From Spirochaetales bacterium (GTDB lineage Bacteria > Spirochaetota > Spirochaetia > Treponematales > UBA12059): DNA of 64,000 nucleotides. Positions within the stretch are counted from its first letter, which is position 1; each line of letters starts with the position of its first letter. Both the position numbers and the translations under genes were made by a program. The notes under the pieces are model-generated. The model did not search any database. It had not been told where the DNA came from and saw only the letters and a list, made by a program, of their open reading frames with translations. The stretch spans positions 1-64,000 of the forward strand of contig JAFGJV010000029.1 of assembly GCA_016928955.1 (NCBI GenBank), given 5' to 3'. Of the stretch, positions 1 to 64,000 are shown in pieces.

Positions 1-87
1 GCGGGTTGCCCCGCCTTGCCGCTCGACTTGCATGCTTAAGACACGCCGCCAGCGTTCGTTCTGAGCCAGGATCAAACTCTCCATGAT
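1..87 (-). rRNA. rrs: 16S rRNA, 5' end (continues beyond window start)
   Basis: Reverse complement reads AGAGTTTGATCCTGGCTCAGAACGAACGCTGGCGGCGTGTCTTAAGCATGCAAGTCGA (27F site and conserved 5' region). Exact 5' end approximate. Confidence 0.97.
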
Positions 88-316
88 GTATTCTTACGGT
101 CCGAAGACCGAAAGATTCATAGAAAGATATAAACGGTGCCTTGCTGCCGACACCTTTCGGCGCCGACCAAGGCGGGGCGCATTCTCGCTCCCCTTACCTG
201 TCCTGCTTCTTCCGTCCCTAATTCCTGTGTAAGATCCCTCGAGCCTACCCTCCAGCACGTTCCGTGCCAAATCTCGGCTCCAGCCACCTAGCTTCTTCCC
301 GCTAGGCGCGGCGATG

Positions 317-345
317 GTTATAGCGCAGGTTCAAAGTTCTGTCAA
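317..345 (-). promoter_or_regulatory. rRNA operon promoter, proximal (P2-like)
   Basis: TTGACA-17 bp-TATAAC on the minus strand upstream of 16S. Confidence 0.85.
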
Positions 346-471
346 GCGGGTTGTACAGCACTTTCGAAAACCGTCAAAAAAGAAGGTTTTGGCAGACCTG
401 CGTATAGCACCAACCCGGCGCGTTCCAAAAGCCGGCGTACGACCGGATCTGTTCAAAAGCGCGTGAAAAGC

Positions 472-500
472 ACCATAACAAAAGCGCGAAACCGTGTCAA
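472..500 (-). promoter_or_regulatory. rRNA operon promoter, distal (P1-like)
   Basis: TTGACA-17 bp-TATGGT with a TGn extension. Confidence 0.7.
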
Positions 501-519
501 TGAGGAAGGAGAGTAGCTA

Positions 520-557
520 TAAAAAAACCGGACCGGGCAAAGCCCGATCCGGTTTTT
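520..557 (-). terminator. Intrinsic terminator after tRNA-Leu
   Basis: Hairpin aaaaaccggaccgggc-aaa-gcccgatccggttttt with A/T tracts on both sides. Confidence 0.8.
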
Positions 558-638
558 GCGGCGAAGAGGACTTGAACCTCCATGCCTCTCGGCACTAGCA
601 CCTCAAGCTAGCGTGTCTACCAATTCCACCATCGCCGC
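557..638 (-). tRNA. tRNA-Leu(GAG)
   Basis: Reverse complement GCGGCGATGGTGGAATTGGTAGACACGCTAGCTTGAGGTGCTAGTGCCGAGAGGCATGGAGGTTCAAGTCCTCTTCGCCGCA folds as a cloverleaf with a long variable arm and GAG anticodon; CCA not encoded. Confidence 0.96.
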
Positions 639-714
639 GTGGACGCTGGATGTATACCCGATGAGCGCGGTTTTTGTCAAGCGAGAGCGGTAGTGCCGGG
701 TCTTGTCGTACGGC

Positions 715-2439
715 TCAGCTCCCCCTACCCAGCCAGAAGGTCATGACGGCCAGACCCACGCCAAAGGCCACGAACAGCCCGTGGAAGGCCCGCGGGCGCT
801 CCCGCACCAGCTCCGCGAGGAAACGCCCGGGCTTGGTCAAAGCCAGGCCAAACAGCGCGGCGCCCGCTGATGTGATGGCCAGGCTTTTTAGAAGATTAGA
901 GGCCGAAAAAAGGTATGAAGGGACCGGGCCGCTAGCGTCGCCCCCCAAAAAACCGGCAACCAGAGCTGACACCACCGGCGCCGCCAGCCCGCCGGCAAGG
1001 CACAGAACCAGCAGGAACAGCTGGGCGGCCATCATGGAAGCCCTTGGCCGGAACCCGGCCACCGGAGGCGCGGGCCTTGAGCGACGAGAGGGCCAGAATA
1101 TCCTGGACAGCTTGATAAAGCTGGCCACCGTGCCGACCGACGCCACCGTCAACGCCAGCGTCGTCCAGCTTTGCCCAAGCGCGGATACGATGGCCGTCTT
1201 GCTCGCGTACCCGCTGAGGGGCGGGATGGCGCTGATGGCCAGGGCGCCCACGGCAAAGCTCAGCATGGTCACCGGGACGCGTTCACCTGCCGCCCGGAGG
1301 GTCGCGCCTGCGCCCCGCACCATGTACACGTCGCGCTCGCCCACAGCGTCGGTCGCCGTGCCCACGGACAGGAACAGAAGACCCTTGAACCAGGCGTGGT
1401 AGAGGGCGTGCAGGAAAGCGGCCGCCAGCAAAACCGCGCCCGCCGGGTCCCCGCGTCCCAAGGCAGTAACGCCCGCACCCCAGGCAGCGGTCACGTAGCC
1501 TATCTGGCTGATCGAGTGGTAGGCCAATAGTCGCTTGGCGTCGGTCTGGGACAAGGCGACGATCACGCCCCCGAGCGCCGTGAGCGCCCCGGCGTAACAG
1601 GCCAGCTCGCCTATGGCCGCCCCCGTGGGCAGGGCCAGCAGGAACCGCGACAGCGCGAACAGCGGCGTCTTTATGAGCACGCCGGACAGCACGGCGGACA
1701 CGGCATGCGCCGCCAGGGCATGGGCGTCGGGCAACCACCCGTACAGGGGCATGACGGCCACCCGCAGGGCCACGGCCGCCGCTATGGACGCCACGGACGC
1801 CCGGGCCAGGGCTCCGCCGCCGTCAGCCAGCGCGGCCAGGCCGCCTGCTATGCCCTGGTAGGACAGGGAACCTGTCAGACGGTACAGGCCGTACACGCCA
1901 AGCAGGAAAAACACCATGGCGGCCGCGCTCACCATCAGGTAGGAAAAGGCCGCCAGGTAGGCGCCCGGCTTTTCCGACCAGGCCACCAGGACATAGGATG
2001 CCATGCCCAGGACTTCCAGGCACACAAAAAGGTTGAACACGTCGGTGGTGCTAATGGCCGCGGACAAAGAAGCCGCCTGTATCAGGAATATGGCGGTGAA
2101 ACCCGGCCCCCGGGGACCCGCTCCCAACGAATACACCCAGGCGGCCCCAGCCACGGAAAAACCCAGCACGTTCACCAGCCAGGCAAGCCCGTCAAAGCGG
2201 TAGCCTATGCCCAGAAGCCCGTTCCACGCGCCATACACCCCGGTGTACACCTCGGCGCCGAGCAGTCCGGGCGCCAGGGCGACAAGGGCTGCCCAAGGCA
2301 GGGCCAGACCTATAAATGCGCCCGCGTACTCCAGCGCGCGGCTCGGGGCGGCTGCTTTGACGGCTTTGGCCACCATGGCCAGGGCGGCGCCCGCAAGCGG
2401 CAGGAAGACGGGCAGGGACGCCAGGTCAGAAGGGGCCAT
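715..2439 (-). CDS. mnhD: Mrp/Mnh antiporter subunit D-like (MbhH-like) proton-conducting membrane subunit
   Basis: Polytopic 574 aa; motifs FNLFVCLEV, WLPDAH, KRLLAYHSISQIGY, HAWFKGLLFL, PPLSGYASK. Confidence 0.88.
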   Translation of the reverse strand: MAPSDLASLPVFLPLAGAALAMVAKAVKAAAPSRALEYAGAFIGLALPWAALVALAPGLLGAEVYTGVYGAWNGLLGIGYRFDGLAWLVNVLGFSVAGAAWVYSLGAGPRGPGFTAIFLIQAASLSAAISTTDVFNLFVCLEVLGMASYVLVAWSEKPGAYLAAFSYLMVSAAAMVFFLLGVYGLYRLTGSLSYQGIAGGLAALADGGGALARASVASIAAAVALRVAVMPLYGWLPDAHALAAHAVSAVLSGVLIKTPLFALSRFLLALPTGAAIGELACYAGALTALGGVIVALSQTDAKRLLAYHSISQIGYVTAAWGAGVTALGRGDPAGAVLLAAAFLHALYHAWFKGLLFLSVGTATDAVGERDVYMVRGAGATLRAAGERVPVTMLSFAVGALAISAIPPLSGYASKTAIVSALGQSWTTLALTVASVGTVASFIKLSRIFWPSRRSRPAPPVAGFRPRASMMAAQLFLLVLCLAGGLAAPVVSALVAGFLGGDASGPVPSYLFSASNLLKSLAITSAGAALFGLALTKPGRFLAELVRERPRAFHGLFVAFGVGLAVMTFWLGRGS

Positions 2440-2770
2440 GCCTGAGCCTTTCTTTGATCGTGTCTATGTCAAAACTGCCCGTGGCCCGGTGGAGCCTGAA
2501 GGCCATGCCCAGGGCCAGGGCCGTGACGCACACGCCTATCACTATGGCCGTCAGCATGAGCGCCTGGGGTACGGGGTCGACGATATCGGCGACGCCGGCG
2601 TCCATGATGGGCGCGGCCGTGCCCGAGCGGCTTCCTTCCATGACGAACAGCAGGACCACTGCCGAGTTCAGGATGGACAAGCCGAACACCTTTTTGACCA
2701 GGTTCCGCTTGGCCACCACGCCCCACAGCCCGACCAGAAACAGCATGCCTACCAGCAGACGGGCTACCAT
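2426..2770 (-). CDS. mnhC: Mrp antiporter subunit C
   Basis: NLVKKVFGLSI and DPVPQALMLTAIVIG motifs; start set at MVARLL. Confidence 0.9.
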   Translation of the reverse strand: MVARLLVGMLFLVGLWGVVAKRNLVKKVFGLSILNSAVVLLFVMEGSRSGTAAPIMDAGVADIVDPVPQALMLTAIVIGVCVTALALGMAFRLHRATGSFDIDTIKERLRHGPF

Positions 2771-3492
2771 GGTTCGTTTGCCTCCGCCAGCATGGCCACG
2801 CACATGAGGCTGATGCCCGCGCCAACCTTGAGCCCTATGAGCGCGTTAAGGACGACGATGGATACCACAGGCGACGCGCCCGGCAGGGGATTGCCCATAA
2901 AACCGGACCCGGTGACCAGCCCAAGTCCAACCGCCAGCATGATGACCAGAAAAGACAGGGCCTCCACGGCCGCAAGGGTTCCTGCCCGCGTAATGCGCGG
3001 CCCGTGCGACGATCGCCGGCCGAGCGACAAAAAGACGATGCCGGACGCCACCACCACGCCGCCTTGGAATCCCCCGCCGGGCGAGATGTGTCCGAACATC
3101 ATGACGTACACGCCGAATACCAGCACCACAGGACCGAGCTTGCCCGTTACCACGTCCAGAAGCTCGGTCCGCCGCCGAGCCGCGCCGCCGAACCGGGTGT
3201 CGGCAGCACCTCCGCGCGCGTCCCCGGCCGACGCTATCATGCCAATGGCGCCCGTCACGGCCACCAGGAGGACAATGGCCTCCCCCAGGGTGTCATAGGC
3301 GCGGTAGCCAAGGTAAATGGCGCTGACCAGGTTTTGCGCCCCGGACTCAGCCTGCCCGCGGGCCTCAAGATAGTCTCCCGGGGCAAGCGGCCACGGCGAG
3401 TCCCCGGCGACCACGGGCCACAGCACCAGGGCGGACAGGGCCATGAGGGACAGGGCTCCCAGGATCGGACCGGCCGCTTGTGCTCGCCTCAT
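2764..3492 (-). CDS. mnhB: Mrp subunit B (MbhE+MbhF-like)
   Basis: NLVSAIYLGYRAYDTLGE and GHISPGGGFQGG motifs; start overlaps the upstream stop. Confidence 0.87.
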   Translation of the reverse strand: MRRAQAAGPILGALSLMALSALVLWPVVAGDSPWPLAPGDYLEARGQAESGAQNLVSAIYLGYRAYDTLGEAIVLLVAVTGAIGMIASAGDARGGAADTRFGGAARRRTELLDVVTGKLGPVVLVFGVYVMMFGHISPGGGFQGGVVVASGIVFLSLGRRSSHGPRITRAGTLAAVEALSFLVIMLAVGLGLVTGSGFMGNPLPGASPVVSIVVLNALIGLKVGAGISLMCVAMLAEANEPW

Positions 3493-3740
3493 TGCGCCTT
3501 GTCCTTCCGCTCGGTGGCCTTGATTGCCCACACATACACCACCGTGGACACGCCGGCTCCCACGGCCGCCTCGGTGATGGCCACGTCCGGCGCCTCGAAC
3601 AGGAAAAACAGCATGGCGCACAGCAGGCTCAGCCCCGACAGGGCCAGAACGCCATGGAGAAGGTCGCCGCTCCGGAGCGAGTACACGGCCAGCGCGACAA
3701 CCAGGCCCAGGATGAACTCAACCATCGGCGCCGTCCTCAT
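3489..3740 (-). CDS. DUF4040/MbhD-like small membrane subunit
   Basis: APDVAITEAAVGAG motif. Confidence 0.87.
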   Translation of the reverse strand: MRTAPMVEFILGLVVALAVYSLRSGDLLHGVLALSGLSLLCAMLFFLFEAPDVAITEAAVGAGVSTVVYVWAIKATERKDKAQ

Positions 3741-4089
3741 GCCCGGGAGCCGGCCTGCGAAGCCAGCGCCGCGGAGGCGCTGGCGCCTTCCAGGGGTCTA
3801 TGCCGGAATTCCAGGCGAAGCGCGCCACGATATGGCCGCCCGTGGGACTGGACACCAGGAAGAACACGATGATGACGACGAGCCTGGCGGCCACGTCCCA
3901 GCTCGGGGCAAGGGCCAGAGCGCCCACCATGATGGAAAACACGGCCGTGGTCCCGCACAATGAGGACGCGTGCATCTTTGCGTAGGGATCCGGGAAGCGG
4001 TACAAACCCACCATGCCCACGGCCCCGAACACCCAGGCAACGGCAAAGGCAACCAAGGCGGCTATGGTCCTGATCGTGTCCACCGTCAC
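3718..4089 (-). CDS. mnhG: Mrp antiporter subunit G
   Basis: GLYRFPDPYAKMHA and SSPTGGHIVAR motifs; GTG start overlaps the mnhF stop. Confidence 0.88.
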   Translation of the reverse strand: MTVDTIRTIAALVAFAVAWVFGAVGMVGLYRFPDPYAKMHASSLCGTTAVFSIMVGALALAPSWDVAARLVVIIVFFLVSSPTGGHIVARFAWNSGIDPWKAPAPPRRWLRRPAPGHEDGADG

Positions 4090-4370
4090 TCCTTGTCGTC
4101 GTCCATGGGCTTGTCGCGCAGGAACCGTGCCACGGCGAGCAAGCCAAGGAAGCCAAAGATGTCGTATACCAGGGCCACGTCCAGGTAGATGGCGCGCCCC
4201 TCGTCCACGCCCTTGATGACCAGAAAGGCCAGGGCCAATGCCGACAGGACATTGAGCGCTATCAGCCGCTCGGCTGCGCCCGATCCGAACACAAGCTTGA
4301 CCAGGGCCAGGGCCGCGCACGCCACGATGAACCACTGCGTCGCGTCCAGCATGATGTCCTTCACGACCAC
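4086..4370 (-). CDS. mnhF: Mrp antiporter subunit F
   Basis: Three hydrophobic segments; ERLIALN, YLDVALVY...FLG...ARFL. Confidence 0.85.
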   Translation of the reverse strand: MVVKDIMLDATQWFIVACAALALVKLVFGSGAAERLIALNVLSALALAFLVIKGVDEGRAIYLDVALVYDIFGFLGLLAVARFLRDKPMDDDKE

Positions 4371-4873
4371 ACCCTCTTCAGCCGCTCCTCAAAGCGCCCC
4401 TTGACCAGGTCGCCGGCGGCCCTGGAGTGCCGCGTGGTGGCCAAGAGCCAGTGCACGGTCAGGTGGTCGTCGTTGAGGTCCAGCGTGATGGTTCCGGGCG
4501 TCAGGGTTATGGCGTTGGCTATGACCATTCTGGCCAGGTCAGAATTGAGGCGCGTGCGGAAATGGACCACCCGCGGGCTGATCCTGCCCGTTATGACAGC
4601 CGCCAGTACGGCAAAGCTGGACGCGTACATGCTGTATATCAGGAAAGCCAGAAAACCCGCCAGGGCCAGAGGCCTGGGAGCAAAGGACCTGAGCGACGCC
4701 TCGTGGCCGGCTATGAACTGTCCGTGGGTCAGGGCCGCGACCGCCAGGGAACCTACGGCGCCGGTCAGCAGGGAGAACAGGTCGGCGCTCGCCGTGAACA
4801 CCAGCCACAGGGCGTAGAGCACCAGGGCGGTAATGGACATGCGGATGAGGCGCCAGGCGCGATCCGGCTTCAT
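4361..4873 (-). CDS. mnhE: Mrp antiporter subunit E
   Basis: ANAITLTPGTITL...LTVHWL motif. Confidence 0.9.
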   Translation of the reverse strand: MKPDRAWRLIRMSITALVLYALWLVFTASADLFSLLTGAVGSLAVAALTHGQFIAGHEASLRSFAPRPLALAGFLAFLIYSMYASSFAVLAAVITGRISPRVVHFRTRLNSDLARMVIANAITLTPGTITLDLNDDHLTVHWLLATTRHSRAAGDLVKGRFEERLKRVWS

Positions 4874-4876
4874 CGT

Positions 4877-5335
4877 TTACTCGTCCCGCTCCCGGATCAG
4901 GCTGGTCAGGGCATCGGTGTCCCGTGCGGCCTTGGCGGCGTCACGGAACGCAGGGTCGTGCATGAAGCGCGCCAGCTTGGACAGGAGCTTGAGGTGGAGC
5001 CCGGCGCAGTTTTTGGGGCCGGCAAGAAGGAACACCAGCGTCGCTCCCCGGCCGTCAGGCGCCCCAAAATCCACCGGATTCTTGAACGTGGCCACCGCTA
5101 TGGCTGTGGACTCAAGCGCGTCCGACTGGGCGTGCGGCACCGCGCAGCCCTCCTCAAGTCCGGTGGGGGTAAGGCGCTCCCTGGCAAGCACGTCCCCCAG
5201 GAGTTTCCGTTCGTCCTTGAGCTTGCCGGCCCCGGCCAAGAGTCCCACAAGCGTCGTGATCGCCTCAGTCGAACTGGACGCGTCGAGCCCGGAGGCCACG
5301 CACCCAGGATCGAGGTAATCGCTGACAAGCGCCAC
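4877..5335 (-). CDS. Stand-alone PTS EIIA (Fru/Ntr family)
   Basis: RERLTPTGLEEGCAVPHA with the phosphorylatable His; HLKLLSKLAR. Confidence 0.9.
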   Translation of the reverse strand: MALVSDYLDPGCVASGLDASSSTEAITTLVGLLAGAGKLKDERKLLGDVLARERLTPTGLEEGCAVPHAQSDALESTAIAVATFKNPVDFGAPDGRGATLVFLLAGPKNCAGLHLKLLSKLARFMHDPAFRDAAKAARDTDALTSLIRERDE

Positions 5336-5337
5336 GC

Positions 5338-5685
5338 CTACACCTCCTCTTCCTCTCGCACAAGCCCCGTGGACCAGTCCACGGGAATGGTGAACATGAT
5401 GCCGGTGCCCGGATTGTCCAGACCGCCCACCACCTCGTCCACCAGACGTTTGAGCTTCTCGACCACCGCCTCGTTCCTGATGACGGACAGTATGGTCTTG
5501 TTGTACGGCTTGTTGCCCTTCATGAATTCCTTGAAGTCTGCGAAGATCGGGACCTCATAGGCCAGAAAGCGCCCCATGCCCTCGGAGTCCAGGATGGTGG
5601 CTCCGGCCACGCCGGCCTCCACGTACGCCTCCAGGACATCTTCCATGTACTCTTCCTTGTTGAGCACGAACACCAAGAGCTTCAT
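5338..5685 (-). CDS. P-II superfamily (PII-like) small protein
   Basis: MKLLVFVLNK...GATILDSEGMG...PGTGIMFTIPVD, a PII-like pattern lacking the canonical GlnB T-loop. Confidence 0.75.
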   Translation of the reverse strand: MKLLVFVLNKEEYMEDVLEAYVEAGVAGATILDSEGMGRFLAYEVPIFADFKEFMKGNKPYNKTILSVIRNEAVVEKLKRLVDEVVGGLDNPGTGIMFTIPVDWSTGLVREEEEV

Positions 5686-5701
5686 CGAGGCCCCCTGGAC
5701 C

Positions 5702-5730
5702 AGTATCGGGCCAGGCGGCCCAAGCGTCAA
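5702..5730 (-). promoter_or_regulatory. sigma70-type promoter for the PII-like/EIIA/mnh operon
   Basis: TTGACG-17 bp-GATACT. Confidence 0.55.
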
Positions 5731-5764
5731 ACGGAAAAACCTCCGGGCCGGCCCAAAGGGCGCC

Positions 5765-7459
5765 TTAGCCCCTGGCTGTGCCCTCGGCCAGAATGGTCCT
5801 CGCGCGCGCGATGGCCAGGCCTATGTTCGGGCACGCGTTTTCCGGCCCGAGTTCTGCTGCAAAACCGCTTCGCTCCATGGCCGCCCGAGGCTGGTCGTTG
5901 ACTCCGGAGAGCACCAGGCGAGTACCGCGCCGCTCGCAATGGCGCCTGAAGGCCGACAGGGCGTTCAGGGCCGTGGCGTCTATGGCCGGCACCCGGCGCA
6001 TGCGCAGTATGAACACGTCCGGCGGCCTTTCCAGCTGGTCCAGGGTGTCCTGCAGGTAGTCGGCCGTGCCGAAGAAAAACGGGCCGTTGATCTCGTATAT
6101 CTCGGTTCCCGGAGGCACGTCCTTGGCGTCGTCCGGAGCGGGGGCCGTGTCAGCGTCCAGGAGATTGTGCACGGGACCTATGGACGTGGTCTCCACCGCG
6201 CGCCTTAAGAACAGGAAGATGGCCAGGAACACGCCCACCTCCACGGCCACGGTCAGGTCTATGGCCACGGTCAGGGCAAAAGTGACCAGCATGACGGCCA
6301 GGTCGCTTTTTGGGGCGGTGCGCATGTTCACGAACCTGCGGAGCTCGCTCATGTCCCAGGCCACCACCAGGAGTATGGCCGCCAGGGCCGCAAGGGGTAT
6401 GGCCGACGCCAGTCCGCTGGCGAACAGGGTAAAGGCCAGGAGGACCAGCGCGTGTACCAGGCCGGACACGGGGGACACGGCCCCGTTCTTGATGTTGGCC
6501 GCCGTGCGGGCTATGGCCCCGGTGGCGGGCAGTCCCCCGAAGAAGCTGGACAGTATGTTGCCCGTGCCCTGGGCCACGAGTTCCATGTTGGCGTTGTGCC
6601 GGTCGCCGGTCATGCCGTCGGCCACCACGGCAGACAGGAGGGACTCTATGGCCCCAAGCAGGGCTATGGTCAGGGCGGAGGGAAAGATGGCGCGTATGGT
6701 CGCCCAATCCAGGGTCGGGAAACTGAAAGCGGGCAGACCAGACGGCATGGCTCCGTAGCGCGAGCCGATGGTCTCCACCGGCAGCTTGAACGCCCATGCC
6801 GCCAGCCCGGCGGCGCTTATGGCGATGATGGCCGCCGGCAGCCTGGGAGCCAGCTTGCGGAGAAGGAAAATGGTCAGGATGGTACCGGCGCCCAGCGCGA
6901 GGGCCCAGGGACTGACGCTCCCGATATGCGTGACCGTCTGGCCTATACGCTCGAAGAATTCGGAACCGTAGTCCGGTATGGTCAGGCCGAAGAAATCCTT
7001 GAGCTGGCCGCCGGCTATGATAAGGCCTATGCCCGTGGTAAAGCCCGTGGTCACCGGGTATGGAATGAACTTGATGAGCTTGCCGAGACCCGACAGGCCC
7101 ATGGCCACCAGCATGAGTCCTGCCATGAACGTGGCCATGATCAGTCCGCCCATGCCGTGCTGGGCGATGACGCCGGCTATGATGACGACAAAGGCGCCAG
7201 TAGGCCCGGACACCTGGTAGCGGCTGCCACCGAGCAGCGATATGGAAAAGCCAGCGATGATGGCCGTCCACAGGCCCTGGGCAGGGGTGCCGCCCGCGCC
7301 GATGGAAAAGGCCACCGCCAGGGGCAGGGCTATGACGCCGACGGTCAGGCCGGCAAAAACGTCCTTGCCCAGCTGGACGGGGCCATAGCCGGTCCGCAGG
7401 GAGCTTAGCAGTTTGGGGACAAAGTCGCTCGACGACGAAAGAGAAAATTTGCTTGCCAT
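5765..7459 (-). CDS. SulP/SLC26 anion (sulfate/bicarbonate) transporter with STAS domain
   Basis: GGSRYQVSGPTGAF, PATGAIARTAAN; C-terminal STAS (INGPFFFG...IDATAL). Confidence 0.93.
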   Translation of the reverse strand: MASKFSLSSSSDFVPKLLSSLRTGYGPVQLGKDVFAGLTVGVIALPLAVAFSIGAGGTPAQGLWTAIIAGFSISLLGGSRYQVSGPTGAFVVIIAGVIAQHGMGGLIMATFMAGLMLVAMGLSGLGKLIKFIPYPVTTGFTTGIGLIIAGGQLKDFFGLTIPDYGSEFFERIGQTVTHIGSVSPWALALGAGTILTIFLLRKLAPRLPAAIIAISAAGLAAWAFKLPVETIGSRYGAMPSGLPAFSFPTLDWATIRAIFPSALTIALLGAIESLLSAVVADGMTGDRHNANMELVAQGTGNILSSFFGGLPATGAIARTAANIKNGAVSPVSGLVHALVLLAFTLFASGLASAIPLAALAAILLVVAWDMSELRRFVNMRTAPKSDLAVMLVTFALTVAIDLTVAVEVGVFLAIFLFLRRAVETTSIGPVHNLLDADTAPAPDDAKDVPPGTEIYEINGPFFFGTADYLQDTLDQLERPPDVFILRMRRVPAIDATALNALSAFRRHCERRGTRLVLSGVNDQPRAAMERSGFAAELGPENACPNIGLAIARARTILAEGTARG

Positions 7460-7518
7460 GATGCGTCGACTATATGCCTCTCCTAAAACTTGGGCAAGCG
7501 GAGGTGGGCATATGTCCA

Positions 7519-8319
7519 TTACAAAACGCGAATTCTCCGAATTTCCAGGCAATGCCCCGCGTCGTCAAACGTGAACAGGGCGCCGTTGATCATGGCCCGA
7601 CCCTGGGCCGGTTCCATGCGTATGGGCATCTGCGTGAGGTTGCGGCGGAGGCAGGACTCGGGCGTCACGCCTATCACCGAATCGGGCGGCCCGCACATGC
7701 CAAGGTCGCCGATATAGCCTGTGCCCTGGGGAAGCACGCGCTCGTCCATGGTCTGGACATGGGTGTGGGTGCCCGCCACCGCTCCTACGCGACCGTCCAG
7801 GTACCAGGCCATGGCCTGCTTTTCCTGGAACGACTCCGCGTGGAAATCCAGGAGGACAAGGGCCGGCTGGTCCTGTCCGCCGGCCACGGTCACGCCCTCG
7901 GCCAGGGCCGCGTCCACGGCGCGGAACGGACAGTCTATGGGCCGCATGGACTCACGCCCCTGGGCGTTGACCACGAGCCAGGACGCGCCGCCCCTTTCCA
8001 GGCGGATCCAGCCGCGGCCGGGCGCCCCCGCCGGATAATTGACCGGCCTCAGGATGGGCAAGCCCGAATCCAGGAGCTCGTCAGCGCCCTTTTTGTCCCA
8101 GATATGGTTCCCGCCTGAAATCACGTCCACGCCCATGCCCAGGAGCGCCTTGGCGGATTCGTCGCAGAGGCCAAAGCCACCCGACGCGTTCTCGCCGTTG
8201 GCAACCACAATGTCCGCGCCTGTATCCTTCCTGAGGGCGGGCAGGTCGGCCGACAGCCGCTCCAGGCCCGGGGTGCCTATGACGTCGCCCAGCATCAGGG
8301 CGCGGTATGTCGTTGCCAT
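7519..8319 (-). CDS. ymdB: YmdB/TIGR00282-type metallophosphoesterase
   Basis: GDVIG, NGEN, GNHIWD, DFHAE, GTHTHV; downstream of rny. Confidence 0.92.
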   Translation of the reverse strand: MATTYRALMLGDVIGTPGLERLSADLPALRKDTGADIVVANGENASGGFGLCDESAKALLGMGVDVISGGNHIWDKKGADELLDSGLPILRPVNYPAGAPGRGWIRLERGGASWLVVNAQGRESMRPIDCPFRAVDAALAEGVTVAGGQDQPALVLLDFHAESFQEKQAMAWYLDGRVGAVAGTHTHVQTMDERVLPQGTGYIGDLGMCGPPDSVIGVTPESCLRRNLTQMPIRMEPAQGRAMINGALFTFDDAGHCLEIRRIRVL

Positions 8320-8373
8320 CGTTCCGCCTTCCGTTGAACCAGGCCACGCGCCGGCCACAGCCGGCTTTTGCTT

Positions 8374-8403
8374 AAAAAAAGGGGCCGCCCGTACGGCGAC
8401 CCC
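8374..8403 (-). terminator. Intrinsic terminator after rny
   Basis: ggggtcgcc-gtacg-ggcggcccc followed by T7 on the minus strand. Confidence 0.75.
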
Positions 8404-8435
8404 GATACTCCGGACAAAATATAAACGCCGAAGGG

Positions 8436-9962
8436 CTAGCGGGCGTACTCGACGATACGCGTCTCCCGGATAATAGTCACTTTGATGCGGCCGGGATAGC
8501 GCATGTCCGTCTCGATTTTCTTGGCGATTTCCTTGCACAGGTCCTTGGCGTCGTCATCCGACACCTTCTCGTTGTTGACCAGGATGCGCAGTTCGCGGCC
8601 GGCCTGTATGGCAAAGGCCTTGTCCACGCCCGAGAAGCCCTCGGCTATGTTCTCAAGGCTCTCCAGCCGCTTGACGTAGTTGTCCAGGGTTTCCCTGCGC
8701 GCGCCCGGCCTGGCCGCCGATATGGCGTCGGCTATCTGGGTGAGCACGCTCTCTATGCATATAGGCTCTATGTCGGCGTGGTGGGAGCCGATGGCGTTGA
8801 CCACGCGCGGGTCCTCGCCGAGCTTCCTGGCCAGCTCCATGCCTATCTCGGCGTGGTTCTGGTCGGAATCCGACTCCACGCCCTTGCCTATGTCGTGGAG
8901 CAGGGCGCCGCGCTTGGCTATCTCGCGGTTGGCGCCGATCTCCGAGGCCAGCATGCCCGCTATCACGGCCACTTCCTTTGAGTGGGACAGGACGTTCTGG
9001 CCGTAACTGGTGCGGTAATGGAGGCGACCCAGGGCCCGTATGAGCTCGGGGTTGATGTTGTGGAGGCCAAGGTCAAAGACGACCTTCTCGCCCTCCTCGT
9101 AGATTTTCTGGGAAATTTCCCGGGTGACCTTCTGGACCACTTCCTCTATGCGCGCCGGGTGTATGCGGCCGTCGGCCACCAGGCGCTCCAGGGCGACTCG
9201 GGCTATCTCGCGGCGAACCGGGTCAAAGCACGATATGACCACCGCCTCGGGAGTGTCGTCTATGATGACGTCCACGCCGGTCAGGGTTTCCAGGGTGCGT
9301 ATGTTCCGGCCTTCCCGACCGATGATGCGGCCCTTCATCTCGTCGCCGGGCAGGGACACGCTGGTCACGGTCACCTCCGCGGTGACATCCGCGGCCAGGC
9401 GCTGCATGGTGGTAACCAGAATGTCGCGCGTGCGCTTCTCCGCAGCCGTCTGGGCTTCCTGCTCGATCTTGTTGAGCAGGGCCTGCGCGTCGTGCCGGGC
9501 CTCGTTTTCCAGGCCCTGGATGATGAGTTTCTTGGCTTCCTCCGCGGACAGGCCGGAAATGCGCTCGAGCTCGGCCCGGTAGCGCTCCTCCTGGCCCGCC
9601 AGGAAGGCCTCTTTGGACGAAATGACGGCGGCGCGCTCGTTCAGCGCGGCCTCATCCTTTTCCAGGCCCTCGATCTTCTTGTCGAGGTTCTCTTCCTTCT
9701 GTATGAGCCGGCGCTCGTAGCGCTGAATCTCGGCCCGTCGTTCCCGTTGTTCCCGTTCTTGCTGGTTCCGTTCCCGGATGAGTTGATCTTTGGTCTCGAG
9801 CAGGATCTCTTTCTTCTGTGCTTCTGCCTGCTTGATCGCTTCTTGCGTTATACGCGCGGCCTTCTGCTCGGCCGCCGTAAGTTGAAATCTGGCGTACAGC
9901 CAGCGGATCATCCATCCCAGGAAAACACCGGCAAGAGGGAGGGCTATGTAAAGTATAGCCAT
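8436..9962 (-). CDS. rny: Ribonuclease Y
   Basis: N-terminal TM, coiled coil, KH (KGRIIGREGRNIR), HD (LLHDIGK); GGGAGG RBS. Confidence 0.97.
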   Translation of the reverse strand: MAILYIALPLAGVFLGWMIRWLYARFQLTAAEQKAARITQEAIKQAEAQKKEILLETKDQLIRERNQQEREQRERRAEIQRYERRLIQKEENLDKKIEGLEKDEAALNERAAVISSKEAFLAGQEERYRAELERISGLSAEEAKKLIIQGLENEARHDAQALLNKIEQEAQTAAEKRTRDILVTTMQRLAADVTAEVTVTSVSLPGDEMKGRIIGREGRNIRTLETLTGVDVIIDDTPEAVVISCFDPVRREIARVALERLVADGRIHPARIEEVVQKVTREISQKIYEEGEKVVFDLGLHNINPELIRALGRLHYRTSYGQNVLSHSKEVAVIAGMLASEIGANREIAKRGALLHDIGKGVESDSDQNHAEIGMELARKLGEDPRVVNAIGSHHADIEPICIESVLTQIADAISAARPGARRETLDNYVKRLESLENIAEGFSGVDKAFAIQAGRELRILVNNEKVSDDDAKDLCKEIAKKIETDMRYPGRIKVTIIRETRIVEYAR

Positions 9963-9997
9963 GGCTTCCTCCCGCATGTATACATGTATGCAGGCTC

Positions 9998-10025
9998 ATT
10001 ATAGTGAATGGCAGGGCTTTGTCAA
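9998..10025 (-). promoter_or_regulatory. rny promoter
   Basis: TTGACA-16 bp-TATAAT. Confidence 0.8.
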
Positions 10026-10082
10026 GAAACGGCGCCGTGTCAGGATGCTCGTTGACCGGGTATCCTGCACGGCTGTATCATG

Positions 10083-10220
10083 AGGCTCTTTCAAAAGTCT
10101 GACGAATTTTGAAAGAGCTACATATTAGGACGTGATTTGCGTAGCGGTCGCGAAATATACAAACAACCGCGAGCAACCGCAAAGCCAATTTCAGTAGTAA
10201 CAGACTTTTGAAATTGGCTC
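10083..10220. mobile_element. Putative MITE-like element
   Basis: AT-rich 138 bp with imperfect terminal inverted repeats (tttcaaaagtctg / cagacttttgaaa), flanked by TCATG on both sides. Confidence 0.55.
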
Positions 10221-10310
10221 TCATGGCGGGGACGCGGGGGCTTTAGCGTATCGTGCGCCCGCTCCGGACCGTTTTTGGAGAATATGGAGATCCCTCTGGG
10301 GAGGAAACTC

Positions 10311-10574
10311 ATGTCGCGCAAGATTTATGTGGGAAACCTCAACTACGCCACCCTGGAGGACAGCATCCGTGACATTTTTGCCCGCCATGGCCAGGTCGAG
10401 TCCGTAACGCTCGGGCGGGACCGCCTGAGCGGCCAGCCCAGGGGCTTTGCCTTTGTGGAAATGGCCACCGAGGCCCAGGCCGCCCTGGCCATCCGCGCCC
10501 TGGACGGTTCCGAACTGGACGGGCGCAGGCTCCGCGTCAACGCGGCCCAGGAGTCCAGGCGCCAGTCACCCTGA
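10311..10574 (+). CDS. RRM RNA-binding protein
   Basis: RNP2 IYVGNL and RNP1 RGFAFVEM; GGGAGG RBS. Confidence 0.93.
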   Translation: MSRKIYVGNLNYATLEDSIRDIFARHGQVESVTLGRDRLSGQPRGFAFVEMATEAQAALAIRALDGSELDGRRLRVNAAQESRRQSP

Positions 10575-11501
10575 CCCGGCCCCGTCCACCACGGCATCCA
10601 TACCGACGCGCCGCAGCACCTCGGCAAAACGATCGGGCACGGGCGCAAGGAAGCGCCGGCTGTCCGCTTCCCCGGGCAGGACTATACGCAATTCACGGGC
10701 GTGCAGCATGAGCGTGGCGTCAGGGAAACGCGCGTCCTTGCGGCCGTACACGGGATCGCCCAGAATCGGGCAGCCTATATGCCTGCAATGCACCCTGAGC
10801 TGGTGGGTGCGGCCCGTGTACAGCCTCAGGGCCAGGAGGGTGTAGCCTGCGGAACGTGCAAGAACGCGCCATTCGGTCAGGGCCCGCTTGCCTGTGCCCT
10901 CGGGCGACACGGCAAAGCGCTTACGGTCGCGCGGATCCCTGGCCAGCTGGGTGTCCAGGCGGCCGGTATCGGCGGGCGGAGAGCCCTGGACCACGGCCAG
11001 GTAGACCTTGACCGTGGAACGGGCGCGGAACTGGGCGGCCAGGAATTCCTGGGCGGCGGCTGTTTTGGCCGCTATGATGACGCCTGACGTGTCCTTGTCC
11101 AAACGGTGGACGATGCCCGCCCTGGCAGGCGCGTCGGTTCCGGCCGCGCGGGTAAGCCGGCCAAGCAGGGCGTTGGCCAGGGTGCCGCTCCAGTTGCCGT
11201 GGGCCGGATGGGTGACCATGCCCTGGGCCTTGTCTACCACGATGACGCTGTCGTTCTCAAAAAGCACGGACAGGTCTATGTCCTCGGCCAGGTCTGCCCG
11301 GTCTTCCTCGTCGCGCAGGCTGAGTTCGTAGCGGTCGTTTGCCTTGACCTCGCGGGACAGCTTGGCCGCCTTGCCGTTAACCCGGGCATCTTCCAGCCTG
11401 GCCTTGAGCTGGCTGCGCGTGAGGATGCCGGCCACGTCGGCTATGTAGCGGTCCAGCCGCATGGGGCCGTCCGCGTCCACCCTGCCCTCTATCCTGGCCA
11501 T
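10566..11501 (-). CDS. RluA/RluD family pseudouridine synthase
   Basis: S4-like N-terminus; HRLDKDTSG, TGRTHQLRVH, PILGDPVYG. Confidence 0.93.
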   Translation of the reverse strand: MARIEGRVDADGPMRLDRYIADVAGILTRSQLKARLEDARVNGKAAKLSREVKANDRYELSLRDEEDRADLAEDIDLSVLFENDSVIVVDKAQGMVTHPAHGNWSGTLANALLGRLTRAAGTDAPARAGIVHRLDKDTSGVIIAAKTAAAQEFLAAQFRARSTVKVYLAVVQGSPPADTGRLDTQLARDPRDRKRFAVSPEGTGKRALTEWRVLARSAGYTLLALRLYTGRTHQLRVHCRHIGCPILGDPVYGRKDARFPDATLMLHARELRIVLPGEADSRRFLAPVPDRFAEVLRRVGMDAVVDGAGSG

Positions 11502-11553
11502 GTTCCTCCCCGCGCTGTACAGCGCAACCCGCCATGCCCTATACTCGGTAGGC

Positions 11554-12369
11554 ATGATACCAGAAAAACCAAGGTCTGGAGAACGCCCGTCCTGGGGATC
11601 TTGGCCCCTGCCCAAGGACGAAGGCGCCCGCGAGCACCGCTTTGGGGACACGACGCTGGTGGTGGCGGCCGACAAGGCCGGCGAGGGAGACGTGCTGGCC
11701 GCCGCGGTCCTGTACGGCAGGGGCGGCCGGACGCCCGGGAAAAAGTCCCGCGTCCTTGCCTTGCCGCCGCCTGGCGACCCGGCGTGGAAACGCGTGCACA
11801 CACCCTCGGCAGGTGACTACTCACTCATGCCCGGCTACCCGTCCCTGCCCGTGTGCCTGTCCCTGCGCCAGCCCTTCATCCTGGCTCCCGGAGCCCGCGT
11901 GGAGGGCTGGATATGCTCCCACGCGGAGGCCCGGCTCGTGCTCGGCGGGGCCGAGGCCGTCAGCCTGCCCCTTGCCCGTCCGTACAAGACCCTGTACGGC
12001 AGCCCGGAATCGGGCGTGGTATGCAGGCATGACGAGACGGACTTCCTAGCGGGCGACGAGCTGCTCCTCGCGTCGCTCAAGAGCGACCCCCGGCTGATAG
12101 CCCACCCTGTGCGCCTACACAACGCGTCCAGCGCCCCGGTATCGGTGGCCGAGCTGTGCGTGTACGGCGAACAGCTGTCCGTGCTGGCGGACGCGGGGGG
12201 CCTACGGAGCGAGCGCCTGTCCTTTGTGTTCAGCGAGTCAGGCGTCAAGATGAGGCTGGACGGCGCCGTTCCCCAGGGAAGCGCCGTGCTGGCCAAGCCC
12301 CGGGTGTCCGGCGAGGAGCGCTTCATAGAACGCTCCTTCGAGGTATGGAAGGCGATAACCAAATGGTAG
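11554..12369 (+). CDS. DUF432-like hypothetical protein
   Basis: KTLYGSPESGVVC motif; overlaps the mscS start. Confidence 0.55.
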   Translation: MIPEKPRSGERPSWGSWPLPKDEGAREHRFGDTTLVVAADKAGEGDVLAAAVLYGRGGRTPGKKSRVLALPPPGDPAWKRVHTPSAGDYSLMPGYPSLPVCLSLRQPFILAPGARVEGWICSHAEARLVLGGAEAVSLPLARPYKTLYGSPESGVVCRHDETDFLAGDELLLASLKSDPRLIAHPVRLHNASSAPVSVAELCVYGEQLSVLADAGGLRSERLSFVFSESGVKMRLDGAVPQGSAVLAKPRVSGEERFIERSFEVWKAITKW

Positions 12370-13313
12370 GAACAGAAGGCACGCTCGGCGCGGCGGCCGG
12401 GCAGGAACCCGCGCTGGAAGCGGCCGCGGAAACGGCGGCTGAGGGCGCGGACACCATCCTGGGCTTCATACCGGCAGACGGCGTGCTGGGCCGGATATTC
12501 TCCATGGACACGGCGCTCAAGGTGGGCCGGGTGGCACTGATTATCGTGGCGGGCCTCGTGCTGGTCGGGCTCGCCGTGTCCATCCTCAGGCGGATGACGC
12601 GCAGGCGCATGGACGCTCGCACCAGCGCCCTTTTGGTCAAACTGGCCCAATACCTGGGCTTTGCCCTGATAGCCATCAATGCCTTTGAGGCGGCCGAGGT
12701 GGACCTGTCGGCCCTCTTAGGCGCGGCCGGCATAGCCGGGATAGCCCTGGGCTTTGCCGCCCAGACATCGGTGTCCAATTTCATAAGCGGCTTTTTCCTG
12801 ATGTCGGACAAGACCTTTGCCCAAGGCGACGTGCTCAGCGTCAACGGCCTGACCGGCGTGGTCACCGCCGTGGACGCGCTGTCAGTCAAGCTCCGGACCT
12901 TTGACAACCAGCTGGTGCGCATACCCAACGAGACGCTGATCAAGGCCGACGTGGCCAACGTGACGCGCTACCCCGCCAGGCGCCTGGACATGAAGCTGAC
13001 CCTCACCTACGGAACGGACATGGACGCTGCCCGGACGGCCCTGGTCGGGGCGGTGTTGGGCGACGTCTACGCCCTCCGCAAGCCCGAGCCCCTGTTCCTG
13101 GTCCGTGGCCTTGGCGACAACGGCATAGACGTGCTCCTGGGCGCATGGTTGGCCGCGGACGACTGGGTGGAGGGGACGAACAGCCTGTACTCGTCGGTTG
13201 TGGCCGCCTTGTCCGAGGCCGGGCTCGGACTGGCCTATCCGACCATCACGGTGCTGCAGGACGACGGCGCGCCGCAAAAAACCGCGCGCCAGCCATCCGG
13301 CGCCAGGCGGTGA
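12363..13313 (+). CDS. mscS: Small-conductance mechanosensitive channel (MscS family)
   Basis: AGIAGIALGFAAQTSVSNFISG, LRTFDNQLVRIPN. Confidence 0.92.
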   Translation: MVGTEGTLGAAAGQEPALEAAAETAAEGADTILGFIPADGVLGRIFSMDTALKVGRVALIIVAGLVLVGLAVSILRRMTRRRMDARTSALLVKLAQYLGFALIAINAFEAAEVDLSALLGAAGIAGIALGFAAQTSVSNFISGFFLMSDKTFAQGDVLSVNGLTGVVTAVDALSVKLRTFDNQLVRIPNETLIKADVANVTRYPARRLDMKLTLTYGTDMDAARTALVGAVLGDVYALRKPEPLFLVRGLGDNGIDVLLGAWLAADDWVEGTNSLYSSVVAALSEAGLGLAYPTITVLQDDGAPQKTARQPSGARR

Positions 13314-13430
13314 AACCCCACGGCGCAGTGGGGCTTCCGATAAGCCTCTTTTTCTTGACGCGGAATGTCAGCATACCGTATCTTGGCTGTACGGGGACAC
13401 GGCCGCACAGCCTGCCCGGAAGGAGTACTC

Positions 13431-13877
13431 ATGAACAAGGAAAACGCCCTGGCCAGGGTCAGCCTCTTTGCCAACCTTGACGCCAAGTACATCAAGGGCA
13501 TTGCCCAGATTAGCACCGAACGCACCTTTCAGCCGGGCGAGCACCTGATGAAGCAGGGCGAGGACGGCATAGGCCTGTTCATCATCCTGTCCGGCAAGGT
13601 CAAGATCGAAAAGACCGATCCCGCCGGCAAGCAGGTGGAACTGGCGTCCAACGGCCCCGGGGACATCATGGGCGAGCTGGCCGTCCTGGACGGCGCCAAG
13701 CGCACGGCCACCGTCACCGCGGTCGAGCCAACCGTGTGCCTGGTCCTGGCCGCGTGGGAATTCAACTCGTTCATGAAAACCCACCCGGAAGTGGCCATAG
13801 ACATCCTGCCCATCGTGGTCAAGCGCTTCCGCGAAACCAACGACGCCCTGATAGGCATGGCGGGAGTCCGCGTCTAA
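13431..13877 (+). CDS. Stand-alone cyclic-nucleotide-binding domain protein
   Basis: GDIMGELAVLDGAKRTATV phosphate-binding cassette; AAGGAG RBS. Confidence 0.9.
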   Translation: MNKENALARVSLFANLDAKYIKGIAQISTERTFQPGEHLMKQGEDGIGLFIILSGKVKIEKTDPAGKQVELASNGPGDIMGELAVLDGAKRTATVTAVEPTVCLVLAAWEFNSFMKTHPEVAIDILPIVVKRFRETNDALIGMAGVRV

Positions 13878-13904
13878 AGCCCCGCGTGCTACCTGGTATT
13901 AGAG

Positions 13905-13946
13905 CGGCCGCCATGAGAACTCCTGTTCCCATGGCGGCCTTTTTTT
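13905..13946 (+). terminator. Intrinsic terminator
   Basis: ggccgccatg...catggcggcc followed by a T tract. Confidence 0.75.
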
Positions 13947-13973
13947 CGCGCGCGGCGCGAGCACAGAGGACGG

Positions 13974-14696
13974 CTAGCTCCGCGCGGCCGCGCCTACGGC
14001 AAGGACCCAGCGCTCAAACACGTGCTCGGGCTTGAACGCCGCCGCCCCTCCGCGCACCACCAGGTCTGCATGAGAAAAGACGCCCAGTCGCGGATGCCCC
14101 GGATGGGGCAAGGCGACGCAGGCCATGCCGGCGGCCCGGGCAGCCATAAGGCCCGGCTCCGAGTCCTCAAGCACCAGGCAGGCGGCGGGCGGCGTTCCCA
14201 GTCGGCGCGCCGCTTCCAGGAACACGTCCGGCTCGGGCTTGCCCCGCGGCACCTCTGAGCCGGACACCCTGACCGGAAACAGGTCCCCAAGGCCGAGCAT
14301 GTCAAGCGTGGCGTCTATGACCGGCGGCGTTGATCCGGACGCTATTGCCACAGGTATGCCCCAGGCCCAGAGCTCGCGGGCAAAAGCCTCCACGCCGGGG
14401 AAACTGCGCAGACGCCCCCTGGCGTGTTCAAGGTAGGCCGCGTCCTTACGCCGGGCGCGCTCGGCCAGACTCATGCTGTGTAGGGGACTGGCCGGGAATC
14501 GGGTTTCCATCTCCCGGAAAAATTCGTTGGAGCCGCGCCCGACCATGGCGGCGTTCAGCTCGCCGTGGTAGTCGATGCCGAAGCCCGCCAGGAAGGCGCG
14601 GTCGCTCTCCCAGTACACGGGCTCCGAGTCCACTAGGGTGCCGTCCAGGTCAAAGAGGACCGTTTCCACCGGGCGCGTCTGCGTGTCCTCGTTCAT
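13974..14696 (-). CDS. HAD family phosphatase
   Basis: FDLDGTLVDSE, GKPEPDVF, LEDSEPG. Confidence 0.9.
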   Translation of the reverse strand: MNEDTQTRPVETVLFDLDGTLVDSEPVYWESDRAFLAGFGIDYHGELNAAMVGRGSNEFFREMETRFPASPLHSMSLAERARRKDAAYLEHARGRLRSFPGVEAFARELWAWGIPVAIASGSTPPVIDATLDMLGLGDLFPVRVSGSEVPRGKPEPDVFLEAARRLGTPPAACLVLEDSEPGLMAARAAGMACVALPHPGHPRLGVFSHADLVVRGGAAAFKPEHVFERWVLAVGAAARS

Positions 14697-15598
14697 GCCC
14701 TGCCAGCCTTGCCGCCCCGGACCAGGGAAAAGAGCTTTTTTACCAGGCCAAGCCGGCCAAAGCACAGCCACCACAACAGGGCAGCAAGCAGCACTGCCGG
14801 CACGCCGTACACCAGGAGGCCAACCACGGCCACCACCGCGACCCTGAGCACGTCGCCAAGGCCGGAGAACAGGGTGGACAGGGCCTTGCCCAGGCTCGGC
14901 TTGGACGGATCCACCACGCGTTCCGGGGTTATGGTCACCGAGAGCGACGCCAGTTGTATGCGCTGGGACAGGTCCCTGAAGGAACCTTCCATCCATTCGA
15001 TTTCCGTGGTGATGTCAGACAGGCTCCGCTCGACGGCCAGAATATCCTCTATGGACGAGGCCGAGCGCAGATAGCTCCGGTAGCGTTCCTCCAGGAGGCG
15101 CTTGTTGCGGAGGCGTCCTTCCAGGTCAAAATAGCTGTCGGTCACGTCATCGGCCGAAAGGGAGCTGGACAGCTGGCGACCCGAGCCTGCCAACTTGGCC
15201 ATGATGGGCTCAAGCTGGGCCACGGGCACGCGGACGGACAGCCAGGTACGGTACTCCGCCGACGTGCGGGTCTCCACGTAGCCACCGGCTGACGTGACCG
15301 CGGCCACAAGCGTCGCCTCAACGGCGGACGGATCGGCGGCTTCTATGTCCATGCTGGCCGTGTACACCAGTTTCCTGCCCGCCTGGTCGGACGCGGCAGG
15401 TTCGGCAGGGGCCTGGTTGCCCGTTGGCGCGGACTTGGCGGCGGGCGACGCTTCTGCCAAAACCATTCCGCGGCCGCCTTCAAAGGCCAGGCCGCCGAGC
15501 GCGTCCATGTCTGACGCCGCGTTCTTGGCGGAACAGGAGCCAAGTCCGGCTATCAAACCCAGAACGGCCAGCGCCGTCACCATGCTGCGATGCTTCAT
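14693..15598 (-). CDS. DUF4349-type lipoprotein
   Basis: Lipobox LGSC; RKLVYTASM, DVTDSYFDLEGRL; C-terminal TM helices. Confidence 0.8.
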   Translation of the reverse strand: MKHRSMVTALAVLGLIAGLGSCSAKNAASDMDALGGLAFEGGRGMVLAEASPAAKSAPTGNQAPAEPAASDQAGRKLVYTASMDIEAADPSAVEATLVAAVTSAGGYVETRTSAEYRTWLSVRVPVAQLEPIMAKLAGSGRQLSSSLSADDVTDSYFDLEGRLRNKRLLEERYRSYLRSASSIEDILAVERSLSDITTEIEWMEGSFRDLSQRIQLASLSVTITPERVVDPSKPSLGKALSTLFSGLGDVLRVAVVAVVGLLVYGVPAVLLAALLWWLCFGRLGLVKKLFSLVRGGKAGRA

Positions 15599-15648
15599 AC
15601 GTGTACTCCTTGCGTATCTGGTCAAAAACGAGGCGGCTTGGGGGCTGG

Positions 15649-16497
15649 TTACACCCAGCCAAGGCCGGGCACCAGGCGCTTGTCCCCTCCGGCCGGCCCA
15701 GCGCCGTATGGGAGGGGTTCCACGCCGGCGGCGTGCCGGCCGTAATACTGCACCTCCCAGAGGAACAGGCCCCGCGCGGGCGCCGTCTGCCCTGCCCGCG
15801 CCCGTTCCCCGGATTCAAGGATATCTTTCAGAGCCCTGTCTGGCGCCCCGTCCCGCTCCAGCCCTATCAGCGTGCCGGTGAGGGAGCGCACCATGCGCCA
15901 GAGGAAGGCGTTGGCGGCCACGTCAAAAACCAGGCTGTCGCCCTCAGCGTAAAACACCGCGTGGTGCAGGTAACGCCAGCGGTGGGGACTGGGATCCTTG
16001 GCCGCGGCAAAGGCCGTGCAGTCCAGCTCGCCGCGCAGGCAGGCGGCCAGCCGGTTGAGCTTGGCCAGGTCTGGCCTGCCCGGCAGGCGCCACGCGTAGC
16101 GGTCCTTCCAGGGCAGGGCCGCGCCGCCTGAGTACATGAAATACTTGTAGCGACGCAGGCGAGCGTCGTGCCTGGCGTTGAAGTTCGGGTCAGCCTCCTC
16201 AGATGCCAGGACGCGGACGTCCCGGGGCAGGAGCTTGTTCAGGGCATGAAGGAAGCGCTCCGGGGCTATGGACGCTATGTCCGTGTGAAAGTGGGCAACC
16301 TGTCCCGCGGCGTGCACGCCGGCGTCCGTGCGCCCTGCGCCTACCACGCCCAGCGGCCTCCCGTGCATCTTGCCCAGGGCGTGCTCGAGGGTCTCCTGCA
16401 CCGACCGGTCGCCGGCCTGCCGCTGCCAGCCGGCAAAATCAGTGCCGTCGTACGCCAGGGTCAGCTTGATGCAGCGTTCAGGCCTCATCGTCGTCAT
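15649..16497 (-). CDS. truA: tRNA pseudouridine(38-40) synthase
   Basis: YDGTDFAGWQRQ, GRTDAGVHA, FLWRMVR. Confidence 0.95.
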   Translation of the reverse strand: MTTMRPERCIKLTLAYDGTDFAGWQRQAGDRSVQETLEHALGKMHGRPLGVVGAGRTDAGVHAAGQVAHFHTDIASIAPERFLHALNKLLPRDVRVLASEEADPNFNARHDARLRRYKYFMYSGGAALPWKDRYAWRLPGRPDLAKLNRLAACLRGELDCTAFAAAKDPSPHRWRYLHHAVFYAEGDSLVFDVAANAFLWRMVRSLTGTLIGLERDGAPDRALKDILESGERARAGQTAPARGLFLWEVQYYGRHAAGVEPLPYGAGPAGGDKRLVPGLGWV

Positions 16498-17362
16498 CTG
16501 GTTCCTGGAGCTCGGCCTTGAGACGGTCGTACAGGTCTCTGGCCATTTCCAGAAGCGGGCCCGGCTTGGCCTTGGTTTTCTTGCCCAGGCCGAACATGCG
16601 CGCCACCGCTATCTTGGCCGACGCCAGGCGCTCGCGTCGCTGGTCATGGTCGTCCTTGGGACCGTATTTCAGCTCCAGGATGGACCACATGTACAGCACG
16701 CCCTCGTGGCCGTAGTTCTTGTCCGTGTCTGGGCCCAGGTTCCTGACCGACGAGTACGGCTCCTTGCCGCTCTGCTCGAGTTCAAGGGCCAGGCGGTAGA
16801 AATAGCGGGCCTTGCGGTACAGAAGCCCGGCCACGTAATCCCAGTTCTCGTTCGGGGCCTTGCGGTGCAGGTCGTTGCACAGCCAGGCGGCACGCAGGGA
16901 CGACAGGGCGCTTTTGATGGTTGGCGAGAATTCCTTGCTCGCCCCGTCGTAGCAGAGCAGGGCCAGGTAGTAGCTGGCGGCGCCTTCCAGAAGCCGGCGC
17001 GGGTCTTGGTAGTCCAGGCCAGGAAAGATGCGCTGCACTTCCTCCACGCGGTAGGGTATGCGCTCCCGCTGGAAGTCCCCGGTCTTCTGAGCCATGGCCT
17101 GGAAATCAGGCCGGAAAGCCGCGTAAAAGCACGACGGGCACACGTCAACCTCGTAGGCCAGCGGGTACACCTCGCCAAAGGCGTGGGTGGGCTTGTACGT
17201 GCGGTGAAGCTCGTCGGTGAGGTCGTCCGCGTTCACCCTGCCCGAAAACAGCTCTTCCCTGCGGAACGACGCGTCGCATATCGGACAGCGTATGGCTTCT
17301 TTGGTGAAAAACGTGATCTTGCGTTCTTTTTCCTGCTTGGGAGCTGGCTGGTTTCTGAGCAC
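16478..17362 (-). CDS. DUF2225-type Zn-binding protein
   Basis: CPIC and CPSC pairs, LRAAWL; lies between acpS and truA. Confidence 0.75.
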   Translation of the reverse strand: MLRNQPAPKQEKERKITFFTKEAIRCPICDASFRREELFSGRVNADDLTDELHRTYKPTHAFGEVYPLAYEVDVCPSCFYAAFRPDFQAMAQKTGDFQRERIPYRVEEVQRIFPGLDYQDPRRLLEGAASYYLALLCYDGASKEFSPTIKSALSSLRAAWLCNDLHRKAPNENWDYVAGLLYRKARYFYRLALELEQSGKEPYSSVRNLGPDTDKNYGHEGVLYMWSILELKYGPKDDHDQRRERLASAKIAVARMFGLGKKTKAKPGPLLEMARDLYDRLKAELQEPDDDDEA

Positions 17363-17734
17363 CTAGGCCTCCATCACGACCATGGCTATGGCGTTGTCCC
17401 GCTCGTGGGTCAGGGACAGGTGTATAGACTGGCCGCCGACGTTCCTGAAACGCTCCAGGGCGCTGCCATACAGAACGATGCCCGGCCTGCCGTTGTGGTT
17501 GTTGAGTACCTGTATGTCGCCGAGCTTGATGCCCCGGAGACCCGTGCCCAAGGCCTTTCCAAAGGCTTCCTTGGCGGCAAAGCGGGCGGCCAGGGACAGG
17601 GCCGCCGCGTGCCCGCGGGACTTGGCCGACTCAAGCTCGTCGGGGTGGAAAAACCGTTCCGGTAGGCCCGGCACGGACAGCCAGCGCTCGAGCCTGCGGA
17701 CATGCACCACGTCCACGCCTATGCCTATGATCAT
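17363..17734 (-). CDS. acpS: Holo-ACP synthase
   Basis: GIGVD, ARFAAKEAFGKALGTG, LSLTHE. Confidence 0.95.
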   Translation of the reverse strand: MIIGIGVDVVHVRRLERWLSVPGLPERFFHPDELESAKSRGHAAALSLAARFAAKEAFGKALGTGLRGIKLGDIQVLNNHNGRPGIVLYGSALERFRNVGGQSIHLSLTHERDNAIAMVVMEA

Positions 17735-18687
17735 TGGTCCTCCGCCGCGGCCTGCCCGGTGACGGTGATGGTGATCACCAGGGGCTGCCAGGATTCCACG
17801 CTGACGCCGTCCGGGAAGGCAGGGGTAACGGCGACCGTGTACACGCCGGCGCCGGCCACGCCCGACAGGTCCGCGCGGAGGGACGCGCCGCCCGCGTCCA
17901 TGGCGTCCAGCTCCGCCCTGGTGGCCAGGACGCGCGCGGAACCCGCGGGCAGGTCAGACGCCAGGCTGAGGCCGTCTGCCAGCCCGCTGGCCTGTATGGG
18001 CACGTCCTCAAAGGTCCGGTACACCACGGCCTTGCGCACCTCCGCGGAAAATTGCGCCCACTCCGCGGACACGTAATCGACCAGTGGCTGGTCCACGACG
18101 ATCCTGACGCGCAGGTCAAAGTCCTCCGAACGGCCGGACAGCTCCACAGGTTCGGTCGAAAGATCCGCAAGGCCATCCACCACGCTGGCGGGGCCCGCCA
18201 CCTCCACCGAAGACGGCTCCAGGGTGAAATCGGCCAACTCGTAGCCGGGCTCCAGGTAGCCGCGGAAACTCGGCAGCACATCCAGCCTGCGGGACACCCT
18301 CGGTTCCAGAACCAGGCTGAGTTCCCGCGGCTCGGCGCTTACCTCCATGGAGTCCATGCTTGCGGCCGCTCCGCGCGCCAGCACGGACACGGGCACACGG
18401 TAGGTACCGCCCACCTCAAAGCCCCTGAGGTCGAGCGTCGCCTGAAAATCGTCCTCGCCGACCGCGTAGATGGCGTCGGGCTCGCCCCGGAGGACCAGGG
18501 TAACAGAGTCGGGGTAGACCGTGGCCGATGAGAACTGCTCGTTCTCCAGCACGGTCAGCGTCACCGACAGGGGGCGCTCCTCCAGGCGGTTGAGCTGGAA
18601 GAAGGCAAAGATGGCTCCGGCGGCCACCAGGGACAGCACCTTGGCGGCCCAGTCGTCCAGCAGGCGCTCGGGCCTGAATCTAGGCAT
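17731..18687 (-). CDS. cdaR: CdaR/YbbR-domain regulator of diadenylate cyclase
   Basis: N-terminal TM plus repeated YbbR-like modules (PSSVEVAGP); overlaps cdaA. Confidence 0.85.
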   Translation of the reverse strand: MPRFRPERLLDDWAAKVLSLVAAGAIFAFFQLNRLEERPLSVTLTVLENEQFSSATVYPDSVTLVLRGEPDAIYAVGEDDFQATLDLRGFEVGGTYRVPVSVLARGAAASMDSMEVSAEPRELSLVLEPRVSRRLDVLPSFRGYLEPGYELADFTLEPSSVEVAGPASVVDGLADLSTEPVELSGRSEDFDLRVRIVVDQPLVDYVSAEWAQFSAEVRKAVVYRTFEDVPIQASGLADGLSLASDLPAGSARVLATRAELDAMDAGGASLRADLSGVAGAGVYTVAVTPAFPDGVSVESWQPLVITITVTGQAAAEDQ

Positions 18688-19474
18688 TGGCCTCTCCCGC
18701 TTCCTCGGCCTCTCCGTACTCCAGGAGGCGCTGGAGGCGCTTCTTGAGCTCGGGGAGCTTGAGATCGTAGTACAGGCGCGCGTCGTATACCAGCGACAGG
18801 GCCCCGGTTTCCTCTGACACCACCAGCACCACGGCGTCGGACTCCTCGCTCACGCCCAGGGCAGCGCGGTGACGCGACCCGAAGGTGCTCACGATATCGC
18901 GCTGCTGGGACAGGGGCAGGAAGCAGCCGGCGGCCTCTAGGCGCCCTTCCTTGACGATGACGGCACCGTCGTGGAGGGGCGTGTCGAACTCGAAAATCGA
19001 CAGGATGAGGCCCGTACTCAGCTCGCCGTCTATGCGCGTGCCGCGCTCGACGATGTCGTCCAGCGACACAAAGCGCGTGAACACGATCAGGGCGCCGCGC
19101 TTCTTGCCCGCCAGGAGCTCGGCCGCGTGCAGGATGTAGTCCAGGTACGAGCCGCCCACCGAGCGTCCCTTGCGGAACAGGCTGCCCTGCCCCAGCTTGA
19201 TGAACAGCTTGCGGAGCTCGGGCTGGAAGATGATGGCCAGGGCTATGACCAGGCCGGGCGCCAGGAGGTTGAGCACCCAGCTGAGCGTGCTCAGCCGGAA
19301 GACGAAGGCCAGGGCGTACACCACCACCAGGATGGCCGCGCCGCGCGCCAGCTGGACGGCCTGCGTCTTGAGCAGGAGGCGGTACGCGTTGTATATCAGC
19401 CAGGCCAGGATGAGTATGTCCATGGCCGGCAGCACGAGGACGGTCACAAATCGGGAAAACGAGTCGATGCCCAT
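18680..19474 (-). CDS. cdaA: Diadenylate cyclase CdaA
   Basis: Three TMs; PLHDGA, GSRHRAA, VVSEETG. Confidence 0.95.
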   Translation of the reverse strand: MGIDSFSRFVTVLVLPAMDILILAWLIYNAYRLLLKTQAVQLARGAAILVVVYALAFVFRLSTLSWVLNLLAPGLVIALAIIFQPELRKLFIKLGQGSLFRKGRSVGGSYLDYILHAAELLAGKKRGALIVFTRFVSLDDIVERGTRIDGELSTGLILSIFEFDTPLHDGAVIVKEGRLEAAGCFLPLSQQRDIVSTFGSRHRAALGVSEESDAVVLVVSEETGALSLVYDARLYYDLKLPELKKRLQRLLEYGEAEEAGEANA

Positions 19475-19502
19475 CGTGGAGACCTACCGCCTTTCCCGTC
19501 CG

Positions 19503-20366
19503 TCAGGATTGTGCCGCCGCGCCCGGCGGTTTCATAATGGCTGAATACGTGTCCAGGGCGTCCATGGTGGCTGCCACGTCGTGTACCCTGAAAATGCGCG
19601 CGCCTTTCTGAAGGGCCGCGCACGCGGCCGCCAGGCTGCCGGCCAGCCGATCTTCCGTCGGCCTGCCCGTCAGCGCGCCTATGAAGGACTTCCTTGAAAG
19701 GCCCACCAAGACAGGATAGCCCGAGCCGGCCAGTTCATCAAGGCGATTGAGCAGGGCCAGGTTGTCCTCCAGGCGCTTGCCAAAGCCAACACCCGGGTCC
19801 AGGACGATGCTTTCCGGCCGTATGCCGGCCGCCATGGCCGCCATGGCCCGGTCCAGGAGGAAGGTCCGCACCTCCTGGGGGCAGTCGTCGTAATAAGGGC
19901 GGTCCTGCATGGTGGCCGGTATGCCCTTCTTGTGCATGAGCACCACGGGCACGCCCGCGGCCGCGCAGAAGGGGGCCATGTCCGGATCGTCTCCCAGGGC
20001 GGCCACGTCGTTGACGATGTCGGCGCCCGCCCCAACGGCTGCCCTGGCCACCGTTGCCTTGCGCGTGTCCACGGACAGGGCCACGTCCCAGCGGGCGCGT
20101 ATGGCCGCCACAGCCGGCACGACCCTGTCCAGCTCGTCGTCCACGCTGACATAGGCCGACCCCGGCCGCGTGGATTCCCCGCCCAGGTCCAGTATGGTCG
20201 CGCCCTGGTCTATCATGGCGGCCGCCGTGTCCACGGCCGCCGGCACTCCCTGCTTCCGGCTGCCCTCCCAGAACGAGTCGGGCGTCAGGTTGATGATACC
20301 CATCACGTGAAAGGCGGCGCCAAGGTCCAGGAACCTATCCCGGGGCAGCCTGAGCCGGGTGCCCAT
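19503..20366 (-). CDS. folP: Dihydropteroate synthase
   Basis: NLTPDSF, GGESTRPG, DPGVGFGK, SRKSFIG, RVHDV. Confidence 0.96.
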   Translation of the reverse strand: MGTRLRLPRDRFLDLGAAFHVMGIINLTPDSFWEGSRKQGVPAAVDTAAAMIDQGATILDLGGESTRPGSAYVSVDDELDRVVPAVAAIRARWDVALSVDTRKATVARAAVGAGADIVNDVAALGDDPDMAPFCAAAGVPVVLMHKKGIPATMQDRPYYDDCPQEVRTFLLDRAMAAMAAGIRPESIVLDPGVGFGKRLEDNLALLNRLDELAGSGYPVLVGLSRKSFIGALTGRPTEDRLAGSLAAACAALQKGARIFRVHDVAATMDALDTYSAIMKPPGAAAQS

Positions 20367-20367
20367 A

Positions 20368-22251
20368 TTAGTCTTCCTCCGCCTGGATGCCCATGAGCCC
20401 GGCCGCCCGTCTGGCTATGCCGGCGGCGTCCAGCCCGGCCTTGGAAAGGAGCCCCGCCCGCCCGTCCTGGGCCAGGGGCCGCTCGTCAAAGCCCAGCGCC
20501 GCCACCGCCTGCAAGCCCAGCCTCTGCCTGGCCAGGGCTGCAAGGTCCATGGCGACGCTACCGGTCAGGACGCCTTCTTCCGCTATCAGCACGGCCGCGC
20601 GGCCGGCGGCCTGGGCCAGGAAGCCGTCAAGGTCCAGAGGCTTCAAAAAGCGCAGGTGGAACACGTCGGCGCGTACGCCCCGCTCGGCCAAGAGGGCAGC
20701 CGCCCGGATGCACTCGTCCACCAGGGCCCCGGACGACACCAGGAGGAGGGGCGCCCTGCCGCCTCCACCAGCGTGGCCCACGGCAACGCCGCGGCCTTCA
20801 TCCACGGGGGCCGCGTACGCGGGCGTTTCCGGCGGGCACTCGCCCTTGGGAAAGCGTATGAGGGTGGGCGCGCCCCGGTGCAGGGCCCAGGACAGGAAGG
20901 CCGCAAGCTCTCCGGCGCTGGCGGGAGCCGCAATGGCAAGGCCGGGCACGCCGCGGAATATCTGGATGTCGTACAGGCCCTGGTGCGTCTCCCCGTCGTC
21001 GGGGACGGCGCCGGAGCGGTCCAGGGCAAAGACCACCGGCAGGTTTTCCAGGGCCACGTCGTGGTGGACCTGGTCCACGCAGCGCTGCATGAACGTTGAA
21101 TATATGGCGACCACGGGTTTCTGGCCCCCGGCCGCCAAGCCGGCGGCAAAGGTGACGGCGTGGGCCTCGGCTATGCCCACGTCATACAGGCGGGCCGGCC
21201 AGCGCTTCTGGAAGGCAGACAGGCCCGTGCCCTCGGCCATGGCGGCCGTCACGGCGACAAGGTCGGGTTCCCGCTCGGCCAGATCCAGCATGGCGGCGCC
21301 AAAAGCCTGCGTGAACGTGGGCCGCGGCGACCCGCCGTTCGAGCGTCGCGCCGGGGCCACACCGTGCCAGGCGGTTGGGTCGTCCTCCGCCTGGGTATGG
21401 CCTTTGCCTTTTTTGGTGGTCAGGTGGACGACCACCGGTTTGCCCAGTTCCTTGACCTGGGCCAGCACCTCGCACAGGACCGGCAGGTTGTGCCCGTCTA
21501 TGGGCCCGGCATACTCAAAGCCCAGGTCCGAAAAGAGGCTCTCCTTGAAGAAAAAGGCCTTGACCGACTTCTTGGCCCGCATGACGGCGCGGAACAGGGG
21601 TTTGCCGGCCACGGGTATGGCCAGCATGGCCCGGTCCGCCAGGCGCCTGAGCTTCTGGTAGCGCGCCGTGGTGGTCAGCCGCGTCAGGTAGCGCGACACG
21701 GCTCCCACGTTGGGCGATATGGACATGGAATTGTCGTTGAGGACGACGATCAGGGGCAGTCCCAGCTGGCCCGCGTGGCTCATGGCCTCGTAGGCCATGC
21801 CTCCGGTGAGCGCCCCGTCGCCTATCACCGCCACCACGGACGCCGTGCCGCCGCGGGCCCGGTCGGCGGCCAGGAGGCCAAGCGCAGCCGATACGGACGT
21901 GGACGCGTGGCCCGTGTCAAAAGCGTCATGGGGACTTTCGGAGCGCTTGGGAAAGCCCGACAGCCCACCCGCCCGCCGTATGGTCTGGAAACCGTCCAGG
22001 CGGCCGGTCAGCAATTTGTGCGCGTAGCACTGGTGCCCCACGTCCCATACGATGGAATCAGCGGGCGTGGAGAACACGCGGTGCAGGGCTATGGTCAGCT
22101 CGACCACGCCCAGGTTGGACGCCAGGTGCCCGCCGTTTACGGCCACCGTGTCCACGATGACGCGCCGGACTTCCCTGGCCAGTTCTATGGCCTGGTCCAT
22201 GCCGAGGTTCTTGACGTCCCCGGGACCGCGGAGGCCTTCCAATATGCTCAT
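20368..22251 (-). CDS. dxs: 1-deoxy-D-xylulose-5-phosphate synthase
   Basis: GGHLASNLG, WDVGHQ, GDGALTGG...LNDN, YSTFMQR. Confidence 0.96.
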   Translation of the reverse strand: MSILEGLRGPGDVKNLGMDQAIELAREVRRVIVDTVAVNGGHLASNLGVVELTIALHRVFSTPADSIVWDVGHQCYAHKLLTGRLDGFQTIRRAGGLSGFPKRSESPHDAFDTGHASTSVSAALGLLAADRARGGTASVVAVIGDGALTGGMAYEAMSHAGQLGLPLIVVLNDNSMSISPNVGAVSRYLTRLTTTARYQKLRRLADRAMLAIPVAGKPLFRAVMRAKKSVKAFFFKESLFSDLGFEYAGPIDGHNLPVLCEVLAQVKELGKPVVVHLTTKKGKGHTQAEDDPTAWHGVAPARRSNGGSPRPTFTQAFGAAMLDLAEREPDLVAVTAAMAEGTGLSAFQKRWPARLYDVGIAEAHAVTFAAGLAAGGQKPVVAIYSTFMQRCVDQVHHDVALENLPVVFALDRSGAVPDDGETHQGLYDIQIFRGVPGLAIAAPASAGELAAFLSWALHRGAPTLIRFPKGECPPETPAYAAPVDEGRGVAVGHAGGGGRAPLLLVSSGALVDECIRAAALLAERGVRADVFHLRFLKPLDLDGFLAQAAGRAAVLIAEEGVLTGSVAMDLAALARQRLGLQAVAALGFDERPLAQDGRAGLLSKAGLDAAGIARRAAGLMGIQAEED

Positions 22252-22339
22252 ACGTTCCCGACTGTACCACGGCGACGCGCCCGGGTACAAGAACGGCCCG
22301 GACTTGAACCCGCGCCGGGCGGCCGGGCATACTGGCTAC

Positions 22340-22771
22340 ATGGAACTCTACACCCTGAACCTTGGCCGGCACATACACGGGCGTCCGATCGACCCTGCCA
22401 CGCCGGCCGAGCTCCTTGCCCTGGCCGACTCGTCCCCCGAGGGCGCGTCCTTTACGGCAGCCTGGGACGCTGACAGCCTGATCCATGAGGGCGACGACGG
22501 CCCCCGGGTGCCGCGCCCCCTGCCCGAACCGCGGATGGCCGCGGACTGCTCCGAGGACTCAGGCGATGTGGTCCTGGAAAGCGGCGCCTGGCTGTTTTGC
22601 CAGGGCCGGGCATCTGGCCCGGACGGCATGGCCGACATCCTGGAATGGCTGGTTCGGGAGCTGTGGTGGTCGGCGGAGAGAACCGAGGGGCCCTTGATCG
22701 TGCGCCTGGTCAGGGAAGACGGCAAAACCGCCGTGCAAGCCCTCAGGCGCAAGGTCAGCCCGCGGGCATGA
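22340..22771 (+). CDS. Hypothetical protein
   Basis: Fills the gap divergent from dxs; promoter-like TTGAAC-18-CATACT directly before the ATG. Confidence 0.6.
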   Translation: MELYTLNLGRHIHGRPIDPATPAELLALADSSPEGASFTAAWDADSLIHEGDDGPRVPRPLPEPRMAADCSEDSGDVVLESGAWLFCQGRASGPDGMADILEWLVRELWWSAERTEGPLIVRLVREDGKTAVQALRRKVSPRA

Positions 22772-24113
22772 CCATGGTGACGCTGGTGCGCCTGCCCGGC
22801 GTCGAATCCACGGTGACCGAGCCGCCCAGCTGGTCGGCCAGAGAGCGAATCAGCTGCAGGCCCAGGCCGGCCGAGTCGCCATGGAGGGCGTCCCCCGGCA
22901 GGCCGCACCCGTCGTCCTCTATGCTGAGCACCAGCTCCCCGCCCCGTAGCCGGGCATCCACCAGGATGGACAGGGGCCGCCCGGTCACGTGGGCGTATTT
23001 GAGCGCGTTGGTGACCGCCTCGTTGACGGCCAGGCCCACGTACACCGCCTGCTTGGAATCCACGCTGATGTTCTGGGCACTCACCTGGACCGACGGCTCC
23101 CCGCACAGGTAGGCGCTGGACAATCCGGCGCACAATTCGTCCAGGTACCCGGCCAGGTCTATACGCGCCGAGGCGCCGGCCTTCATCAGCCGGTTGTACA
23201 GGGCAGCCATGGCCCCTACCCGCTCGCGGGATTCGTCAAACAGCTCTCCGTCGGCGGGATCGCGCACGCGGCCGCGCGCCAGGGACAACAAGCTTGCCGT
23301 CAGGGCCAGGGTATTTTTAATGCGGTGGCCCAGCTCCCTGAGCAGGGTATCGCGCTCGTCCAGGGCCGCCTTGAGCTCACGTTCGGCCGCCATGCGTTCG
23401 GTGGCGTCCCGGGACACGCCCAAGAGCTTGCGCGGACGTCCGTCCGGATCCCTAAGGAGGCTGATGGTTATCTCCACGATCCGCGTGCCGCCGTCCTTGT
23501 GCGGCTGTTCGTACATATCGGTAAGCGGATGGTTGCGATTCGAGTGGCCGCCGGCCAGTCCGGCCGCGAGCTGGGCGCGCACCTTGGCTACCGACTCCGG
23601 CGACAGGGACTGCTCCAGGGACTCTGCCATGGCCTCGGCCACGCTGATGCCCCGCAGGCGCGTGACCGACGGACTGACAAAATCAAAGCGCGCGTGGTCC
23701 AGGTCCCAGGACCATATCACGTCGCCGGCGTTCTCGGCCAGGAAACGGAAGCGCTCCTCGCTCTCGCGCAGGCGGGCCTGGAGGCCCCAGCGTTCGCACG
23801 CTATCAGGATGACGGTGTGGATCACCTCCGGTCCGTCGTCCAGAAGGCCCATGGCGTCGGCTGCCGAGGCGGCCGCGGATACCGCGTCGTCGCCCAGATC
23901 CTCCTTGCGCACCAGGGCTACCAGGGGACCGTGGCGCGGGGTTATGCTTAGGAAGCTCTTCACGTTGTCCGGACACAGGCCGCGTACCAGAACCTGGCCC
24001 CGCGGCCAGCCGGTATCGTCGCCAATGGCAAAGCCCGCCTCCCTGGCCCTGTCGGTGCACAGATCCGGGAAGGGGGCGTTGCGGTCTACGAAGACGCGAT
24101 GCGGAACTTCCAT
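22755..24113 (-). CDS. PAS-domain sensor histidine kinase (HisKA_2/HWE type)
   Basis: PAS/PAC, ELGHRIKN H-box, NEAVTNALKYA, DDGCG, GLGLQLI; start uncertain. Confidence 0.88.
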   Translation of the reverse strand: MEVPHRVFVDRNAPFPDLCTDRAREAGFAIGDDTGWPRGQVLVRGLCPDNVKSFLSITPRHGPLVALVRKEDLGDDAVSAAASAADAMGLLDDGPEVIHTVILIACERWGLQARLRESEERFRFLAENAGDVIWSWDLDHARFDFVSPSVTRLRGISVAEAMAESLEQSLSPESVAKVRAQLAAGLAGGHSNRNHPLTDMYEQPHKDGGTRIVEITISLLRDPDGRPRKLLGVSRDATERMAAERELKAALDERDTLLRELGHRIKNTLALTASLLSLARGRVRDPADGELFDESRERVGAMAALYNRLMKAGASARIDLAGYLDELCAGLSSAYLCGEPSVQVSAQNISVDSKQAVYVGLAVNEAVTNALKYAHVTGRPLSILVDARLRGGELVLSIEDDGCGLPGDALHGDSAGLGLQLIRSLADQLGGSVTVDSTPGRRTSVTMVMPAG

Positions 24114-24162
24114 TATGTCAATTTTGCGCGGGAATCTCCAAGATGGCAAGTCCCTATTAAAA

Positions 24163-25953
24163 CTATCGTTCCAGCACGGCCCTGATCCGGCGGACACCGG
24201 CGCTCGAGCTCTGCTCCTTCTGGATGACGAAACGACCCATGGAACCCGTCCGTTCCACATGGGGGCCGCCGCACACTTCCATGCTGAAGTCGCCAACGCT
24301 GTACACCTTGACCACGGCCTCGTATTTCTCGCCGAACAGGGCCATGGCTCCCGTGGCCTTGGCTTCCTCCAGCGGCATCATGCGCATGGTGACCGGCAGG
24401 TCCCGCTTGATCTGCTCGTTGACGATGTCCTCCACCCGCTTGATTTCCTCGGGCGTCATGGGCGCGGGGTGGCTGAAGTCAAAGCGCAGGCGTTCGGTGG
24501 TTATGTTCGAGCCTTTCTGCGCCACGTGGTCACCCAGCACCATGCGCAGGGCCTTGTGGAGGAGGTGCGTGGCCGTGTGGTAGGCAGTAGCCGCCTCTGA
24601 CTGGTCGGCCAAGCCACCCTTGAAGGTCTGCTCGGCGCCGGCACGGGACAGCTCCTGGTGCTTGCGGAAAGCATCGTCGAACTCGTCGCGGTTGACCGAC
24701 AGGCCGTTTTCGGCGGCCAGCTCCAGGGTCAGCTCGATGGGGAAGCCGTAGGTGTCGTACAGCTTGAAGGCCAGACGTCCGCTCATGACCTTCTGCGGGT
24801 TCTTGAGCAGGTTGGGGAGCATCTTCTCGAACTCGTGCTCGCCCTTCTGGAGGGTTTCCAGGAACTTGGCTTCCTCCCGGGCCAGCTCGTCCATGATGCG
24901 CGTCCGGTTGTCCTTGAGCTCGGGATAGGCGCCGGACAAAAGATCGACGACCACGGCGGCCGGCGTGCCCAGGAAGGCCTGTTCGATGCCGAGCTTGCGG
25001 CCGTGTCGCACGGCGCGGCGTATCAGGCGGCGGAGCACGTAGCCGGCGCCCACGTTACCCGGGCTCGGGCCACGCTGGTCGCCCAGGATCATGGTGGCTG
25101 AGCGCACATGGTCGGCCACGATGCGCATGGACGTGTCCCGGGCGGGATCGCTTCCGTAGGTCACGCCGGCTACCGTGCCTATGGCGTCCAGGATGGGCTT
25201 GAAGCTGTCGGTCAGGTACACGCTGGCCGCGCCGTTGAGCACCGCTATGGTGCGCTCAAGGCCCATGCCGGTATCCACGTTTTGCATGGGGAGCTTGACC
25301 AGCGTGTGCTCGTCCACGCGGTTGTATTCCATGAACACGTTGTTCCAGATTTCCATCCAGTTGGCCGAGTCCGTGCCTTTGTTGGAACCGGCCGGTGGCA
25401 GGCCTGGGCCCGTCCAGTAGAAAATCTCCGTGTCCGGGCCGCAGGGACCGGTGGGGCCGGCGGCCCACCAGTTGTCCGACGCGGGCAGGTAGGCGACCCG
25501 GTCCTCCGGTACGCCCAGCTCGCGCCAGCGCGCCGCCGACTCGTCGTCCCGGGGGGCGTTCTGGTCGCCAGCGAACACTGTGACGGACAGCTTGGCGGGG
25601 TCCAGGGCCAGCCACTGCTCCGAGGTGAGGAATTCCCAGGAGTAGGCTATGGACTCGCGCTTGAAATAGTCGCCCAGCGACCAGTTGCCCAGCATCTCAA
25701 AGCAGGTCAGGTGGCTGGGGTCGCCCACCTCGTCTATGTCGCCGGTGCGCACGCACTTCTGGTAGTCAACCAGGCGCGAGCCGGCCGGATGGGGTTCCCC
25801 CAGGAGGTAGGGCACCAGGGGGTGCATGCCGGCCGTGGTGAAGAGGACGGTGGGATCGTTCTCCGGTAAGAGGGACTTGCCGGATATGACGGCGTGGCCC
25901 TTGGCCTTGAAGAAATCCAGGTATTTGGAGCGTAGCTGGTCGGGGCTTATCAT
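24163..25953 (-). CDS. alaS: Alanine-tRNA ligase (short form, no C-Ala domain)
   Basis: DPTVLFTTAGM, FEMLGNWS, DTGMGLER; editing motifs HTATH and CGGPH. Confidence 0.97.
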   Translation of the reverse strand: MISPDQLRSKYLDFFKAKGHAVISGKSLLPENDPTVLFTTAGMHPLVPYLLGEPHPAGSRLVDYQKCVRTGDIDEVGDPSHLTCFEMLGNWSLGDYFKRESIAYSWEFLTSEQWLALDPAKLSVTVFAGDQNAPRDDESAARWRELGVPEDRVAYLPASDNWWAAGPTGPCGPDTEIFYWTGPGLPPAGSNKGTDSANWMEIWNNVFMEYNRVDEHTLVKLPMQNVDTGMGLERTIAVLNGAASVYLTDSFKPILDAIGTVAGVTYGSDPARDTSMRIVADHVRSATMILGDQRGPSPGNVGAGYVLRRLIRRAVRHGRKLGIEQAFLGTPAAVVVDLLSGAYPELKDNRTRIMDELAREEAKFLETLQKGEHEFEKMLPNLLKNPQKVMSGRLAFKLYDTYGFPIELTLELAAENGLSVNRDEFDDAFRKHQELSRAGAEQTFKGGLADQSEAATAYHTATHLLHKALRMVLGDHVAQKGSNITTERLRFDFSHPAPMTPEEIKRVEDIVNEQIKRDLPVTMRMMPLEEAKATGAMALFGEKYEAVVKVYSVGDFSMEVCGGPHVERTGSMGRFVIQKEQSSSAGVRRIRAVLER

Positions 25954-26099
25954 GGGCCGATACTAACGGTCAGCGGCCAAAATGGTCAATCGGGGGAGCC
26001 GAGCCCAAAAAATGGCCAAGGTGCTCTGTATGGCCCCTAATTATGCCAAAACATTTCTTAAAGGCGTGAATTCGCGCTAGAATACCCCTAGGAGTAATC

Positions 26100-28037
26100 A
26101 TGATACAGCAGAAAAACCGAAAAGGTAGACTCGCAATCCCGCTCACGCTGCTTGCTTTTGGAGCCCTGTTGTCTTCCTGTCCCAGTCCGGTACACGACGC
26201 AGATCCTTCCGGCAATGTTGAGGAGCCCACTCCGGGACCGGTGATAACCGGCCTTACCTCAAGTGCTTCTCCCGTCCGCTCGGTGGAGTGGACCTGGAGT
26301 GCGGAAGCTGAGGGAGTCCAATTCCGGTTCTCAATAAACACGGACAGTGAAGCCCTGGAATCTGAGCTGGGCGACTGGGAAACGACGACGAGCGCTTCGG
26401 TAACCGAAGGCGACGGCTGGCGCTATCTCCATATTCAGGCACGTGATGCGCAGGGCAACACCTCCCCGTTGGCTAGCTATAGCGCGCTCCTGGACAATAC
26501 ACCTCCTTCAACATTCTCTATCAATGTCCAGAGTCCTACCAAGCAGAAAAGACCTACTTGGGGATGGGGGGCAGATAGCGACCGCACCGCATACCAGGTT
26601 TCGTTTGACCCAACAATGGGCTGGATGGACATAGGGTCATCGTTGTCCTATACCCCGATCGAGGACTTGGCTACCGGTGAACAAACACTCTATGTCCGGG
26701 CCACAGACACGGCGGGCAACTGGTCCAGCGCGATCGGCAAGACAGTTTTGATAGAGAAAGAGGTCCTGCCGTGGCAGGTCCTTATAGGAGACGCGCTATC
26801 TTCCGGCGCCCTGTACGCCATCGCGCCATCTGCTGGCGGGGTGCTAGTGGCCGGAGAGTCTTCGATCAGCGGAGGTGCCGGCGGTATGGATGGAGTAGCG
26901 ACCCTCTTCGCTCCAGACGGGAACCAGACATGGAAGCTCTCATACGGCGGAGCTTCAGCCGACTCGTTTTACTCTGCTTGCGATACCGCCGACGGAGGTT
27001 TTCTCCTAGCGGGCTCCACATGGTCATTCGGTTCGGATGCAGGCGCGAATGCCGACGCCATGCTTATCAAGACGGATTCTCTAGGCGCTGTGGAGTGGGC
27101 TAAGAGCTACGGCATGACAGGTTCGCATGATGCCTTCAGACAATGCCTCCCAGTGCAGGCAGGATATCTTGCCGTGGGTACCAGTGGGCGTTCTGATGGC
27201 GGAAAGGAAATACTGGTTGCGCTCATAGACGAAAATGGCGAGCTTGTGTGGGTGCAGACTATTTACAGCGGATTTGTTACGCAACCGAGGAGGGGATACA
27301 GCGCGCTTGAGCTCTCTGACGGCTACGCGATCGGCGCGGACAAAAATTCCAGCATGGGAGCTGCCAGGGAATCCTACATACTCAAGCTGTCCAAGACCGA
27401 CGGCTCAATTCTCTGGCAACGACAGTTAGATAAGGTGGCAGAAGGAACCCCTGCCCTACAATCCCTCGCACTCAGCGCTGACGGCACAACCATCTGGGCG
27501 GCAGGCACAAACGAATGGGACGCGATAGCCGTACCCATTAACCCTGCCACAGGCGATATCGCCTCTGGGAAATTTCCGTTCAAATTCCTCATGGGTGCAT
27601 CGCAACCCGATTCACACGCGTCTTTAGTGTGTCTGTCGGACGGGGGCATGCTCATGGTATCAACCCAGAAGGGCAGCCCTAACACATACCTGTGGGCCGC
27701 CAGGCTTTCGGCAACCGGAGCCGTCCAATGGCAGGCACGTTACGGTGGGCAAACTGGCAACGCACTCGGCTTTGCGGCGCTTGAGACCGCTGACAATCAA
27801 ATATACTTGGCAGGATCCGACACCGACCCGGCCAGCACCAAGACCAACTGCTGGCTTCTGTCGCCGGATACGTTGACAGGTACCCTGGACGGATACGGCA
27901 CCGCCACGTTTTTGGCAAAACTAAGGCTGGAAAGTTATACATCCTCAGAAATAAGTCTCTCAGCCGTATCAAGGATAGCGGTTTTTGTTTCCAGCGACAT
28001 AAGCGCTTCACTATCTGTAGCCGTAATCCCAGATTGA
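26100..28037 (+). CDS. Lipoprotein with Ig-like domains and beta-propeller repeats
   Basis: Lipobox LSSC; two A.D..GN.S Ig-like motifs; repeated W..SYG...D blades; lower GC than neighbours. Confidence 0.75.
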   Translation: MIQQKNRKGRLAIPLTLLAFGALLSSCPSPVHDADPSGNVEEPTPGPVITGLTSSASPVRSVEWTWSAEAEGVQFRFSINTDSEALESELGDWETTTSASVTEGDGWRYLHIQARDAQGNTSPLASYSALLDNTPPSTFSINVQSPTKQKRPTWGWGADSDRTAYQVSFDPTMGWMDIGSSLSYTPIEDLATGEQTLYVRATDTAGNWSSAIGKTVLIEKEVLPWQVLIGDALSSGALYAIAPSAGGVLVAGESSISGGAGGMDGVATLFAPDGNQTWKLSYGGASADSFYSACDTADGGFLLAGSTWSFGSDAGANADAMLIKTDSLGAVEWAKSYGMTGSHDAFRQCLPVQAGYLAVGTSGRSDGGKEILVALIDENGELVWVQTIYSGFVTQPRRGYSALELSDGYAIGADKNSSMGAARESYILKLSKTDGSILWQRQLDKVAEGTPALQSLALSADGTTIWAAGTNEWDAIAVPINPATGDIASGKFPFKFLMGASQPDSHASLVCLSDGGMLMVSTQKGSPNTYLWAARLSATGAVQWQARYGGQTGNALGFAALETADNQIYLAGSDTDPASTKTNCWLLSPDTLTGTLDGYGTATFLAKLRLESYTSSEISLSAVSRIAVFVSSDISASLSVAVIPD

Positions 28038-28255
28038 ACGAGCCCTAGCTGTAAGGGGAAGCTCTTAAGACCCGAATGCTTTTTTCGAGCTTCCCCGCGT
28101 TTGCGTCCTAAAAAGCCCTGCTTCCTAAGGAAAGCATCTAAAACTTATGTTACTAGGAGGCCTTATCGCTGGCGGGGCTCCAAGGGAAGGCCACGACGTG
28201 CATTCCTTTGAAGATCGCCCTAATCTCAGGGTGACACTGCAAAGCGGCTTGATGT

Positions 28256-29485
28256 TCAGTCCAAGTCCGGGTGCCGCTCCCTGATTTCCCTGAGGCGGGG
28301 CAGCACCTCGAAGAAAATATCCACGAACTCGGGGTCGAACTTGGTACCCGACAGGGAGCGTATCTCCTTGAGAACGGCGTCCTCGTCCCAGGGCTCCTTG
28401 TACACGCGGCGAGACATCAGGGCGTCGTACACGTCGGCCAGGGCGACGATGCGGCCCCACACGGGTATCTCCGTGCCGCGCCTACGGAGGGCCGTGCCAT
28501 CCGGCGCGGGTTTCTGCACGGCGCCTGAGACGGGGTCAATCCAGCCGGGGTAGCCCGAGCCGTCCCATGACTCATGGTGGGTCAGCGCGACCTCTGCGGC
28601 CACCGTGTCGAATTCGGACTGAGGGTCGTCGAAAAGGCGGGATCCGGCGCAGGTGTGCGACTGCATGATGACGTATTCTTCCTGCGTGAAGCGCGCCGGT
28701 TTTTTCAGGATGGTGTCCGATATGGCCACCTTGCCCACGTCGTGGAGCATGGCGGCTATCTTGAGCACATCCTTCTGCTTCTCCACCAGCCCCGTGTCCA
28801 GTCCGTGCTTGTATGCCCAGCGTTCGTACAGCTCCACCGAGTAGCCGGCCACGCGGTTGACGTGGGCCCCGGTTTCCTTGGGGTCGCGCATCTCGGCCAT
28901 GCGTATCATGCGCATGATCATGAGCCGCGTCATGTGCGCTCGCTCCAGGGCCACCGTCACGTCCTCGGAAAAATGGGTGACCAGGGCCTCGTCGCGCTTG
29001 GTGAACGAGCGGACCTTGCCGTCCTCGTCCAGGGCGTTGATGATTTGTATGACGCCCAGCACACGGTTGTTCTGCGCCTTGAGCGGAACCGTCAGCATGG
29101 ACTGGGTACGGTAGCCCGATTTCTGGTCATACGCCGTGTTGAAGCTATACGGCGCGCCCCTGGGTATGCGGTACACGTTTTTTATGTTGACCAGCTCGCC
29201 GGTCATGGCGGCGTACCCGGATATGGAGCTTTCGTCCACCGGTATGGAAAAGTGGGGATAGGGTTGCTTCTCTCCCGGCGGCAGGAGTCTCTGCTTGGTG
29301 TCGTTATGCGCGAACTTGATGTTGATGACATTGCCGTCTTTGACGTATATGGAGCCGGCGTCGGCATTGACCACCCGCCTGGCTTCCAGAAGGACCCGGT
29401 CCAGCAGCAGGTCAAAGTCCCGAATCTGGTTGAGTTCCGAGTCGATCCTGAGTATACGTTGCGCGCTTCCGTGCTGGCTTGCCAC
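28256..29485 (-). CDS. GAF + HD-GYP c-di-GMP phosphodiesterase
   Basis: GAF (DQKSGYRTQSMLTVPL), HDVGK, HHESWDGSGYP. Confidence 0.93.
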   Translation of the reverse strand: MASQHGSAQRILRIDSELNQIRDFDLLLDRVLLEARRVVNADAGSIYVKDGNVINIKFAHNDTKQRLLPPGEKQPYPHFSIPVDESSISGYAAMTGELVNIKNVYRIPRGAPYSFNTAYDQKSGYRTQSMLTVPLKAQNNRVLGVIQIINALDEDGKVRSFTKRDEALVTHFSEDVTVALERAHMTRLMIMRMIRMAEMRDPKETGAHVNRVAGYSVELYERWAYKHGLDTGLVEKQKDVLKIAAMLHDVGKVAISDTILKKPARFTQEEYVIMQSHTCAGSRLFDDPQSEFDTVAAEVALTHHESWDGSGYPGWIDPVSGAVQKPAPDGTALRRRGTEIPVWGRIVALADVYDALMSRRVYKEPWDEDAVLKEIRSLSGTKFDPEFVDIFFEVLPRLREIRERHPDLD

Positions 29486-29643
29486 TGGCCCTTCCTCCTA
29501 ATAGCGTCCCGCGGCGGGGCCACGAAACGACTATAGAACATTCCCCTTTACAGTGCAAATCAAGCGCGTTATATTCTTGAATGAGCGTTCGTTCTTTATT
29601 AACCATCCGCGGCATACCGTGTTGCCACACTTGGGAGGATAGC

Positions 29644-30666
29644 ATGAAAACAGTATTGCTGACAGGAGCATTCGGGAATGTCGGGCAGAGCGCTTTGAAG
29701 GCCCTGAGAGAACTGGGCCATGCCGTACGGGCCTTTGAGTACCCCTCCCGTCGCAACAAGGCCCTGGCCAAGCGGCTGTGCGAACCCGGAGAGCTGATAT
29801 GGGGCGACATCAGGAACCCGGCGGAGGTCATGGCCGCCGCCAGGGACGTTGACGCGATCATACACCTGGCAGCCCTGATACCGCCCGGAGCCGACCGAAA
29901 TCCCGGCCTGGCGCGCCAGATCAACGTGGGCGGTACGGCTAACGTGCTGGCCGCCGCGCGGGCGTCGGACAAAAACCCCCGCCTGGTATTTTCGTCGTCC
30001 GTGGCCACCTACGGCGACCGCGTAAAGAATTTCTTCATACGGACGGACGATCCCCTGGCCCCTTGCCCGGATGACGTGTACGCGGCTCAGAAAGTAGAGT
30101 GCGAGGCCCTGGTCCGGAACAGCGGCCTGCCCTGGGTCATTTGCCGCCTGTCATACATCGTGTGCCGCAAAAAGCTGGCCATGGATTCGCTGATGTTCCG
30201 CATGCCCCTGGATACCCGGCTTGAGGTGTGCCACACGGAGGACACGGGCCTGGCCCTTGCCCGCGCGGCCTTCTGCGACCAGGCCCTGGGCGGCACCTAT
30301 AACCTGGCCGGCGGCCCGTCCTGCAGGACCAGCTTCCGCGAGTACCTGGACCGCATGCTGGCCATCTTCGGGCTGGGGGGCGTGGGCTTCCTGCCTGAGG
30401 AGGCTTTTTCCCAGACCGGTTACCACTGCGGCTACATGGACACCGAGGACTCGGAGCGCCTGTTCAGGTACCAGCGCAAGACGCTTGAGGATTATTACGC
30501 CGAGGTGGAGGAGGAGGCCCGGCCCGTGCGGTTCTGGGCACGTATGTTCCGGCCCCTGGCCCGGGCGTCCGTTCTGGCCCGGTCGCCCTACCTCAGGGCC
30601 TACCTGGCCGAGCGCGGCAAGCGGGCCATCCTGCACCCCGCGGCCGCCCGCCTGGTGTCCCGCTAG
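29644..30666 (+). CDS. NAD-dependent epimerase/dehydratase (extended SDR)
   Basis: TGAFGNVG, HLAA, YAAQK; GGAGG RBS. Confidence 0.9.
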   Translation: MKTVLLTGAFGNVGQSALKALRELGHAVRAFEYPSRRNKALAKRLCEPGELIWGDIRNPAEVMAAARDVDAIIHLAALIPPGADRNPGLARQINVGGTANVLAAARASDKNPRLVFSSSVATYGDRVKNFFIRTDDPLAPCPDDVYAAQKVECEALVRNSGLPWVICRLSYIVCRKKLAMDSLMFRMPLDTRLEVCHTEDTGLALARAAFCDQALGGTYNLAGGPSCRTSFREYLDRMLAIFGLGGVGFLPEEAFSQTGYHCGYMDTEDSERLFRYQRKTLEDYYAEVEEEARPVRFWARMFRPLARASVLARSPYLRAYLAERGKRAILHPAAARLVSR

Positions 30667-31301
30667 CTACCCGACCCGGCATCCGGCGGGACGCTTTCCG
30701 CCGGCGCGACCTTGGGCAGGCTGATCCTGAACGCGCCCTCTATGACCAGGCGTATGAAGCTCATCACGTCGCGCTCGCCCAGGGACAGGCCGGCCATGCG
30801 CGCCACGCGTATGGTGTCCATACTGCCCAGAAAGAACACGGCTATGGCCGTGATGGCCTGCTTGGGCGACAGGGACACGGTCATGCCGCGCTCGCGGGCC
30901 AACTCGTTGACCACCGAGCCTATGAGCGCGCCCAGGCGCTCCAGTTTGTCGTTGATGTCCGTATAACGGAGGCCGTCTGACATTATGAGGGATATGAATT
31001 CCACGTCGGCCAGCAGCCGCGGCAGGAAACTGTCCACGATCAGGGCCATGCGCCCGGCCGGTGACGGCTCGGCGGCGCAGGCGCGCTCCACTTCGTCGTA
31101 GAACTGGCTCCAGCCCTCGTCTATGGCCGTGCGTATGATGTCGTCCTTGTTCTGGAAATACGTGTACACCGTGCCCACGGGCAGGTCCACGCCCTTGACG
31201 ATGTCCTGGACGCTGGTGGCATGAAAGCCACGCTCGGCAAACAGGCGCTTGGCCTCCGCCAGGATGCCCAGGCGCTTGGATTCGTCGCGTTCGCGTGCCA
31301 T
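30663..31301 (-). CDS. TetR/AcrR family regulator
   Basis: N-terminal HTH LFAERGFHATSVQDI...GTVYTYFQNK. Confidence 0.93.
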   Translation of the reverse strand: MARERDESKRLGILAEAKRLFAERGFHATSVQDIVKGVDLPVGTVYTYFQNKDDIIRTAIDEGWSQFYDEVERACAAEPSPAGRMALIVDSFLPRLLADVEFISLIMSDGLRYTDINDKLERLGALIGSVVNELARERGMTVSLSPKQAITAIAVFFLGSMDTIRVARMAGLSLGERDVMSFIRLVIEGAFRISLPKVAPAESVPPDAGSGS

Positions 31302-31303
31302 GC

Positions 31304-31804
31304 CTACTCCTTCAGCGGGCGGAACACGCCACGCTCGAAATCCTTGCGCACGTTGTCCCAGGCGTAGGTGCGGCTGTTCATGGCTATGTACACGCCCGGC
31401 GGCAGGAGCCTGGCCGCCATGAATGCTGAGCCCAGGTTGAAAAGAGCGTCCGAACCCGTGAACTGGAAGGGCACCATGGCGCCCGTAAGCACGATGGTCT
31501 TGTCCAGGCCCGCCGGCCCCAGGACTCCGGCGGTTTCCGGCATGCGGTCCGTGCCGTGGGTAATGACGATGCGCGACTCTGGCGCCCGGGCGCAGGCTTC
31601 CAGCACGGCCGCGCGGTGCTCGTCCGTCATCTGCAGGCTGTCTATCAGCTGGACCAGTTCCAGCTCCACCGGTGACGTGATGCGCGCGCGCTTGATGATA
31701 TCCGGCAGATGGGTGTCGCGGAACGTCAGCTCGCCCTTGATCTCGTCGTAATGCTTGTCAAAGGTGCCGCCGGTGATGATGAGCCTGATAGGGTCGTCGT
31801 TCAT
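31304..31804 (-). CDS. Short asparaginase-domain protein
   Basis: TGGTFDK, THGTD, LTGAMVP. Confidence 0.87.
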   Translation of the reverse strand: MNDDPIRLIITGGTFDKHYDEIKGELTFRDTHLPDIIKRARITSPVELELVQLIDSLQMTDEHRAAVLEACARAPESRIVITHGTDRMPETAGVLGPAGLDKTIVLTGAMVPFQFTGSDALFNLGSAFMAARLLPPGVYIAMNSRTYAWDNVRKDFERGVFRPLKE

Positions 31805-31974
31805 GGAGCTGCTCCTGGATGAGGCAGGGACGCGGGATAGGGCCGGCTCCAGGACGCGCTGGGGCCATCCGCTACCGCCTGAGCCAGTATCGCGCGGACC
31901 GCGCCCTTTTGACAAGCGCCCCGCGGGCGGGCATACTGGCGGGCGGGCCGGAACCCCGGCGGGAGGTTTTTAGC

Positions 31975-32529
31975 ATGATCCACGCTATTGGCAACTCGGA
32001 GCCGGACCTAGCCCAGGGCGTGTTCGTGGCCTGGAACGCCGAGGTGGCCGGCCAGGTCAGCATGGGACCGGGTTCGTCGGTGTGGTTCTCAGCCACGCTC
32101 AGGGCAGACGTGGCGCCCATACGCGTGGGCAGGAACAGCAACCTGCAGGACGGCGTGGTGGTGCATGTGGACGAGGGCCTGCCCTGCGTGATAGGCGACG
32201 ATGTGACCGTGGGCCACCGGGCCATCCTGCACGGTTGCCAGATAGGGGACGGCAGCCTGATAGGCATGGGGGCCATCGTGCTGGACCGGGCTCAGATAGG
32301 AGCCGAATCCCTGATCGGCGCGGGCGCCCTGGTCACCCAGGGCAAGACCTTCCCTCCCCGCTCGCTGATCCTGGGGAGCCCCGCCCGTCTGGTCAGGCAG
32401 CTCAGCGACGACGAGGCGGCCGGCCTGCGCCAGAGCGCGGCCCACTACGCGGACAAGGCCGCGCGCAGCGCCGACTACCGGCCGCTGGATACCGGCGCGT
32501 CGCCCACTACCACGGGCCGGCCTTGCTAG
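31975..32529 (+). CDS. Gamma carbonic anhydrase family protein
   Basis: Hexapeptide repeats; SNLQDGVVVH, VGHRAILHGC. Confidence 0.92.
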   Translation: MIHAIGNSEPDLAQGVFVAWNAEVAGQVSMGPGSSVWFSATLRADVAPIRVGRNSNLQDGVVVHVDEGLPCVIGDDVTVGHRAILHGCQIGDGSLIGMGAIVLDRAQIGAESLIGAGALVTQGKTFPPRSLILGSPARLVRQLSDDEAAGLRQSAAHYADKAARSADYRPLDTGASPTTTGRPC

Positions 32530-32561
32530 CTGGCCGCCGGGGCGCTATCGTTAAGCGTGCC

Positions 32562-33329
32562 ATGCCCGACAACTCGTCGCCATTCGGCAAGAAGGTATTC
32601 TTCCTCAACCCGCCATCCGTGCTGTCCGAGGTGCTTCCGGCCCTGGCCGCCGCGGAATTCGAGGTGTACACCACCAGCGACCACGCCAAGCTGGGCAGGT
32701 ACCTGGCCAAGGATCCGGCCTGCCTGGTTTTTGTCAACATAGACGCCGGGGCTGAGGAAAGCACCTGGCGGACCTGGCTGGCGTCCTTTCCCAAAAACGG
32801 CGACGGTCCCGGCTTTGGCGTTATCACCATGCTGCCGGACGACGAGCGTCGCTCGATATACCTTATGGAGCTTGGCCTCAGCTGCGGCTTCATAGCCGTC
32901 AAGATGGGGAGCGCGCGCACCTCGGACATCCTGCTCAAGACCCTTGAAGCCAACGAAGCCCGGGGCCGCAGGCGCTACGTGCGCGCCCAGTGCGAGCCGG
33001 GCACGGCCGACTTCAACTGCCAGACGGACACGGGCACGCTCAGGGGATCCATACTGGACATCAGCGTGGCCGGCATGGCGGCGGATTTCCATGACGGGAC
33101 GACGCCCCGCCAGGGCTTAAGGCTCAAGGACCTCCAGCTGAACCTGAAAGGCTCGCGGGTGCTGGTCAACGGCGTGGTGGTGGGCGGGCGCAGCGACGAC
33201 AACGGCTCCAACGTGCGCGTCATCATGTTCGAGCCCGGCAGCATGGACGACCCCAAGCGGGACAAGGTCCGGAGCTTTGTCAGCCGCGTGCTCCAGGCGA
33301 CCATGGACACCGAGCTGGCGTCAGTATAG
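32562..33329 (+). CDS. PilZ-domain protein
   Basis: RRRYVR (RxxxR) and DISVAG (DxSxxG). Confidence 0.85.
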   Translation: MPDNSSPFGKKVFFLNPPSVLSEVLPALAAAEFEVYTTSDHAKLGRYLAKDPACLVFVNIDAGAEESTWRTWLASFPKNGDGPGFGVITMLPDDERRSIYLMELGLSCGFIAVKMGSARTSDILLKTLEANEARGRRRYVRAQCEPGTADFNCQTDTGTLRGSILDISVAGMAADFHDGTTPRQGLRLKDLQLNLKGSRVLVNGVVVGGRSDDNGSNVRVIMFEPGSMDDPKRDKVRSFVSRVLQATMDTELASV

Positions 33330-33348
33330 CCACCCGGGCGGGCAGGAC

Positions 33349-35088
33349 TCAGCGCTTGCCGTCAGGCCGCCTGGGGCCCGGCTTGCGGCCGGGCTTGCCG
33401 TGGGCGTATGGCCGACCCGGTCCCCGGGGAGCCGGGCCCTTGGGCGTGGCCAACTTCACGAAGGGCGCTCCCCGGTGCCGCCGCGCCTCGGCTATGGCCC
33501 GCTCGGCCGCCTCAAAGGGTATGGTGGCGAACGAGAAGCGCTCCAGGACCTCTATGTCGTCGATCTGCCTATCCGGCAGCCCAGTCAGGCGCTTGACCAC
33601 CTCGGCTATGTCCTTGGGCCAGGCTCCGTCGCGCTTGCCTACGCCCACGTACAGCCGAGCGGTGCCCGTCTGGTCCACCGTCACGTCACGCACTTCGCCG
33701 TAGCGGCGGGGGTCCAGGTCGGAACCGTAGGCGACCACAGCCAGGGAGGCCAGCGCGTCGCGCGGCTCCAGCCGGGCCAAGAGGCCGTCAGCCAGGCTGT
33801 AAAAAGCGGCAGCGGGACCGGCGGCCGCTGCGGTAGCGCCGCTGTCGGAAACGCCACCCTCGTCGGCATCGTCGTCGTCCTCGGGCACGTCCAAACCCAG
33901 CACGTCGCGGGCCGCGGCCTCGGCCTTGACCAGGATGCGGCCGCGCTTGGCGTCTATCACGTCGGTCACGGACGGCACCGCGCCCTTGCGCAGCCCGTCG
34001 CCGGACGCCTTTCTAAGGAAGAACAGGCGCCTGTTTTCCTCCGGCGTCACAAAGGTGATGGCCGTGCCCCGGTTGCCCGCCCGTCCGGTCCGGCCTATGC
34101 GGTGGGTATAGGATTCCGGGTCGTAGGGCAGGTTGTAGTTGATCACGTGGGTCAGGCGCTCCACGTCTATGCCGCGGGCGGCCACGTCCGTGGCCACCAG
34201 GATGAGGGTCTTGCGTTCGCGGAAGCGTCCCAGGGTGCGCTCGCGCATGTCCTGGGACACGTCGCCATGCAGGGCCTCTGACGCGTAGCCGCGCTCGGCC
34301 AGGGCCCTGGCCACGGCGTCGGTTTCTATCTTGGTGTGGCAGAACACCAGGCCGTAAAATTCATCCTCCGAATCGACGATGCGGCAGAGGGCCTCCAGCT
34401 TGTCGCGCTCGCGCACCTCCAGCCACACCTGGTCGGTCAGTCCGGCTTCCACCGGTTTGGTGGCGTCCTCCACCTGCTCGAAGGTGCCCAGGCGCTTGCG
34501 GGCTATGGACAGAATGGGCGACGGCATGGTTGCCGAGAACAGCACCACGCGGCGGCCGGGGTTGGCCGCGTCCATGACGCGCTCGATGTCCTCTATGAAG
34601 CCCATGTCCAGCATCTCGTCGGCTTCATCCAGCACCAGCCACTCGAGCTGTGACAGGTCCAGGGTGCCGCGGTCTATGTGGTCCAGGACCCGGCCCGGCG
34701 TGCCCACCACCAGGTCCACGCCCCTGGCCAGGCGCCTGAGCTGCTCGCCCATGGACGCCCCGCCGTACACGGTGGCTATGCGGGGGCTGCCCCCGGCGGA
34801 GAAGCTCCCGATTTCAGCCGACACCTGCAAGGCCAGCTCTCGGGTGGGCACCAGCACCAGGGCGCGCACCTTGGGCCCCGGCTCCCTGAGCTTGTCCACC
34901 AAGGGGAGCCCGAAGGCCGCCGTTTTGCCGGTGCCCGTGCGGGCCTTGGCCAGCAGGTGGGCGTCGCCGGATAGAAGGCGCGGAATGGCCAAGGCCTGTA
35001 TGGGAGTGGGCTCCTCAAAACCTTTACGGGCAAGGGCTGCGAGCACGGCCTCGGACAGGCCGAAATCTGAAAATGAGGCTGGGGTCAT
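33349..35088 (-). CDS. DEAD-box RNA helicase with DbpA-type C-terminal domain
   Basis: ARTGTGKT, PTRELA, DEAD, SAT, HRIGRTGRAG; TAAGGA RBS. Confidence 0.95.
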   Translation of the reverse strand: MTPASFSDFGLSEAVLAALARKGFEEPTPIQALAIPRLLSGDAHLLAKARTGTGKTAAFGLPLVDKLREPGPKVRALVLVPTRELALQVSAEIGSFSAGGSPRIATVYGGASMGEQLRRLARGVDLVVGTPGRVLDHIDRGTLDLSQLEWLVLDEADEMLDMGFIEDIERVMDAANPGRRVVLFSATMPSPILSIARKRLGTFEQVEDATKPVEAGLTDQVWLEVRERDKLEALCRIVDSEDEFYGLVFCHTKIETDAVARALAERGYASEALHGDVSQDMRERTLGRFRERKTLILVATDVAARGIDVERLTHVINYNLPYDPESYTHRIGRTGRAGNRGTAITFVTPEENRRLFFLRKASGDGLRKGAVPSVTDVIDAKRGRILVKAEAAARDVLGLDVPEDDDDADEGGVSDSGATAAAAGPAAAFYSLADGLLARLEPRDALASLAVVAYGSDLDPRRYGEVRDVTVDQTGTARLYVGVGKRDGAWPKDIAEVVKRLTGLPDRQIDDIEVLERFSFATIPFEAAERAIAEARRHRGAPFVKLATPKGPAPRGPGRPYAHGKPGRKPGPRRPDGKR

Positions 35089-35268
35089 GGGTATCCTTAC
35101 AGTTCGGAAAACGGCTGGCGGCCCATAAGACGGGTCGCAGCTCGGGGGGAGTACGACAACGGGCGTATCCGACACGACCGCGCGTCAGAGCATGCCGAAG
35201 GGGAGCGTTCCCGCGAGACTTTTCAAGTATACAGCAATATACGCGGGCCTTTCAAGGACAGGCGGCCC

Positions 35269-36303
35269 TTACGGCACGGGATAACGCGCGATACGTATCC
35301 ATGCGTCGGGATGGGCGGCAACCAGGTCAGCCCAGCCAAGGCGGGCCCTGCTCTCCGCGTCAAAGGCGTGTATGGCGTACGACCCGTCCGCGCCGCGTAC
35401 CGGGACCAGGACCAGGCGGATGCTCGTATCCCCGGCACTCAGTTCCGCCATGTACGCGTACGGGGCTCCCGCCAGGCTGACCAAGAGCCCTCCGGCTCCG
35501 GCCAGGGGCAAGCCCTTGTCCGGATCGGGGGCCAGGGTAGCATACGGACCGGCCAGACGTGCGTCACTTGCCGTCCATGCCTGGTTCCAGGGCAAGCTGG
35601 TCAGAGACTCGGCCGCCGCTTGGGGGTGGCCAGCGGCCTCAAGATAGGCTCCGTCCGGGCCCGTGCCGGCGGCAGCCTTGAGAAAGGCGGTAGCCGCTTT
35701 TGACGGCTTGGCGGCGGCGAGCTGGTCTGCAAAGGCGGCCGCGCCTTGGTTGCCCGCGGGGCCAAGCACCAGCGGCCACTCTATGCCGCCCTTGCTGAGG
35801 TCATGCAGGTAGGAAAACGGCTTCATGAGGAAGTAGTACAGCAGAGAATTGAGCGACAGCCCCGAGCGCACGAGCGAGCCGCCGGCCACGAACTGGACCA
35901 GGGTCCGCTCGTTCTTGGGGGTCAGGCTCAGCCACGACAGGCCGTCATCGGACAGCATCCAGAGTATCTCGCGCATGTAGCCCGTGGCAGCGTCCCGCCG
36001 GACGATCACGTTGCCCCGCGACCCGTAGGGGTAGCTACCTTCCCGCTCTCTCAGGAAGAGCACGTACACGTTGTTCCCGTCTTTTTCCACGGACACGCGC
36101 ACCTTGCCCCAGGGCGTGTCCCGGTACGCCGGTTTCCAGGCCAGGGCCTTTGCTATGGGTGCGGTAACAACGGCGGACAGGAATTCCGAGCGGACGGCTG
36201 CGTAATCAGGCATGGCCTTGAGCGCCGCGGGGTCGGCTGGGGTCGCGTGGGCGGACACGGATGCGGCAAGTATGAAAAGGGCTATAAGCGACGATTGGCG
36301 CAT
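35269..36303 (-). CDS. Hypothetical exported protein
   Basis: Signal peptide MRQSSLIALFILAASVSAHA; no recognised domain. Confidence 0.7.
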   Translation of the reverse strand: MRQSSLIALFILAASVSAHATPADPAALKAMPDYAAVRSEFLSAVVTAPIAKALAWKPAYRDTPWGKVRVSVEKDGNNVYVLFLREREGSYPYGSRGNVIVRRDAATGYMREILWMLSDDGLSWLSLTPKNERTLVQFVAGGSLVRSGLSLNSLLYYFLMKPFSYLHDLSKGGIEWPLVLGPAGNQGAAAFADQLAAAKPSKAATAFLKAAAGTGPDGAYLEAAGHPQAAAESLTSLPWNQAWTASDARLAGPYATLAPDPDKGLPLAGAGGLLVSLAGAPYAYMAELSAGDTSIRLVLVPVRGADGSYAIHAFDAESRARLGWADLVAAHPDAWIRIARYPVP

Positions 36304-36450
36304 CGGCGGCGGCTCCACGAACATGTGTATGGGTAGCGGGCATGCGCCCGCGGCGGACCATACTAGCACAAAACAGCGTCCGAGTCAGCACTCCGACCGA
36401 GCCGAGGCCCCTTTCCATCAGGGCCAGGAGCGGGGTATGCTCGGCGTCCG

Positions 36451-37587
36451 ATGCTAGTGAACGAGCTTGCCCATCTGCGCGGCGCCACGGTTGCCGTGGG
36501 CCTTTCAGGAGGCGTGGATTCATCCCTGGTCATGGCCCTTTTGGCCGATGCCGGCGTCCGCCCGGTTGGCCTGACCATGAAGCTGTACGAACACGCGGAC
36601 AGCGGACTCGCCCCTCCCGGGACGGCCTGCTACGGCGTTGGCAAACAAGACGACATAGCCGCGGCCCGCCGCCTGTGCGAACGGTACGGCGCCCCCTACC
36701 GCGTCGTCGACCTCAGCAGGGACTACGAGGAGCGCGTCCTCACCTATTTCCGGACCGAATACCTGGCCGGACGCACGCCCAATCCCTGCGTGCGCTGCAA
36801 CCTGGAGATAAAATTCGGCCTCCTTCTGGAGCGGGCGCGGCAGGCTGGGCTGTGCTTTGATTACTTTGCCACCGGCCATTACGCGCGCATAGAGGACCGC
36901 TACGGCGTGCCCCACCTGCGCACGGCCCTGGTGGAAGCCAAGGACCAGAGCTACTTCCTCTACCGCCTGCCGCCGGACGTCCTGCGCTCCACCATCTTCC
37001 CCCTCGGCGGCATGTCCAAGCCTGACGTGCGCGCCCTGGCCGCTTCCCTGGGCATCGAGGCGGCCCACAAGGCTGACAGCCAGGATTTCTACGGGGGCGA
37101 CTATGGCGAACTCCTTGGGTCCACCGAGCCCGGCGACATAGTGGACGCAAGCGGCCGCGTGCTCGGTCGCCACAAAGGTTTGGGACACTACACCATAGGC
37201 CAGCGCCGTGGCATAGGCACCAGCCTGGGGCCGCGGCCCATGTACGTGGCCGCCCTGGATCCGGCGCAAAACCGCGTGGTCGTGGCCGACGACGCCAGCC
37301 TCTACGCCCCCGGTCTGGATGGCTCGGACGCCGTGCTGACTGACCGGCGCCTGGACGGAACGGAACTGCGCGCCTGGGTGCGCATACGACAGAACCACAA
37401 GCCGGCGGCGTCCACGGTACTGGTACGGGGCGGGTCTGCATCCGTGCGCTTTGACGAACCCCAACGCGCCCTGGCGCCGGGCCAGTCGGCCGTTTTCTAC
37501 GACCAGGACGGCTTTGTGCTGGGCGGCTGCGTCATAGACCGGGCCCACGCAAGTGGCCAGCCGGGTCTTCCGCCCGCCACGAGGTGA
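36451..37587 (+). CDS. mnmA: tRNA 2-thiouridine(34) synthase
   Basis: SGGVDS, TPNPCVRCN, ATGHY, KDQSYFL, YTIGQRRG. Confidence 0.94.
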   Translation: MLVNELAHLRGATVAVGLSGGVDSSLVMALLADAGVRPVGLTMKLYEHADSGLAPPGTACYGVGKQDDIAAARRLCERYGAPYRVVDLSRDYEERVLTYFRTEYLAGRTPNPCVRCNLEIKFGLLLERARQAGLCFDYFATGHYARIEDRYGVPHLRTALVEAKDQSYFLYRLPPDVLRSTIFPLGGMSKPDVRALAASLGIEAAHKADSQDFYGGDYGELLGSTEPGDIVDASGRVLGRHKGLGHYTIGQRRGIGTSLGPRPMYVAALDPAQNRVVVADDASLYAPGLDGSDAVLTDRRLDGTELRAWVRIRQNHKPAASTVLVRGGSASVRFDEPQRALAPGQSAVFYDQDGFVLGGCVIDRAHASGQPGLPPATR

Positions 37588-37625
37588 ATTTGCGTTAACC
37601 GAGGCCCGCGCCTACACTTTCTGGC

Positions 37626-39230
37626 ATGAAACTTGTCGACGTGTACAAAGACGCTGACGTGGTGGTACGGCACAAGGCGCCCGGCGTCCGCGTGGTCGCC
37701 CTGGTCATCATGTGCGGTGCCGCAGCCGCCCTGATCATGGACGTGCTGTCCAGCGACTGGGTCGTGGCGGGGGTGGAAGCCTTCCTGCTCCTGTGCATGG
37801 TGTCGTCGCTCATCCTCCTTTATACAGGGAAATACCGCCCGGCCAGTTTGTTGATCCTGGGCATTGCTTCCCTGGCCACCCTTACCCTGGGGCTGGTCCT
37901 TAAAGAGCCGTCGGTGCATAAAACCTACCAGGCCTTCTTTTACATGGTGCCCATACCCATAGCCGCCCTGCTTCTGGGCGACCGGGCCCTCTACCCCCTG
38001 GGCGCGAGCGCGTTCGGGCTCCTGTCGGCCTACACCGTGGTGCTGGTCCGGATACTGCCCAACGCGGCAGGCGAGTCGCCATGGGAACCCTTGATCATAG
38101 CGACGATCTTCTTCGGCGTTACATCCGCGTTCTGCGTGCTGGTGTCCGTGATGGAAACGCGGGTCTTGAGGTCCATGGACGCCACCCTGAAGCTGGTGCA
38201 GACGAACATAGGCAAGGCCGCGGACATAGCCGGCTCGTCCACGGCCCAGAAGGAAGCCACCGAGGCCGTCCGCCAGCTGTACGCAGGCACCAAAGCCGAG
38301 AACGAGCGCATAGAGGCCCAGGTGCGCGACTCGAAAGAAGCGACCACGGCCCTGGACTCGGACATGGGAGCCATACTGGACGCCGTCAGGAGGAGTTCGG
38401 AGCTTGCCCGCGAGTTCTCCGGGCTGGTGGACGACCAGAACGCAGTGGCCGTGGAGTCGAGCGCGGCCGTCCACCAGATGGCGGCCAGCCTGGACAGCGT
38501 GTCCAAGCTGACCGTGCAGAAGAAAGACGCCGCCCTGCGGCTCTTGGGCGTTGCGGACACCGGCCGCTCGTCCGTGGACGAACTGGGCAGGGCCTTTGAG
38601 ACCACGGTCAAGGACATAGGCGCCCTCCTCAACGTCATCGAGGTGGTGAGCGAGATAGCCGACCGCACCAACCTCTTGTCCATGAACGCCGCCATAGAGG
38701 CCGCCCACGCCGGGGACTCCGGCAAGGGCTTTGCCGTGGTTGCCAACGAGATACGCACCCTGGCCGAGTCGTCCGCCGACAACGCCGGAGCCATAGCCCG
38801 CGACCTCCACCGCATCATGGACGCCGTGAGCTCGACGGAGGGCCACGTCAAGAACGTGGACAGGTCGATGAACGAGATAGGAGCGGAAATCCGCCGCGTG
38901 GCTGACGCCTTTGAGGAAATCCTCCGCTCGGTTGAGGAACTGGTAGCTGGCGGCCGGGACATAGACCAAGCCATGCGCAACCTGTCTGACACGTCCGTCA
39001 AGGTCAGGGACGGGTCCCGGCGCATCGAGTCCGAGCAGACGGAAGCCGAGAAGCGCGTATCCGCAGCCCGCTCGGTGGCGTCGCGCCTGGCCGCGGACAC
39101 GGAACGCATCCAGGAAGCCAGCGCGGCAGCAGCCGAGTCCATGGCCCGCCTGGAGGGCCTGATAGCCAGGGCGGACCAGGAATCGGATGCCGTGCGCCTG
39201 GCCGTCAGCGAGCTTGCGTCAGGGGGCTGA
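37626..39230 (+). CDS. Methyl-accepting chemotaxis protein, multi-TM sensor
   Basis: About six TMs; TNLLSMNAAIEAAHAGDSGKGFAVVANEIRTLA. Confidence 0.94.
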   Translation: MKLVDVYKDADVVVRHKAPGVRVVALVIMCGAAAALIMDVLSSDWVVAGVEAFLLLCMVSSLILLYTGKYRPASLLILGIASLATLTLGLVLKEPSVHKTYQAFFYMVPIPIAALLLGDRALYPLGASAFGLLSAYTVVLVRILPNAAGESPWEPLIIATIFFGVTSAFCVLVSVMETRVLRSMDATLKLVQTNIGKAADIAGSSTAQKEATEAVRQLYAGTKAENERIEAQVRDSKEATTALDSDMGAILDAVRRSSELAREFSGLVDDQNAVAVESSAAVHQMAASLDSVSKLTVQKKDAALRLLGVADTGRSSVDELGRAFETTVKDIGALLNVIEVVSEIADRTNLLSMNAAIEAAHAGDSGKGFAVVANEIRTLAESSADNAGAIARDLHRIMDAVSSTEGHVKNVDRSMNEIGAEIRRVADAFEEILRSVEELVAGGRDIDQAMRNLSDTSVKVRDGSRRIESEQTEAEKRVSAARSVASRLAADTERIQEASAAAAESMARLEGLIARADQESDAVRLAVSELASGG

Positions 39231-39250
39231 CAGGCCGTATAGTAGTCGGC

Positions 39251-39748
39251 ATGAACTACAGACTCATCAAAGCCGTCGCAGCCTCGGCCCTGTTGTTCGC
39301 CGCCTGCGTCGGTGCTCCCGAGCAGGGCGAACCGGCTGCCGACACGGCTACGGGCTCTTCCCTGGAGGCTCCCACCGTGACCGGAACCGTTGAAACCCGT
39401 GTCCTCCTCTCCGGGCAGAACGCCCGGACCGAGGAGGAATCAACCCTGGTCATCCGCAACCAGGATGCCTTTGTATCCCTGTGGATGAGCGTCGCTTCGT
39501 CGCCCACCCCCGAGGTGGACTTTGAGAACAACGCGGTGGTCGCCTCCTTCATGGGGCGCAGGAAAACCGGCGGATACTCAGTCAGCGTGCTCAGGGCCGA
39601 AACCCTGTCCGACGGCCGCGTGCGCGTCGTCCTTACAAACAACGCTCCCAAGCCCGGCATGATGGTTACCCAGGCCCTGACCAGCCCGTTTATCGTCCTG
39701 GCCGTCCCGGTCACCGGCTACGACGTCATCGTGGCCTTCGAGAACTGA
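39251..39748 (+). CDS. prcB: PrcB-family (protease complex subunit) lipoprotein
   Basis: Lipobox FAAC; PEVDF...FMGRRKTGGYSV...PKPGMMVTQALTSPF is the PrcB C-terminal pattern. Confidence 0.8.
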   Translation: MNYRLIKAVAASALLFAACVGAPEQGEPAADTATGSSLEAPTVTGTVETRVLLSGQNARTEEESTLVIRNQDAFVSLWMSVASSPTPEVDFENNAVVASFMGRRKTGGYSVSVLRAETLSDGRVRVVLTNNAPKPGMMVTQALTSPFIVLAVPVTGYDVIVAFEN

Positions 39749-39770
39749 ACCGAGGACCGCTCCCGCACGC

Positions 39771-39800
39771 TTGACCGCCCCGTCCCCGGGGCGGTACATT
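39771..39800 (+). promoter_or_regulatory. Putative ssrA promoter
   Basis: TTGACC-18 bp-TACATT. Confidence 0.55.
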
Positions 39801-39802
39801 TA

Positions 39803-39910
39803 GGGAAGCAATAATAACCCTATGGTTATTATTGTTTCCCAGCGTTTTCGGCTGAAAACGCTCGGTTTTCTAAGGTCACCCTCTAAAAACTGAAGGTTTT
39901 AGAGGCTACC
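39803..39910. repeat. Three consecutive palindromes in the ssrA leader
   Basis: Hairpins at 39803-39840, 39841-39862 and 39874-39910; the last shares CCTCTAAAAACTG..GGTTTTAGAGG with 60226-60250. Confidence 0.75.
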
Positions 39911-39922
39911 TTTTTATCCCTT

Positions 39923-40278
39923 GGGGGTGCCCCGGTTTCGACTGGCACGGTCCGGATCGTGGGTCGCAGGTGGAGTGCCGTACTCCTACTCAGCGGCAAA
40001 ACCTTAATTGCCAACGACAACGGCAATTTCGCCCTCGCTGCGTAAGCACCGATGACGACGGGCCCCATGGCGCGCTGTTCCGAGCGCCATGACGGCCTGC
40101 AACCCAACCGGGACTTGCCCCACGCCCAGCCCGCGGGACGTGGGGGACAACCAGCGGGATACGGAAGTGGCCGCGCGGCGGTTCGCCCTCCACTTCCCGA
40201 CAACCTTAAAAGCCGCCTAAACCTGTAGACGCCCTCGTTTCGCGTTTCAGGACGCGGGTTCGACTCCCGCCACCTCCA
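39923..40278 (+). ncRNA. ssrA: tmRNA
   Basis: 5' GGGGGTG...TTCGAC; 3' GCGGGTTCGACTCCCGCCACCTCCA tRNA-like end with G3:U pair; tag ORF 40010-40045 ANDNGNFALAA*. Confidence 0.97.
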
Positions 40279-40316
40279 AAAAACCGAGCGCCCCTGATTG
40301 GGGTGCTCGGTTTTTT
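40278..40316 (+). terminator. ssrA terminator
   Basis: aaaaaaccgagcgcccc-tgatt-ggggtgctcggtttttt. Confidence 0.85.
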
Positions 40317-40320
40317 ATCT

Positions 40321-40466
40321 GAGGTGGCGGGAGTCGAACGGGCGTGAGCGCCGAGCGAAGGCGAGGAAAAGCGGTCAAGGATGACCGCGTCAGCGAACGC
40401 CCCGGCCCGTAGCAAGGCGCCATGATGGCGCCGCCGCGGAGGGTCGACTCCCGCCACCTCCAAAAA
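40321..40466. repeat. Element bounded by inverted and direct copies of the tmRNA 3' end
   Basis: 40321-40339 is the reverse complement of 40258-40276; 40444-40466 is identical to 40260-40282. Confidence 0.9.
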
Positions 40467-40609
40467 CCGTGTTCGGGTAAAACAACGCTCCTTAACCGGT
40501 TTTGTAACCGAATTGTCGTTCGCCTTCCAGATTTCATTTGACAGCTGAAATTTTCAGCCGTACCACGGGCAAAGTTTTTATCCCTTAACCCTTCCCGAGG
40601 AGGAAAAAC

Positions 40610-42637
40610 GTGAAGAGAATGCCATCCATTCTCATCCTGGCCGTCGCCGCACTGGCGCTGGTCGGATGCCCTCAGCCAACAGATCCGGTCAAGGACATGA
40701 ATGCCAATCTCGGCACTCTAGCCGTGAATGCCGGACGCCTCTCGCCCGGCTTTGTCACCACCACTACCGTATACGATGTGGGCGTGCGCTACGACCAAGC
40801 CACCATTATCGTTACGGCCACGGCCGAGAGCAGCAAAGCTTCGATAGCCATAAACGGCCAGGCCGGTAGCGAGCTGGAGGTTGCCCTCGATACCGACCGC
40901 ACCATGGTATCAGTAGTCGTAACGGCGGAAGCCGGCAACACCTCTGGATACACGCTTTTCGTGGACAAGGCCGACAGCGAGCTTGTTCCCGTCTCGTTCC
41001 TGGTGGCCGAAAGCGTGGACGGAGCCACGGTAAGCGGTTCCACCCTTACGGCATATGATAGCCTTGGGGCTATCGTAGATACAACGACTGTTACCGGTGG
41101 TTCAGCTGTTGTGAACCTTGAACCGGATGCCTTATATACGTTCGAGGTTCAGCAAGCTGGGTACGCCGCCTCCTCTCTCCAGAACTACTATGTCAGCCCG
41201 CTCGGCGGCAATGATGTCACCATGATCCAGCAGAAGCTGGGCATGATCACGAGGCCCGCGACGGCCCCCCTATTCGATGATATTTCGCTTTCCAGGCTCG
41301 ATGATTTCACCGACGCCGCCACCTTGGTGGCCGGGCAACAGCTGAATACGGCCGGTACCACGTACATCCTCGTGGCGATCCTCTCCGATTCGGCCACGGA
41401 GGCCACGGCTTGGTCCGGTTTCGGCGTGAAGGCTGACTTCGACTACGCCCCAAGCTCCCTCAATGGCATGGACGCCATCATGCTCATGGATCCGTACTTT
41501 GACACTGATGCTGGGAAATACGTCAACCTATATCTTGTCGACCTGAGCGGCGGCGAATACCCGGCCGGTGAGCACGATTTGGTGCTGGTTGCCTACGATG
41601 TGGCCAACAACCGAGCCGAGACCCGCATCCCGGTAATCATGGAAGCCAATGGTTCTTCTGGAGCTGACGTATCCGAAGCGGTATTCTCCGATCTGCTTGC
41701 GGATCTTAGGGCTTACCCGGTCAGCCGCGGCTTCTTCAGCAAGGACCCGGGGAACTCCATCCAGGCCCTGGATCCCTATGAAGGTCATGACGTCTCCTAC
41801 CGCGCCCAGATCAGCTTCAAGCTGACAGACGGCGCTACCACGCCCGCCAACGTGGCCATCCGTGGCTTTGACCTCTACCGCAGAGAAGCTGGCCAGACGA
41901 GCTTCAAAAAGGTCGGCGCCACCATGTATGGCGCTCTTTCCACTGGCTCATCCGGCACCCACTCGATGTTCGACAGCGACAGCGGCCTAGAAGCCGGTGT
42001 TACCTACGAGTACATGATCGTGGCCTACACCGACGCTTCCCATACAGTAAAATCATCGGTGGCCACGTCCAAGGTCATGGCGCCCTTCTCGGCCAGCCTG
42101 GTTGGCCCAGCCAACCGGAGCACCGCCTCGTTCGGCGAGGACGGAAGCGGCTATCCCTATGGCCCGGAGTACTCCTTCTCCATCAGCGACACATCGCTGT
42201 GGAACGCGACCGAGTCCGATTTCTTCTACTTCGCCCTGACGGTCAACGAGAAGGCCGGTCCCTACGCCTACTACGGCAAGTTCCGCTTCAACTTCTCAAC
42301 CTCCAATTTCGAGGCGCTGAACGCGTATACCGGCAGCTGGCTCAATCTTGGATCGAGCGGAAGCATTTTCGACTACACCGGAGGAACCATCACCTTCCTT
42401 TACGGTGGATACGTGGCCTTCATCAACCAGACCAACTTGGTAAACGGCGCGCCCATCCAGTACACCGATGGCGCAGTCTACGAGTGGGACATCATAGGCG
42501 ACCTGTCCGGCGGCCATCCCGCTTGGTTCGAGAAAGCCTACACTGGCGGAATCGCCAAGTCCTACGCCGATGGGTATTCGGAAGGCGCCAATACCTCAAA
42601 TGGCCGCTTCGAAGTCGTGGCCGCGGTCGCCCCGTAA
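40610..42637 (+). CDS. prcA: PrcA-like lipoprotein with an N-terminal cadherin-like beta-sandwich
   Basis: Lipobox LVGC; LSPGF...YDVGV...VTAE cadherin-like segment; LVAYDVANNR; directly upstream of the subtilase; GGAGG RBS. The PrcA call rests on synteny and recalled similarity. Confidence 0.65.
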   Translation: MKRMPSILILAVAALALVGCPQPTDPVKDMNANLGTLAVNAGRLSPGFVTTTTVYDVGVRYDQATIIVTATAESSKASIAINGQAGSELEVALDTDRTMVSVVVTAEAGNTSGYTLFVDKADSELVPVSFLVAESVDGATVSGSTLTAYDSLGAIVDTTTVTGGSAVVNLEPDALYTFEVQQAGYAASSLQNYYVSPLGGNDVTMIQQKLGMITRPATAPLFDDISLSRLDDFTDAATLVAGQQLNTAGTTYILVAILSDSATEATAWSGFGVKADFDYAPSSLNGMDAIMLMDPYFDTDAGKYVNLYLVDLSGGEYPAGEHDLVLVAYDVANNRAETRIPVIMEANGSSGADVSEAVFSDLLADLRAYPVSRGFFSKDPGNSIQALDPYEGHDVSYRAQISFKLTDGATTPANVAIRGFDLYRREAGQTSFKKVGATMYGALSTGSSGTHSMFDSDSGLEAGVTYEYMIVAYTDASHTVKSSVATSKVMAPFSASLVGPANRSTASFGEDGSGYPYGPEYSFSISDTSLWNATESDFFYFALTVNEKAGPYAYYGKFRFNFSTSNFEALNAYTGSWLNLGSSGSIFDYTGGTITFLYGGYVAFINQTNLVNGAPIQYTDGAVYEWDIIGDLSGGHPAWFEKAYTGGIAKSYADGYSEGANTSNGRFEVVAAVAP

Positions 42638-42655
42638 GGAAAAGGAGCAAACAAG

Positions 42656-44896
42656 ATGAAGAAACTGCTAGTAATCCTGGCCGCCGCGCTCCTGCTGGGG
42701 AGCTGCGGTTTGCCCTTCCTGCAGGCCCCCGCCATGGGGCCCGCCGAGGAAGCCGGCCTCAACGTGGTCAAGGTGGCGCCCACCAAGGCCGCAGATCTCG
42801 AGCTCTACAACAACGAGTGGGTCAATTACGGCTACGTCATCGTCAAGACCGATGACGGTTTCGACGTGTCCCGCTTCGAGGCCCTCGGCGCCGAAGTGGC
42901 CGGCTCGTTCACGCTGCGGAACGCTCCTGGCACCTACTGGCGCCTCTACAAAACCACGGGCGTTGCCCAGCTCATCAGCCGCTTGCGCTACCAGCGTGGC
43001 GTGGCCTACGCGGAGCCCGAACTTGTTTCCAAGCGCGTTCTTCCGGTAGTTGAAAATGCAAGCGCCCGGTCCCTGACCAGCGGCGACCTTGCGGACGACC
43101 CGCGCGCCCAGTCCAGCGAATACTCGCTGGCCATCACCCAGGCCCTGGATTCCTACAAAGCCGTTGCCGACGGCGGCAATGGCTACGGGACCAACGAGGT
43201 GTACGTCGGCGTCATCGACACCGGCATCAACATGGCCCATGAAGACTTCTGGTACGACGACGACGAGAACCCGACCACCCAGGACGTGTCCATCGTCGAG
43301 TACGCCAAGAGCGCCTTCATAAAGGCCGCCGACGGCACCATGACCTGGGTCGGCGATGGCGTCGACCACGTGACCGTGCCCAGCGGCGAGAACTGGGATG
43401 ACCAGGCCCACGGCACCCACGTCTCCGGCACCATAGCCGCACGCGGCGACAACGGCGTCGGCGTGGCAGGCGTGGCGTGGAAGAACGTCAAGCTGATCTC
43501 CTACAAGTGCTTCGCCGACGCGGACAGCGGTTCCGGCTCGGACTGGTCCGTGTATTACGGCCTGGCCGACCTAGCCGACTGGAAGGTGGCCAACGGCGTA
43601 ACCCAGGCGACCATACCCGTGAACATGTCGCTCGGCGGCTCTTACGCGGGCTCCTTCGAGCTCGAGATGATCAACTACGCTCTGACCCGGGGCGTCCTTC
43701 CCATCGTGGCTATGGGCAACGACGGCATGCGCATGGGCCAGTTCCCCGCCTCGTACCAGGGCGTCGTGGCCGTAGGCGCCACCAACGGCAAGGACGAGAA
43801 GGTCCACTTCTCCAACACCGGCCACTGGATCAGCGTGTCCGCCCCCGGCTACGATATCATCAGCACGGGCAACGGCAGCGCGTACTGGAACGGCGACCCC
43901 TGGGGCAATGTCGTCCGCCAGACCGAGTACCAGTGGATGAGCGGCACGTCCATGGCCACGCCTTTCGTCACCGGCATGGTCGGGTACCTCCTCTCCTTCG
44001 ACCCGACGCTGACCCCCTACCAGGTCAAGCGCGTGCTCGAGCTGACCGCCGACGATCTCGGCGCGGCCGGCTTTGACGAGGACTTCGGCTACGGCCGCGT
44101 CAACGTCCTGGATGCCGCCACCATGGTGAGGACGGGGACCGGTTTACCCGCAGACAATTCCCACTACCTGAACACCAAGATCGTGGCCACGGTTGAGAAT
44201 ATCAGCGCTGCCTACGACTCGGGGATCGCCGAATTCCAGAAACGCATAGTCGGCGCCACGGTCAGCTTGTACGACTCGCTCGGCCAATTCATCGCCCTGG
44301 GCATGACCAACGGCACTGACGGCTCGGTGGAATTCCGGGGACTCACTGCCGGAACCTACACACTCAAGGTCAACTACGAGGGAGAGCTCCAGTCCCAAAT
44401 CGTGACCCTGGACGGCACCGCTGACCAGACCGCGGCCTTCAGCTACGACAAAACCATACTCTTCGTCTGCACCGTGCCGAACCTGGCTTACAATGCCGGC
44501 GAGGACGCTACCGACACCATGCTCACCCTATACGAGTACAATCCCGCCGGCGGAACGGAGGAAGAAAAGTACATCTACGTCACGGACGTGGATCAGGATT
44601 ACCTGGACACCCTGTCGGCAGAGGTGGTGAGCGGCAAGACCTACTTTGTGGAGATCGCGCCCTACAACCAGCGCGGCGGCAACTACGCCATCCAGATTGG
44701 TTTCTCGCCCATCACCGAGGCCAACGCGGTCGATGGCGCTCGCCTTTCCTCGGACAATGACAGCCATGAGGCCGACGGCACCTACGCGGAGGCTTTAGAT
44801 AAGGGAGAGTTCGATCTCGGCACGCCTTTTGGCGCGAACCTGGTTGGCGGAAGCGCATCAACCGACGTGGACATCTTCATGTTCACTGTTCCCTGA
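42656..44896 (+). CDS. prtP: S8 subtilisin-like lipoprotein protease (dentilisin PrtP-like)
   Basis: Lipobox LGSC; triad VIDTG, HGTHVSG, SGTSMATP; propeptide GYVIVKT...YWRL and DTGINMAHEDF...YAKS recall Treponema PrtP. Confidence 0.82.
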   Translation: MKKLLVILAAALLLGSCGLPFLQAPAMGPAEEAGLNVVKVAPTKAADLELYNNEWVNYGYVIVKTDDGFDVSRFEALGAEVAGSFTLRNAPGTYWRLYKTTGVAQLISRLRYQRGVAYAEPELVSKRVLPVVENASARSLTSGDLADDPRAQSSEYSLAITQALDSYKAVADGGNGYGTNEVYVGVIDTGINMAHEDFWYDDDENPTTQDVSIVEYAKSAFIKAADGTMTWVGDGVDHVTVPSGENWDDQAHGTHVSGTIAARGDNGVGVAGVAWKNVKLISYKCFADADSGSGSDWSVYYGLADLADWKVANGVTQATIPVNMSLGGSYAGSFELEMINYALTRGVLPIVAMGNDGMRMGQFPASYQGVVAVGATNGKDEKVHFSNTGHWISVSAPGYDIISTGNGSAYWNGDPWGNVVRQTEYQWMSGTSMATPFVTGMVGYLLSFDPTLTPYQVKRVLELTADDLGAAGFDEDFGYGRVNVLDAATMVRTGTGLPADNSHYLNTKIVATVENISAAYDSGIAEFQKRIVGATVSLYDSLGQFIALGMTNGTDGSVEFRGLTAGTYTLKVNYEGELQSQIVTLDGTADQTAAFSYDKTILFVCTVPNLAYNAGEDATDTMLTLYEYNPAGGTEEEKYIYVTDVDQDYLDTLSAEVVSGKTYFVEIAPYNQRGGNYAIQIGFSPITEANAVDGARLSSDNDSHEADGTYAEALDKGEFDLGTPFGANLVGGSASTDVDIFMFTVP

Positions 44897-44921
44897 TAGC
44901 GCCCACGTCCAAAGCTTTCCT

Positions 44922-44948
44922 GGCGGCCCCTTTGGGGGCCGCCTTTTT
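44922..44948 (+). terminator. Terminator after the protease gene
   Basis: ggcggcccc-tttg-ggggccgcc followed by T5. Confidence 0.8.
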
Positions 44949-44979
44949 GTATCTGGCTTCAGTTTGCCGTGAAGGGCAT

Positions 44980-45099
44980 AAAAAAACCGTCCGCGCGGGA
45001 GCACGGACGGCCGGGGGGAATCCCTTAAGGAGGTTCAACCCTCGATCCTGGAAGGAGGCTGGCATCGTCTTCCTCCCCCGCCAGGAAGGACGCCGGCCC
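44980..45099 (-). ncRNA. Candidate small RNA (~120 nt)
   Basis: Upstream TTGACA-17-TACCCT (45106-45134), structured body, 10-bp terminator stem plus U7. Confidence 0.5.
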
Positions 45100-45175
45100 A
45101 GGTTCAGGGTACGACGGCATCCCTATTCTGTCAACAGAAACATGCAAGCGGTTTCGCCGCAAGACGGGCGATAGC

Positions 45176-45334
45176 TCAGCCGCCCTGTTTTCTCCCGCCG
45201 AGCTTGTCGGCCAGCCAGATGATCAGGAAGAACACGGTCAGGGTGGCGAACACGCCTATGAGGCCGCCGGCGCTGACGAACAGGGCTTGCATGGTATCCC
45301 CCGCGCCGCGCGCGGAATCAATCAGGTTTTCCAT
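45176..45334 (-). CDS. OadG-like small single-TM decarboxylase subunit (52 aa, absent from the ORF track)
   Basis: MENLIDSARGAGDTMQALFVSAGGLIGVFATLTVFFLIIWLADKLGGRKQGG; AAGGA RBS; follows the beta subunit. Confidence 0.75.
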   Translation of the reverse strand: MENLIDSARGAGDTMQALFVSAGGLIGVFATLTVFFLIIWLADKLGGRKQGG

Positions 45335-45346
45335 CGTCGTTTCCTT

Positions 45347-46474
45347 TCATCCTACCAGGAGCGGCACCAGGGCCAGGACCATGCCGCCGGCTATGATCGA
45401 GCCCAGCTGGCCGGACACGTTGGCGCCCATGGCGTGCATCAGGATGATGTTGCCCCGCTCCTCCTCCGCGGCCATCTTCTGGACCACGCGGCCGGACATG
45501 GGGAACGCTGATATGCCGCAGGCACCGATCATTGGATTGACCTTGCGGCCGGCGGGCAGGAAGAGGTTGATCAGCTTGGCAAAGAGCACCCCGCCCGCGG
45601 TGTCGAAGACAAAGGCCACAAGGCCCATGCCCAGGATGAGGAGCGTGGTGCCGTTCAGAAAGTCGGCGGCCTTCATGCTTGAGCCTATGGCTATGCCCAG
45701 GAGCAGGGTGACCAGGTTGGCTAGCTCGTTCTGGGCCGCCTTGGACAGGCGCTCGAGCACGCCGGACTCACGGATCAGGTTCCCGAACATAAGGGATCCC
45801 ACAAGCGGCACGGATATGGGCGCCACGATGCCGGCTATCATGGTAACCGCTATGGGGAACATCACGCGCAGCCATTTGGGCACGCCCGACTCGTGGTAGG
45901 TCATGTGGATGGTGCGTTCCTTGCGCGTGGTGAGGAGTCGTATCACCGGCGGCTGGATGAGGGGCACCAGGGCCATGTATGAATAGGCGGCCACCGATAT
46001 GGGTCCCAGGTAGGTTCTGGCAAACTTGTTGGCCACGTATATGGCCGTTGGCCCGTCTGCCGCGCCTATGATGCCTATGCTGGCGGCCAGCTTGAGGTCG
46101 TCAAAGAAGAAGGTGGCCAGGATCATGGTGGCAAAGATGCCAAACTGCGCCGCCGCCCCGAAGAAAATCATAAACGGGTTCTTGAACAGCGGCCCGAAGT
46201 CTATCATCGCCCCCACCGCTATGAAAATCAGGATGGGAAAGAGCTCGTTGGCGATGCCGCCCTCGTACAGTATCTGAAGGAAGCCAGCGTGCCCGTCATG
46301 CGACCAGGCCACGGCCAGCGGCAGGTTGACCAAGATGGCCCCAAAGCCTATGGGCAGGAGCAGCATGGGCTCGTATTCCTTCACGATGGCCAGGACGATC
46401 AGGGTGATGCCCACGGCGTACATGACCGCTTCCTGCCAGCCTATGGACGTGAAGCCTATGAATAGTTCGTTCAT
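45347..46474 (-). CDS. oadB: Na+-translocating decarboxylase beta subunit
   Basis: YEPMLLLPIGFG, IGIIGAADGPT, AAYSYMALVP, HAMGANVSGQLGS. Confidence 0.94.
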   Translation of the reverse strand: MNELFIGFTSIGWQEAVMYAVGITLIVLAIVKEYEPMLLLPIGFGAILVNLPLAVAWSHDGHAGFLQILYEGGIANELFPILIFIAVGAMIDFGPLFKNPFMIFFGAAAQFGIFATMILATFFFDDLKLAASIGIIGAADGPTAIYVANKFARTYLGPISVAAYSYMALVPLIQPPVIRLLTTRKERTIHMTYHESGVPKWLRVMFPIAVTMIAGIVAPISVPLVGSLMFGNLIRESGVLERLSKAAQNELANLVTLLLGIAIGSSMKAADFLNGTTLLILGMGLVAFVFDTAGGVLFAKLINLFLPAGRKVNPMIGACGISAFPMSGRVVQKMAAEEERGNIILMHAMGANVSGQLGSIIAGGMVLALVPLLVG

Positions 46475-46548
46475 CGTTCCGCCTTTCCTGTGCGTGTACG
46501 TTCCAGTGTAGCGTCCCGGGCTGTGCCTGGACAAGGCGGGCCTGGCCC

Positions 46549-46576
46549 TCAATCCCAAGCCGCGCCACGCCGACAA
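46549..46576 (+). promoter_or_regulatory. sigma28-type promoter
   Basis: TCAA-16 bp-GCCGACAA. Confidence 0.6.
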
Positions 46577-46642
46577 TGGAGGTAGGGCGGCGATACAGGC
46601 CGCCCCGGCTTACACCGCTAGGGCCTAAGCCAAGGAGGAACC

Positions 46643-46837
46643 ATGAAGATGTTTTCCATTAAGAGCGCGGTCGGCGCGTCCTCCCTCCTGGAACTCGTGG
46701 ACGAGGTCGAGGACGGCTTTATCGTGCGCATCGTGCGGCACCGCGACGACTGGGACGACGTGAGCGAGGAATTCATGACGCGCGAGCTGTTCGACACCTG
46801 CGTGCGCACGGGCTACATAGCCGAGCTCAGCGCCTAG
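46643..46837 (+). CDS. Small hypothetical protein (64 aa)
   Basis: AAGGAGG RBS, host-like codon usage, terminator hairpin at about 46880-46915. Confidence 0.8.
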   Translation: MKMFSIKSAVGASSLLELVDEVEDGFIVRIVRHRDDWDDVSEEFMTRELFDTCVRTGYIAELSA

Positions 46838-46960
46838 CGCCCGTCCACGTATCCGGACACATTAAAATAGTGAGACCCGGCGGCCGCCCTTTTCTGGGGA
46901 CGGCCGCTGTTTTTTAAAAGCCGTGCCGGATGCCGTATCGGTACGTCGCATTCGGCCGGC

Positions 46961-47752
46961 TCAGTAATCCTTGCGCTTCATGATCCGTAACGCCAGAGCT
47001 GCCACGCCTGTCGACCACACGATCTGGTATAGGAAATAGGGCACGCCCATGCGGAAGATAAAGGCCGGTATCCTTTGCGCCAACTCGGGGTTGTCAATTT
47101 TGATAATGGCGCCGTTCGTCGGGAGGACGAACATCAACGGCCCCCGGACTATGGAGGGTAAGCGCGCCCTTACGTACAGGAACGGCACTTCCCCCATATT
47201 CACGACATCGCCGGCCACAAAGGCCGCCAGGCACAGCGCAAGGCCCGACCATCCGTACATGAGGGTGCTTGCAATCAAGCCGACCGACAGATAGGCCAAC
47301 GACTGGGACGTGTAGCCCACCATAAACTCGATCATATTTCGCGCGCTACCGGGCACCTTGAAAATCACATTGAACAACCATACGTTGACAAAGACCAAGG
47401 CAAGAAAACCCAGGAGAGCCGTTAGGGCGACGCGCAGGTGGTTCCAGAACACCGTGCCCTTACGCTCCACATGCGCCAACTCGACGTAGAAATGGCCGCC
47501 GGGCAGTTCCGGCCCCACAAGCCGGACGCCCAGATACATGGAAAACAGCGGCAGGACGATTCTGGCCACCTTTTCAATGGCCGACCAGAACGTGACCGCC
47601 TTCCGGTAGTCGGACATCCGGAGGTTCATGGCCTCGGGCACTCCGGAGCCGAAGAACGAAAGATTGAGGACGACAAGGCCACCGATTATGAAACCAAGGA
47701 AAACCGGATCGTTGACGAGCCGCCGTAGGCGGTAGCTCAAGTTCGGCGTCAT
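46961..47752 (-). CDS. ABC-2 type transporter permease
   Basis: About six hydrophobic segments; start overlaps the ATPase stop. Confidence 0.75.
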   Translation of the reverse strand: MTPNLSYRLRRLVNDPVFLGFIIGGLVVLNLSFFGSGVPEAMNLRMSDYRKAVTFWSAIEKVARIVLPLFSMYLGVRLVGPELPGGHFYVELAHVERKGTVFWNHLRVALTALLGFLALVFVNVWLFNVIFKVPGSARNMIEFMVGYTSQSLAYLSVGLIASTLMYGWSGLALCLAAFVAGDVVNMGEVPFLYVRARLPSIVRGPLMFVLPTNGAIIKIDNPELAQRIPAFIFRMGVPYFLYQIVWSTGVAALALRIMKRKDY

Positions 47753-48603
47753 GGCCGCACCCCCCTCTCACCCAGTCCGGCATGGTACCAGTCCTCAAGA
47801 TCCGCCGTCGCATAATCGACGTCTGCCAGCCTGTAAGCCCCATCGAGCCTGACCTCGGGTCCGCCCAGCTTCAGGCACTCCAATTTCTCAGTTTCTGAAC
47901 CGCCGCGTCGCTCCAGCGTCACGGTGGCGTTTCGGCTCGCGCGCTTGTAGTCGCCCACGACTATCTCATTGGATACGACCCCGTCCTTGAGCAGTCCCGC
48001 TTTGTGGCATACGCGCTCCAGATCCGTAAGGATGTGGGAGGTCATAAGCACGGCACTGCCGGCTTCCAGTTTGGCCTTGACCATATCCAGGGCTACCCTG
48101 CGCGCGACCGGGTCCAGGTCGGACGTGGGTTCATCCAGTATGATCAGTTCCGGGCTGCCGAGAAAGGCCTGGATCAATCCGGCCTTCTTCCTCATCCCCT
48201 TGGAAAACGTCGATATGCGCGCCTTCAGGGCGCCCTCGATTCCAAGTTCTCCGGCCATGCGCGTGTATTCGGTTTTGGCCGCTCCTGCAGCCAAGCCTTT
48301 CAGTTCGGCCATGGCGTCCAGGTACTCACTGAGCGCCAGGTTCCTTGGCGGGGCCAGCACCTCGGGCAGGTAGGAAAGTCCCCGCCGTTTCTTGAGCTGG
48401 CCCAGATGCATGCCGGCAAAGCGCACGCTGCCGGAATCCACAGTGATTGATCCGATAATGGCCTTGATGGTGGTGGACTTGCCCGCCCCATTGGGACCGA
48501 TGAGCGCATACGCCTTGGCCGGCCCTATTTCAAGCGACAAGCCTTTGAGCACGGGCGATCTTCGGTCATAGGCCTTCCTGAGCGTGTCGATGACCAGGCT
48601 CAT
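47749..48603 (-). CDS. ABC transporter ATP-binding protein (export/resistance type)
   Basis: GPNGAGKST, FSKGMRKK, LILDEPTSDLDP, TSHIL. Confidence 0.95.
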   Translation of the reverse strand: MSLVIDTLRKAYDRRSPVLKGLSLEIGPAKAYALIGPNGAGKSTTIKAIIGSITVDSGSVRFAGMHLGQLKKRRGLSYLPEVLAPPRNLALSEYLDAMAELKGLAAGAAKTEYTRMAGELGIEGALKARISTFSKGMRKKAGLIQAFLGSPELIILDEPTSDLDPVARRVALDMVKAKLEAGSAVLMTSHILTDLERVCHKAGLLKDGVVSNEIVVGDYKRASRNATVTLERRGGSETEKLECLKLGGPEVRLDGAYRLADVDYATADLEDWYHAGLGERGVRP

Positions 48604-49772
48604 GGATTTTGCGCCTCAAGCAGGCCGGGAACATCTTCAAGCTTGCAGGGCGGCAGGATCTCCGGAGGCGAGTTTAATGCCGTGAACATGCGCCGGCCCT
48701 CATTCTCCACAATAAGCATGGGCTGAATGATGAGGCAGGTGTTGGTAAAATCCGCTTCAGGGTCATAATACAGCGGATACGCTCTCTCCAGCGCCATAGC
48801 CCCAGTACTCAAGCCGCTTGGCGCGCAGTCGGCCATGCCGAGGGGCTTGAATTCCGGCGGCGGCATCGAGCCGACCCTGGGGGTATGCTGGTACTCCGGG
48901 AAGTGCCGGCCTTCGTCGGCGCGCAAAGCATTGACTTTTCCATAAAACAAGCTTAGGGGATCATCGTCGGCGGGGCCACGCTCTTTACGAAATTCCTCCA
49001 GCTCCGGACTCGTGAGTATCCTCCCGTCATTGAGAGAGATAGGCGACATCCAGTCCACGTATACGCCTGGTATCCCCATGTCCGCGTCCACGACTCGTTT
49101 CTCGGCGTCGGTCTCGGGGTCAAATGCTATACCGAACATGAAGCCATAGAGCAGACGGCCACCAGGATAGTCCCCCTGATGGAACCTACCCTCAGGCAAG
49201 ACCAAGTCGCCCATAGCAGGATCTACGAATGTCTGTATGGTGTACATGTCAAGGTCGTTCCTAACATACCTGAACCGTATCGAACCAATGGGATAGTCTT
49301 CCGTAACTCCATCTATAAAGCTTACCCTGATGCTGTCTGCCACCAAACCGTCATAAGTTGGATCCAGTTCAAAGCTATAGGTGAGAACCCTGTACACCAA
49401 ACCGCTTGTATCATTTGGGATCCAATTGGTCAGAGCGTTGGCGGCGATATCGTCAGCGTAATCTCCATCACGCTCAAATGCCGTGCGGGTCAGGGGAATG
49501 GTCCTTCTGCTTGACGATTCAACGAACTCGGCCGCGTTTATGTTCGAGTACTGGGAAAATTCTGTGATGCCGGGCGAGTCGAGCAGATAGAGAGAAATTT
49601 CTTCGTTTGAGGGAGTTGCCCCGGACCAATACGTGCCGACATGCCTGAAAAAAGCCTGCCTGGCGTGGCCCAGCTCGGTACGCGCGGCCTCCCCGCCACG
49701 GGAGGTGAAAACCAGAATGATGGCTGCCACTAAAACGATCACAGCTAGCAAGGAAAGCGCTAAACGTTTCAT
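48600..49772 (-). CDS. Hypothetical N-terminally anchored extracytoplasmic protein (390 aa)
   Basis: MKRLALSLLAVIVLVAAIILVF anchor; GGAGGG RBS; stop overlaps the ATPase start. Confidence 0.75.
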   Translation of the reverse strand: MKRLALSLLAVIVLVAAIILVFTSRGGEAARTELGHARQAFFRHVGTYWSGATPSNEEISLYLLDSPGITEFSQYSNINAAEFVESSSRRTIPLTRTAFERDGDYADDIAANALTNWIPNDTSGLVYRVLTYSFELDPTYDGLVADSIRVSFIDGVTEDYPIGSIRFRYVRNDLDMYTIQTFVDPAMGDLVLPEGRFHQGDYPGGRLLYGFMFGIAFDPETDAEKRVVDADMGIPGVYVDWMSPISLNDGRILTSPELEEFRKERGPADDDPLSLFYGKVNALRADEGRHFPEYQHTPRVGSMPPPEFKPLGMADCAPSGLSTGAMALERAYPLYYDPEADFTNTCLIIQPMLIVENEGRRMFTALNSPPEILPPCKLEDVPGLLEAQNP

Positions 49773-49955
49773 ATCCCTCCAATCTAATGAATTGAGGTAG
49801 CTTGGGCGGCATGCGCCGCGCAGGCTCTCCAAGTCGATGCCATTTCCTACGCTAATTAGATCAAACCATGGGAAGAGAAGATGCCAACAGAGGCAAACCG
49901 AAGGTGTAGGGCAGCTGCCTCTCCTAGCTCACGCTGGATTGCGAGAGGGCATACA

Positions 49956-50423
49956 TCAGCTTCTGGTTATCCTTACATATTTTCCCCGAGTTCCAGATGC
50001 CGAACCGTTCTCGGTTTTAATCACCTTGGAAGATCCATCAGGAAATCTCTTCCAGGTTATCTTTATCACAGATCCGCTCCTGGTAGTCGAGCCCCAACGG
50101 ATATATCCACATTTTCCATTGCTAAAGGTAGCACTGACCGTAAGAGACTTTGTCACACTGCCTTCGCTCCTTAATTCTAAGCCTATCTCTCCAGCAATAA
50201 AACTAGCGCTTATGCTACCCGTCACGCTCAAAGTGGCCGTTCTTTCTTCTGTTTCCGAATATGTAACGCTCGTGCCGGGCAAAGTTTCAATATAGGCCTG
50301 ACCGCATTGCATGTTCGGACCATTACTATAGGATTTTGTTACCGCAGTGTCTGTCTCATATGCACCGGCCAGTCCTACAAAAAGCCCGACGATCAGCAGG
50401 GCCATTAAGCACTTTTTCCGCAT
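49956..50423 (-). CDS. Small secreted Ser/Thr-rich beta protein A (155 aa)
   Basis: AGGAGG RBS; Sec signal ending AGA; alternating amphipathic segment; two Cys in the mature part. Confidence 0.8.
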   Translation of the reverse strand: MRKKCLMALLIVGLFVGLAGAYETDTAVTKSYSNGPNMQCGQAYIETLPGTSVTYSETEERTATLSVTGSISASFIAGEIGLELRSEGSVTKSLTVSATFSNGKCGYIRWGSTTRSGSVIKITWKRFPDGSSKVIKTENGSASGTRGKYVRITRS

Positions 50424-50443
50424 ACTAAACCTCCTGGTTTGTT

Positions 50444-50914
50444 TCATTCAGTTTCTATAAAGACACCTTCGGTAGCCTCTATATCGCTCTGGGAAATGAC
50501 TGTATGTCTAACTGATCCATTTGGGTATCGTTTCCATTGTACATGCGTTACGACCAGTTGCACCACGCGGACGCCAGCCGTGACCCTTGCGGTTATGATG
50601 TTGGGATCATCAAAACTCAAGCGGATGGCGGATGAATACTCGCTCACTGTATTCACGGTAGTCTCCGGGGCTATGAGCTCATTCAGGAAAAACGGGACGG
50701 GGCCTCGCACTCTAAAATAAGCCGTTCTTTTGAAGGGGATAAGCACGGGTATCGGCGTCTGCTGATCCTTGTTTATGGTTTTGCTGATAAGAACCTGCCG
50801 ATACCGCTCGATCGAGTAGTCGTAGCCCTCATCGACTTCCAGCGACACGGCCTTGGGGAGGGCAAGGAACATGAACGCGCAGCACAGCGTATACATAAAT
50901 CGTTTTTCTTTCAT
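50444..50914 (-). CDS. Small secreted beta protein B (156 aa), apparent paralogue of A
   Basis: Sec-like signal ending AVS; shares RTA...V.G and WKR[FY]P[DN]GS with A. Confidence 0.78.
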   Translation of the reverse strand: MKEKRFMYTLCCAFMFLALPKAVSLEVDEGYDYSIERYRQVLISKTINKDQQTPIPVLIPFKRTAYFRVRGPVPFFLNELIAPETTVNTVSEYSSAIRLSFDDPNIITARVTAGVRVVQLVVTHVQWKRYPNGSVRHTVISQSDIEATEGVFIETE

Positions 50915-50944
50915 TATGCTCGTCCTGTATCAAACTTTTATCTT

Positions 50945-50973
50945 TCTATACCACCTGTAGCTCCTGATGTCAA
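50945..50973 (-). promoter_or_regulatory. Promoter of the island operon
   Basis: TTGACA-17 bp-TATAGA with a TGn extension. Confidence 0.65.
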
Positions 50974-51083
50974 GTTAGCTTTTTTTCGCGCCCTTGAACT
51001 CCCGCCTTATCACTCCTACCTTTTTGCCCGATTCCGTGCTATCGTGTTGGCTCACGCATTCTGGACAATCGGGAGGTGGCGTT

Positions 51084-52394
51084 ATGAGCGACGCGAAAGG
51101 CAGCTTCAAGCCATACCTTGGCTTGACCTTCCTCATCGGCTTTGGGTTCTTCACCATGGGCCTCATGGACATACTGTACGACAGCTATGTGCCCATCTTC
51201 CTGGGCTCGTACATCAAGGCCAACTGGCTGATCGGGGCCATCATGACCCTGGACAACGTGCTGGCCGTGTTCCTGATACCTTTCGTGTCGCTGTGGTCGG
51301 ACAACGCGCGGACCAAAATAGGCAGGCGCATGCCCTTCATCATCGTGCTCCTGCCGCTGTCGGCGGTGACCTTCTCCCTGATACCCTACGCGGCGCGCGA
51401 GTCGCTGGTGTCGCTCATACTGCTGGTGGGCGGGCTCAACCTGTTCAAGCAGTCGGTGCGCGGCCCCGTGGTCGCCCTGATGCCGGACACCATACCGGGC
51501 GAATTCCGCTCGGAGGCCAACGGCGTGATCAATACCATGGGCGCGCTCGGCGCTATCATCAGCACGGTGGGCTTGGCCAGGCTCATGGGCGTGGATGTGG
51601 TCCTGCCCTTCCTGGGGCGCACCAAGGACGCCCTGCCCTTCCCCATAGCCGGCCTGTGCGTGGTCCTGGCCACGCTCCTGGTATTCTTCTTCGTGCGCGA
51701 GCGCAACCGCGACGCGGCGGCCAAGGAGGAGCGCGTGCCCCTGGTGGCGTCGCTCAAGGCCATAGCGGGCGAGAAGGACAAGAGTGCGCTGTGGATACTC
51801 ATAGCCCTGTTCTTCTGGTTCTGGGGCTACCAGGGCATCCTGCCCTTCATAGCCAAGTTCAGCGTGGAGGTGCTGGGTACGAGCAACGCCAACGCCACCC
51901 TGCCCGCCTCGGCGGTGGCCATAGCCCAGCTGCTCTTTGCCATTCCGTCCGGCTACGTTGCGCACCGCATAGGCCGCAAGCGCGCGCTCCGGATATCGCT
52001 TCTGGCGCTGGTGGTCATCCTGCTGGTGGGCGGGTACCTGGCCAGCCCCCTGGCCGAGGCGCTGGGCTCGGGCGCCCGCTTCTACGCGCTCATGGGCATC
52101 ATGTTCCTGTACGGCATCTTCTGGATCACCATCATTACCAACTCGTTCCCCATGCTGTGGCAGATGGCGTCCTTCGGTACCATAGGCGTGTACACGGGCC
52201 TCTATTACACCTTCAGCCAGGCCGCGGCCATTACCGCGCCGTGGCTGACCGGCGCGCTGATAGATATCGTGGGCTACCCGGGCATCTTCGTGTTTGCCGC
52301 CCTGTGCATGGGCGTGGCCATGGCCGTGATGTCCCTGGTGCGCAAGGGCGAGCCGCACGACGATCCCAAGGGGCTGGAGGCGAGCGTCGCATGA
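51084..52394 (+). CDS. MFS transporter (sucrose/maltose-permease-like)
   Basis: About 12 TMs; WSDNARTKIGRRMPF, ALMPDTIP...RSEANG. Confidence 0.88.
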   Translation: MSDAKGSFKPYLGLTFLIGFGFFTMGLMDILYDSYVPIFLGSYIKANWLIGAIMTLDNVLAVFLIPFVSLWSDNARTKIGRRMPFIIVLLPLSAVTFSLIPYAARESLVSLILLVGGLNLFKQSVRGPVVALMPDTIPGEFRSEANGVINTMGALGAIISTVGLARLMGVDVVLPFLGRTKDALPFPIAGLCVVLATLLVFFFVRERNRDAAAKEERVPLVASLKAIAGEKDKSALWILIALFFWFWGYQGILPFIAKFSVEVLGTSNANATLPASAVAIAQLLFAIPSGYVAHRIGRKRALRISLLALVVILLVGGYLASPLAEALGSGARFYALMGIMFLYGIFWITIITNSFPMLWQMASFGTIGVYTGLYYTFSQAAAITAPWLTGALIDIVGYPGIFVFAALCMGVAMAVMSLVRKGEPHDDPKGLEASVA

Positions 52395-53266
52395 AATGGG
52401 CCCTGGTCCTGTCAGGCGGCGGGGCCCGGGGCCTTGCCCACATAGGGCTCCTTTCCGAGCTCGAGCGCAGGGGCGCGCCGAGGCCCGGCCTGGTGGCGGG
52501 CACGTCCATGGGCGCCATAGTCGGCGCCCTGTATGCCTGCGGCTGGGACGGCGAGCGCATGGAGCGCTACGCGCTCGGCTTTGACATAAAGCGCTACATG
52601 GAGAATCCTGCGTTCCGCCTGCCGGACTTTGCCCTGTCCAGGGTCCTGCAGGCCGGCACGGCCCTGGGCGTGCTGGCCATGAAGCGCGGCCTGGATTCGG
52701 GCGAGCGGGTCCTGGCCGAGCTTGAGCGCCTGTTCGAGGGGCGACGCTTTGAGGACCTGGACACGCCCTTTGCCTGCGTGGCCGTGGACCTGGTCAGCGG
52801 GCGGGAGCGCGTGTTCGACTCGGGGCCGCTGGCCCTGGCCGTGCGCGCCAGCATGTCCTTTCCCGGCGTGTTCGCCCCCGTTGCCATCGACGGCGGCCTC
52901 TACGCCGACGGAGGCATTGTTGACAATCTGCCCGTCCGCGCCGCCCTGGCCCGCGGGTACAAAAGGGTCCTGGCCTCCGACGTGTCGACCTTCCCGCCCC
53001 TGGAGCCCGAGCGCATGAAGAACGGCCTGTCCGTGCTCCTCCGTTGCTACGACGTGGCCTCCGAGAAGGCCCAGGGCAGGCCCCAGGACCAGGCCAGCCT
53101 CTACCTGCCCATCGAGGGGCCGGTGCCGATATTCGGTTTTGACCAGGCCGCCGACGCCCTGGCCATGGGCAGAAAGGCCGTGTCGGACGCAGCGCCGCGC
53201 CTGGACAGATTCTTCCGGCCGGGGCCTTTCCGTGGGCACCCCTTCCTGCGTACCTTGTTCCGATGA
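52391..53266 (+). CDS. Patatin-like phospholipase
   Basis: LSGGGARG, GTSMG, DGG. Confidence 0.92.
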   Translation: MKWALVLSGGGARGLAHIGLLSELERRGAPRPGLVAGTSMGAIVGALYACGWDGERMERYALGFDIKRYMENPAFRLPDFALSRVLQAGTALGVLAMKRGLDSGERVLAELERLFEGRRFEDLDTPFACVAVDLVSGRERVFDSGPLALAVRASMSFPGVFAPVAIDGGLYADGGIVDNLPVRAALARGYKRVLASDVSTFPPLEPERMKNGLSVLLRCYDVASEKAQGRPQDQASLYLPIEGPVPIFGFDQAADALAMGRKAVSDAAPRLDRFFRPGPFRGHPFLRTLFR

Positions 53267-54135
53267 AACGATTCACGGACGCCCTGGACACCCTGATTCG
53301 CTCGTACGAAGCGTCGGGTGGCGTCAACCACCGGGGCGGCAGCAACCTGCCGTCCAAGGAAGCCGTGCACTCCATCGTCGCCGGCCTGGAAACCCTGGCC
53401 TTTCCCGGTTACCGGCGCGAGGACCAGATAGACGACGCGAGCCTGCCCCACGTGATAGGCCAGCTGGCCCACCGGTTGGCCGGGGAGCTCATTCGGGAAA
53501 CGGCCCGGAGCCTTGAGTACGCGTACCGCCACGCCGGGCGCTCAGGCTGCCCGGCCGCCTGCCTGATGGAAGCCAAGGACATAGTGGACAGCCTGTTCGA
53601 GTCCCTGCCGGCCATACGCGCCACGCTGATGACCGACGTGCAGGCCTGCTTTGACGGTGACCCCGCGGCCAAGTCCGTGGAAGAGGTGATCCTGTCCTAC
53701 CCGGGCCTTGAGGCGGTGGCTGTGCACCGTTTTGCCAATTTCCTGTGGAAGCGCTCCGTGCCCCTGATCCCGCGCATGATGAGCGAATACGTGCACTCGC
53801 GCACCGGCATAGACATCCACCCGGGCGCTGCCATAGGCGAGCGTTTCTTCATAGACCACGGCACCGGGGTGGTCATAGGCGAGACCACGGTGATAGGCCG
53901 CAACGTCAAGGTGTACCAGGGCGTTACCCTGGGCGCCCTGAGCGTGCGCAAGGCGTCGGCGGATGTGAAGCGCCACCCGACCATAGGCGACGACGTGACC
54001 ATCTACTCCGGGGCCACCATCCTTGGCGGCGACACGGTCATAGGCTCGGGCAGCGTGATTGGCGGCAACGTGTGGCTGACGGAATCGGTGCCCGAGGGCT
54101 CCAGGGTGTACCTGCCCCAGGCATCAGGCGCCTGA
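53263..54135 (+). CDS. cysE: Serine O-acetyltransferase
   Basis: GDPAAKS, TGIDIHPGA, FIDHGTGVVIGET, KRHPTIG. Confidence 0.92.
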   Translation: MKRFTDALDTLIRSYEASGGVNHRGGSNLPSKEAVHSIVAGLETLAFPGYRREDQIDDASLPHVIGQLAHRLAGELIRETARSLEYAYRHAGRSGCPAACLMEAKDIVDSLFESLPAIRATLMTDVQACFDGDPAAKSVEEVILSYPGLEAVAVHRFANFLWKRSVPLIPRMMSEYVHSRTGIDIHPGAAIGERFFIDHGTGVVIGETTVIGRNVKVYQGVTLGALSVRKASADVKRHPTIGDDVTIYSGATILGGDTVIGSGSVIGGNVWLTESVPEGSRVYLPQASGA

Positions 54136-54138
54136 GGG

Positions 54139-54744
54139 TCAGGCGTCGGGCGGCGGGGACCGGTCGCGGAAAATGCTCACCGGCGGCTCGTCCATGGACC
54201 TGAGGGCGGCAAGGTAGTCGTCCTCTTTCCGTGAGAGGGTCAGGGCAGACACGCCGCCCAGGAATTTCCTGAGCACCCTGCCTGTACGCACCTCAAGGAA
54301 AATTTTCCGCGGCCGGGAGCCGCCCGTGTCCGAAGCGGCCACGCGTATGCCCTCGCGCTCCAGGTAGTCCAGGGCAAAGTCCACGTTGGCCGCGGCTATT
54401 TTTTTTGGTCCCGAGGACAGGCCCAGTATCGACGCGCCCCCGAACACCTTGGCTTCCAGGTCCGCCTTGCGCGAGCCGCCCTTGAGGAAATCGTTGTACA
54501 GAAGCTCGATGGCGTACATCCCGTATTTGGCTGGCTCCGAGTGGGCCAGGTCCTTGCCGTTCAGGGATTCCGGCAGCATGAAATGGTTGAGCCCGCCCAC
54601 GGAGCGCCTCGGGTCGTACAGGGAAACGGACACGCAGGAACCCAGCACGGTGGCTATGAGCACGTCGTCGCCCGAGACCAGGTATTCGCCGGGGTGTATG
54701 GTCAGCACGGCCCGCCGGGAGCCGGGGTACGACAGGGTGAACAT
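54139..54744 (-). CDS. cheD: Chemoreceptor glutamine deamidase
   Basis: TVLGSCVSV, GGLNHFMLP, AKVFGGA, DTGG. Confidence 0.93.
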   Translation of the reverse strand: MFTLSYPGSRRAVLTIHPGEYLVSGDDVLIATVLGSCVSVSLYDPRRSVGGLNHFMLPESLNGKDLAHSEPAKYGMYAIELLYNDFLKGGSRKADLEAKVFGGASILGLSSGPKKIAAANVDFALDYLEREGIRVAASDTGGSRPRKIFLEVRTGRVLRKFLGGVSALTLSRKEDDYLAALRSMDEPPVSIFRDRSPPPDA

Positions 54745-54756
54745 GGCGGCCGCACG

Positions 54757-56466
54757 CTAGAACAGCGTGACATCACCGCTTTCCGCAGCCTGGGCGTCCA
54801 GGTCCGACTCCATGCCGGCCAGCCGGGACGCCGTCTCCTTGTGCGTGAATATGGTAAAGCGGTCGATGATGTCCTTCAGGCGCTGGTCGCGGATGGATCC
54901 CGTGGACTGGTCCTCGTCCGACAGCGACGCCGACCGATCCGCCAGCTCGCCCTTCATGGCTGACAGGTCCTCTATCAGTTCGTTGATGCGGCCGGCCGTC
55001 TCGGACGCCGTGGTGACCGCCGTCACAAAGTCGTCGGTAAAGGGCCGGAACGACGACTCCGCGTCCCGTAGCTGGCGCTTTGACTCGCCCAGGCGGGTAA
55101 ACTCCTGGCGCAATCGCTCGATGCCGTCCTTCATCATGGCCTTGCCCGCGTCGCTGGTGCTCAGGTACTCGGCCACGCCGTGAGCCAGGCCCTTGGAGAA
55201 GCCCCGCGTGATGCCGCCTGCGGCGGCTATGTCCTGGGCCAGGCGCTCGGTCAGCTCCATCATGCCCAGCACGGTGTTGGACACGATGGCCAGGGCCTTG
55301 TTCCGCGCTGTTTCTATGCGCGACGCCGTGACGATGTTGCGGAAGCGCGACAGGATGGCGTCCACGGCCTTGAAGCGCTCGCCCAGCTTGTTGACCCCTG
55401 CCACAACGGAGCCGGCGTAATTTGACGCGCTGGCCTTGGCGTCCAGGTATGCCGCGGCAAGGGCGTCGAAATCCATGCCGGACCCGTCGTCCTCCGCGCC
55501 GGACGGCGGTTGGGCGCGCTTGTCCTCAACCCGCTCCATGATGCCGAGTATGGACGCCAGCTCGTCCTGGAGCTTGTCGTAGCTGGCCGCAGCCTTGGCC
55601 TGGATATCGCCCACCAGTTCCGACGACAGCCTGGTGATCTCCGCCAAGAACATGCGTTCCTCGGCGGCGTCGTATTTGTCCTCAGAACCGGCCACGGCGT
55701 CCAGGGCCAGGCGCACGTGGTCCAGGGACTGGCGGATGATGTCCTGCACCTGGACGCCCTGCATGACGCCAGCCACGGGCTCGCGCACGGTCTGCGCGTC
55801 CCGCGCAAGCGAGCGGAGCCAACCGGCAACTTCCAGCACGTCCTGGTCCAAAGACTCAAAGCCCGATTCCAGGGCATCGCGCACAGCCGCAAAGAAGGCT
55901 TCCTGCTTCTGCGCTAGCTCGCCCAGCGTAACCCTGAGCGTGGCCAGCTCCGTCATGAGCATGGCCCCGGCGCGGGACAAGTCGTCCGCGTGCTGTATGG
56001 TGCGCCCAGCCAGCTTTTTGAGCTCGTCGGTGATCACGGAGAAGGCCCGGCCGGCGGCGCCCGACTTGAACGCCACGGTCATGGCGTTCAGGGACACGAT
56101 TTCCATCTCCTCGGAGTCGGCGCGTATGCGGTCTATGATGTCGTCCAGGCGCCCGAGGCTCTCGATGTTGGTTTCTATGCCGGACAGAAATGCCGTCTCG
56201 ACTTTTGACGCGGACTCGAAAAAGCGGAGGGCGTCCTCTAGGAACTCGGCCTTGCGGCGCTTGGCCGCCTCCGCGCTGGCCCCCGAACGGTAGCCGGTCA
56301 TGATGGACTTGATGGCCGTCTCCGCGTTTCGGGCGCTCTCGTCAACGCCCTGTTTGATGGCGGGAAAGAGGGCCGCAAGCTCGAGGTACATGGCCTCGGT
56401 CTCGCGTTCGATTGCGTCTATGCGCTGGATCAGTTGGGATGCGGAAGCGTTCGCGTAAGCGCCCAT
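54757..56466 (-). CDS. Soluble MCP-like coiled-coil protein
   Basis: No TM; divergent signalling tip SLNAMTVAFKSGAAGRAFSVITDELKKLA; QVQDIIRQSLDHV; C-terminal GDVTLF. Confidence 0.75.
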   Translation of the reverse strand: MGAYANASASQLIQRIDAIERETEAMYLELAALFPAIKQGVDESARNAETAIKSIMTGYRSGASAEAAKRRKAEFLEDALRFFESASKVETAFLSGIETNIESLGRLDDIIDRIRADSEEMEIVSLNAMTVAFKSGAAGRAFSVITDELKKLAGRTIQHADDLSRAGAMLMTELATLRVTLGELAQKQEAFFAAVRDALESGFESLDQDVLEVAGWLRSLARDAQTVREPVAGVMQGVQVQDIIRQSLDHVRLALDAVAGSEDKYDAAEERMFLAEITRLSSELVGDIQAKAAASYDKLQDELASILGIMERVEDKRAQPPSGAEDDGSGMDFDALAAAYLDAKASASNYAGSVVAGVNKLGERFKAVDAILSRFRNIVTASRIETARNKALAIVSNTVLGMMELTERLAQDIAAAGGITRGFSKGLAHGVAEYLSTSDAGKAMMKDGIERLRQEFTRLGESKRQLRDAESSFRPFTDDFVTAVTTASETAGRINELIEDLSAMKGELADRSASLSDEDQSTGSIRDQRLKDIIDRFTIFTHKETASRLAGMESDLDAQAAESGDVTLF

Positions 56467-56532
56467 ATGCCTACTATACAGGAAGGGCTCCGCCCCCGCA
56501 AGGACGGAGCCCCTGGTCCCGGCAACCCGGGC

Positions 56533-57654
56533 TCAGGCCTTGTTGGGTTCCACGCGGTCCACGGGCAGAATGGACTCCTCGGTGTCCGCGTCAAAATAGC
56601 GGGCCTTGTCCATGACGGGGGCAAAGGCCACGTCGTCGCCTATGCGGAAATGGTGGTGGGGCGGCACCCTGGACACTACCTGGTGGGCGCTGGTCTGGGC
56701 CCACAGGTGGATCTCGGCGCCAAGCGGCTCGACCACGCTGATCTTGGTCTTGATGGACGACGACGCGCCCTTCTCGTCGTACGGCAGGTCCTCCGGCCTG
56801 ATGCCGAACACCAGTTCCTTGCCCACGTAGGGCTTGAGGGCGTCCATGTGCTCGGAGGCGGGTTTCAGGCGGCAGGAGCCCTCGTCCAGTACCACCGAGC
56901 CGCCCTCTGAGACGGCCTTGACCCTGATGAAGTTCATGGGCGGGCTGCCTATGAAACCCGCCACGAACTTGTTGATGGGATGGTTGTACAGGTACAGGGG
57001 CGAGCCTATCTGCTGGACGACGCCGTCCTTCATGACCACGATTTTGTCGCCCATGGTCATGGCCTCCACCTGGTCATGGGTGACGTATATCATGGTGGCC
57101 TGGAGCCGGTTGTGCAGCTCGATGATCTCGGCGCGCATCTGCACGCGGAGCTTGGCGTCCAGGTTGGACAGGGGCTCGTCGAAGAGGAAGACTTTTGGGT
57201 TGCGGACGATGGCGCGGCCCACGGCCACGCGCTGGCGCTGGCCGCCGGACAGCTGCTTGGGCTTGCGGTCCAGGTACTTCTCTATGTCCAGGATCTTGGC
57301 CGCCTCGCGCACGCGCCTGTCTATCTCGGCCTTGTCCACCTTGCGGATCTTGAGGCCGAACGCCATGTTGTCGTACACGCTCATGTGGGGATACAGGGCG
57401 TAGTTCTGGAACACCATGGCAATGTTCCGGTCTTTGGGCGGGACGTCGTTTACCAGCTCGTCGTCTATGAGGATCTGGCCGGAGCTGATGTCCTCAAGCC
57501 CCGCGATCATCCGGAGCGTGGTGGACTTGCCGCAGCCCGACGGGCCGACGAACACCACGAATTCCTTGTCTTCAATGACGATGTTGGCGGCGTCCACCGC
57601 CTTGACGTCACCGTCGTATACCTTGGTGACGTCCGTGAGTACTACCTTGGCCAT
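56533..57654 (-). CDS. Sugar ABC transporter ATPase (MalK/MsmX/UgpC family)
   Basis: GPSGCGKST, VFQNYALYPH, LSGGQRQR, DEPLSNLD; TOBE-like C-terminus. Confidence 0.95.
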   Translation of the reverse strand: MAKVVLTDVTKVYDGDVKAVDAANIVIEDKEFVVFVGPSGCGKSTTLRMIAGLEDISSGQILIDDELVNDVPPKDRNIAMVFQNYALYPHMSVYDNMAFGLKIRKVDKAEIDRRVREAAKILDIEKYLDRKPKQLSGGQRQRVAVGRAIVRNPKVFLFDEPLSNLDAKLRVQMRAEIIELHNRLQATMIYVTHDQVEAMTMGDKIVVMKDGVVQQIGSPLYLYNHPINKFVAGFIGSPPMNFIRVKAVSEGGSVVLDEGSCRLKPASEHMDALKPYVGKELVFGIRPEDLPYDEKGASSSIKTKISVVEPLGAEIHLWAQTSAHQVVSRVPPHHHFRIGDDVAFAPVMDKARYFDADTEESILPVDRVEPNKA

Positions 57655-57714
57655 AGGGCCCTCCTCGGTGAGGCTATCTTATGGTCGTCAGTGTACGGCC
57701 GTTTCCGCTTCCTG

Positions 57715-58578
57715 TCAAACCAAAGCGGGGCCCCGCGGCTCCGGTGCCACGCCCCTGGCCGCGAGCGAGCGCCGCCACGCGTCCATCAGCACCCCGAAGG
57801 CCACGCCCACGTTCAGGCTGCCCTTGGCGCCGAGCATGGGTATGCTGACGCGCCTGCCGCACAGGGCCAGGGCCTCCGGCGACACGCCCAGCTCCTCTGA
57901 ACCGAGCACGGCCAGGCCGCGCGCGGGGAACTCGAAGCTGTCTATGGGCTCGCCCCGCAGTTCCAGGGCGAACACGGCGTCCGGGCCCAGGTCGCCTGCA
58001 GCCCCGGCCAGCTCGTCGAGGCCGCCGCGCCGCCAGGCCACCACGGAGCTGGCCCCCAGGGCGGTCCTCTGGGCCCGGGGGTGGCCGGGATCCGGCACAA
58101 AGCCGGACAGCACCAGTTCGTCCACGCCAAAAGCGTCGGCCGTGCGGAATATGGAACCGACGTTGAACGGAGAGCGCAGGTCCTCAAGATAGGCGCGCAC
58201 GCCCGGGAATACGCGCCGGGCACCCGGATCCAAAGCCAGGCCCAGAGGCTCGCGAAAATCCCAGTCGGCGGGAGTGCGGCCGGCGTATGCTTCCAGCCCC
58301 CGCCGGAGGACATTGCAGGAACGCGCCCACCACTCGGCGGAGCGGCCGTGTACGGCGTCCGCGGCGTCCGCGGCGTCCGCGGCGATAGCGTTGGACAGGC
58401 CCCGGAGCTCAGCCGGCAGGCGCTGGTCGGCCGCAAAGGCCCGCCCGAGCTGAACGACCCACTCGGCGTACGAGGTGTCGCCCCGTCGGAAGGCGCCTTC
58501 TGCCAGGTCCAGGGTATTGGCAGCCTTGCGGGCCGCGTGTTTGGGGGTCAGGGTCAGGAGTTTGGGTACGCTGATCAT
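57715..58578 (-). CDS. TrmH/SpoU family RNA methyltransferase
   Basis: NVGSIFRTA, LGSEELG, IPMLG..SLNVGVA. Confidence 0.9.
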   Translation of the reverse strand: MISVPKLLTLTPKHAARKAANTLDLAEGAFRRGDTSYAEWVVQLGRAFAADQRLPAELRGLSNAIAADAADAADAVHGRSAEWWARSCNVLRRGLEAYAGRTPADWDFREPLGLALDPGARRVFPGVRAYLEDLRSPFNVGSIFRTADAFGVDELVLSGFVPDPGHPRAQRTALGASSVVAWRRGGLDELAGAAGDLGPDAVFALELRGEPIDSFEFPARGLAVLGSEELGVSPEALALCGRRVSIPMLGAKGSLNVGVAFGVLMDAWRRSLAARGVAPEPRGPALV

Positions 58579-58588
58579 GGCCGGCGGT

Positions 58589-59737
58589 TCAGTATACGGT
58601 CTTGATAAAATCGAAGACGTCGTCCACGGTCATGGCGCGCGGCAGGAAGTTCATGAAATCCAGGCGCCGCACGGTTTCCGCTCCCTCGACCAGGCGTTCC
58701 AGGGCCAGGTCAAAGTCTTTGAGGCGGCTGGGTATCTTGAGCACGCCCAGGCGGGTGCGTATGGCCTCAACGGCCTTGGCGGCCATGGCGGCAGCGCCCT
58801 CGCTCTCGTCGACATCGCCGAACAGCGGGGCCAGCGACGCGATCTTTTCCAGCTTGGAGCGCGACAGCGACTCCATGAGGTACGGCAGGATCACCGCCGC
58901 CAGGTTTGCCTTTGGCACGCCCCAGCGGGCGTTTATGGCAAACGACACGGCCGTGCCCAGGCCCGGCGACGACGATGCAAGCCCGAGTCCAGCCATGAAA
59001 AAGGCCCTGAAGGCGTCTGCCTTGGCCTGGGGATCGTCCGGACGCGCCATCATGACGTCCAAGGCGCGAACGTACAGGGACACCGCCTCGCGCAGGGCCA
59101 TGTCTGACAGGAAATTCTCCTTGGACGACGCGTAGCCTTCAACTGCGCCCATGATGCCGTCCAGGATGGTGGCAGCGGCGGTTTTGGCGCTCATGGCCGA
59201 CATGACATTGGGATCCAGGATAACGGCGCTTTCTATGCCTCGGCGGGCCTGCAGGAAAGCGGCCTGCCGGTTGCGGGCGTCGCCAAGAATCAGGCCACCT
59301 GACAGGATGAAGGGGTCGCGGCAGGTGGTGGGCACCAGAACCAGCGGCAGGGGCTGACGCTGGGGCGCCTCGCCGTCTATCCAGGTTTCCACCCGGCGCT
59401 CGTCCGGAGCCAGGGCCGCCACCGCCTTGGCCGCGTGGACCACGTGGATGCCGCCCAGGCCGATCACCAGGGGGCTGCGCGATCCCCGCGCCAGGCCAAC
59501 GGCCGCTTCAACGGACGCCGCGGTGGGAGCGTCGCCAAAATCGTCGAACAGGATGGTCTTGATGCCACGGCCTTCAAGCACGGCCACCAGGCGCTCCGCG
59601 GCGCCGCCCTCCCTGAGTTCCGGATCGGCCACCACCAAGGCCCGGTCAAGACCGGGTTCCAGGAGCAGGGGTATCTTAAAGATGGAATCGGTTCCGATAT
59701 AGCATTCGGCGGGCACATGGAAGCGGAAATCGGCCAT
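58589..59737 (-). CDS. Iron-containing alcohol dehydrogenase family protein (degenerate active site)
   Basis: FHVPAECYIG, VIGLGG, VPTT, ILDP, IPSRLKDF; metal-binding His residues absent. Confidence 0.75.
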   Translation of the reverse strand: MADFRFHVPAECYIGTDSIFKIPLLLEPGLDRALVVADPELREGGAAERLVAVLEGRGIKTILFDDFGDAPTAASVEAAVGLARGSRSPLVIGLGGIHVVHAAKAVAALAPDERRVETWIDGEAPQRQPLPLVLVPTTCRDPFILSGGLILGDARNRQAAFLQARRGIESAVILDPNVMSAMSAKTAAATILDGIMGAVEGYASSKENFLSDMALREAVSLYVRALDVMMARPDDPQAKADAFRAFFMAGLGLASSSPGLGTAVSFAINARWGVPKANLAAVILPYLMESLSRSKLEKIASLAPLFGDVDESEGAAAMAAKAVEAIRTRLGVLKIPSRLKDFDLALERLVEGAETVRRLDFMNFLPRAMTVDDVFDFIKTVY

Positions 59738-59776
59738 GCAAGGTCCTCTCCACCGCGCGGGATCCTCCGCGGGAAT

Positions 59777-59803
59777 AAAAAAGGCGGAAGCTCCCTTCCG
59801 CCC
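59777..59803 (-). terminator. Terminator after flgM
   Basis: ggcggaag-ggag-cttccgcc followed by T6. Confidence 0.75.
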
Positions 59804-59861
59804 TTCTTCGCGACAGCGGGCCGACCCAGCCCAGATATAGCCGGTCGGCCGTGGGTACCGT

Positions 59862-60140
59862 CTACAGGAGCTGATCCAGGATGCGATCGGCCGTTACGGA
59901 CAGGACGGCGTCGTTTATGTAGTTAGGATCATCTATCCGGGCCTTGAGCTCGGCTATGAGGTCGGTCCGCTCGTCCGGAGCCGCCTTGGCGAGCTCCATG
60001 GCCTGGAACAGCTCGGCTTTTTCCAGAGCCTCGGAGGACAGATTGACGGAATCGCTCCTGGAGGCCCGTTCCGTACGGTTCGGCCCGGCCGGTTTGCGCG
60101 TCTGGATGGGATCAAGCGGGTTCAGTCTATCTATGGTCAT
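59862..60140 (-). CDS. flgM: Anti-sigma28 factor
   Basis: DSVNLSSEA...RTDLIAELKARI...Y...TADRIL; sigma28 promoter upstream. Confidence 0.85.
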   Translation of the reverse strand: MTIDRLNPLDPIQTRKPAGPNRTERASRSDSVNLSSEALEKAELFQAMELAKAAPDERTDLIAELKARIDDPNYINDAVLSVTADRILDQLL

Positions 60141-60169
60141 CGGACGGCTCCTGCCTTTCTCTACCCGAA

Positions 60170-60197
60170 GTATCGGCACCTTGTGCCCGGAAGTTTA
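60170..60197 (-). promoter_or_regulatory. sigma28 promoter of flgM
   Basis: TAAA-16 bp-GCCGATAC. Confidence 0.85.
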
Positions 60198-60220
60198 CGC
60201 CATTTTCCTTTTTAGCTCAA

Positions 60221-60254
60221 GGGAGCCTCTAAAAACTGCGGTTTTAGAGGTCCC
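60221..60254. repeat. 34-bp palindromic insert with 5-bp flanking duplication
   Basis: GGGAGCCTCTAAAAACTGCGGTTTTAGAGGTCCC between two CTCAA copies. Confidence 0.75.
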
Positions 60255-60255
60255 C

Positions 60256-60972
60256 TCAAGTCCCGGCATCATCGCAGGCGGCGCTGCCCGCCTTCACGCG
60301 CGGGCGGCCGGCTACCATGACCGCCAGTTCGCCCTTGATGTCGGCGCGGGCCTTGAAATCGGCCAGCACGGCCTGGGCGCTCCCCCTGACCAGCTCCTCG
60401 TGCAGTTTGGTGAGCTCGCGGCCCACGCACACCGGCCGGCCGGGGTCAAGCGAGGCTATATCGGCCAGCAGCTTGACGATGCGGTGGGGCGACTCGTACA
60501 TGACAAAGGCCTCGTCCCGGGCCATGAGCTCGGCCACGCGGGTCCGTCTCCTGCCGGGCTTGGGTGACGGGAAGCCGTCAAAGGTCAGCGACTTGAAAAA
60601 CAGGCCAGCCGCCGACGCCAGGGCGGCAAAGGCCGTCGCGCCAGGCAGCGGTACCACCTGATGTCCCGCGTCCGCGGCCATCTTGGCGGCCAGCACGCCG
60701 GGGTCGCTCAGTCCAGGCGTTCCGGCGTCCGAACAGTAGGCCACGTCCTTGCCCTGGTTCAGGAGGCCGAGTATGCGGGCACTGCCCTTTTCTTCCTCAT
60801 AGGCGTAGCACGCGACCAGGGGCTTTTTCACGCCCAGGTGGTTGAGCAGCCGGAGCGTGTGCCTGGTATCCTCGCAGGCCACCGTATCGACCTCGCCGAG
60901 CACGCGCGCCGCCCGCAGGGTTATGTCCTCAAGATTGCCGATGGGCGTTGCCACCATGTATAACGTTGCCAC
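60256..60972 (-). CDS. rsmI: 16S rRNA C1402 2'-O-methyltransferase
   Basis: VATPIGNLEDIT, ACEDTR, SDAGTPGLSDPG, YESPHR, RELTKLHEE. Confidence 0.96.
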   Translation of the reverse strand: MATLYMVATPIGNLEDITLRAARVLGEVDTVACEDTRHTLRLLNHLGVKKPLVACYAYEEEKGSARILGLLNQGKDVAYCSDAGTPGLSDPGVLAAKMAADAGHQVVPLPGATAFAALASAAGLFFKSLTFDGFPSPKPGRRRTRVAELMARDEAFVMYESPHRIVKLLADIASLDPGRPVCVGRELTKLHEELVRGSAQAVLADFKARADIKGELAVMVAGRPRVKAGSAACDDAGT

Positions 60973-61080
60973 GCACCCAGTATCACCGCGGCGGGCCCGC
61001 GCAGTCAACCTCGCCGCGGGCTGGTAACGGCGGCCCGTTCCCGTTTGCGCCCGGGCCGTGGTCCGTGCTACGCTCACGGC

Positions 61081-61515
61081 ATGATCGATATCGCCCTTGC
61101 CGCAGCGCTAGCGGGACTCGGAGCCTTCCTCTTCTGGATATTCTGGCTGGCGTTCTACAGGCCGGTTGCGGCCCGCAAGGAGCGCCGCTCCCCGCGCTAC
61201 GTCAAGGCCGGCGACGGCGTGGTGCGGGAAAAGGGCGTGGGAGCGCGACGCTGCCCCGTGTGCGGGGAAACCCTGGCCCCGGGCGCCATGGTCAAGTCCA
61301 AGCTGTTTGCCAAACGCGGGACGGAGCGCATCATGCACATATACGGCTGCCCGTACTGCTGGCCGGAAAACACTGAGTACCGCCGCGTATGCCCGGTGTG
61401 CGAGAAGGTCCTGCCCCAGGGCGGCTACCTCATAGCCCGGTATTTCGAGAAACCCGGCCAGCGTCACGTCCACGTGATCGGCTGTTCCGGCTGTAGGGTG
61501 CCGATCCGGCGCTAG
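61081..61515 (+). CDS. Membrane-anchored protein with four CxxC motifs
   Basis: N-terminal TM; CPVC, CPYC, CPVC, CSGC. Confidence 0.75.
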   Translation: MIDIALAAALAGLGAFLFWIFWLAFYRPVAARKERRSPRYVKAGDGVVREKGVGARRCPVCGETLAPGAMVKSKLFAKRGTERIMHIYGCPYCWPENTEYRRVCPVCEKVLPQGGYLIARYFEKPGQRHVHVIGCSGCRVPIRR

Positions 61516-62343
61516 TCACCGGGCCAGCGCGTCCAGGTAGGAATCTTCTATAATACGGCCGCCCGGGCCCCGCCCCAGCCGCCGTTCAGGCCTGCTCGGC
61601 CCATGAAAATCGCTGCCGGCGCTGATCCGTAGGCCCTCTGCCCGCCCCATAGCCTCCAGCCGCTCGCAGTCCACAGTCCTGGCCAGGGGGTGCCACGCCT
61701 CGATGCCGTCCATGCCCATGGCCTTCCACTCGGTCATGAGCGAGCGCATCCGGGTCCAGCTGACGAACAGGGACAAAGGATGTGCAACAAAGGCCAGGCC
61801 ACCCGCCTCCTTGATGACGCGCAAGGCCCGCTCAAGGTCCATGCACGCCTTCTGGACGTAAAAAGGCCGGCCCTTGGCCAGATAGCGGTCAAAGGCGTCC
61901 TGTTTGTTGCGCGCCAGGCGGTGGGTGACCATGAGCTCGGCTATGTGCGGCCTGCCTATCATGCCCCCGCCGGACGCCGCGCGGAACTCGTCGTAGTCCA
62001 CGTCCAAACCCAGTTCGCCCAGCTTGTCGAACATCAGCCGGTTGCGCTGGTTCCTGGACTCGGCCAGCTCGCCCGCGGCCTCGGCCAGGCTGCCCGCCGG
62101 CAGGCTGAAGTCCAGCCCCAGTAGGTGAAACTCGCCGGGACTGAAGGCTATCTCTATCTCCACCCCGGGCACAAAGCGCAGGCCAAGGCCCCCGGCCGCC
62201 TCCTTGGCCTCGGGCAGGCCGTCCAGCGTGTCGTGGTCGGTCAGGGCTATGGCGGACAGCCCTTCCTCCACGGCTTTGTGCATCAGGGCGGCTGGGCTCA
62301 AGGCCCCGTCGGACGCCGTCGAGTGGGTGTGCAGGTCTATCAT
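61516..62343 (-). CDS. PHP domain phosphoesterase
   Basis: DLHTHSTASDG, TDHD, GRPH, AHP, GSDFHG. Confidence 0.93.
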   Translation of the reverse strand: MIDLHTHSTASDGALSPAALMHKAVEEGLSAIALTDHDTLDGLPEAKEAAGGLGLRFVPGVEIEIAFSPGEFHLLGLDFSLPAGSLAEAAGELAESRNQRNRLMFDKLGELGLDVDYDEFRAASGGGMIGRPHIAELMVTHRLARNKQDAFDRYLAKGRPFYVQKACMDLERALRVIKEAGGLAFVAHPLSLFVSWTRMRSLMTEWKAMGMDGIEAWHPLARTVDCERLEAMGRAEGLRISAGSDFHGPSRPERRLGRGPGGRIIEDSYLDALAR

Positions 62344-64000
62344 GCGCGTCCGGCGCCTGGGCGCGCGGCAGCCTCCAGGCGCTCGAGGTTGGCCCGCGTG
62401 TTGGCGTTGCCAGGCTCCAGGGCCACAGCCTTGCGCACGCAGCGTATGGCGTCTGACAGGCGCCCGAGCCGCTTGTAGGCTATGCCCAGATTGTTGAGGA
62501 CGCGCGGGTCGTTGGGGTGGCCCGCAAGTATGTCCTCAAGCAGGATGGCGGCCGTACCCGCGTCGCCGCGCTTGAGGGCGTCTATTGCCTTGCGGTGCGA
62601 CGCCGCCAGCCCGGCGGCCGGCTTCGGCTGCTCGGCCGGTGGGGCTAGCTTCGGGGGCAGCCGCGCTTCGGGGACCTGGGGCGTCTGGCTCGCGCCTTCG
62701 TCGCCAAAATCGGGAAGGTCAAAACCGCTGTCGCCCATGGCCGCCGGCTCTTCCGGAAGATCTGGCTCGGGTATGGAGTAATCGGTAGGCCCGGCGTCGT
62801 CCATGCTCGGCATGGTGGGTATGCCAAAACGCTCGTGGAGCTCCGTGTCGGGCGCCAGTGGCGGGCCAGCCTCGTCGCCTTCCTGGTCTCCGGACGGCTC
62901 GTCCCTACCCGCGCCGTCCTCGCCCGAGAGAGCAGCCGCGAACAAGCCGCCGTCCGGTACGTTGCGGGACGCTTCCGCCGAACGCACCCTGACGCCTGCC
63001 GCCAGCAGGGCGCAGGCCAGGGCGGCCAGCACGGCGCCTCCCGCCATGGCCAGCCGCGCCAGACTCTGGCCGGGCACCACCAGGACCGGGTACTTCGGCA
63101 AGGGCACCGACAACTCCAGAAGGGCAAGGACCGCGCCGCTGTCGTCGCGCAACGGTACGGCGGCCGCCAGCCACTCGCCCGCGGCATCGCGGAGTATGCC
63201 TCTGGCCGAGTCCCCGCCCTCAAGGGCCGCCGCGTAGGACGGCAACACAAAGCGCTGGGGCAGACCGGGCCTGACCGACGCGTCGGAGTCGACAACGAAG
63301 CGGAACACGCCGCCCGAGCGCCGGAGCGCCACGGCGTAGGGTTCCTGGTCTCCCGCAGACAGGCGTATGCCCGCCAGAGCGGCGGCAGCCTCCTTGTACT
63401 CGTCCGACGCGTAGTCGTCCGGCTCGTCCAAAGCAGCCAGGGCCGCCCGCGGCAAGGCAGGCGCTGCCCGCGCGGCGTCCGCGGCCAGGGCGTCCAGACG
63501 CTCGGCCATGGCCGCTTCGGCCCCGGCCAGGGCGTCCGAGCGGGCCCATGACAGCGCCAGGATGCCCAGCGCTGCCAGGGCAGGCAGGGACGCCGCGATG
63601 GCGGCAAGGGGTACGGGAGCTTTCCTGATTACCGCCGCCAAGGCTATGAGTACGGCCATCAGGGCGGACAAGGCGGCCGCTCCTGCGCAGGCCCAGGCCA
63701 GGATTCTGAGTCTCAGTTCGCTTTCCGGAAGCACCGGCGCGGGCGCTGGCTTGAGCTGGGCGGCTAGCCGGTCATAGACCAGCACGGCCGACGAGGCGCC
63801 TTCCACCAGGGCTATCCTCTCGCCGCGCACGGAGAACGAATCCAGTATGGCCGCGCTGCCCTTCGGCGCCGCCGCCGACAGCGCACTCTGGTCCAGCACC
63901 GTCTTGACAGCGCCATCCGGCGCCAGCGACACGATGCACCCCAGGTAGGGATCGGCCACCAAGAGGGTTCCGTCCAGGCGGTAGCGGATTTCCGTGGGAT
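62340..64000 (-). CDS. Membrane protein with C-terminal TPR (5'-partial)
   Basis: Frame stays open to the window edge; several TMs, acidic Pro-rich linker, TPR (LNNLGIAYKRLG). Confidence 0.7.
   Translation of the reverse strand, partial: PTEIRYRLDGTLLVADPYLGCIVSLAPDGAVKTVLDQSALSAAAPKGSAAILDSFSVRGERIALVEGASSAVLVYDRLAAQLKPAPAPVLPESELRLRILAWACAGAAALSALMAVLIALAAVIRKAPVPLAAIAASLPALAALGILALSWARSDALAGAEAAMAERLDALAADAARAAPALPRAALAALDEPDDYASDEYKEAAAALAGIRLSAGDQEPYAVALRRSGGVFRFVVDSDASVRPGLPQRFVLPSYAAALEGGDSARGILRDAAGEWLAAAVPLRDDSGAVLALLELSVPLPKYPVLVVPGQSLARLAMAGGAVLAALACALLAAGVRVRSAEASRNVPDGGLFAAALSGEDGAGRDEPSGDQEGDEAGPPLAPDTELHERFGIPTMPSMDDAGPTDYSIPEPDLPEEPAAMGDSGFDLPDFGDEGASQTPQVPEARLPPKLAPPAEQPKPAAGLAASHRKAIDALKRGDAGTAAILLEDILAGHPNDPRVLNNLGIAYKRLGRLSDAIRCVRKAVALEPGNANTRANLERLEAAARPGAGRA

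Follow-up and report, generated by a model that had tools for sequence, protein, structure and literature searches.

A low-GC island of five genes in a free-living spirochaete (Spirochaetales bacterium) encodes two small secreted proteins, A and B, together with a trio made up of a membrane-anchored protein (Anch), an ABC ATPase and a permease. We found that this trio is present twice more in the same genome, and that a related strain has a further member of the A/B family upstream of one of these copies. The pump is likely to be cognate to A and B, either handling them or guarding against them. We tentatively read the island as one module, in which membrane-active A and B are paired with a self-protecting ABC-2 pump that would clear the producer's inner membrane. 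The system is of interest because four of its five proteins belong to no family, lack a solved relative and are nearly without relatives even in very large sequence collections, and because the module is kept in three diverged copies that are polymorphic between coexisting strains.

Layout and composition of the island

Within the window, the whole stretch of 64,000 nucleotides that was analysed, five minus-strand ORFs and the site upstream of them occupy positions 46961-50973:

50945..50973, minus strand: promoter-like site, TTGACA and TATAGA separated by 17 nt, some 30 nt 5' of the B ATG
50444..50914, minus strand: B, 156-aa precursor with a Sec-type signal, from a four-sequence orphan family
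49956..50423, minus strand: A, strong RBS, 155-aa precursor bearing a Sec-type signal, paralogue of B
49773..49955, minus strand: gap of 183 nt between A and Anch
48600..49772, minus strand: Anch, 390 aa, bitopic, N-terminal TM helix followed by a periplasmic domain
47749..48603, minus strand: ABC ATPase, 284 aa, placed by sequence in the ABC-2 / ABCA / NosF / DrrA class
46961..47752, minus strand: permease, 263 aa, 6-TM, multi-pass, probably a very divergent ABC-2-type protein

This layout bears out the first-pass annotation, which had described a low-GC island with a 183-bp gap after A and three overlapping genes behind it. The gap measures exactly 183 nt, a 4-nt ATGA overlap joins Anch to the ATPase gene and another joins the ATPase gene to the permease gene, and the ATPase is translationally coupled to Anch and the permease to the ATPase. 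The reported GC counts are exact (27/60 at 50161-50220 and 43/60 at 51601-51660). GC content is 0.548 in the island and 0.475 in its A/B part, compared with 0.618 and 0.657 in the flanks and 0.635 in the genome, and only 1.1% of 5646 genome 1-kb windows are as low as the A/B kilobase. GC3 increases along the operon (A 0.455, B 0.580, Anch 0.627, ATPase 0.737, permease 0.773) toward the 0.84-0.90 of the native flanking genes. The flanks themselves are native, and a relative carries a galactokinase-like (GHMP-kinase-type) gene at the island's spot. No direct repeats, tRNA or mobility genes were found at the island borders.

The single promoter proposed upstream of B fared less well. The TTGACA-17 nt-TATAGA site is present, but the T at position 6 of the -10 is absent, so that a consensus scan missed it, and promoter-like and terminator-like sites in the region are no commoner than in shuffles. 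The scan found no minus-strand terminator-like site in the A-Anch gap, whose RNA folding is not unusual (z-score of +0.61 against shuffles). The statement that no peptidase or modification enzyme is present holds inside the island; an S8 subtilase lipoprotein gene lies 2 kb off on the opposite strand (42656-44896). In metatranscriptome contigs from one study, depth over the island is about that of the flanks, a figure that can neither give the transcription level nor exclude DNA and is therefore no evidence of expression.

The small secreted proteins and the membrane trio

Both A and B have an n-region, a hydrophobic core and a small-residue cleavage motif, in agreement with their earlier description as secreted proteins. 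Cleavage is predicted from the sequence at ..LAGA|YETD in A and ..PKAVS|LEVD in B, and neither has a lipobox Cys at the right place. A starts at an ATG after AGGAGG; the longest alternative ORF is 163 aa and overlaps B by 4 nt. The mature part of B (~132 aa) is beta-rich, while that of A (134 aa) is 30% Ser+Thr, contains two Cys and has several strands alternating between hydrophobic and polar residues. Three consecutive strands of A alternate strictly between hydrophobic residues and Ser/Thr, and the alternation is kept in 4/4 family members. The family consists of four sequences, two of them from other assemblies, with 12 invariant columns. Within it, A and B are diverged, weak paralogues that look like a tandem duplicate.

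A and B have no Pfam family at E<=1, and searches of Pfam, NCBIfam, PADLOC, PHROGs and PDB sequences gave no toxin, bacteriocin or immunity family. Beta-pore-formers (aerolysin/ETX-MTX2, aegerolysin, leukocidin, MACPF/CDC) were not matched in Pfam or PDB sequences, nor were LptA or any carrier family, and a PDB sequence search with the small-protein profile returned nothing meaningful. AlphaFold2 models of A were unusable (pLDDT 38.7 alone, 41.7 with a 4-row alignment). A Foldseek search of PDB with the latter had no match at E<=0.001; its weak top rows (MAC, gasdermin and pleurotolysin pores; TM 0.14-0.35) result from long hairpins in a poor model and are not evidence. The best ESM Atlas feature matches of A (0.93-0.95) are unnamed Bacillota/Actinomycetota clusters, a recognition below the tool's bar. 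A DUF6060 lead from the same source (0.89) was dropped, as the family matched neither the genome at E<=10 nor A in Pfam. The A/B and Anch profiles are not related to each other, and a complex prediction for Anch 31-390 with A 22-155 scored 0.00 and gave no verdict.

The Anch start codon is an ATG preceded by GGAGG. In the protein, a single TM segment at the N terminus leads into a periplasmic domain of ~360 aa. Anch carries a conserved juxtamembrane GHxRQAFxxHV motif and a C-terminal YPxYYxPxxDFTNT motif, the latter common to all three Anch types. Searches of Pfam, NCBIfam, PADLOC, PHROGs and PDB sequences found no family or match for Anch, nor for any of the other island proteins except the ATPase. 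In the ESM Atlas, three unnamed Bacillota clusters come nearest to it (TM 0.47-0.52 by query), which is a lead. No sequence relation to NosD, LptC or GldG was detected, and the Anch profile compared with the genome's own GldG-like protein gave a nonsignificant E of 0.19.

The ATPase matches PF00005 at 1.8e-23 and has a C-terminal extension of ~70 aa. Among NCBIfam models it scores best with DrrA, GldA, lantibiotic-protection and NodI, none of which reaches cut-off, and its PDB matches are led by NBD2 of ABCA3/4/7/1 (1e-46 to 1e-41), followed by NosF (5e-32) and LptB (1e-21). Judged by these similarities, it belongs to the ABC-2 (type V) exporter class DrrA/NosF/ABCA. PADLOC defence models gave generic P-loop matches for the ATPase and none for the other four proteins. 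The ATPases nearest to it elsewhere in the genome adjoin an ABC2_membrane_2 permease on contig C50 (over cut-off) and a GldF-like permease on contig C1 (E 7.3e-4, below cut-off). The island permease has no match in Pfam or PDB sequences, and an hhalign profile comparison with the GldF-like protein was not significant (E 0.18). Its paralogue on contig C43 has a faint ABC2_membrane_2 (PF12679) match below cut-off (E 0.025-0.045). Size, multi-pass hydropathy and coupling to the ATPase all fit an ABC-2 permease, which it probably is in very divergent form.

By word-seeded searches and sampled genomes, on which the absence of relatives rests, the island is narrowly distributed. A word search of 5.8 billion proteins with A found only A itself, and neither 60 related genomes (0/60) nor 400 sampled genomes of the phylum yielded a relative of A, the permease or the family profiles. 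A tblastn of Anch and A against plasmids, and the Anch profile against viral contigs, found none.

Paralogous cassettes and strain variation

The Anch-ATPase-permease trio has three copies in the genome, and the two outside the island are in tandem. Between cassettes, identity is 52-57% for the ATPase, 36-42% for the permease, 26-34% for Anch and 24-30% for the small proteins, a gradient of the kind expected if exposed parts co-evolve. On metagenome contig L010, from a related strain, a third A/B-family gene, C, lies ~90 nt upstream of the C51-type Anch. C has a 131-aa A-like mature protein that is 30% identical to A over 87 aa (E 2e-6). Small proteins are thus adjacent to the trio in two cassettes whose Anch proteins are only 26-28% identical. 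RNA folding of the C-Anch gap is no better than that of shuffles. The third trio, on contig C43, is preceded by a gene for a 223-aa lipoprotein and not by an A-like gene. In the tandem cassette a lipoprotein gene follows the permease, and its product is related neither to the A/B profile nor to the Anch profile. The only match of the permease profile in a scan of genome contigs, L008, was 100% identical to contig C43 of the studied genome and is not independent.

The second cassette is decayed in the studied genome. A ~440-bp block containing the body of the C gene is missing, and the C51-type Anch has TAG where L010 has GAG, a stop that removes YPxYYxPxxDFTNT. Among public runs, the C-deletion form occurs in X1 and X5 and the intact form in X2 and X6; the Anch TAG was found in X1 only, with GAG in X2 and X6 and no coverage at this position in X5. 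The presence of C upstream of a second trio, together with this joint decay, ties the small proteins to the trio, as the first-pass annotation had proposed for A and B. Its further claim of a two-component system is weakened by the single small gene of the paralogous cassette and by the appearance of A and B as a tandem duplicate. The start of the C gene varies as well: four assemblies have T-runs of 10, 8, 8 and 7 there. This looks like phase variation, which is commoner for surface proteins than for bacteriocins. Strains that differ in this module coexist in digesters and sediments.

Candidate functions of the module

No named system matched the island, as the first-pass annotation had noted; the gene make-up and the foreign-looking composition were confirmed. 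None of the searches or models supported its terms pore-forming and bacteriocin. In the lactococcin 972 cluster, lcn972 is accompanied by orf2-orf3, which are described as a putative ABC transporter for immunity (PMC4055356). The island is similar in that a gene for a Sec-type secreted protein is followed by genes for a membrane protein and an ABC ATPase, without a modification enzyme. However, its mature proteins are twice as large, its host has two membranes, and its permease is ABC-2-like, unlike the large 7-TM permease of lactococcin 972. The analogy does not extend to membership: the ATPase scores 69.2 bits against L_ocin_972_ABC (TIGR03608; cut-off 254.85), ranking 53rd of 68 ABC ATPases in the genome, and the Lactococcin_972 domain (PF09683) has no match anywhere in the genome at E<=10. 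LanFEG with LanI/LanH is described as lantibiotic self-protection (PMC4828448, PMC4234265). It shares with the island an ABC-2-class ATPase and a 6-TM permease beside genes for secreted antimicrobials (here, candidates) and a membrane-anchored or lipoprotein binder. The island has one permease gene rather than two, and its partners are 14-kDa Sec proteins rather than modified peptides. Membership fails here too, with 112.5 bits for the ATPase against TIGR03740 (cut-off 309.75), no match of Anch to LanI/LanH models, and no lantibiotic precursor or modification genes in the island or flanks.

NosDFY(L) is described as a copper-delivery machine (PMC8457098). It provides the best solved bacterial match to the ATPase (PDB 7o0y and related entries) and has the same order of periplasmic partner, ATPase and permease, with a client gene upstream and, as in the tandem cassette, a lipoprotein after the permease. 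In contrast to NosD, Anch has a TM helix as its anchor and lacks a NosD/beta-helix signature; Pfam, NCBIfam and PDB sequences do not identify the permease as NosY, and there is no nosZ-like client. GldAFG and LptB2FGC-LptA likewise combine an ABC ATPase and permease with a membrane-anchored periplasmic accessory protein, and Lpt also has a small Sec-exported all-beta partner. The GldA and LptB NCBIfam models match the ATPase below cut-off, and a separate GldAFG-like set is encoded on contig C1 of this genome. The phenol-soluble-modulin exporter PmtABCD is an ABC-2 pump that removes amphipathic, membrane-damaging products and protects the producer. The ATPase matches PmtA at 2.4e-22 (79.6 bits; cut-off 350), but PSMs are short leaderless helices, whereas A and B are predicted Sec-exported beta proteins.

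The reading of the island as one module of membrane-active proteins and a self-protecting pump draws on the linkage of small proteins and trio in two deeply diverged cassettes and on the loss of C alongside a stop in the Anch of the same cassette. It is also consistent with the divergence gradient, the low GC3, the narrow and strain-variable occurrence, and the presence of the self-protection and exporter pumps LanF, DrrA and PmtA among the best NCBIfam matches of the ATPase. In such a module, Sec would deliver A and B to the periplasm, where the variable domain of Anch would recognize its cognate small protein. Anch would dock on the permease through two conserved elements, the juxtamembrane motif of the former and the first periplasmic loop of the latter, and ATP hydrolysis would drive amphipathic A/B off the outer leaflet, passing them outward. 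That A and B are membrane-active is predicted from the alternating strands kept in all four family members, a pattern that a plain beta-sandwich would show too. Several points count against antagonism. ABC-2 pumps expel peptides, lipids and drugs and are not known to expel folded 14-kDa proteins. Neither A nor B resembles a toxin, bacteriocin or immunity family. With two membranes around the cell, a Sec signal takes a protein no further than the periplasm, and the island encodes no outer-membrane release route, lysis gene or regulator. Moreover, the C43 trio follows a lipoprotein gene rather than an A-like one, and the variable T-run speaks against a bacteriocin. If Anch were needed for immunity, its TAG would be costly in a strain that coexists with C-carrying strains.

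A close rival, which we also consider possible, is that A, B and C are harmless periplasmic, outer-membrane or surface proteins of the cell and that the trio is a NosDFY- or Lpt-like machine, an ABC motor working on Anch, which matures, loads or hands on the small proteins. The periplasmic destination of a Sec signal, the NosF and LptB matches of the ATPase, and a gene order that mirrors nosZ-D-F-Y-L all suit this explanation. Variation in the C T-run and presence or absence among strains are typical of exposed surface proteins, and linkage with joint decay fits as well as under the toxin reading. However, Anch shows no sequence relation to NosD, LptC or GldG, nor do A and B to LptA or other carriers; it is not obvious why there would be three diverged, foreign-looking cassettes, and relatives without the module make an essential or conserved role unlikely. 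A more specific form of the antagonistic module seems doubtful: a new family of Sec-exported beta-sheet proteins that attack membranes, each with a type-V ABC "membrane-clearing" immunity pump whose specificity lies in a new periplasmic adaptor fold, with low-GC Gram-positive bacteria as the source from which diversifying cassettes reached a double-membraned spirochaete of anaerobic digesters, whose strains switch off, delete or keep them. Antagonistic small proteins would make this the first spirochaete system of protein bacteriocin and ABC immunity and would add a new mode of cell protection by ABC-2 pumps, whereas envelope cargo would make it a second example, after NosDFY, of a type-V ABC motor that works on a periplasmic protein partner. 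If neither applies, it is an ordinary strain-specific island.

Export of a small hydrophobic molecule (lipid, glycolipid or peptide), with A and B as periplasmic or extracellular carriers or binders like LolA, LptA or MlaC, is unlikely: the substrates of ABC-2/ABCA-class pumps are mostly lipids and small amphipathic compounds, and A and B are small, secreted and apparently all-beta, but none of the three cassettes contains or adjoins a biosynthetic gene and no carrier family is matched. It is quite improbable that A and B merely share a variable spot with an unrelated trio. Although the A-Anch gap, the stepwise GC drop to A/B below the trio and the C43 trio without an A-like gene could be taken that way, the adjacency recurs in a second, deeply diverged cassette whose partners decay together, and A/B and the trio are co-oriented with no terminator between them. 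Finally, orphans without a family and with low-confidence models might be no genes at all, which we regard as barely credible here: A and B each have an RBS and a signal peptide, they are related to each other and to the two sequences from other assemblies through the invariant columns, and the island region is present in runs of 9 studies.

Composition and predicted products of the island

The five minus-strand ORFs that the first-pass annotation had placed in the window are real:

50444-50914, minus strand: B, small secreted protein (ORF)
49956-50423, minus strand: A, small secreted protein, counted from the ATG downstream of AGGAGG
48600-49772, minus strand: Anch, membrane-anchored periplasmic protein of 390 aa, with GGAGG before its ATG and a single N-terminal hydrophobic helix
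47749-48603, minus strand: ABC ATPase (ORF)
46961-47752, minus strand: permease (ORF)

The overlap of the last three genes (ATGA at the junctions) and the 183-nt gap between A and Anch were likewise confirmed, and the reported G+C counts of 27/60 and 43/60 are exact. The kilobase holding A and B has a GC content of 0.476 against a genome mean of 0.636, a value as low being found in only 1.1% of 5646 genome windows. GC3 rises from 0.455 in A to 0.773 in the permease, compared with 0.84-0.90 in native neighbors. The proposal of one promoter held up only in part: TTGACA-17-TATAGA is present, but it fails the consensus-scan rule, and such sites are no commoner than in shuffled sequence.

A, B and Anch had no match in Pfam (E<=1), NCBIfam, PADLOC or PHROGs, and the profiles built for the small proteins, for Anch and for the permease had no meaningful match in the PDB sequences. 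With 24% identity over 94 aa (E 5e-5), A and B are weakly related paralogues; both contain WKR[YF]P[ND]GS, and their duplication is marked by a 23-nt direct repeat whose copies lie 485 nt apart. The ABC domain of the ATPase is of an ordinary kind (PF00005, 1.8e-23). The models that it matches best are those for DrrA, GldA, lantibiotic protection and NodI, each far under its own cut-off. Among solved structures, the second nucleotide-binding domains of ABCA3/4/7/1 come first, followed by NosF; judged by its sequence, the ATPase falls into the ABC-2 class (type V). In size the permease is about as expected, and it is multi-pass and coupled to the ATPase, with a faint ABC2_membrane_2 signal only in one paralogue, on contig C43 (E 0.025-0.045).

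Two AlphaFold2 runs on A gave pLDDT values of 38.7 and 41.7, too low for use, and these poor models agree only in being all-beta with long strands. The suggested Foldseek comparison with PDB, run on the second of these low-confidence models, returned nothing at E<=0.001. Its weak top rows, pore-state chains of MAC, gasdermin and pleurotolysin (TM 0.14-0.35), were discounted because long hairpins in a poor model would match such chains. For Anch, an ESM Atlas model (pTM 0.60) lies nearest to three unnamed clusters from Bacillota, at TM 0.47-0.52 (query) and 0.53-0.69 (target), besides weak Ig-like or beta-sandwich rows. Together with the low GC, these neighbors provide a lead that the cassette may derive from low-GC Gram-positive bacteria. 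For A, too, the ESM Atlas puts unnamed Bacillota clusters alongside, at a recognition level below the tool's own threshold.

A repeated trio and its probable small-protein partner

The Anch-ATPase-permease trio occurs three times in the genome of the window (G000), the two extra cassettes lying on separate contigs:

C51:1064-4220: Anch-ATPase-permease cassette
C43:84-2823: Anch-ATPase-permease cassette

In the ATPase, permease and Anch, respectively, the C43 cassette is 57%, 42% and 34% identical to the window copy and the C51 cassette 52%, 36% and 26%; GC is lowered to 0.50-0.59 in all three sets. Because a metagenome contig from a related strain (L009) spans the start of C51 and the start of C43 (95.7% and 98% identity), the two extra sets are in tandem, in the order trio, 223-aa lipoprotein gene, trio.

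Over the trio, C51 shows 98% identity with a second related-strain contig, L010. Some 90 nt upstream of Anch, L010 carries a gene (C) whose mature product joins A and B as the third protein of their family. A and C share 30% identity over 87 aa (E 2e-6); the similarity of B and C by themselves is not significant. All three, together with the C-like database protein P0005, have 12 invariant columns and the same hydrophobic/polar alternation in common, and these four were the only ones at E<=1 among the 648 candidates that a profile search drew from 5.8 billion clustered proteins. An HMM search of the 25,344 six-frame ORFs of G000 matched only A and B. The expectation that homologues would accompany the trio was borne out for the second trio, which gene C adjoins in L010, but not for that on C43, where an A-like gene is lacking.

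In G000, ~440 bp comprising the body of gene C are deleted, and Anch of the C51 cassette has TAG at a position where L010 has GAG, removing YPxYYxPxxDFTNT, a motif common to all three Anch types. We compared four public DNA runs with L010. The deletion appears in contigs of X1 and X5, and the gene is intact in those of X2 and X6; TAG occurs in X1 alone, with GAG in X2 and X6 and no cover at that position in X5. Since the genome may itself come from X1, that run is not independent of G000. We infer that the small protein and the trio work together, mainly from their adjacency in two deeply diverged cassettes and the loss of both partners.

Gene C opens with ATG AAG AAA and a run of 10 T (L010:124-146). 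In other assemblies the run is 7 (X2), 8 (X6) or 8 (P0003, our own reading) long; none of these lengths is in frame with the ATG, whereas 9 T would yield a perfect signal peptide, MKKFFFAAILSLTLYTVLA. The tract may allow phase variation by strand slippage; alternatively, gene C may be silenced in every strain. Slippage tracts of this kind are more typical of surface proteins.

Known systems and possible roles

Neither bacteriocin-related system invoked by the first-pass annotation includes the island: for the lactococcin-972 cluster type, PF09683 is absent from the genome and the ATPase reaches 69 bits where the cut-off is 255; for LanFEG, it reaches 112.5 against 309.75. Membership of NosDFY was also ruled out, with Anch and the permease having no family or PDB sequence match. 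In its mode of action, the island would come closest to an ABC-2 exporter that has an accessory protein. The Treponema denticola exporter, reportedly of the leader-cleaving type, is unlike the island's pump. In the literature on spirochaete or sec-dependent bacteriocins with ABC immunity, no named system of this make-up was found among the matches listed, in keeping with the first-pass annotation; the T. denticola exporter is the only spirochaete case among them (PMC4947327).

A GldA/GldF/GldG-like set (ATPase, 240-aa ABC-2 permease and 524-aa anchored protein) lies at G000:C1:148751-152001, and its ATPase is among those closest to the island's elsewhere in the genome.

The original reading, a two-component pore-forming bacteriocin with a self-protection module, can be narrowed to a form that we hold tentatively, as possible but doubtful. 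Sec would export small amphipathic beta proteins, the variable periplasmic domain of each Anch would match its own small protein, and the ABC-2 motor would keep these proteins out of the producer's inner membrane. Linkage, the gradient of divergence, the foreign and strain-variable cassettes and the ATPase class all favor self-protection. Against it, searches with A and B gave no toxin signal of any kind, the island encodes no route across the outer membrane, one of the three trios has no A-like partner, and gene C starts with a slippage-type tract; we also know of no ABC-2 pump that acts on folded proteins in this way. These points make a cargo or hand-off machine, NosDFY- or Lpt-like, almost as likely, though on its own terms it too is rather improbable. 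The bacteriocin label is therefore a reasonable hypothesis and not a finding. The observation beneath it is real: the genes form a coherent module that is repeated and varies between strains.

Distribution and genomic setting

Distribution searches were word-seeded or run on sampled genomes. Neither A nor the permease was found by itself in any of 60 relatives, and 400 sampled genomes of the phylum contained no match to the small-protein profile and no credible match to the permease profile (the single one had 20 bits and three stops). With the permease profile, a scan of 185,579 species, each represented by a single genome, returned only a contig 100% identical to C43 of G000 itself. Plasmids gave no match to Anch or A, and viral contigs none to the Anch profile. 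The island was found in sludge, digester, wastewater, sediment and freshwater metagenomes (9 studies).

In the window, the island is flanked by a 64-aa ORF and an MFS gene. A related genome (G005) has a galactokinase-like (GHMP-kinase-type) gene between these two, indicating that the spot is variable. The 64-aa ORF (46643-46837, plus strand) has no Pfam family; its G005 counterpart, 81% identical, likewise lies at the edge of the variable spot. The ORF encodes a conserved small protein. Across 44000-54000, contigs of four RNA-library runs list 11 base differences to the left of the island, 2 within its 4 kb and 16 to the right. With cover uneven, this is only a hint that strains may differ less in the island than in its native neighbors, perhaps via recent spread. 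At 51039-53266, spurious ORFs of 439-740 aa lie over the MFS and patatin genes on both strands; their great length stems from a GC content of 65-70% and could mislead gene calling.

A further locus in the window comprises:

39251-39748: PrcB_C-domain gene
39923-40278: tmRNA gene, tag ANDNGNFALAA
40610-42637: gene for a 675-aa cadherin-like protein
42656-44896: gene for a 746-aa S8 subtilase lipoprotein

We take this gene order to resemble the prcB-prcA-prtP dentilisin locus of oral treponemes. Here it belongs to a free-living spirochaete and has the tmRNA gene inside it.

Follow-up and report, generated by a model that had tools for sequence, protein, structure and literature searches.

A secreted paralogue pair with unequal hairpins at the head of a repeated ABC cassette in a spirochaete: a candidate aerolysin-type module

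Two adjacent genes, A and B, on the minus strand of a 64,000-nt stretch from a Spirochaetales bacterium (the window) encode small paralogues, of which A carries an alternating polar/non-polar hairpin where B carries a segment broken by prolines. They open a five-gene operon layout in the order B-A-C-ATPase-permease, which is foreign in composition and whose last three genes form a triad present in three copies in the genome. We tentatively read the five genes as one acquired bacteriocin-like cassette in which A would be a minimal pore former, C and the ABC pair would give protection and B would be an accessory, a reading that we regard as quite possible though somewhat short of probable.

The paralogue pair and its asymmetric segment

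An earlier note on this DNA had described a divergent paralogue pair, and we recovered both open reading frames where it had placed them, both on the minus strand, with these features:

50444..50914, minus strand: gene B, 156 aa, signal-peptide-like N-terminus, divergent paralogue of A
49956..50423, minus strand: gene A, 155 aa from its likely start; the reading frame opens at 50447
50430..50435, minus strand: AGGAGG ribosome-binding site of A, 6 nt before the start at 50423
50145..50234, minus strand: alternating polar/non-polar hairpin of A, mature residues 43–72, putative membrane-insertion loop
50666..50704, minus strand: GPVPFFLNELIAP segment of B; in the alignment it lies opposite the A hairpin (50145-50234), at the first strand and the turn

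With the cleavage sites of that note, judged by eye, the mature chains again come to 134 (A) and 132 (B) residues. The start of A had to be moved: A had been opened at 50447, and the likelier start is 50423, with the AGGAGG motif just upstream; the resulting 155-aa form is also the one present in the database. At the level of sequence, A and B are confirmed as distant, predicted secreted paralogues of 22–24% identity, their similarity being beyond chance yet weak. BLASTP aligns them with 23/94 residues identical (E 5e-5), the global alignment score beats all of 3000 shuffles (z 5.4), the local score is equalled by one in 3000, and a profile comparison, which had been proposed as a check, gives E 2.8e-4 with a probability of only 41%. 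The four motif pairs reported as colinear all lie in register in the global alignment, the first of them (YETD../LEVD..) having just two residues in common and carrying little weight. The repeats at the locus are short two-copy families; the copies of one of them, 23 nt long with a spacing of 485, fall on the RTA motif in A and in B. A promoter and terminator scan of the locus stayed at chance level.

In four of four public runs, belonging to three studies, contigs reproduce parts of A, of B or of both letter for letter, and two of these contigs span the A-B junction. This agreement means that the prolines of B are genuine and the DNA is no assembly artefact. Public runs with this stretch are labelled sludge, digester, wastewater, sediment, freshwater or landfill; the two RNA-labelled runs consist of contigs whose cover is low and flat across the cassette and its flanks, and possibly represent DNA. 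From its types of protein we take the host to be a free-living spirochaete.

A has a signal-peptide-like N-terminus and a mature chain with 30% Ser+Thr, ranking first for these residues among the genome's 203 signal-peptide-like reading frames, and at about 130 mature residues it comprises no receptor-binding domain or pro-peptide. Its hairpin and flanking strands take up roughly 50 residues, with boundaries set by eye, and an insertion loop with alternating polar and non-polar residues is present by an ad hoc score. The alternating hairpin of A and the broken segment of B align to each other, as the earlier note had it. In the three A-type proteins (A and two relatives, A2 and P0009, introduced below) the hairpin span holds 0–1 Pro and 39% (A), 33% (A2) or 30% (P0009) Ser+Thr, against 7 Pro and 16% in the matching span of B; the hairpin score over the aligned region is 6.47–8.11 in the A-type proteins versus 2.17 in B, this score being ad hoc and devised once the sequences had been seen. 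Shuffling equalled the best hairpin in 1/150 trials for A, 2/150 for P0009 and 10/150 for A2, and in 71/150 for B, in which the sequence test found no alternating, Ser/Thr-rich insertion loop. The earlier suggestion that B is a non-inserting partner of A fits the proline and Ser+Thr content of that span as regards insertion, and what makes B a putative partner is adjacency and paralogy. AlphaFold2 models B alone at pLDDT 36.7, and models of the A:B complex scored 0.00 in both runs, with the partner fold uncertain and the controls unfolded.

When 25,344 six-frame reading frames are ranked by a profile built from A, A2 and P0009, B comes second to A itself (12 bits, E 0.22), and its score exceeds 2000 of 2000 shuffles. 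Pairwise, the score of P0009 against B is equalled by 3/2000 shuffles, and that of A2 against B, at 238/2000, is not significant. The ranking, the shuffles and the profile-profile E value given above together argue that B is a derived member of the A family. Homologue searches returned only A itself for A (1 of 64 candidates) and, for B, one variant with one residue different (1 of 14); a 534-aa repeat protein from a search of 1.84 billion sequences was rejected as an A homologue because its match reflects repeats and composition, the other match there being A. Genome contigs gave no relative of A (325 stretches) or of C (58 stretches), viral contigs (25 stretches) and plasmids likewise gave none, and B matched no family model.

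Relation of A to aerolysin-type proteins

That A is a minimal aerolysin-type module, as the earlier note proposed, has moderate support from the Atlas comparison, a profile match to Clostridium perfringens enterotoxin (CPE) and the hairpin, although A reaches no family cut-off. From its sequence and a predicted model we consider an aerolysin-type fold likely, yet we do not class A as a member of the family. The Atlas model of A (pTM 0.55, pLDDT 0.68) resembles aerolysin-type clusters at TM 0.56–0.63 over 108–120 residues, the comparison partners being predicted models rather than solved structures. The structural matches listed for A span TM 0.49–0.63, all beneath the naming bar; PF01117 or PF03318 occurs in the clusters of 5 of the 10 listed, and a sixth is named natterin. 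The clusters nearest A are commonest in Bacillota and Actinomycetota. Atlas features of B are weak, 0.84 at best, and B is without an Atlas model.

A profile built from the three A-type proteins found four PDB sequences at E ≤ 10, the best being CPE residues 79–159 at E 0.17, which is not significant alone. The alignment runs in register from the hairpin through the DGS motif and lays the A hairpin on CPE residues 79–106. The other matches are a designed protein and two chains of Sarol-1, which we take to be aerolysin-type. According to the available text of the respective sources, CPE residues 81–106 are the proposed membrane-spanning region (PMC11774686) and CPE is counted in the aerolysin family (PMC9558359). 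The accessible part of another study puts Thr+Ser in the loop and flanking strands across the family at 23–44% (PMC4823867; see also PMC6572795), a range within which A (39%), A2 (33%) and P0009 (30%) all fall. The same text gives 75 ± 8 residues for the loop plus pre-insertion strands in solved members (PMC4823867), of which the span of ~50 residues in A, delimited by eye and with no structure, falls short.

A second likeness concerns two domains of unknown function. The DUF6060 (PF19535) label is carried by 13% of the members of a 158-aa Atlas cluster that has a feature score of 0.93 to A, with 183 features in common, and that reaches rank 19 (0.81) for B; a DUF6426 (PF19990) cluster resembles A at TM 0.50. 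Neither Pfam model matches, the DUF6060 cut-off of 26.5 bits being missed, and a DUF6060 search of 400 genomes gave nothing above cut-off.

Direct family searches were negative throughout. Pfam gave A no family at E ≤ 1 or at E ≤ 10; PF01117, PF03318 and PF03505 gave no match to A above cut-off; PF03505 and PF03318 found no candidate in its own genome; and Pfam, NCBIfam and PHROG, run over the cassette proteins, assigned neither A nor B to a family above cut-off. Nothing significant came from searching PDB sequences with A, B, P0009, the three-way profile or a profile of C. AlphaFold2 modelled A, with 5 sequences, at pLDDT 34.5, too poor a model to inform a Foldseek search (0 matches at E ≤ 0.001) or a VIA-align search (no Z ≥ 5 in 48,161 chains). 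These negative searches and uninformative models of A and B would also be expected if the two proteins had another fold, resembled aerolysins through Ser/Thr-rich strands and accompanied an ordinary ABC system as small secreted proteins, and beta strands rich in Ser/Thr are a possible source of bias for profile as well as model matches. Because the Atlas model and the sequence profile point to the same superfamily, with the hairpin in register, we think this quite improbable.

A further alternative sees A, with B as minor subunit, as a non-lytic filament or coat, on the surface or in the periplasm, held together by beta-strand pairing and with C and the ABC pair as its anchor and assembly machine. 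Pilus and amyloid operons combine a small Sec-exported all-beta subunit, a minor paralogue and a membrane-anchored protein, which the A/B/C layout resembles, and the missing receptor domain and a hairpin span shorter than in toxins would suit such a subunit. The best structural and sequence neighbours of A, however, are pore formers and not pilins, it is precisely in the amphipathic hairpin that A and B differ, and rarity and decay suit a conflict locus better, so that a structural role seems unlikely.

The cassette, its copies and its origin

The three genes that follow A in the cassette, which the earlier note had passed over, are these:

48600..49772, minus strand: gene C, 390-aa orphan with one N-terminal hydrophobic anchor (residues 4–22)
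47749..48603, minus strand: ABC ATPase, 284 aa, DrrA/GldA/lantibiotic-protection-like, below every cut-off shown
46961..47752, minus strand: inferred ABC permease, 263 aa, multi-spanning membrane protein

The start of the ATPase overlaps the stop of C, and that of the permease the stop of the ATPase. C has no match in Pfam, NCBIfam, PHROG or PDB sequences. The ATPase and permease reach the cut-off of no curated immunity family: the ATPase scores 112.5 bits against TIGR03740 (cut-off 309.75), a permease paralogue matches a lantibiotic-immunity permease weakly (E 0.027, far under the cut-off), and NF047572 gives a paralogue 14.4 bits where 75 are needed. Just downstream of the permease lies a G+C-rich hairpin without a T tail (46881-46908, minus strand), a possible terminator, and the cassette is bounded by a 64-aa gene (46643-46837) and an MFS gene (51087-52394).

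GC3 is 0.46 in A, 0.58 in B and 0.63, 0.74 and 0.77 in the remaining three cassette genes, and 0.84–0.90 in four flanking genes. C was not found in 41 of 41 other genomes of the family, and a single weak match of its profile in 400 genomes of the order was discarded because it falls within a 745-aa gene that is unrelated. In 400 genomes of the phylum a joint profile of A, A2 and B found nothing, the A-type profile gave weak matches in 2 of 41 family genomes, both with internal stops, and two weak matches in 400 genomes of the class were set aside because they lie over unrelated genes. The flanking MFS gene is present in 16 of 20 relatives, and in 2 of 7 of the relatives' loci the two flanking genes lie ~1.4 kb apart around another gene. 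Low GC3, the lack of C in the relatives searched and the conserved flanks together argue that the cassette is, on this comparative evidence, a horizontally acquired element. In 5 of the 7 loci a gene precedes the MFS gene that, from its motif, we take to be galactokinase-like; as this genome has only a 31% match elsewhere, the cassette may have replaced it.

The triad recurs at two other places in the genome:

L002:1064-4236 (G000:C51), minus strand: further C-ATPase-permease cassette
L001:84-2823 (G000:C43): further C-ATPase-permease cassette

Identity among the copies is 30–38% for C, 52–57% for the ATPase and 37–42% for the permease. When metagenomes were scanned with the alignment of C, two of the 123 candidate stretches were confirmed, L007 and L008. 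The first, from a close strain, joins genome contigs C51 and C43 head to tail, which places cassettes 2 and 3 in tandem, with a 223-aa lipoprotein-like orphan between them. The third cassette has this lipoprotein-like gene, and no A-type gene, directly in front, so C and the ABC pair need not serve A. That observation also bears on the idea that A is a domesticated pore in the producer's outer membrane, linked through C to the ABC pair and plugged or gated by B. Type I secretion systems join an ABC pair to a single-anchor extracytoplasmic protein and a barrel former, a layout that the cassette parallels, and C is constant in three of three cassettes. Against this stand the third cassette and the distribution of the nearest Atlas clusters, whose commonest phyla, Bacillota and Actinomycetota, are mostly without an outer membrane, and we hold a domesticated pore to be very unlikely.

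The second cassette is preceded by an A-type gene in a different state in each strain. In L008 this gene, A2 (L008:124-574), stands directly before the second C and encodes a 130-aa Ser/Thr-rich mature chain that is identical to A at 26/87 positions (E 2e-6; z 6.3, reached by 0/2000 shuffles); a long T run just past the start codon throws its start out of frame. Of the A-type gene before the second C, the present genome retains just a signal-peptide stub, and codon 355 of the 420 in the second C is an in-frame stop. An alignment search gave four matches among 476 candidates: A, the B variant, P0008 and P0009. P0008 is nearly identical to A2, with an N-terminus that implies another out-of-frame state, and P0009 is 53% identical to A2 and has an intact signal peptide. 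The frame states of A2 and P0008 could reflect an assembly error or on/off switching by slipped strands.

Before A2 we saw no B, but L008 covers only 123 nt of that stretch; the genome leaves ~310 nt between the A-type stub and the next upstream gene, too little for a B. An A-type gene without a B in view is inactive wherever the context could be read (deleted here, out of frame in L008), which can be a hint that B protects or can reflect decay of the whole second cassette. The first of these would make A and B an obligate pair, with B a dedicated dominant-negative immunity protein or chaperone that co-oligomerises with A. A and B are adjacent secreted paralogues of equal size, the inactivity here, in L008 and by inference in P0008 is what one would expect if A-type genes lacking a B were costly, and a precedent is reported in the accessible text on BmALP3, a non-pore-forming paralogue that inhibits BmALP1 (PMC7995273). 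Yet the space before the stub is too short for a B, P0009 has its signal peptide intact, a co-secreted inhibitor would shield the targets too, and the second C is also broken here, so that the second cassette may simply be decaying; an obligate pair therefore strikes us as unlikely. Because C, ATPase and permease occur in all three cassettes and no B was seen before A2, B looks accessory rather than a general immunity or receptor part of the A family.

Proposed mechanism and related systems

In the bacteriocin-like reading that we favour, A would be exported by Sec and would consist of hardly anything beyond the pore-forming core of an aerolysin/CPE-type toxin. It would oligomerise on a target membrane, most likely that of a competing microbe, where its Ser/Thr-rich amphipathic hairpins may insert as a short beta-barrel. 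C and the ABC pair would form the constant membrane module, whose task is most likely to protect the producer or to rid its envelope of A. B would be a later duplicate that lost the hairpin and kept the strands around the KR-x-x-x-GS motif; since it keeps the strands but not the hairpin, it could join or cap A oligomers as a platform or damp them, serving as an accessory targeting or damping subunit. We lean slightly towards pore formation by A; an antibacterial role with C and the ABC pair as protection, and a physical contact between A and B, each seem plausible without quite reaching the probable. A conflict locus fits because the cassette is rare, repeated and decaying and its ATPase is nearest to drug-efflux and lantibiotic-protection types. 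That the whole amounts to an undescribed microbial pore-forming weapon, a ~130-residue module with an ABC cassette, turned off by a deletion or a slippery tract in some strains and adjusted by a hairpin-dead paralogue that assembles together with it, is a speculation we think doubtful.

Among known systems, A shares the alternating hairpin and Ser/Thr-rich flanks with the aerolysin/ETX-MTX2 module (nearest the CPE N-domain 2xh6, lysenin and epsilon toxin). It differs in its ~130-aa size, in lacking a receptor domain and a Pfam match, in the span of ~50 versus 75 ± 8 residues given in the available text, and in being encoded beside an anchored protein and an ABC pair. DUF6060 (PF19535) and DUF6426 (PF19990) are like A by the Atlas and unlike it by Pfam model. 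The CDCL-L/CDCL-S proteins of Bacteroidota, with an immunity lipoprotein, are an antibacterial paralogous pair of platform and barrel former (PMC11169675), so that a platform B would parallel CDCL-L; they differ from A and B in fold and size, and no ABC pair is reported in the accessible text. A damping B would instead parallel BmALP3 of the toad, where an aerolysin-family protein, BmALP1, has a non-pore-forming paralogue as negative regulator; as far as the available text describes them, these proteins are eukaryotic, multi-domain and regulated by disulfide exchange, whereas mature B has no cysteine (PMC7995273). The nearest functional parallel is TMcin, an ABC-linked bacteriocin locus with a small beta-barrel pore former and ABC subunits, which in the accessible portion has a helix-anchored peptide and a protease gene (PMC12328743); no sequence relation to it was seen. 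The word aerolysin did not turn up in a term search of the accessible text of the ABP review (PMC13460014). Both the module type and paralogues that are non-lytic are known already. In the literature searched, mostly open papers without their supplements, we met neither a description of the cassette type nor a case in which a module of ~130 residues goes together with an orphan anchored protein and an ABC pair.

If the reading is correct, few aerolysin-type pore formers would be as small as A, and it would be the first one we could find linked to an ABC-type protection module. Szczesny et al. suggest, in the available text, that the functional unit may be just the loop plus five strands (PMC3110756); pore formation by A would put this directly to the test and provide a very small natural scaffold for barrel-assembly studies. 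Aerolysin-type proteins are described mainly as acting against eukaryotic cells in the accessible part of a review (PMC9558359), and an antibacterial role would extend them to microbial competition, as for CDC-like toxins. Comparing A with B would, as a natural experiment, bear on which segment renders the fold lytic. Since the Atlas suggests that many unnamed small proteins of Bacillota and Actinomycetota resemble A, the cassette type may reach far beyond this lineage.

Two further loci deserve mention. After a tmRNA gene at 39923-40278, two large lipoprotein-like genes occupy 40610-44896, the second of which, by its motifs, is presumably a subtilisin-type protease; such a secreted enzyme, close to a candidate pore former, could serve as its activator. 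Elsewhere in the genome, within a low-GC island, a 90-aa low-GC reading frame (G000:C47:16652-16981, plus strand) with a signal-peptide-like start and eight cysteines is a candidate small secreted peptide.
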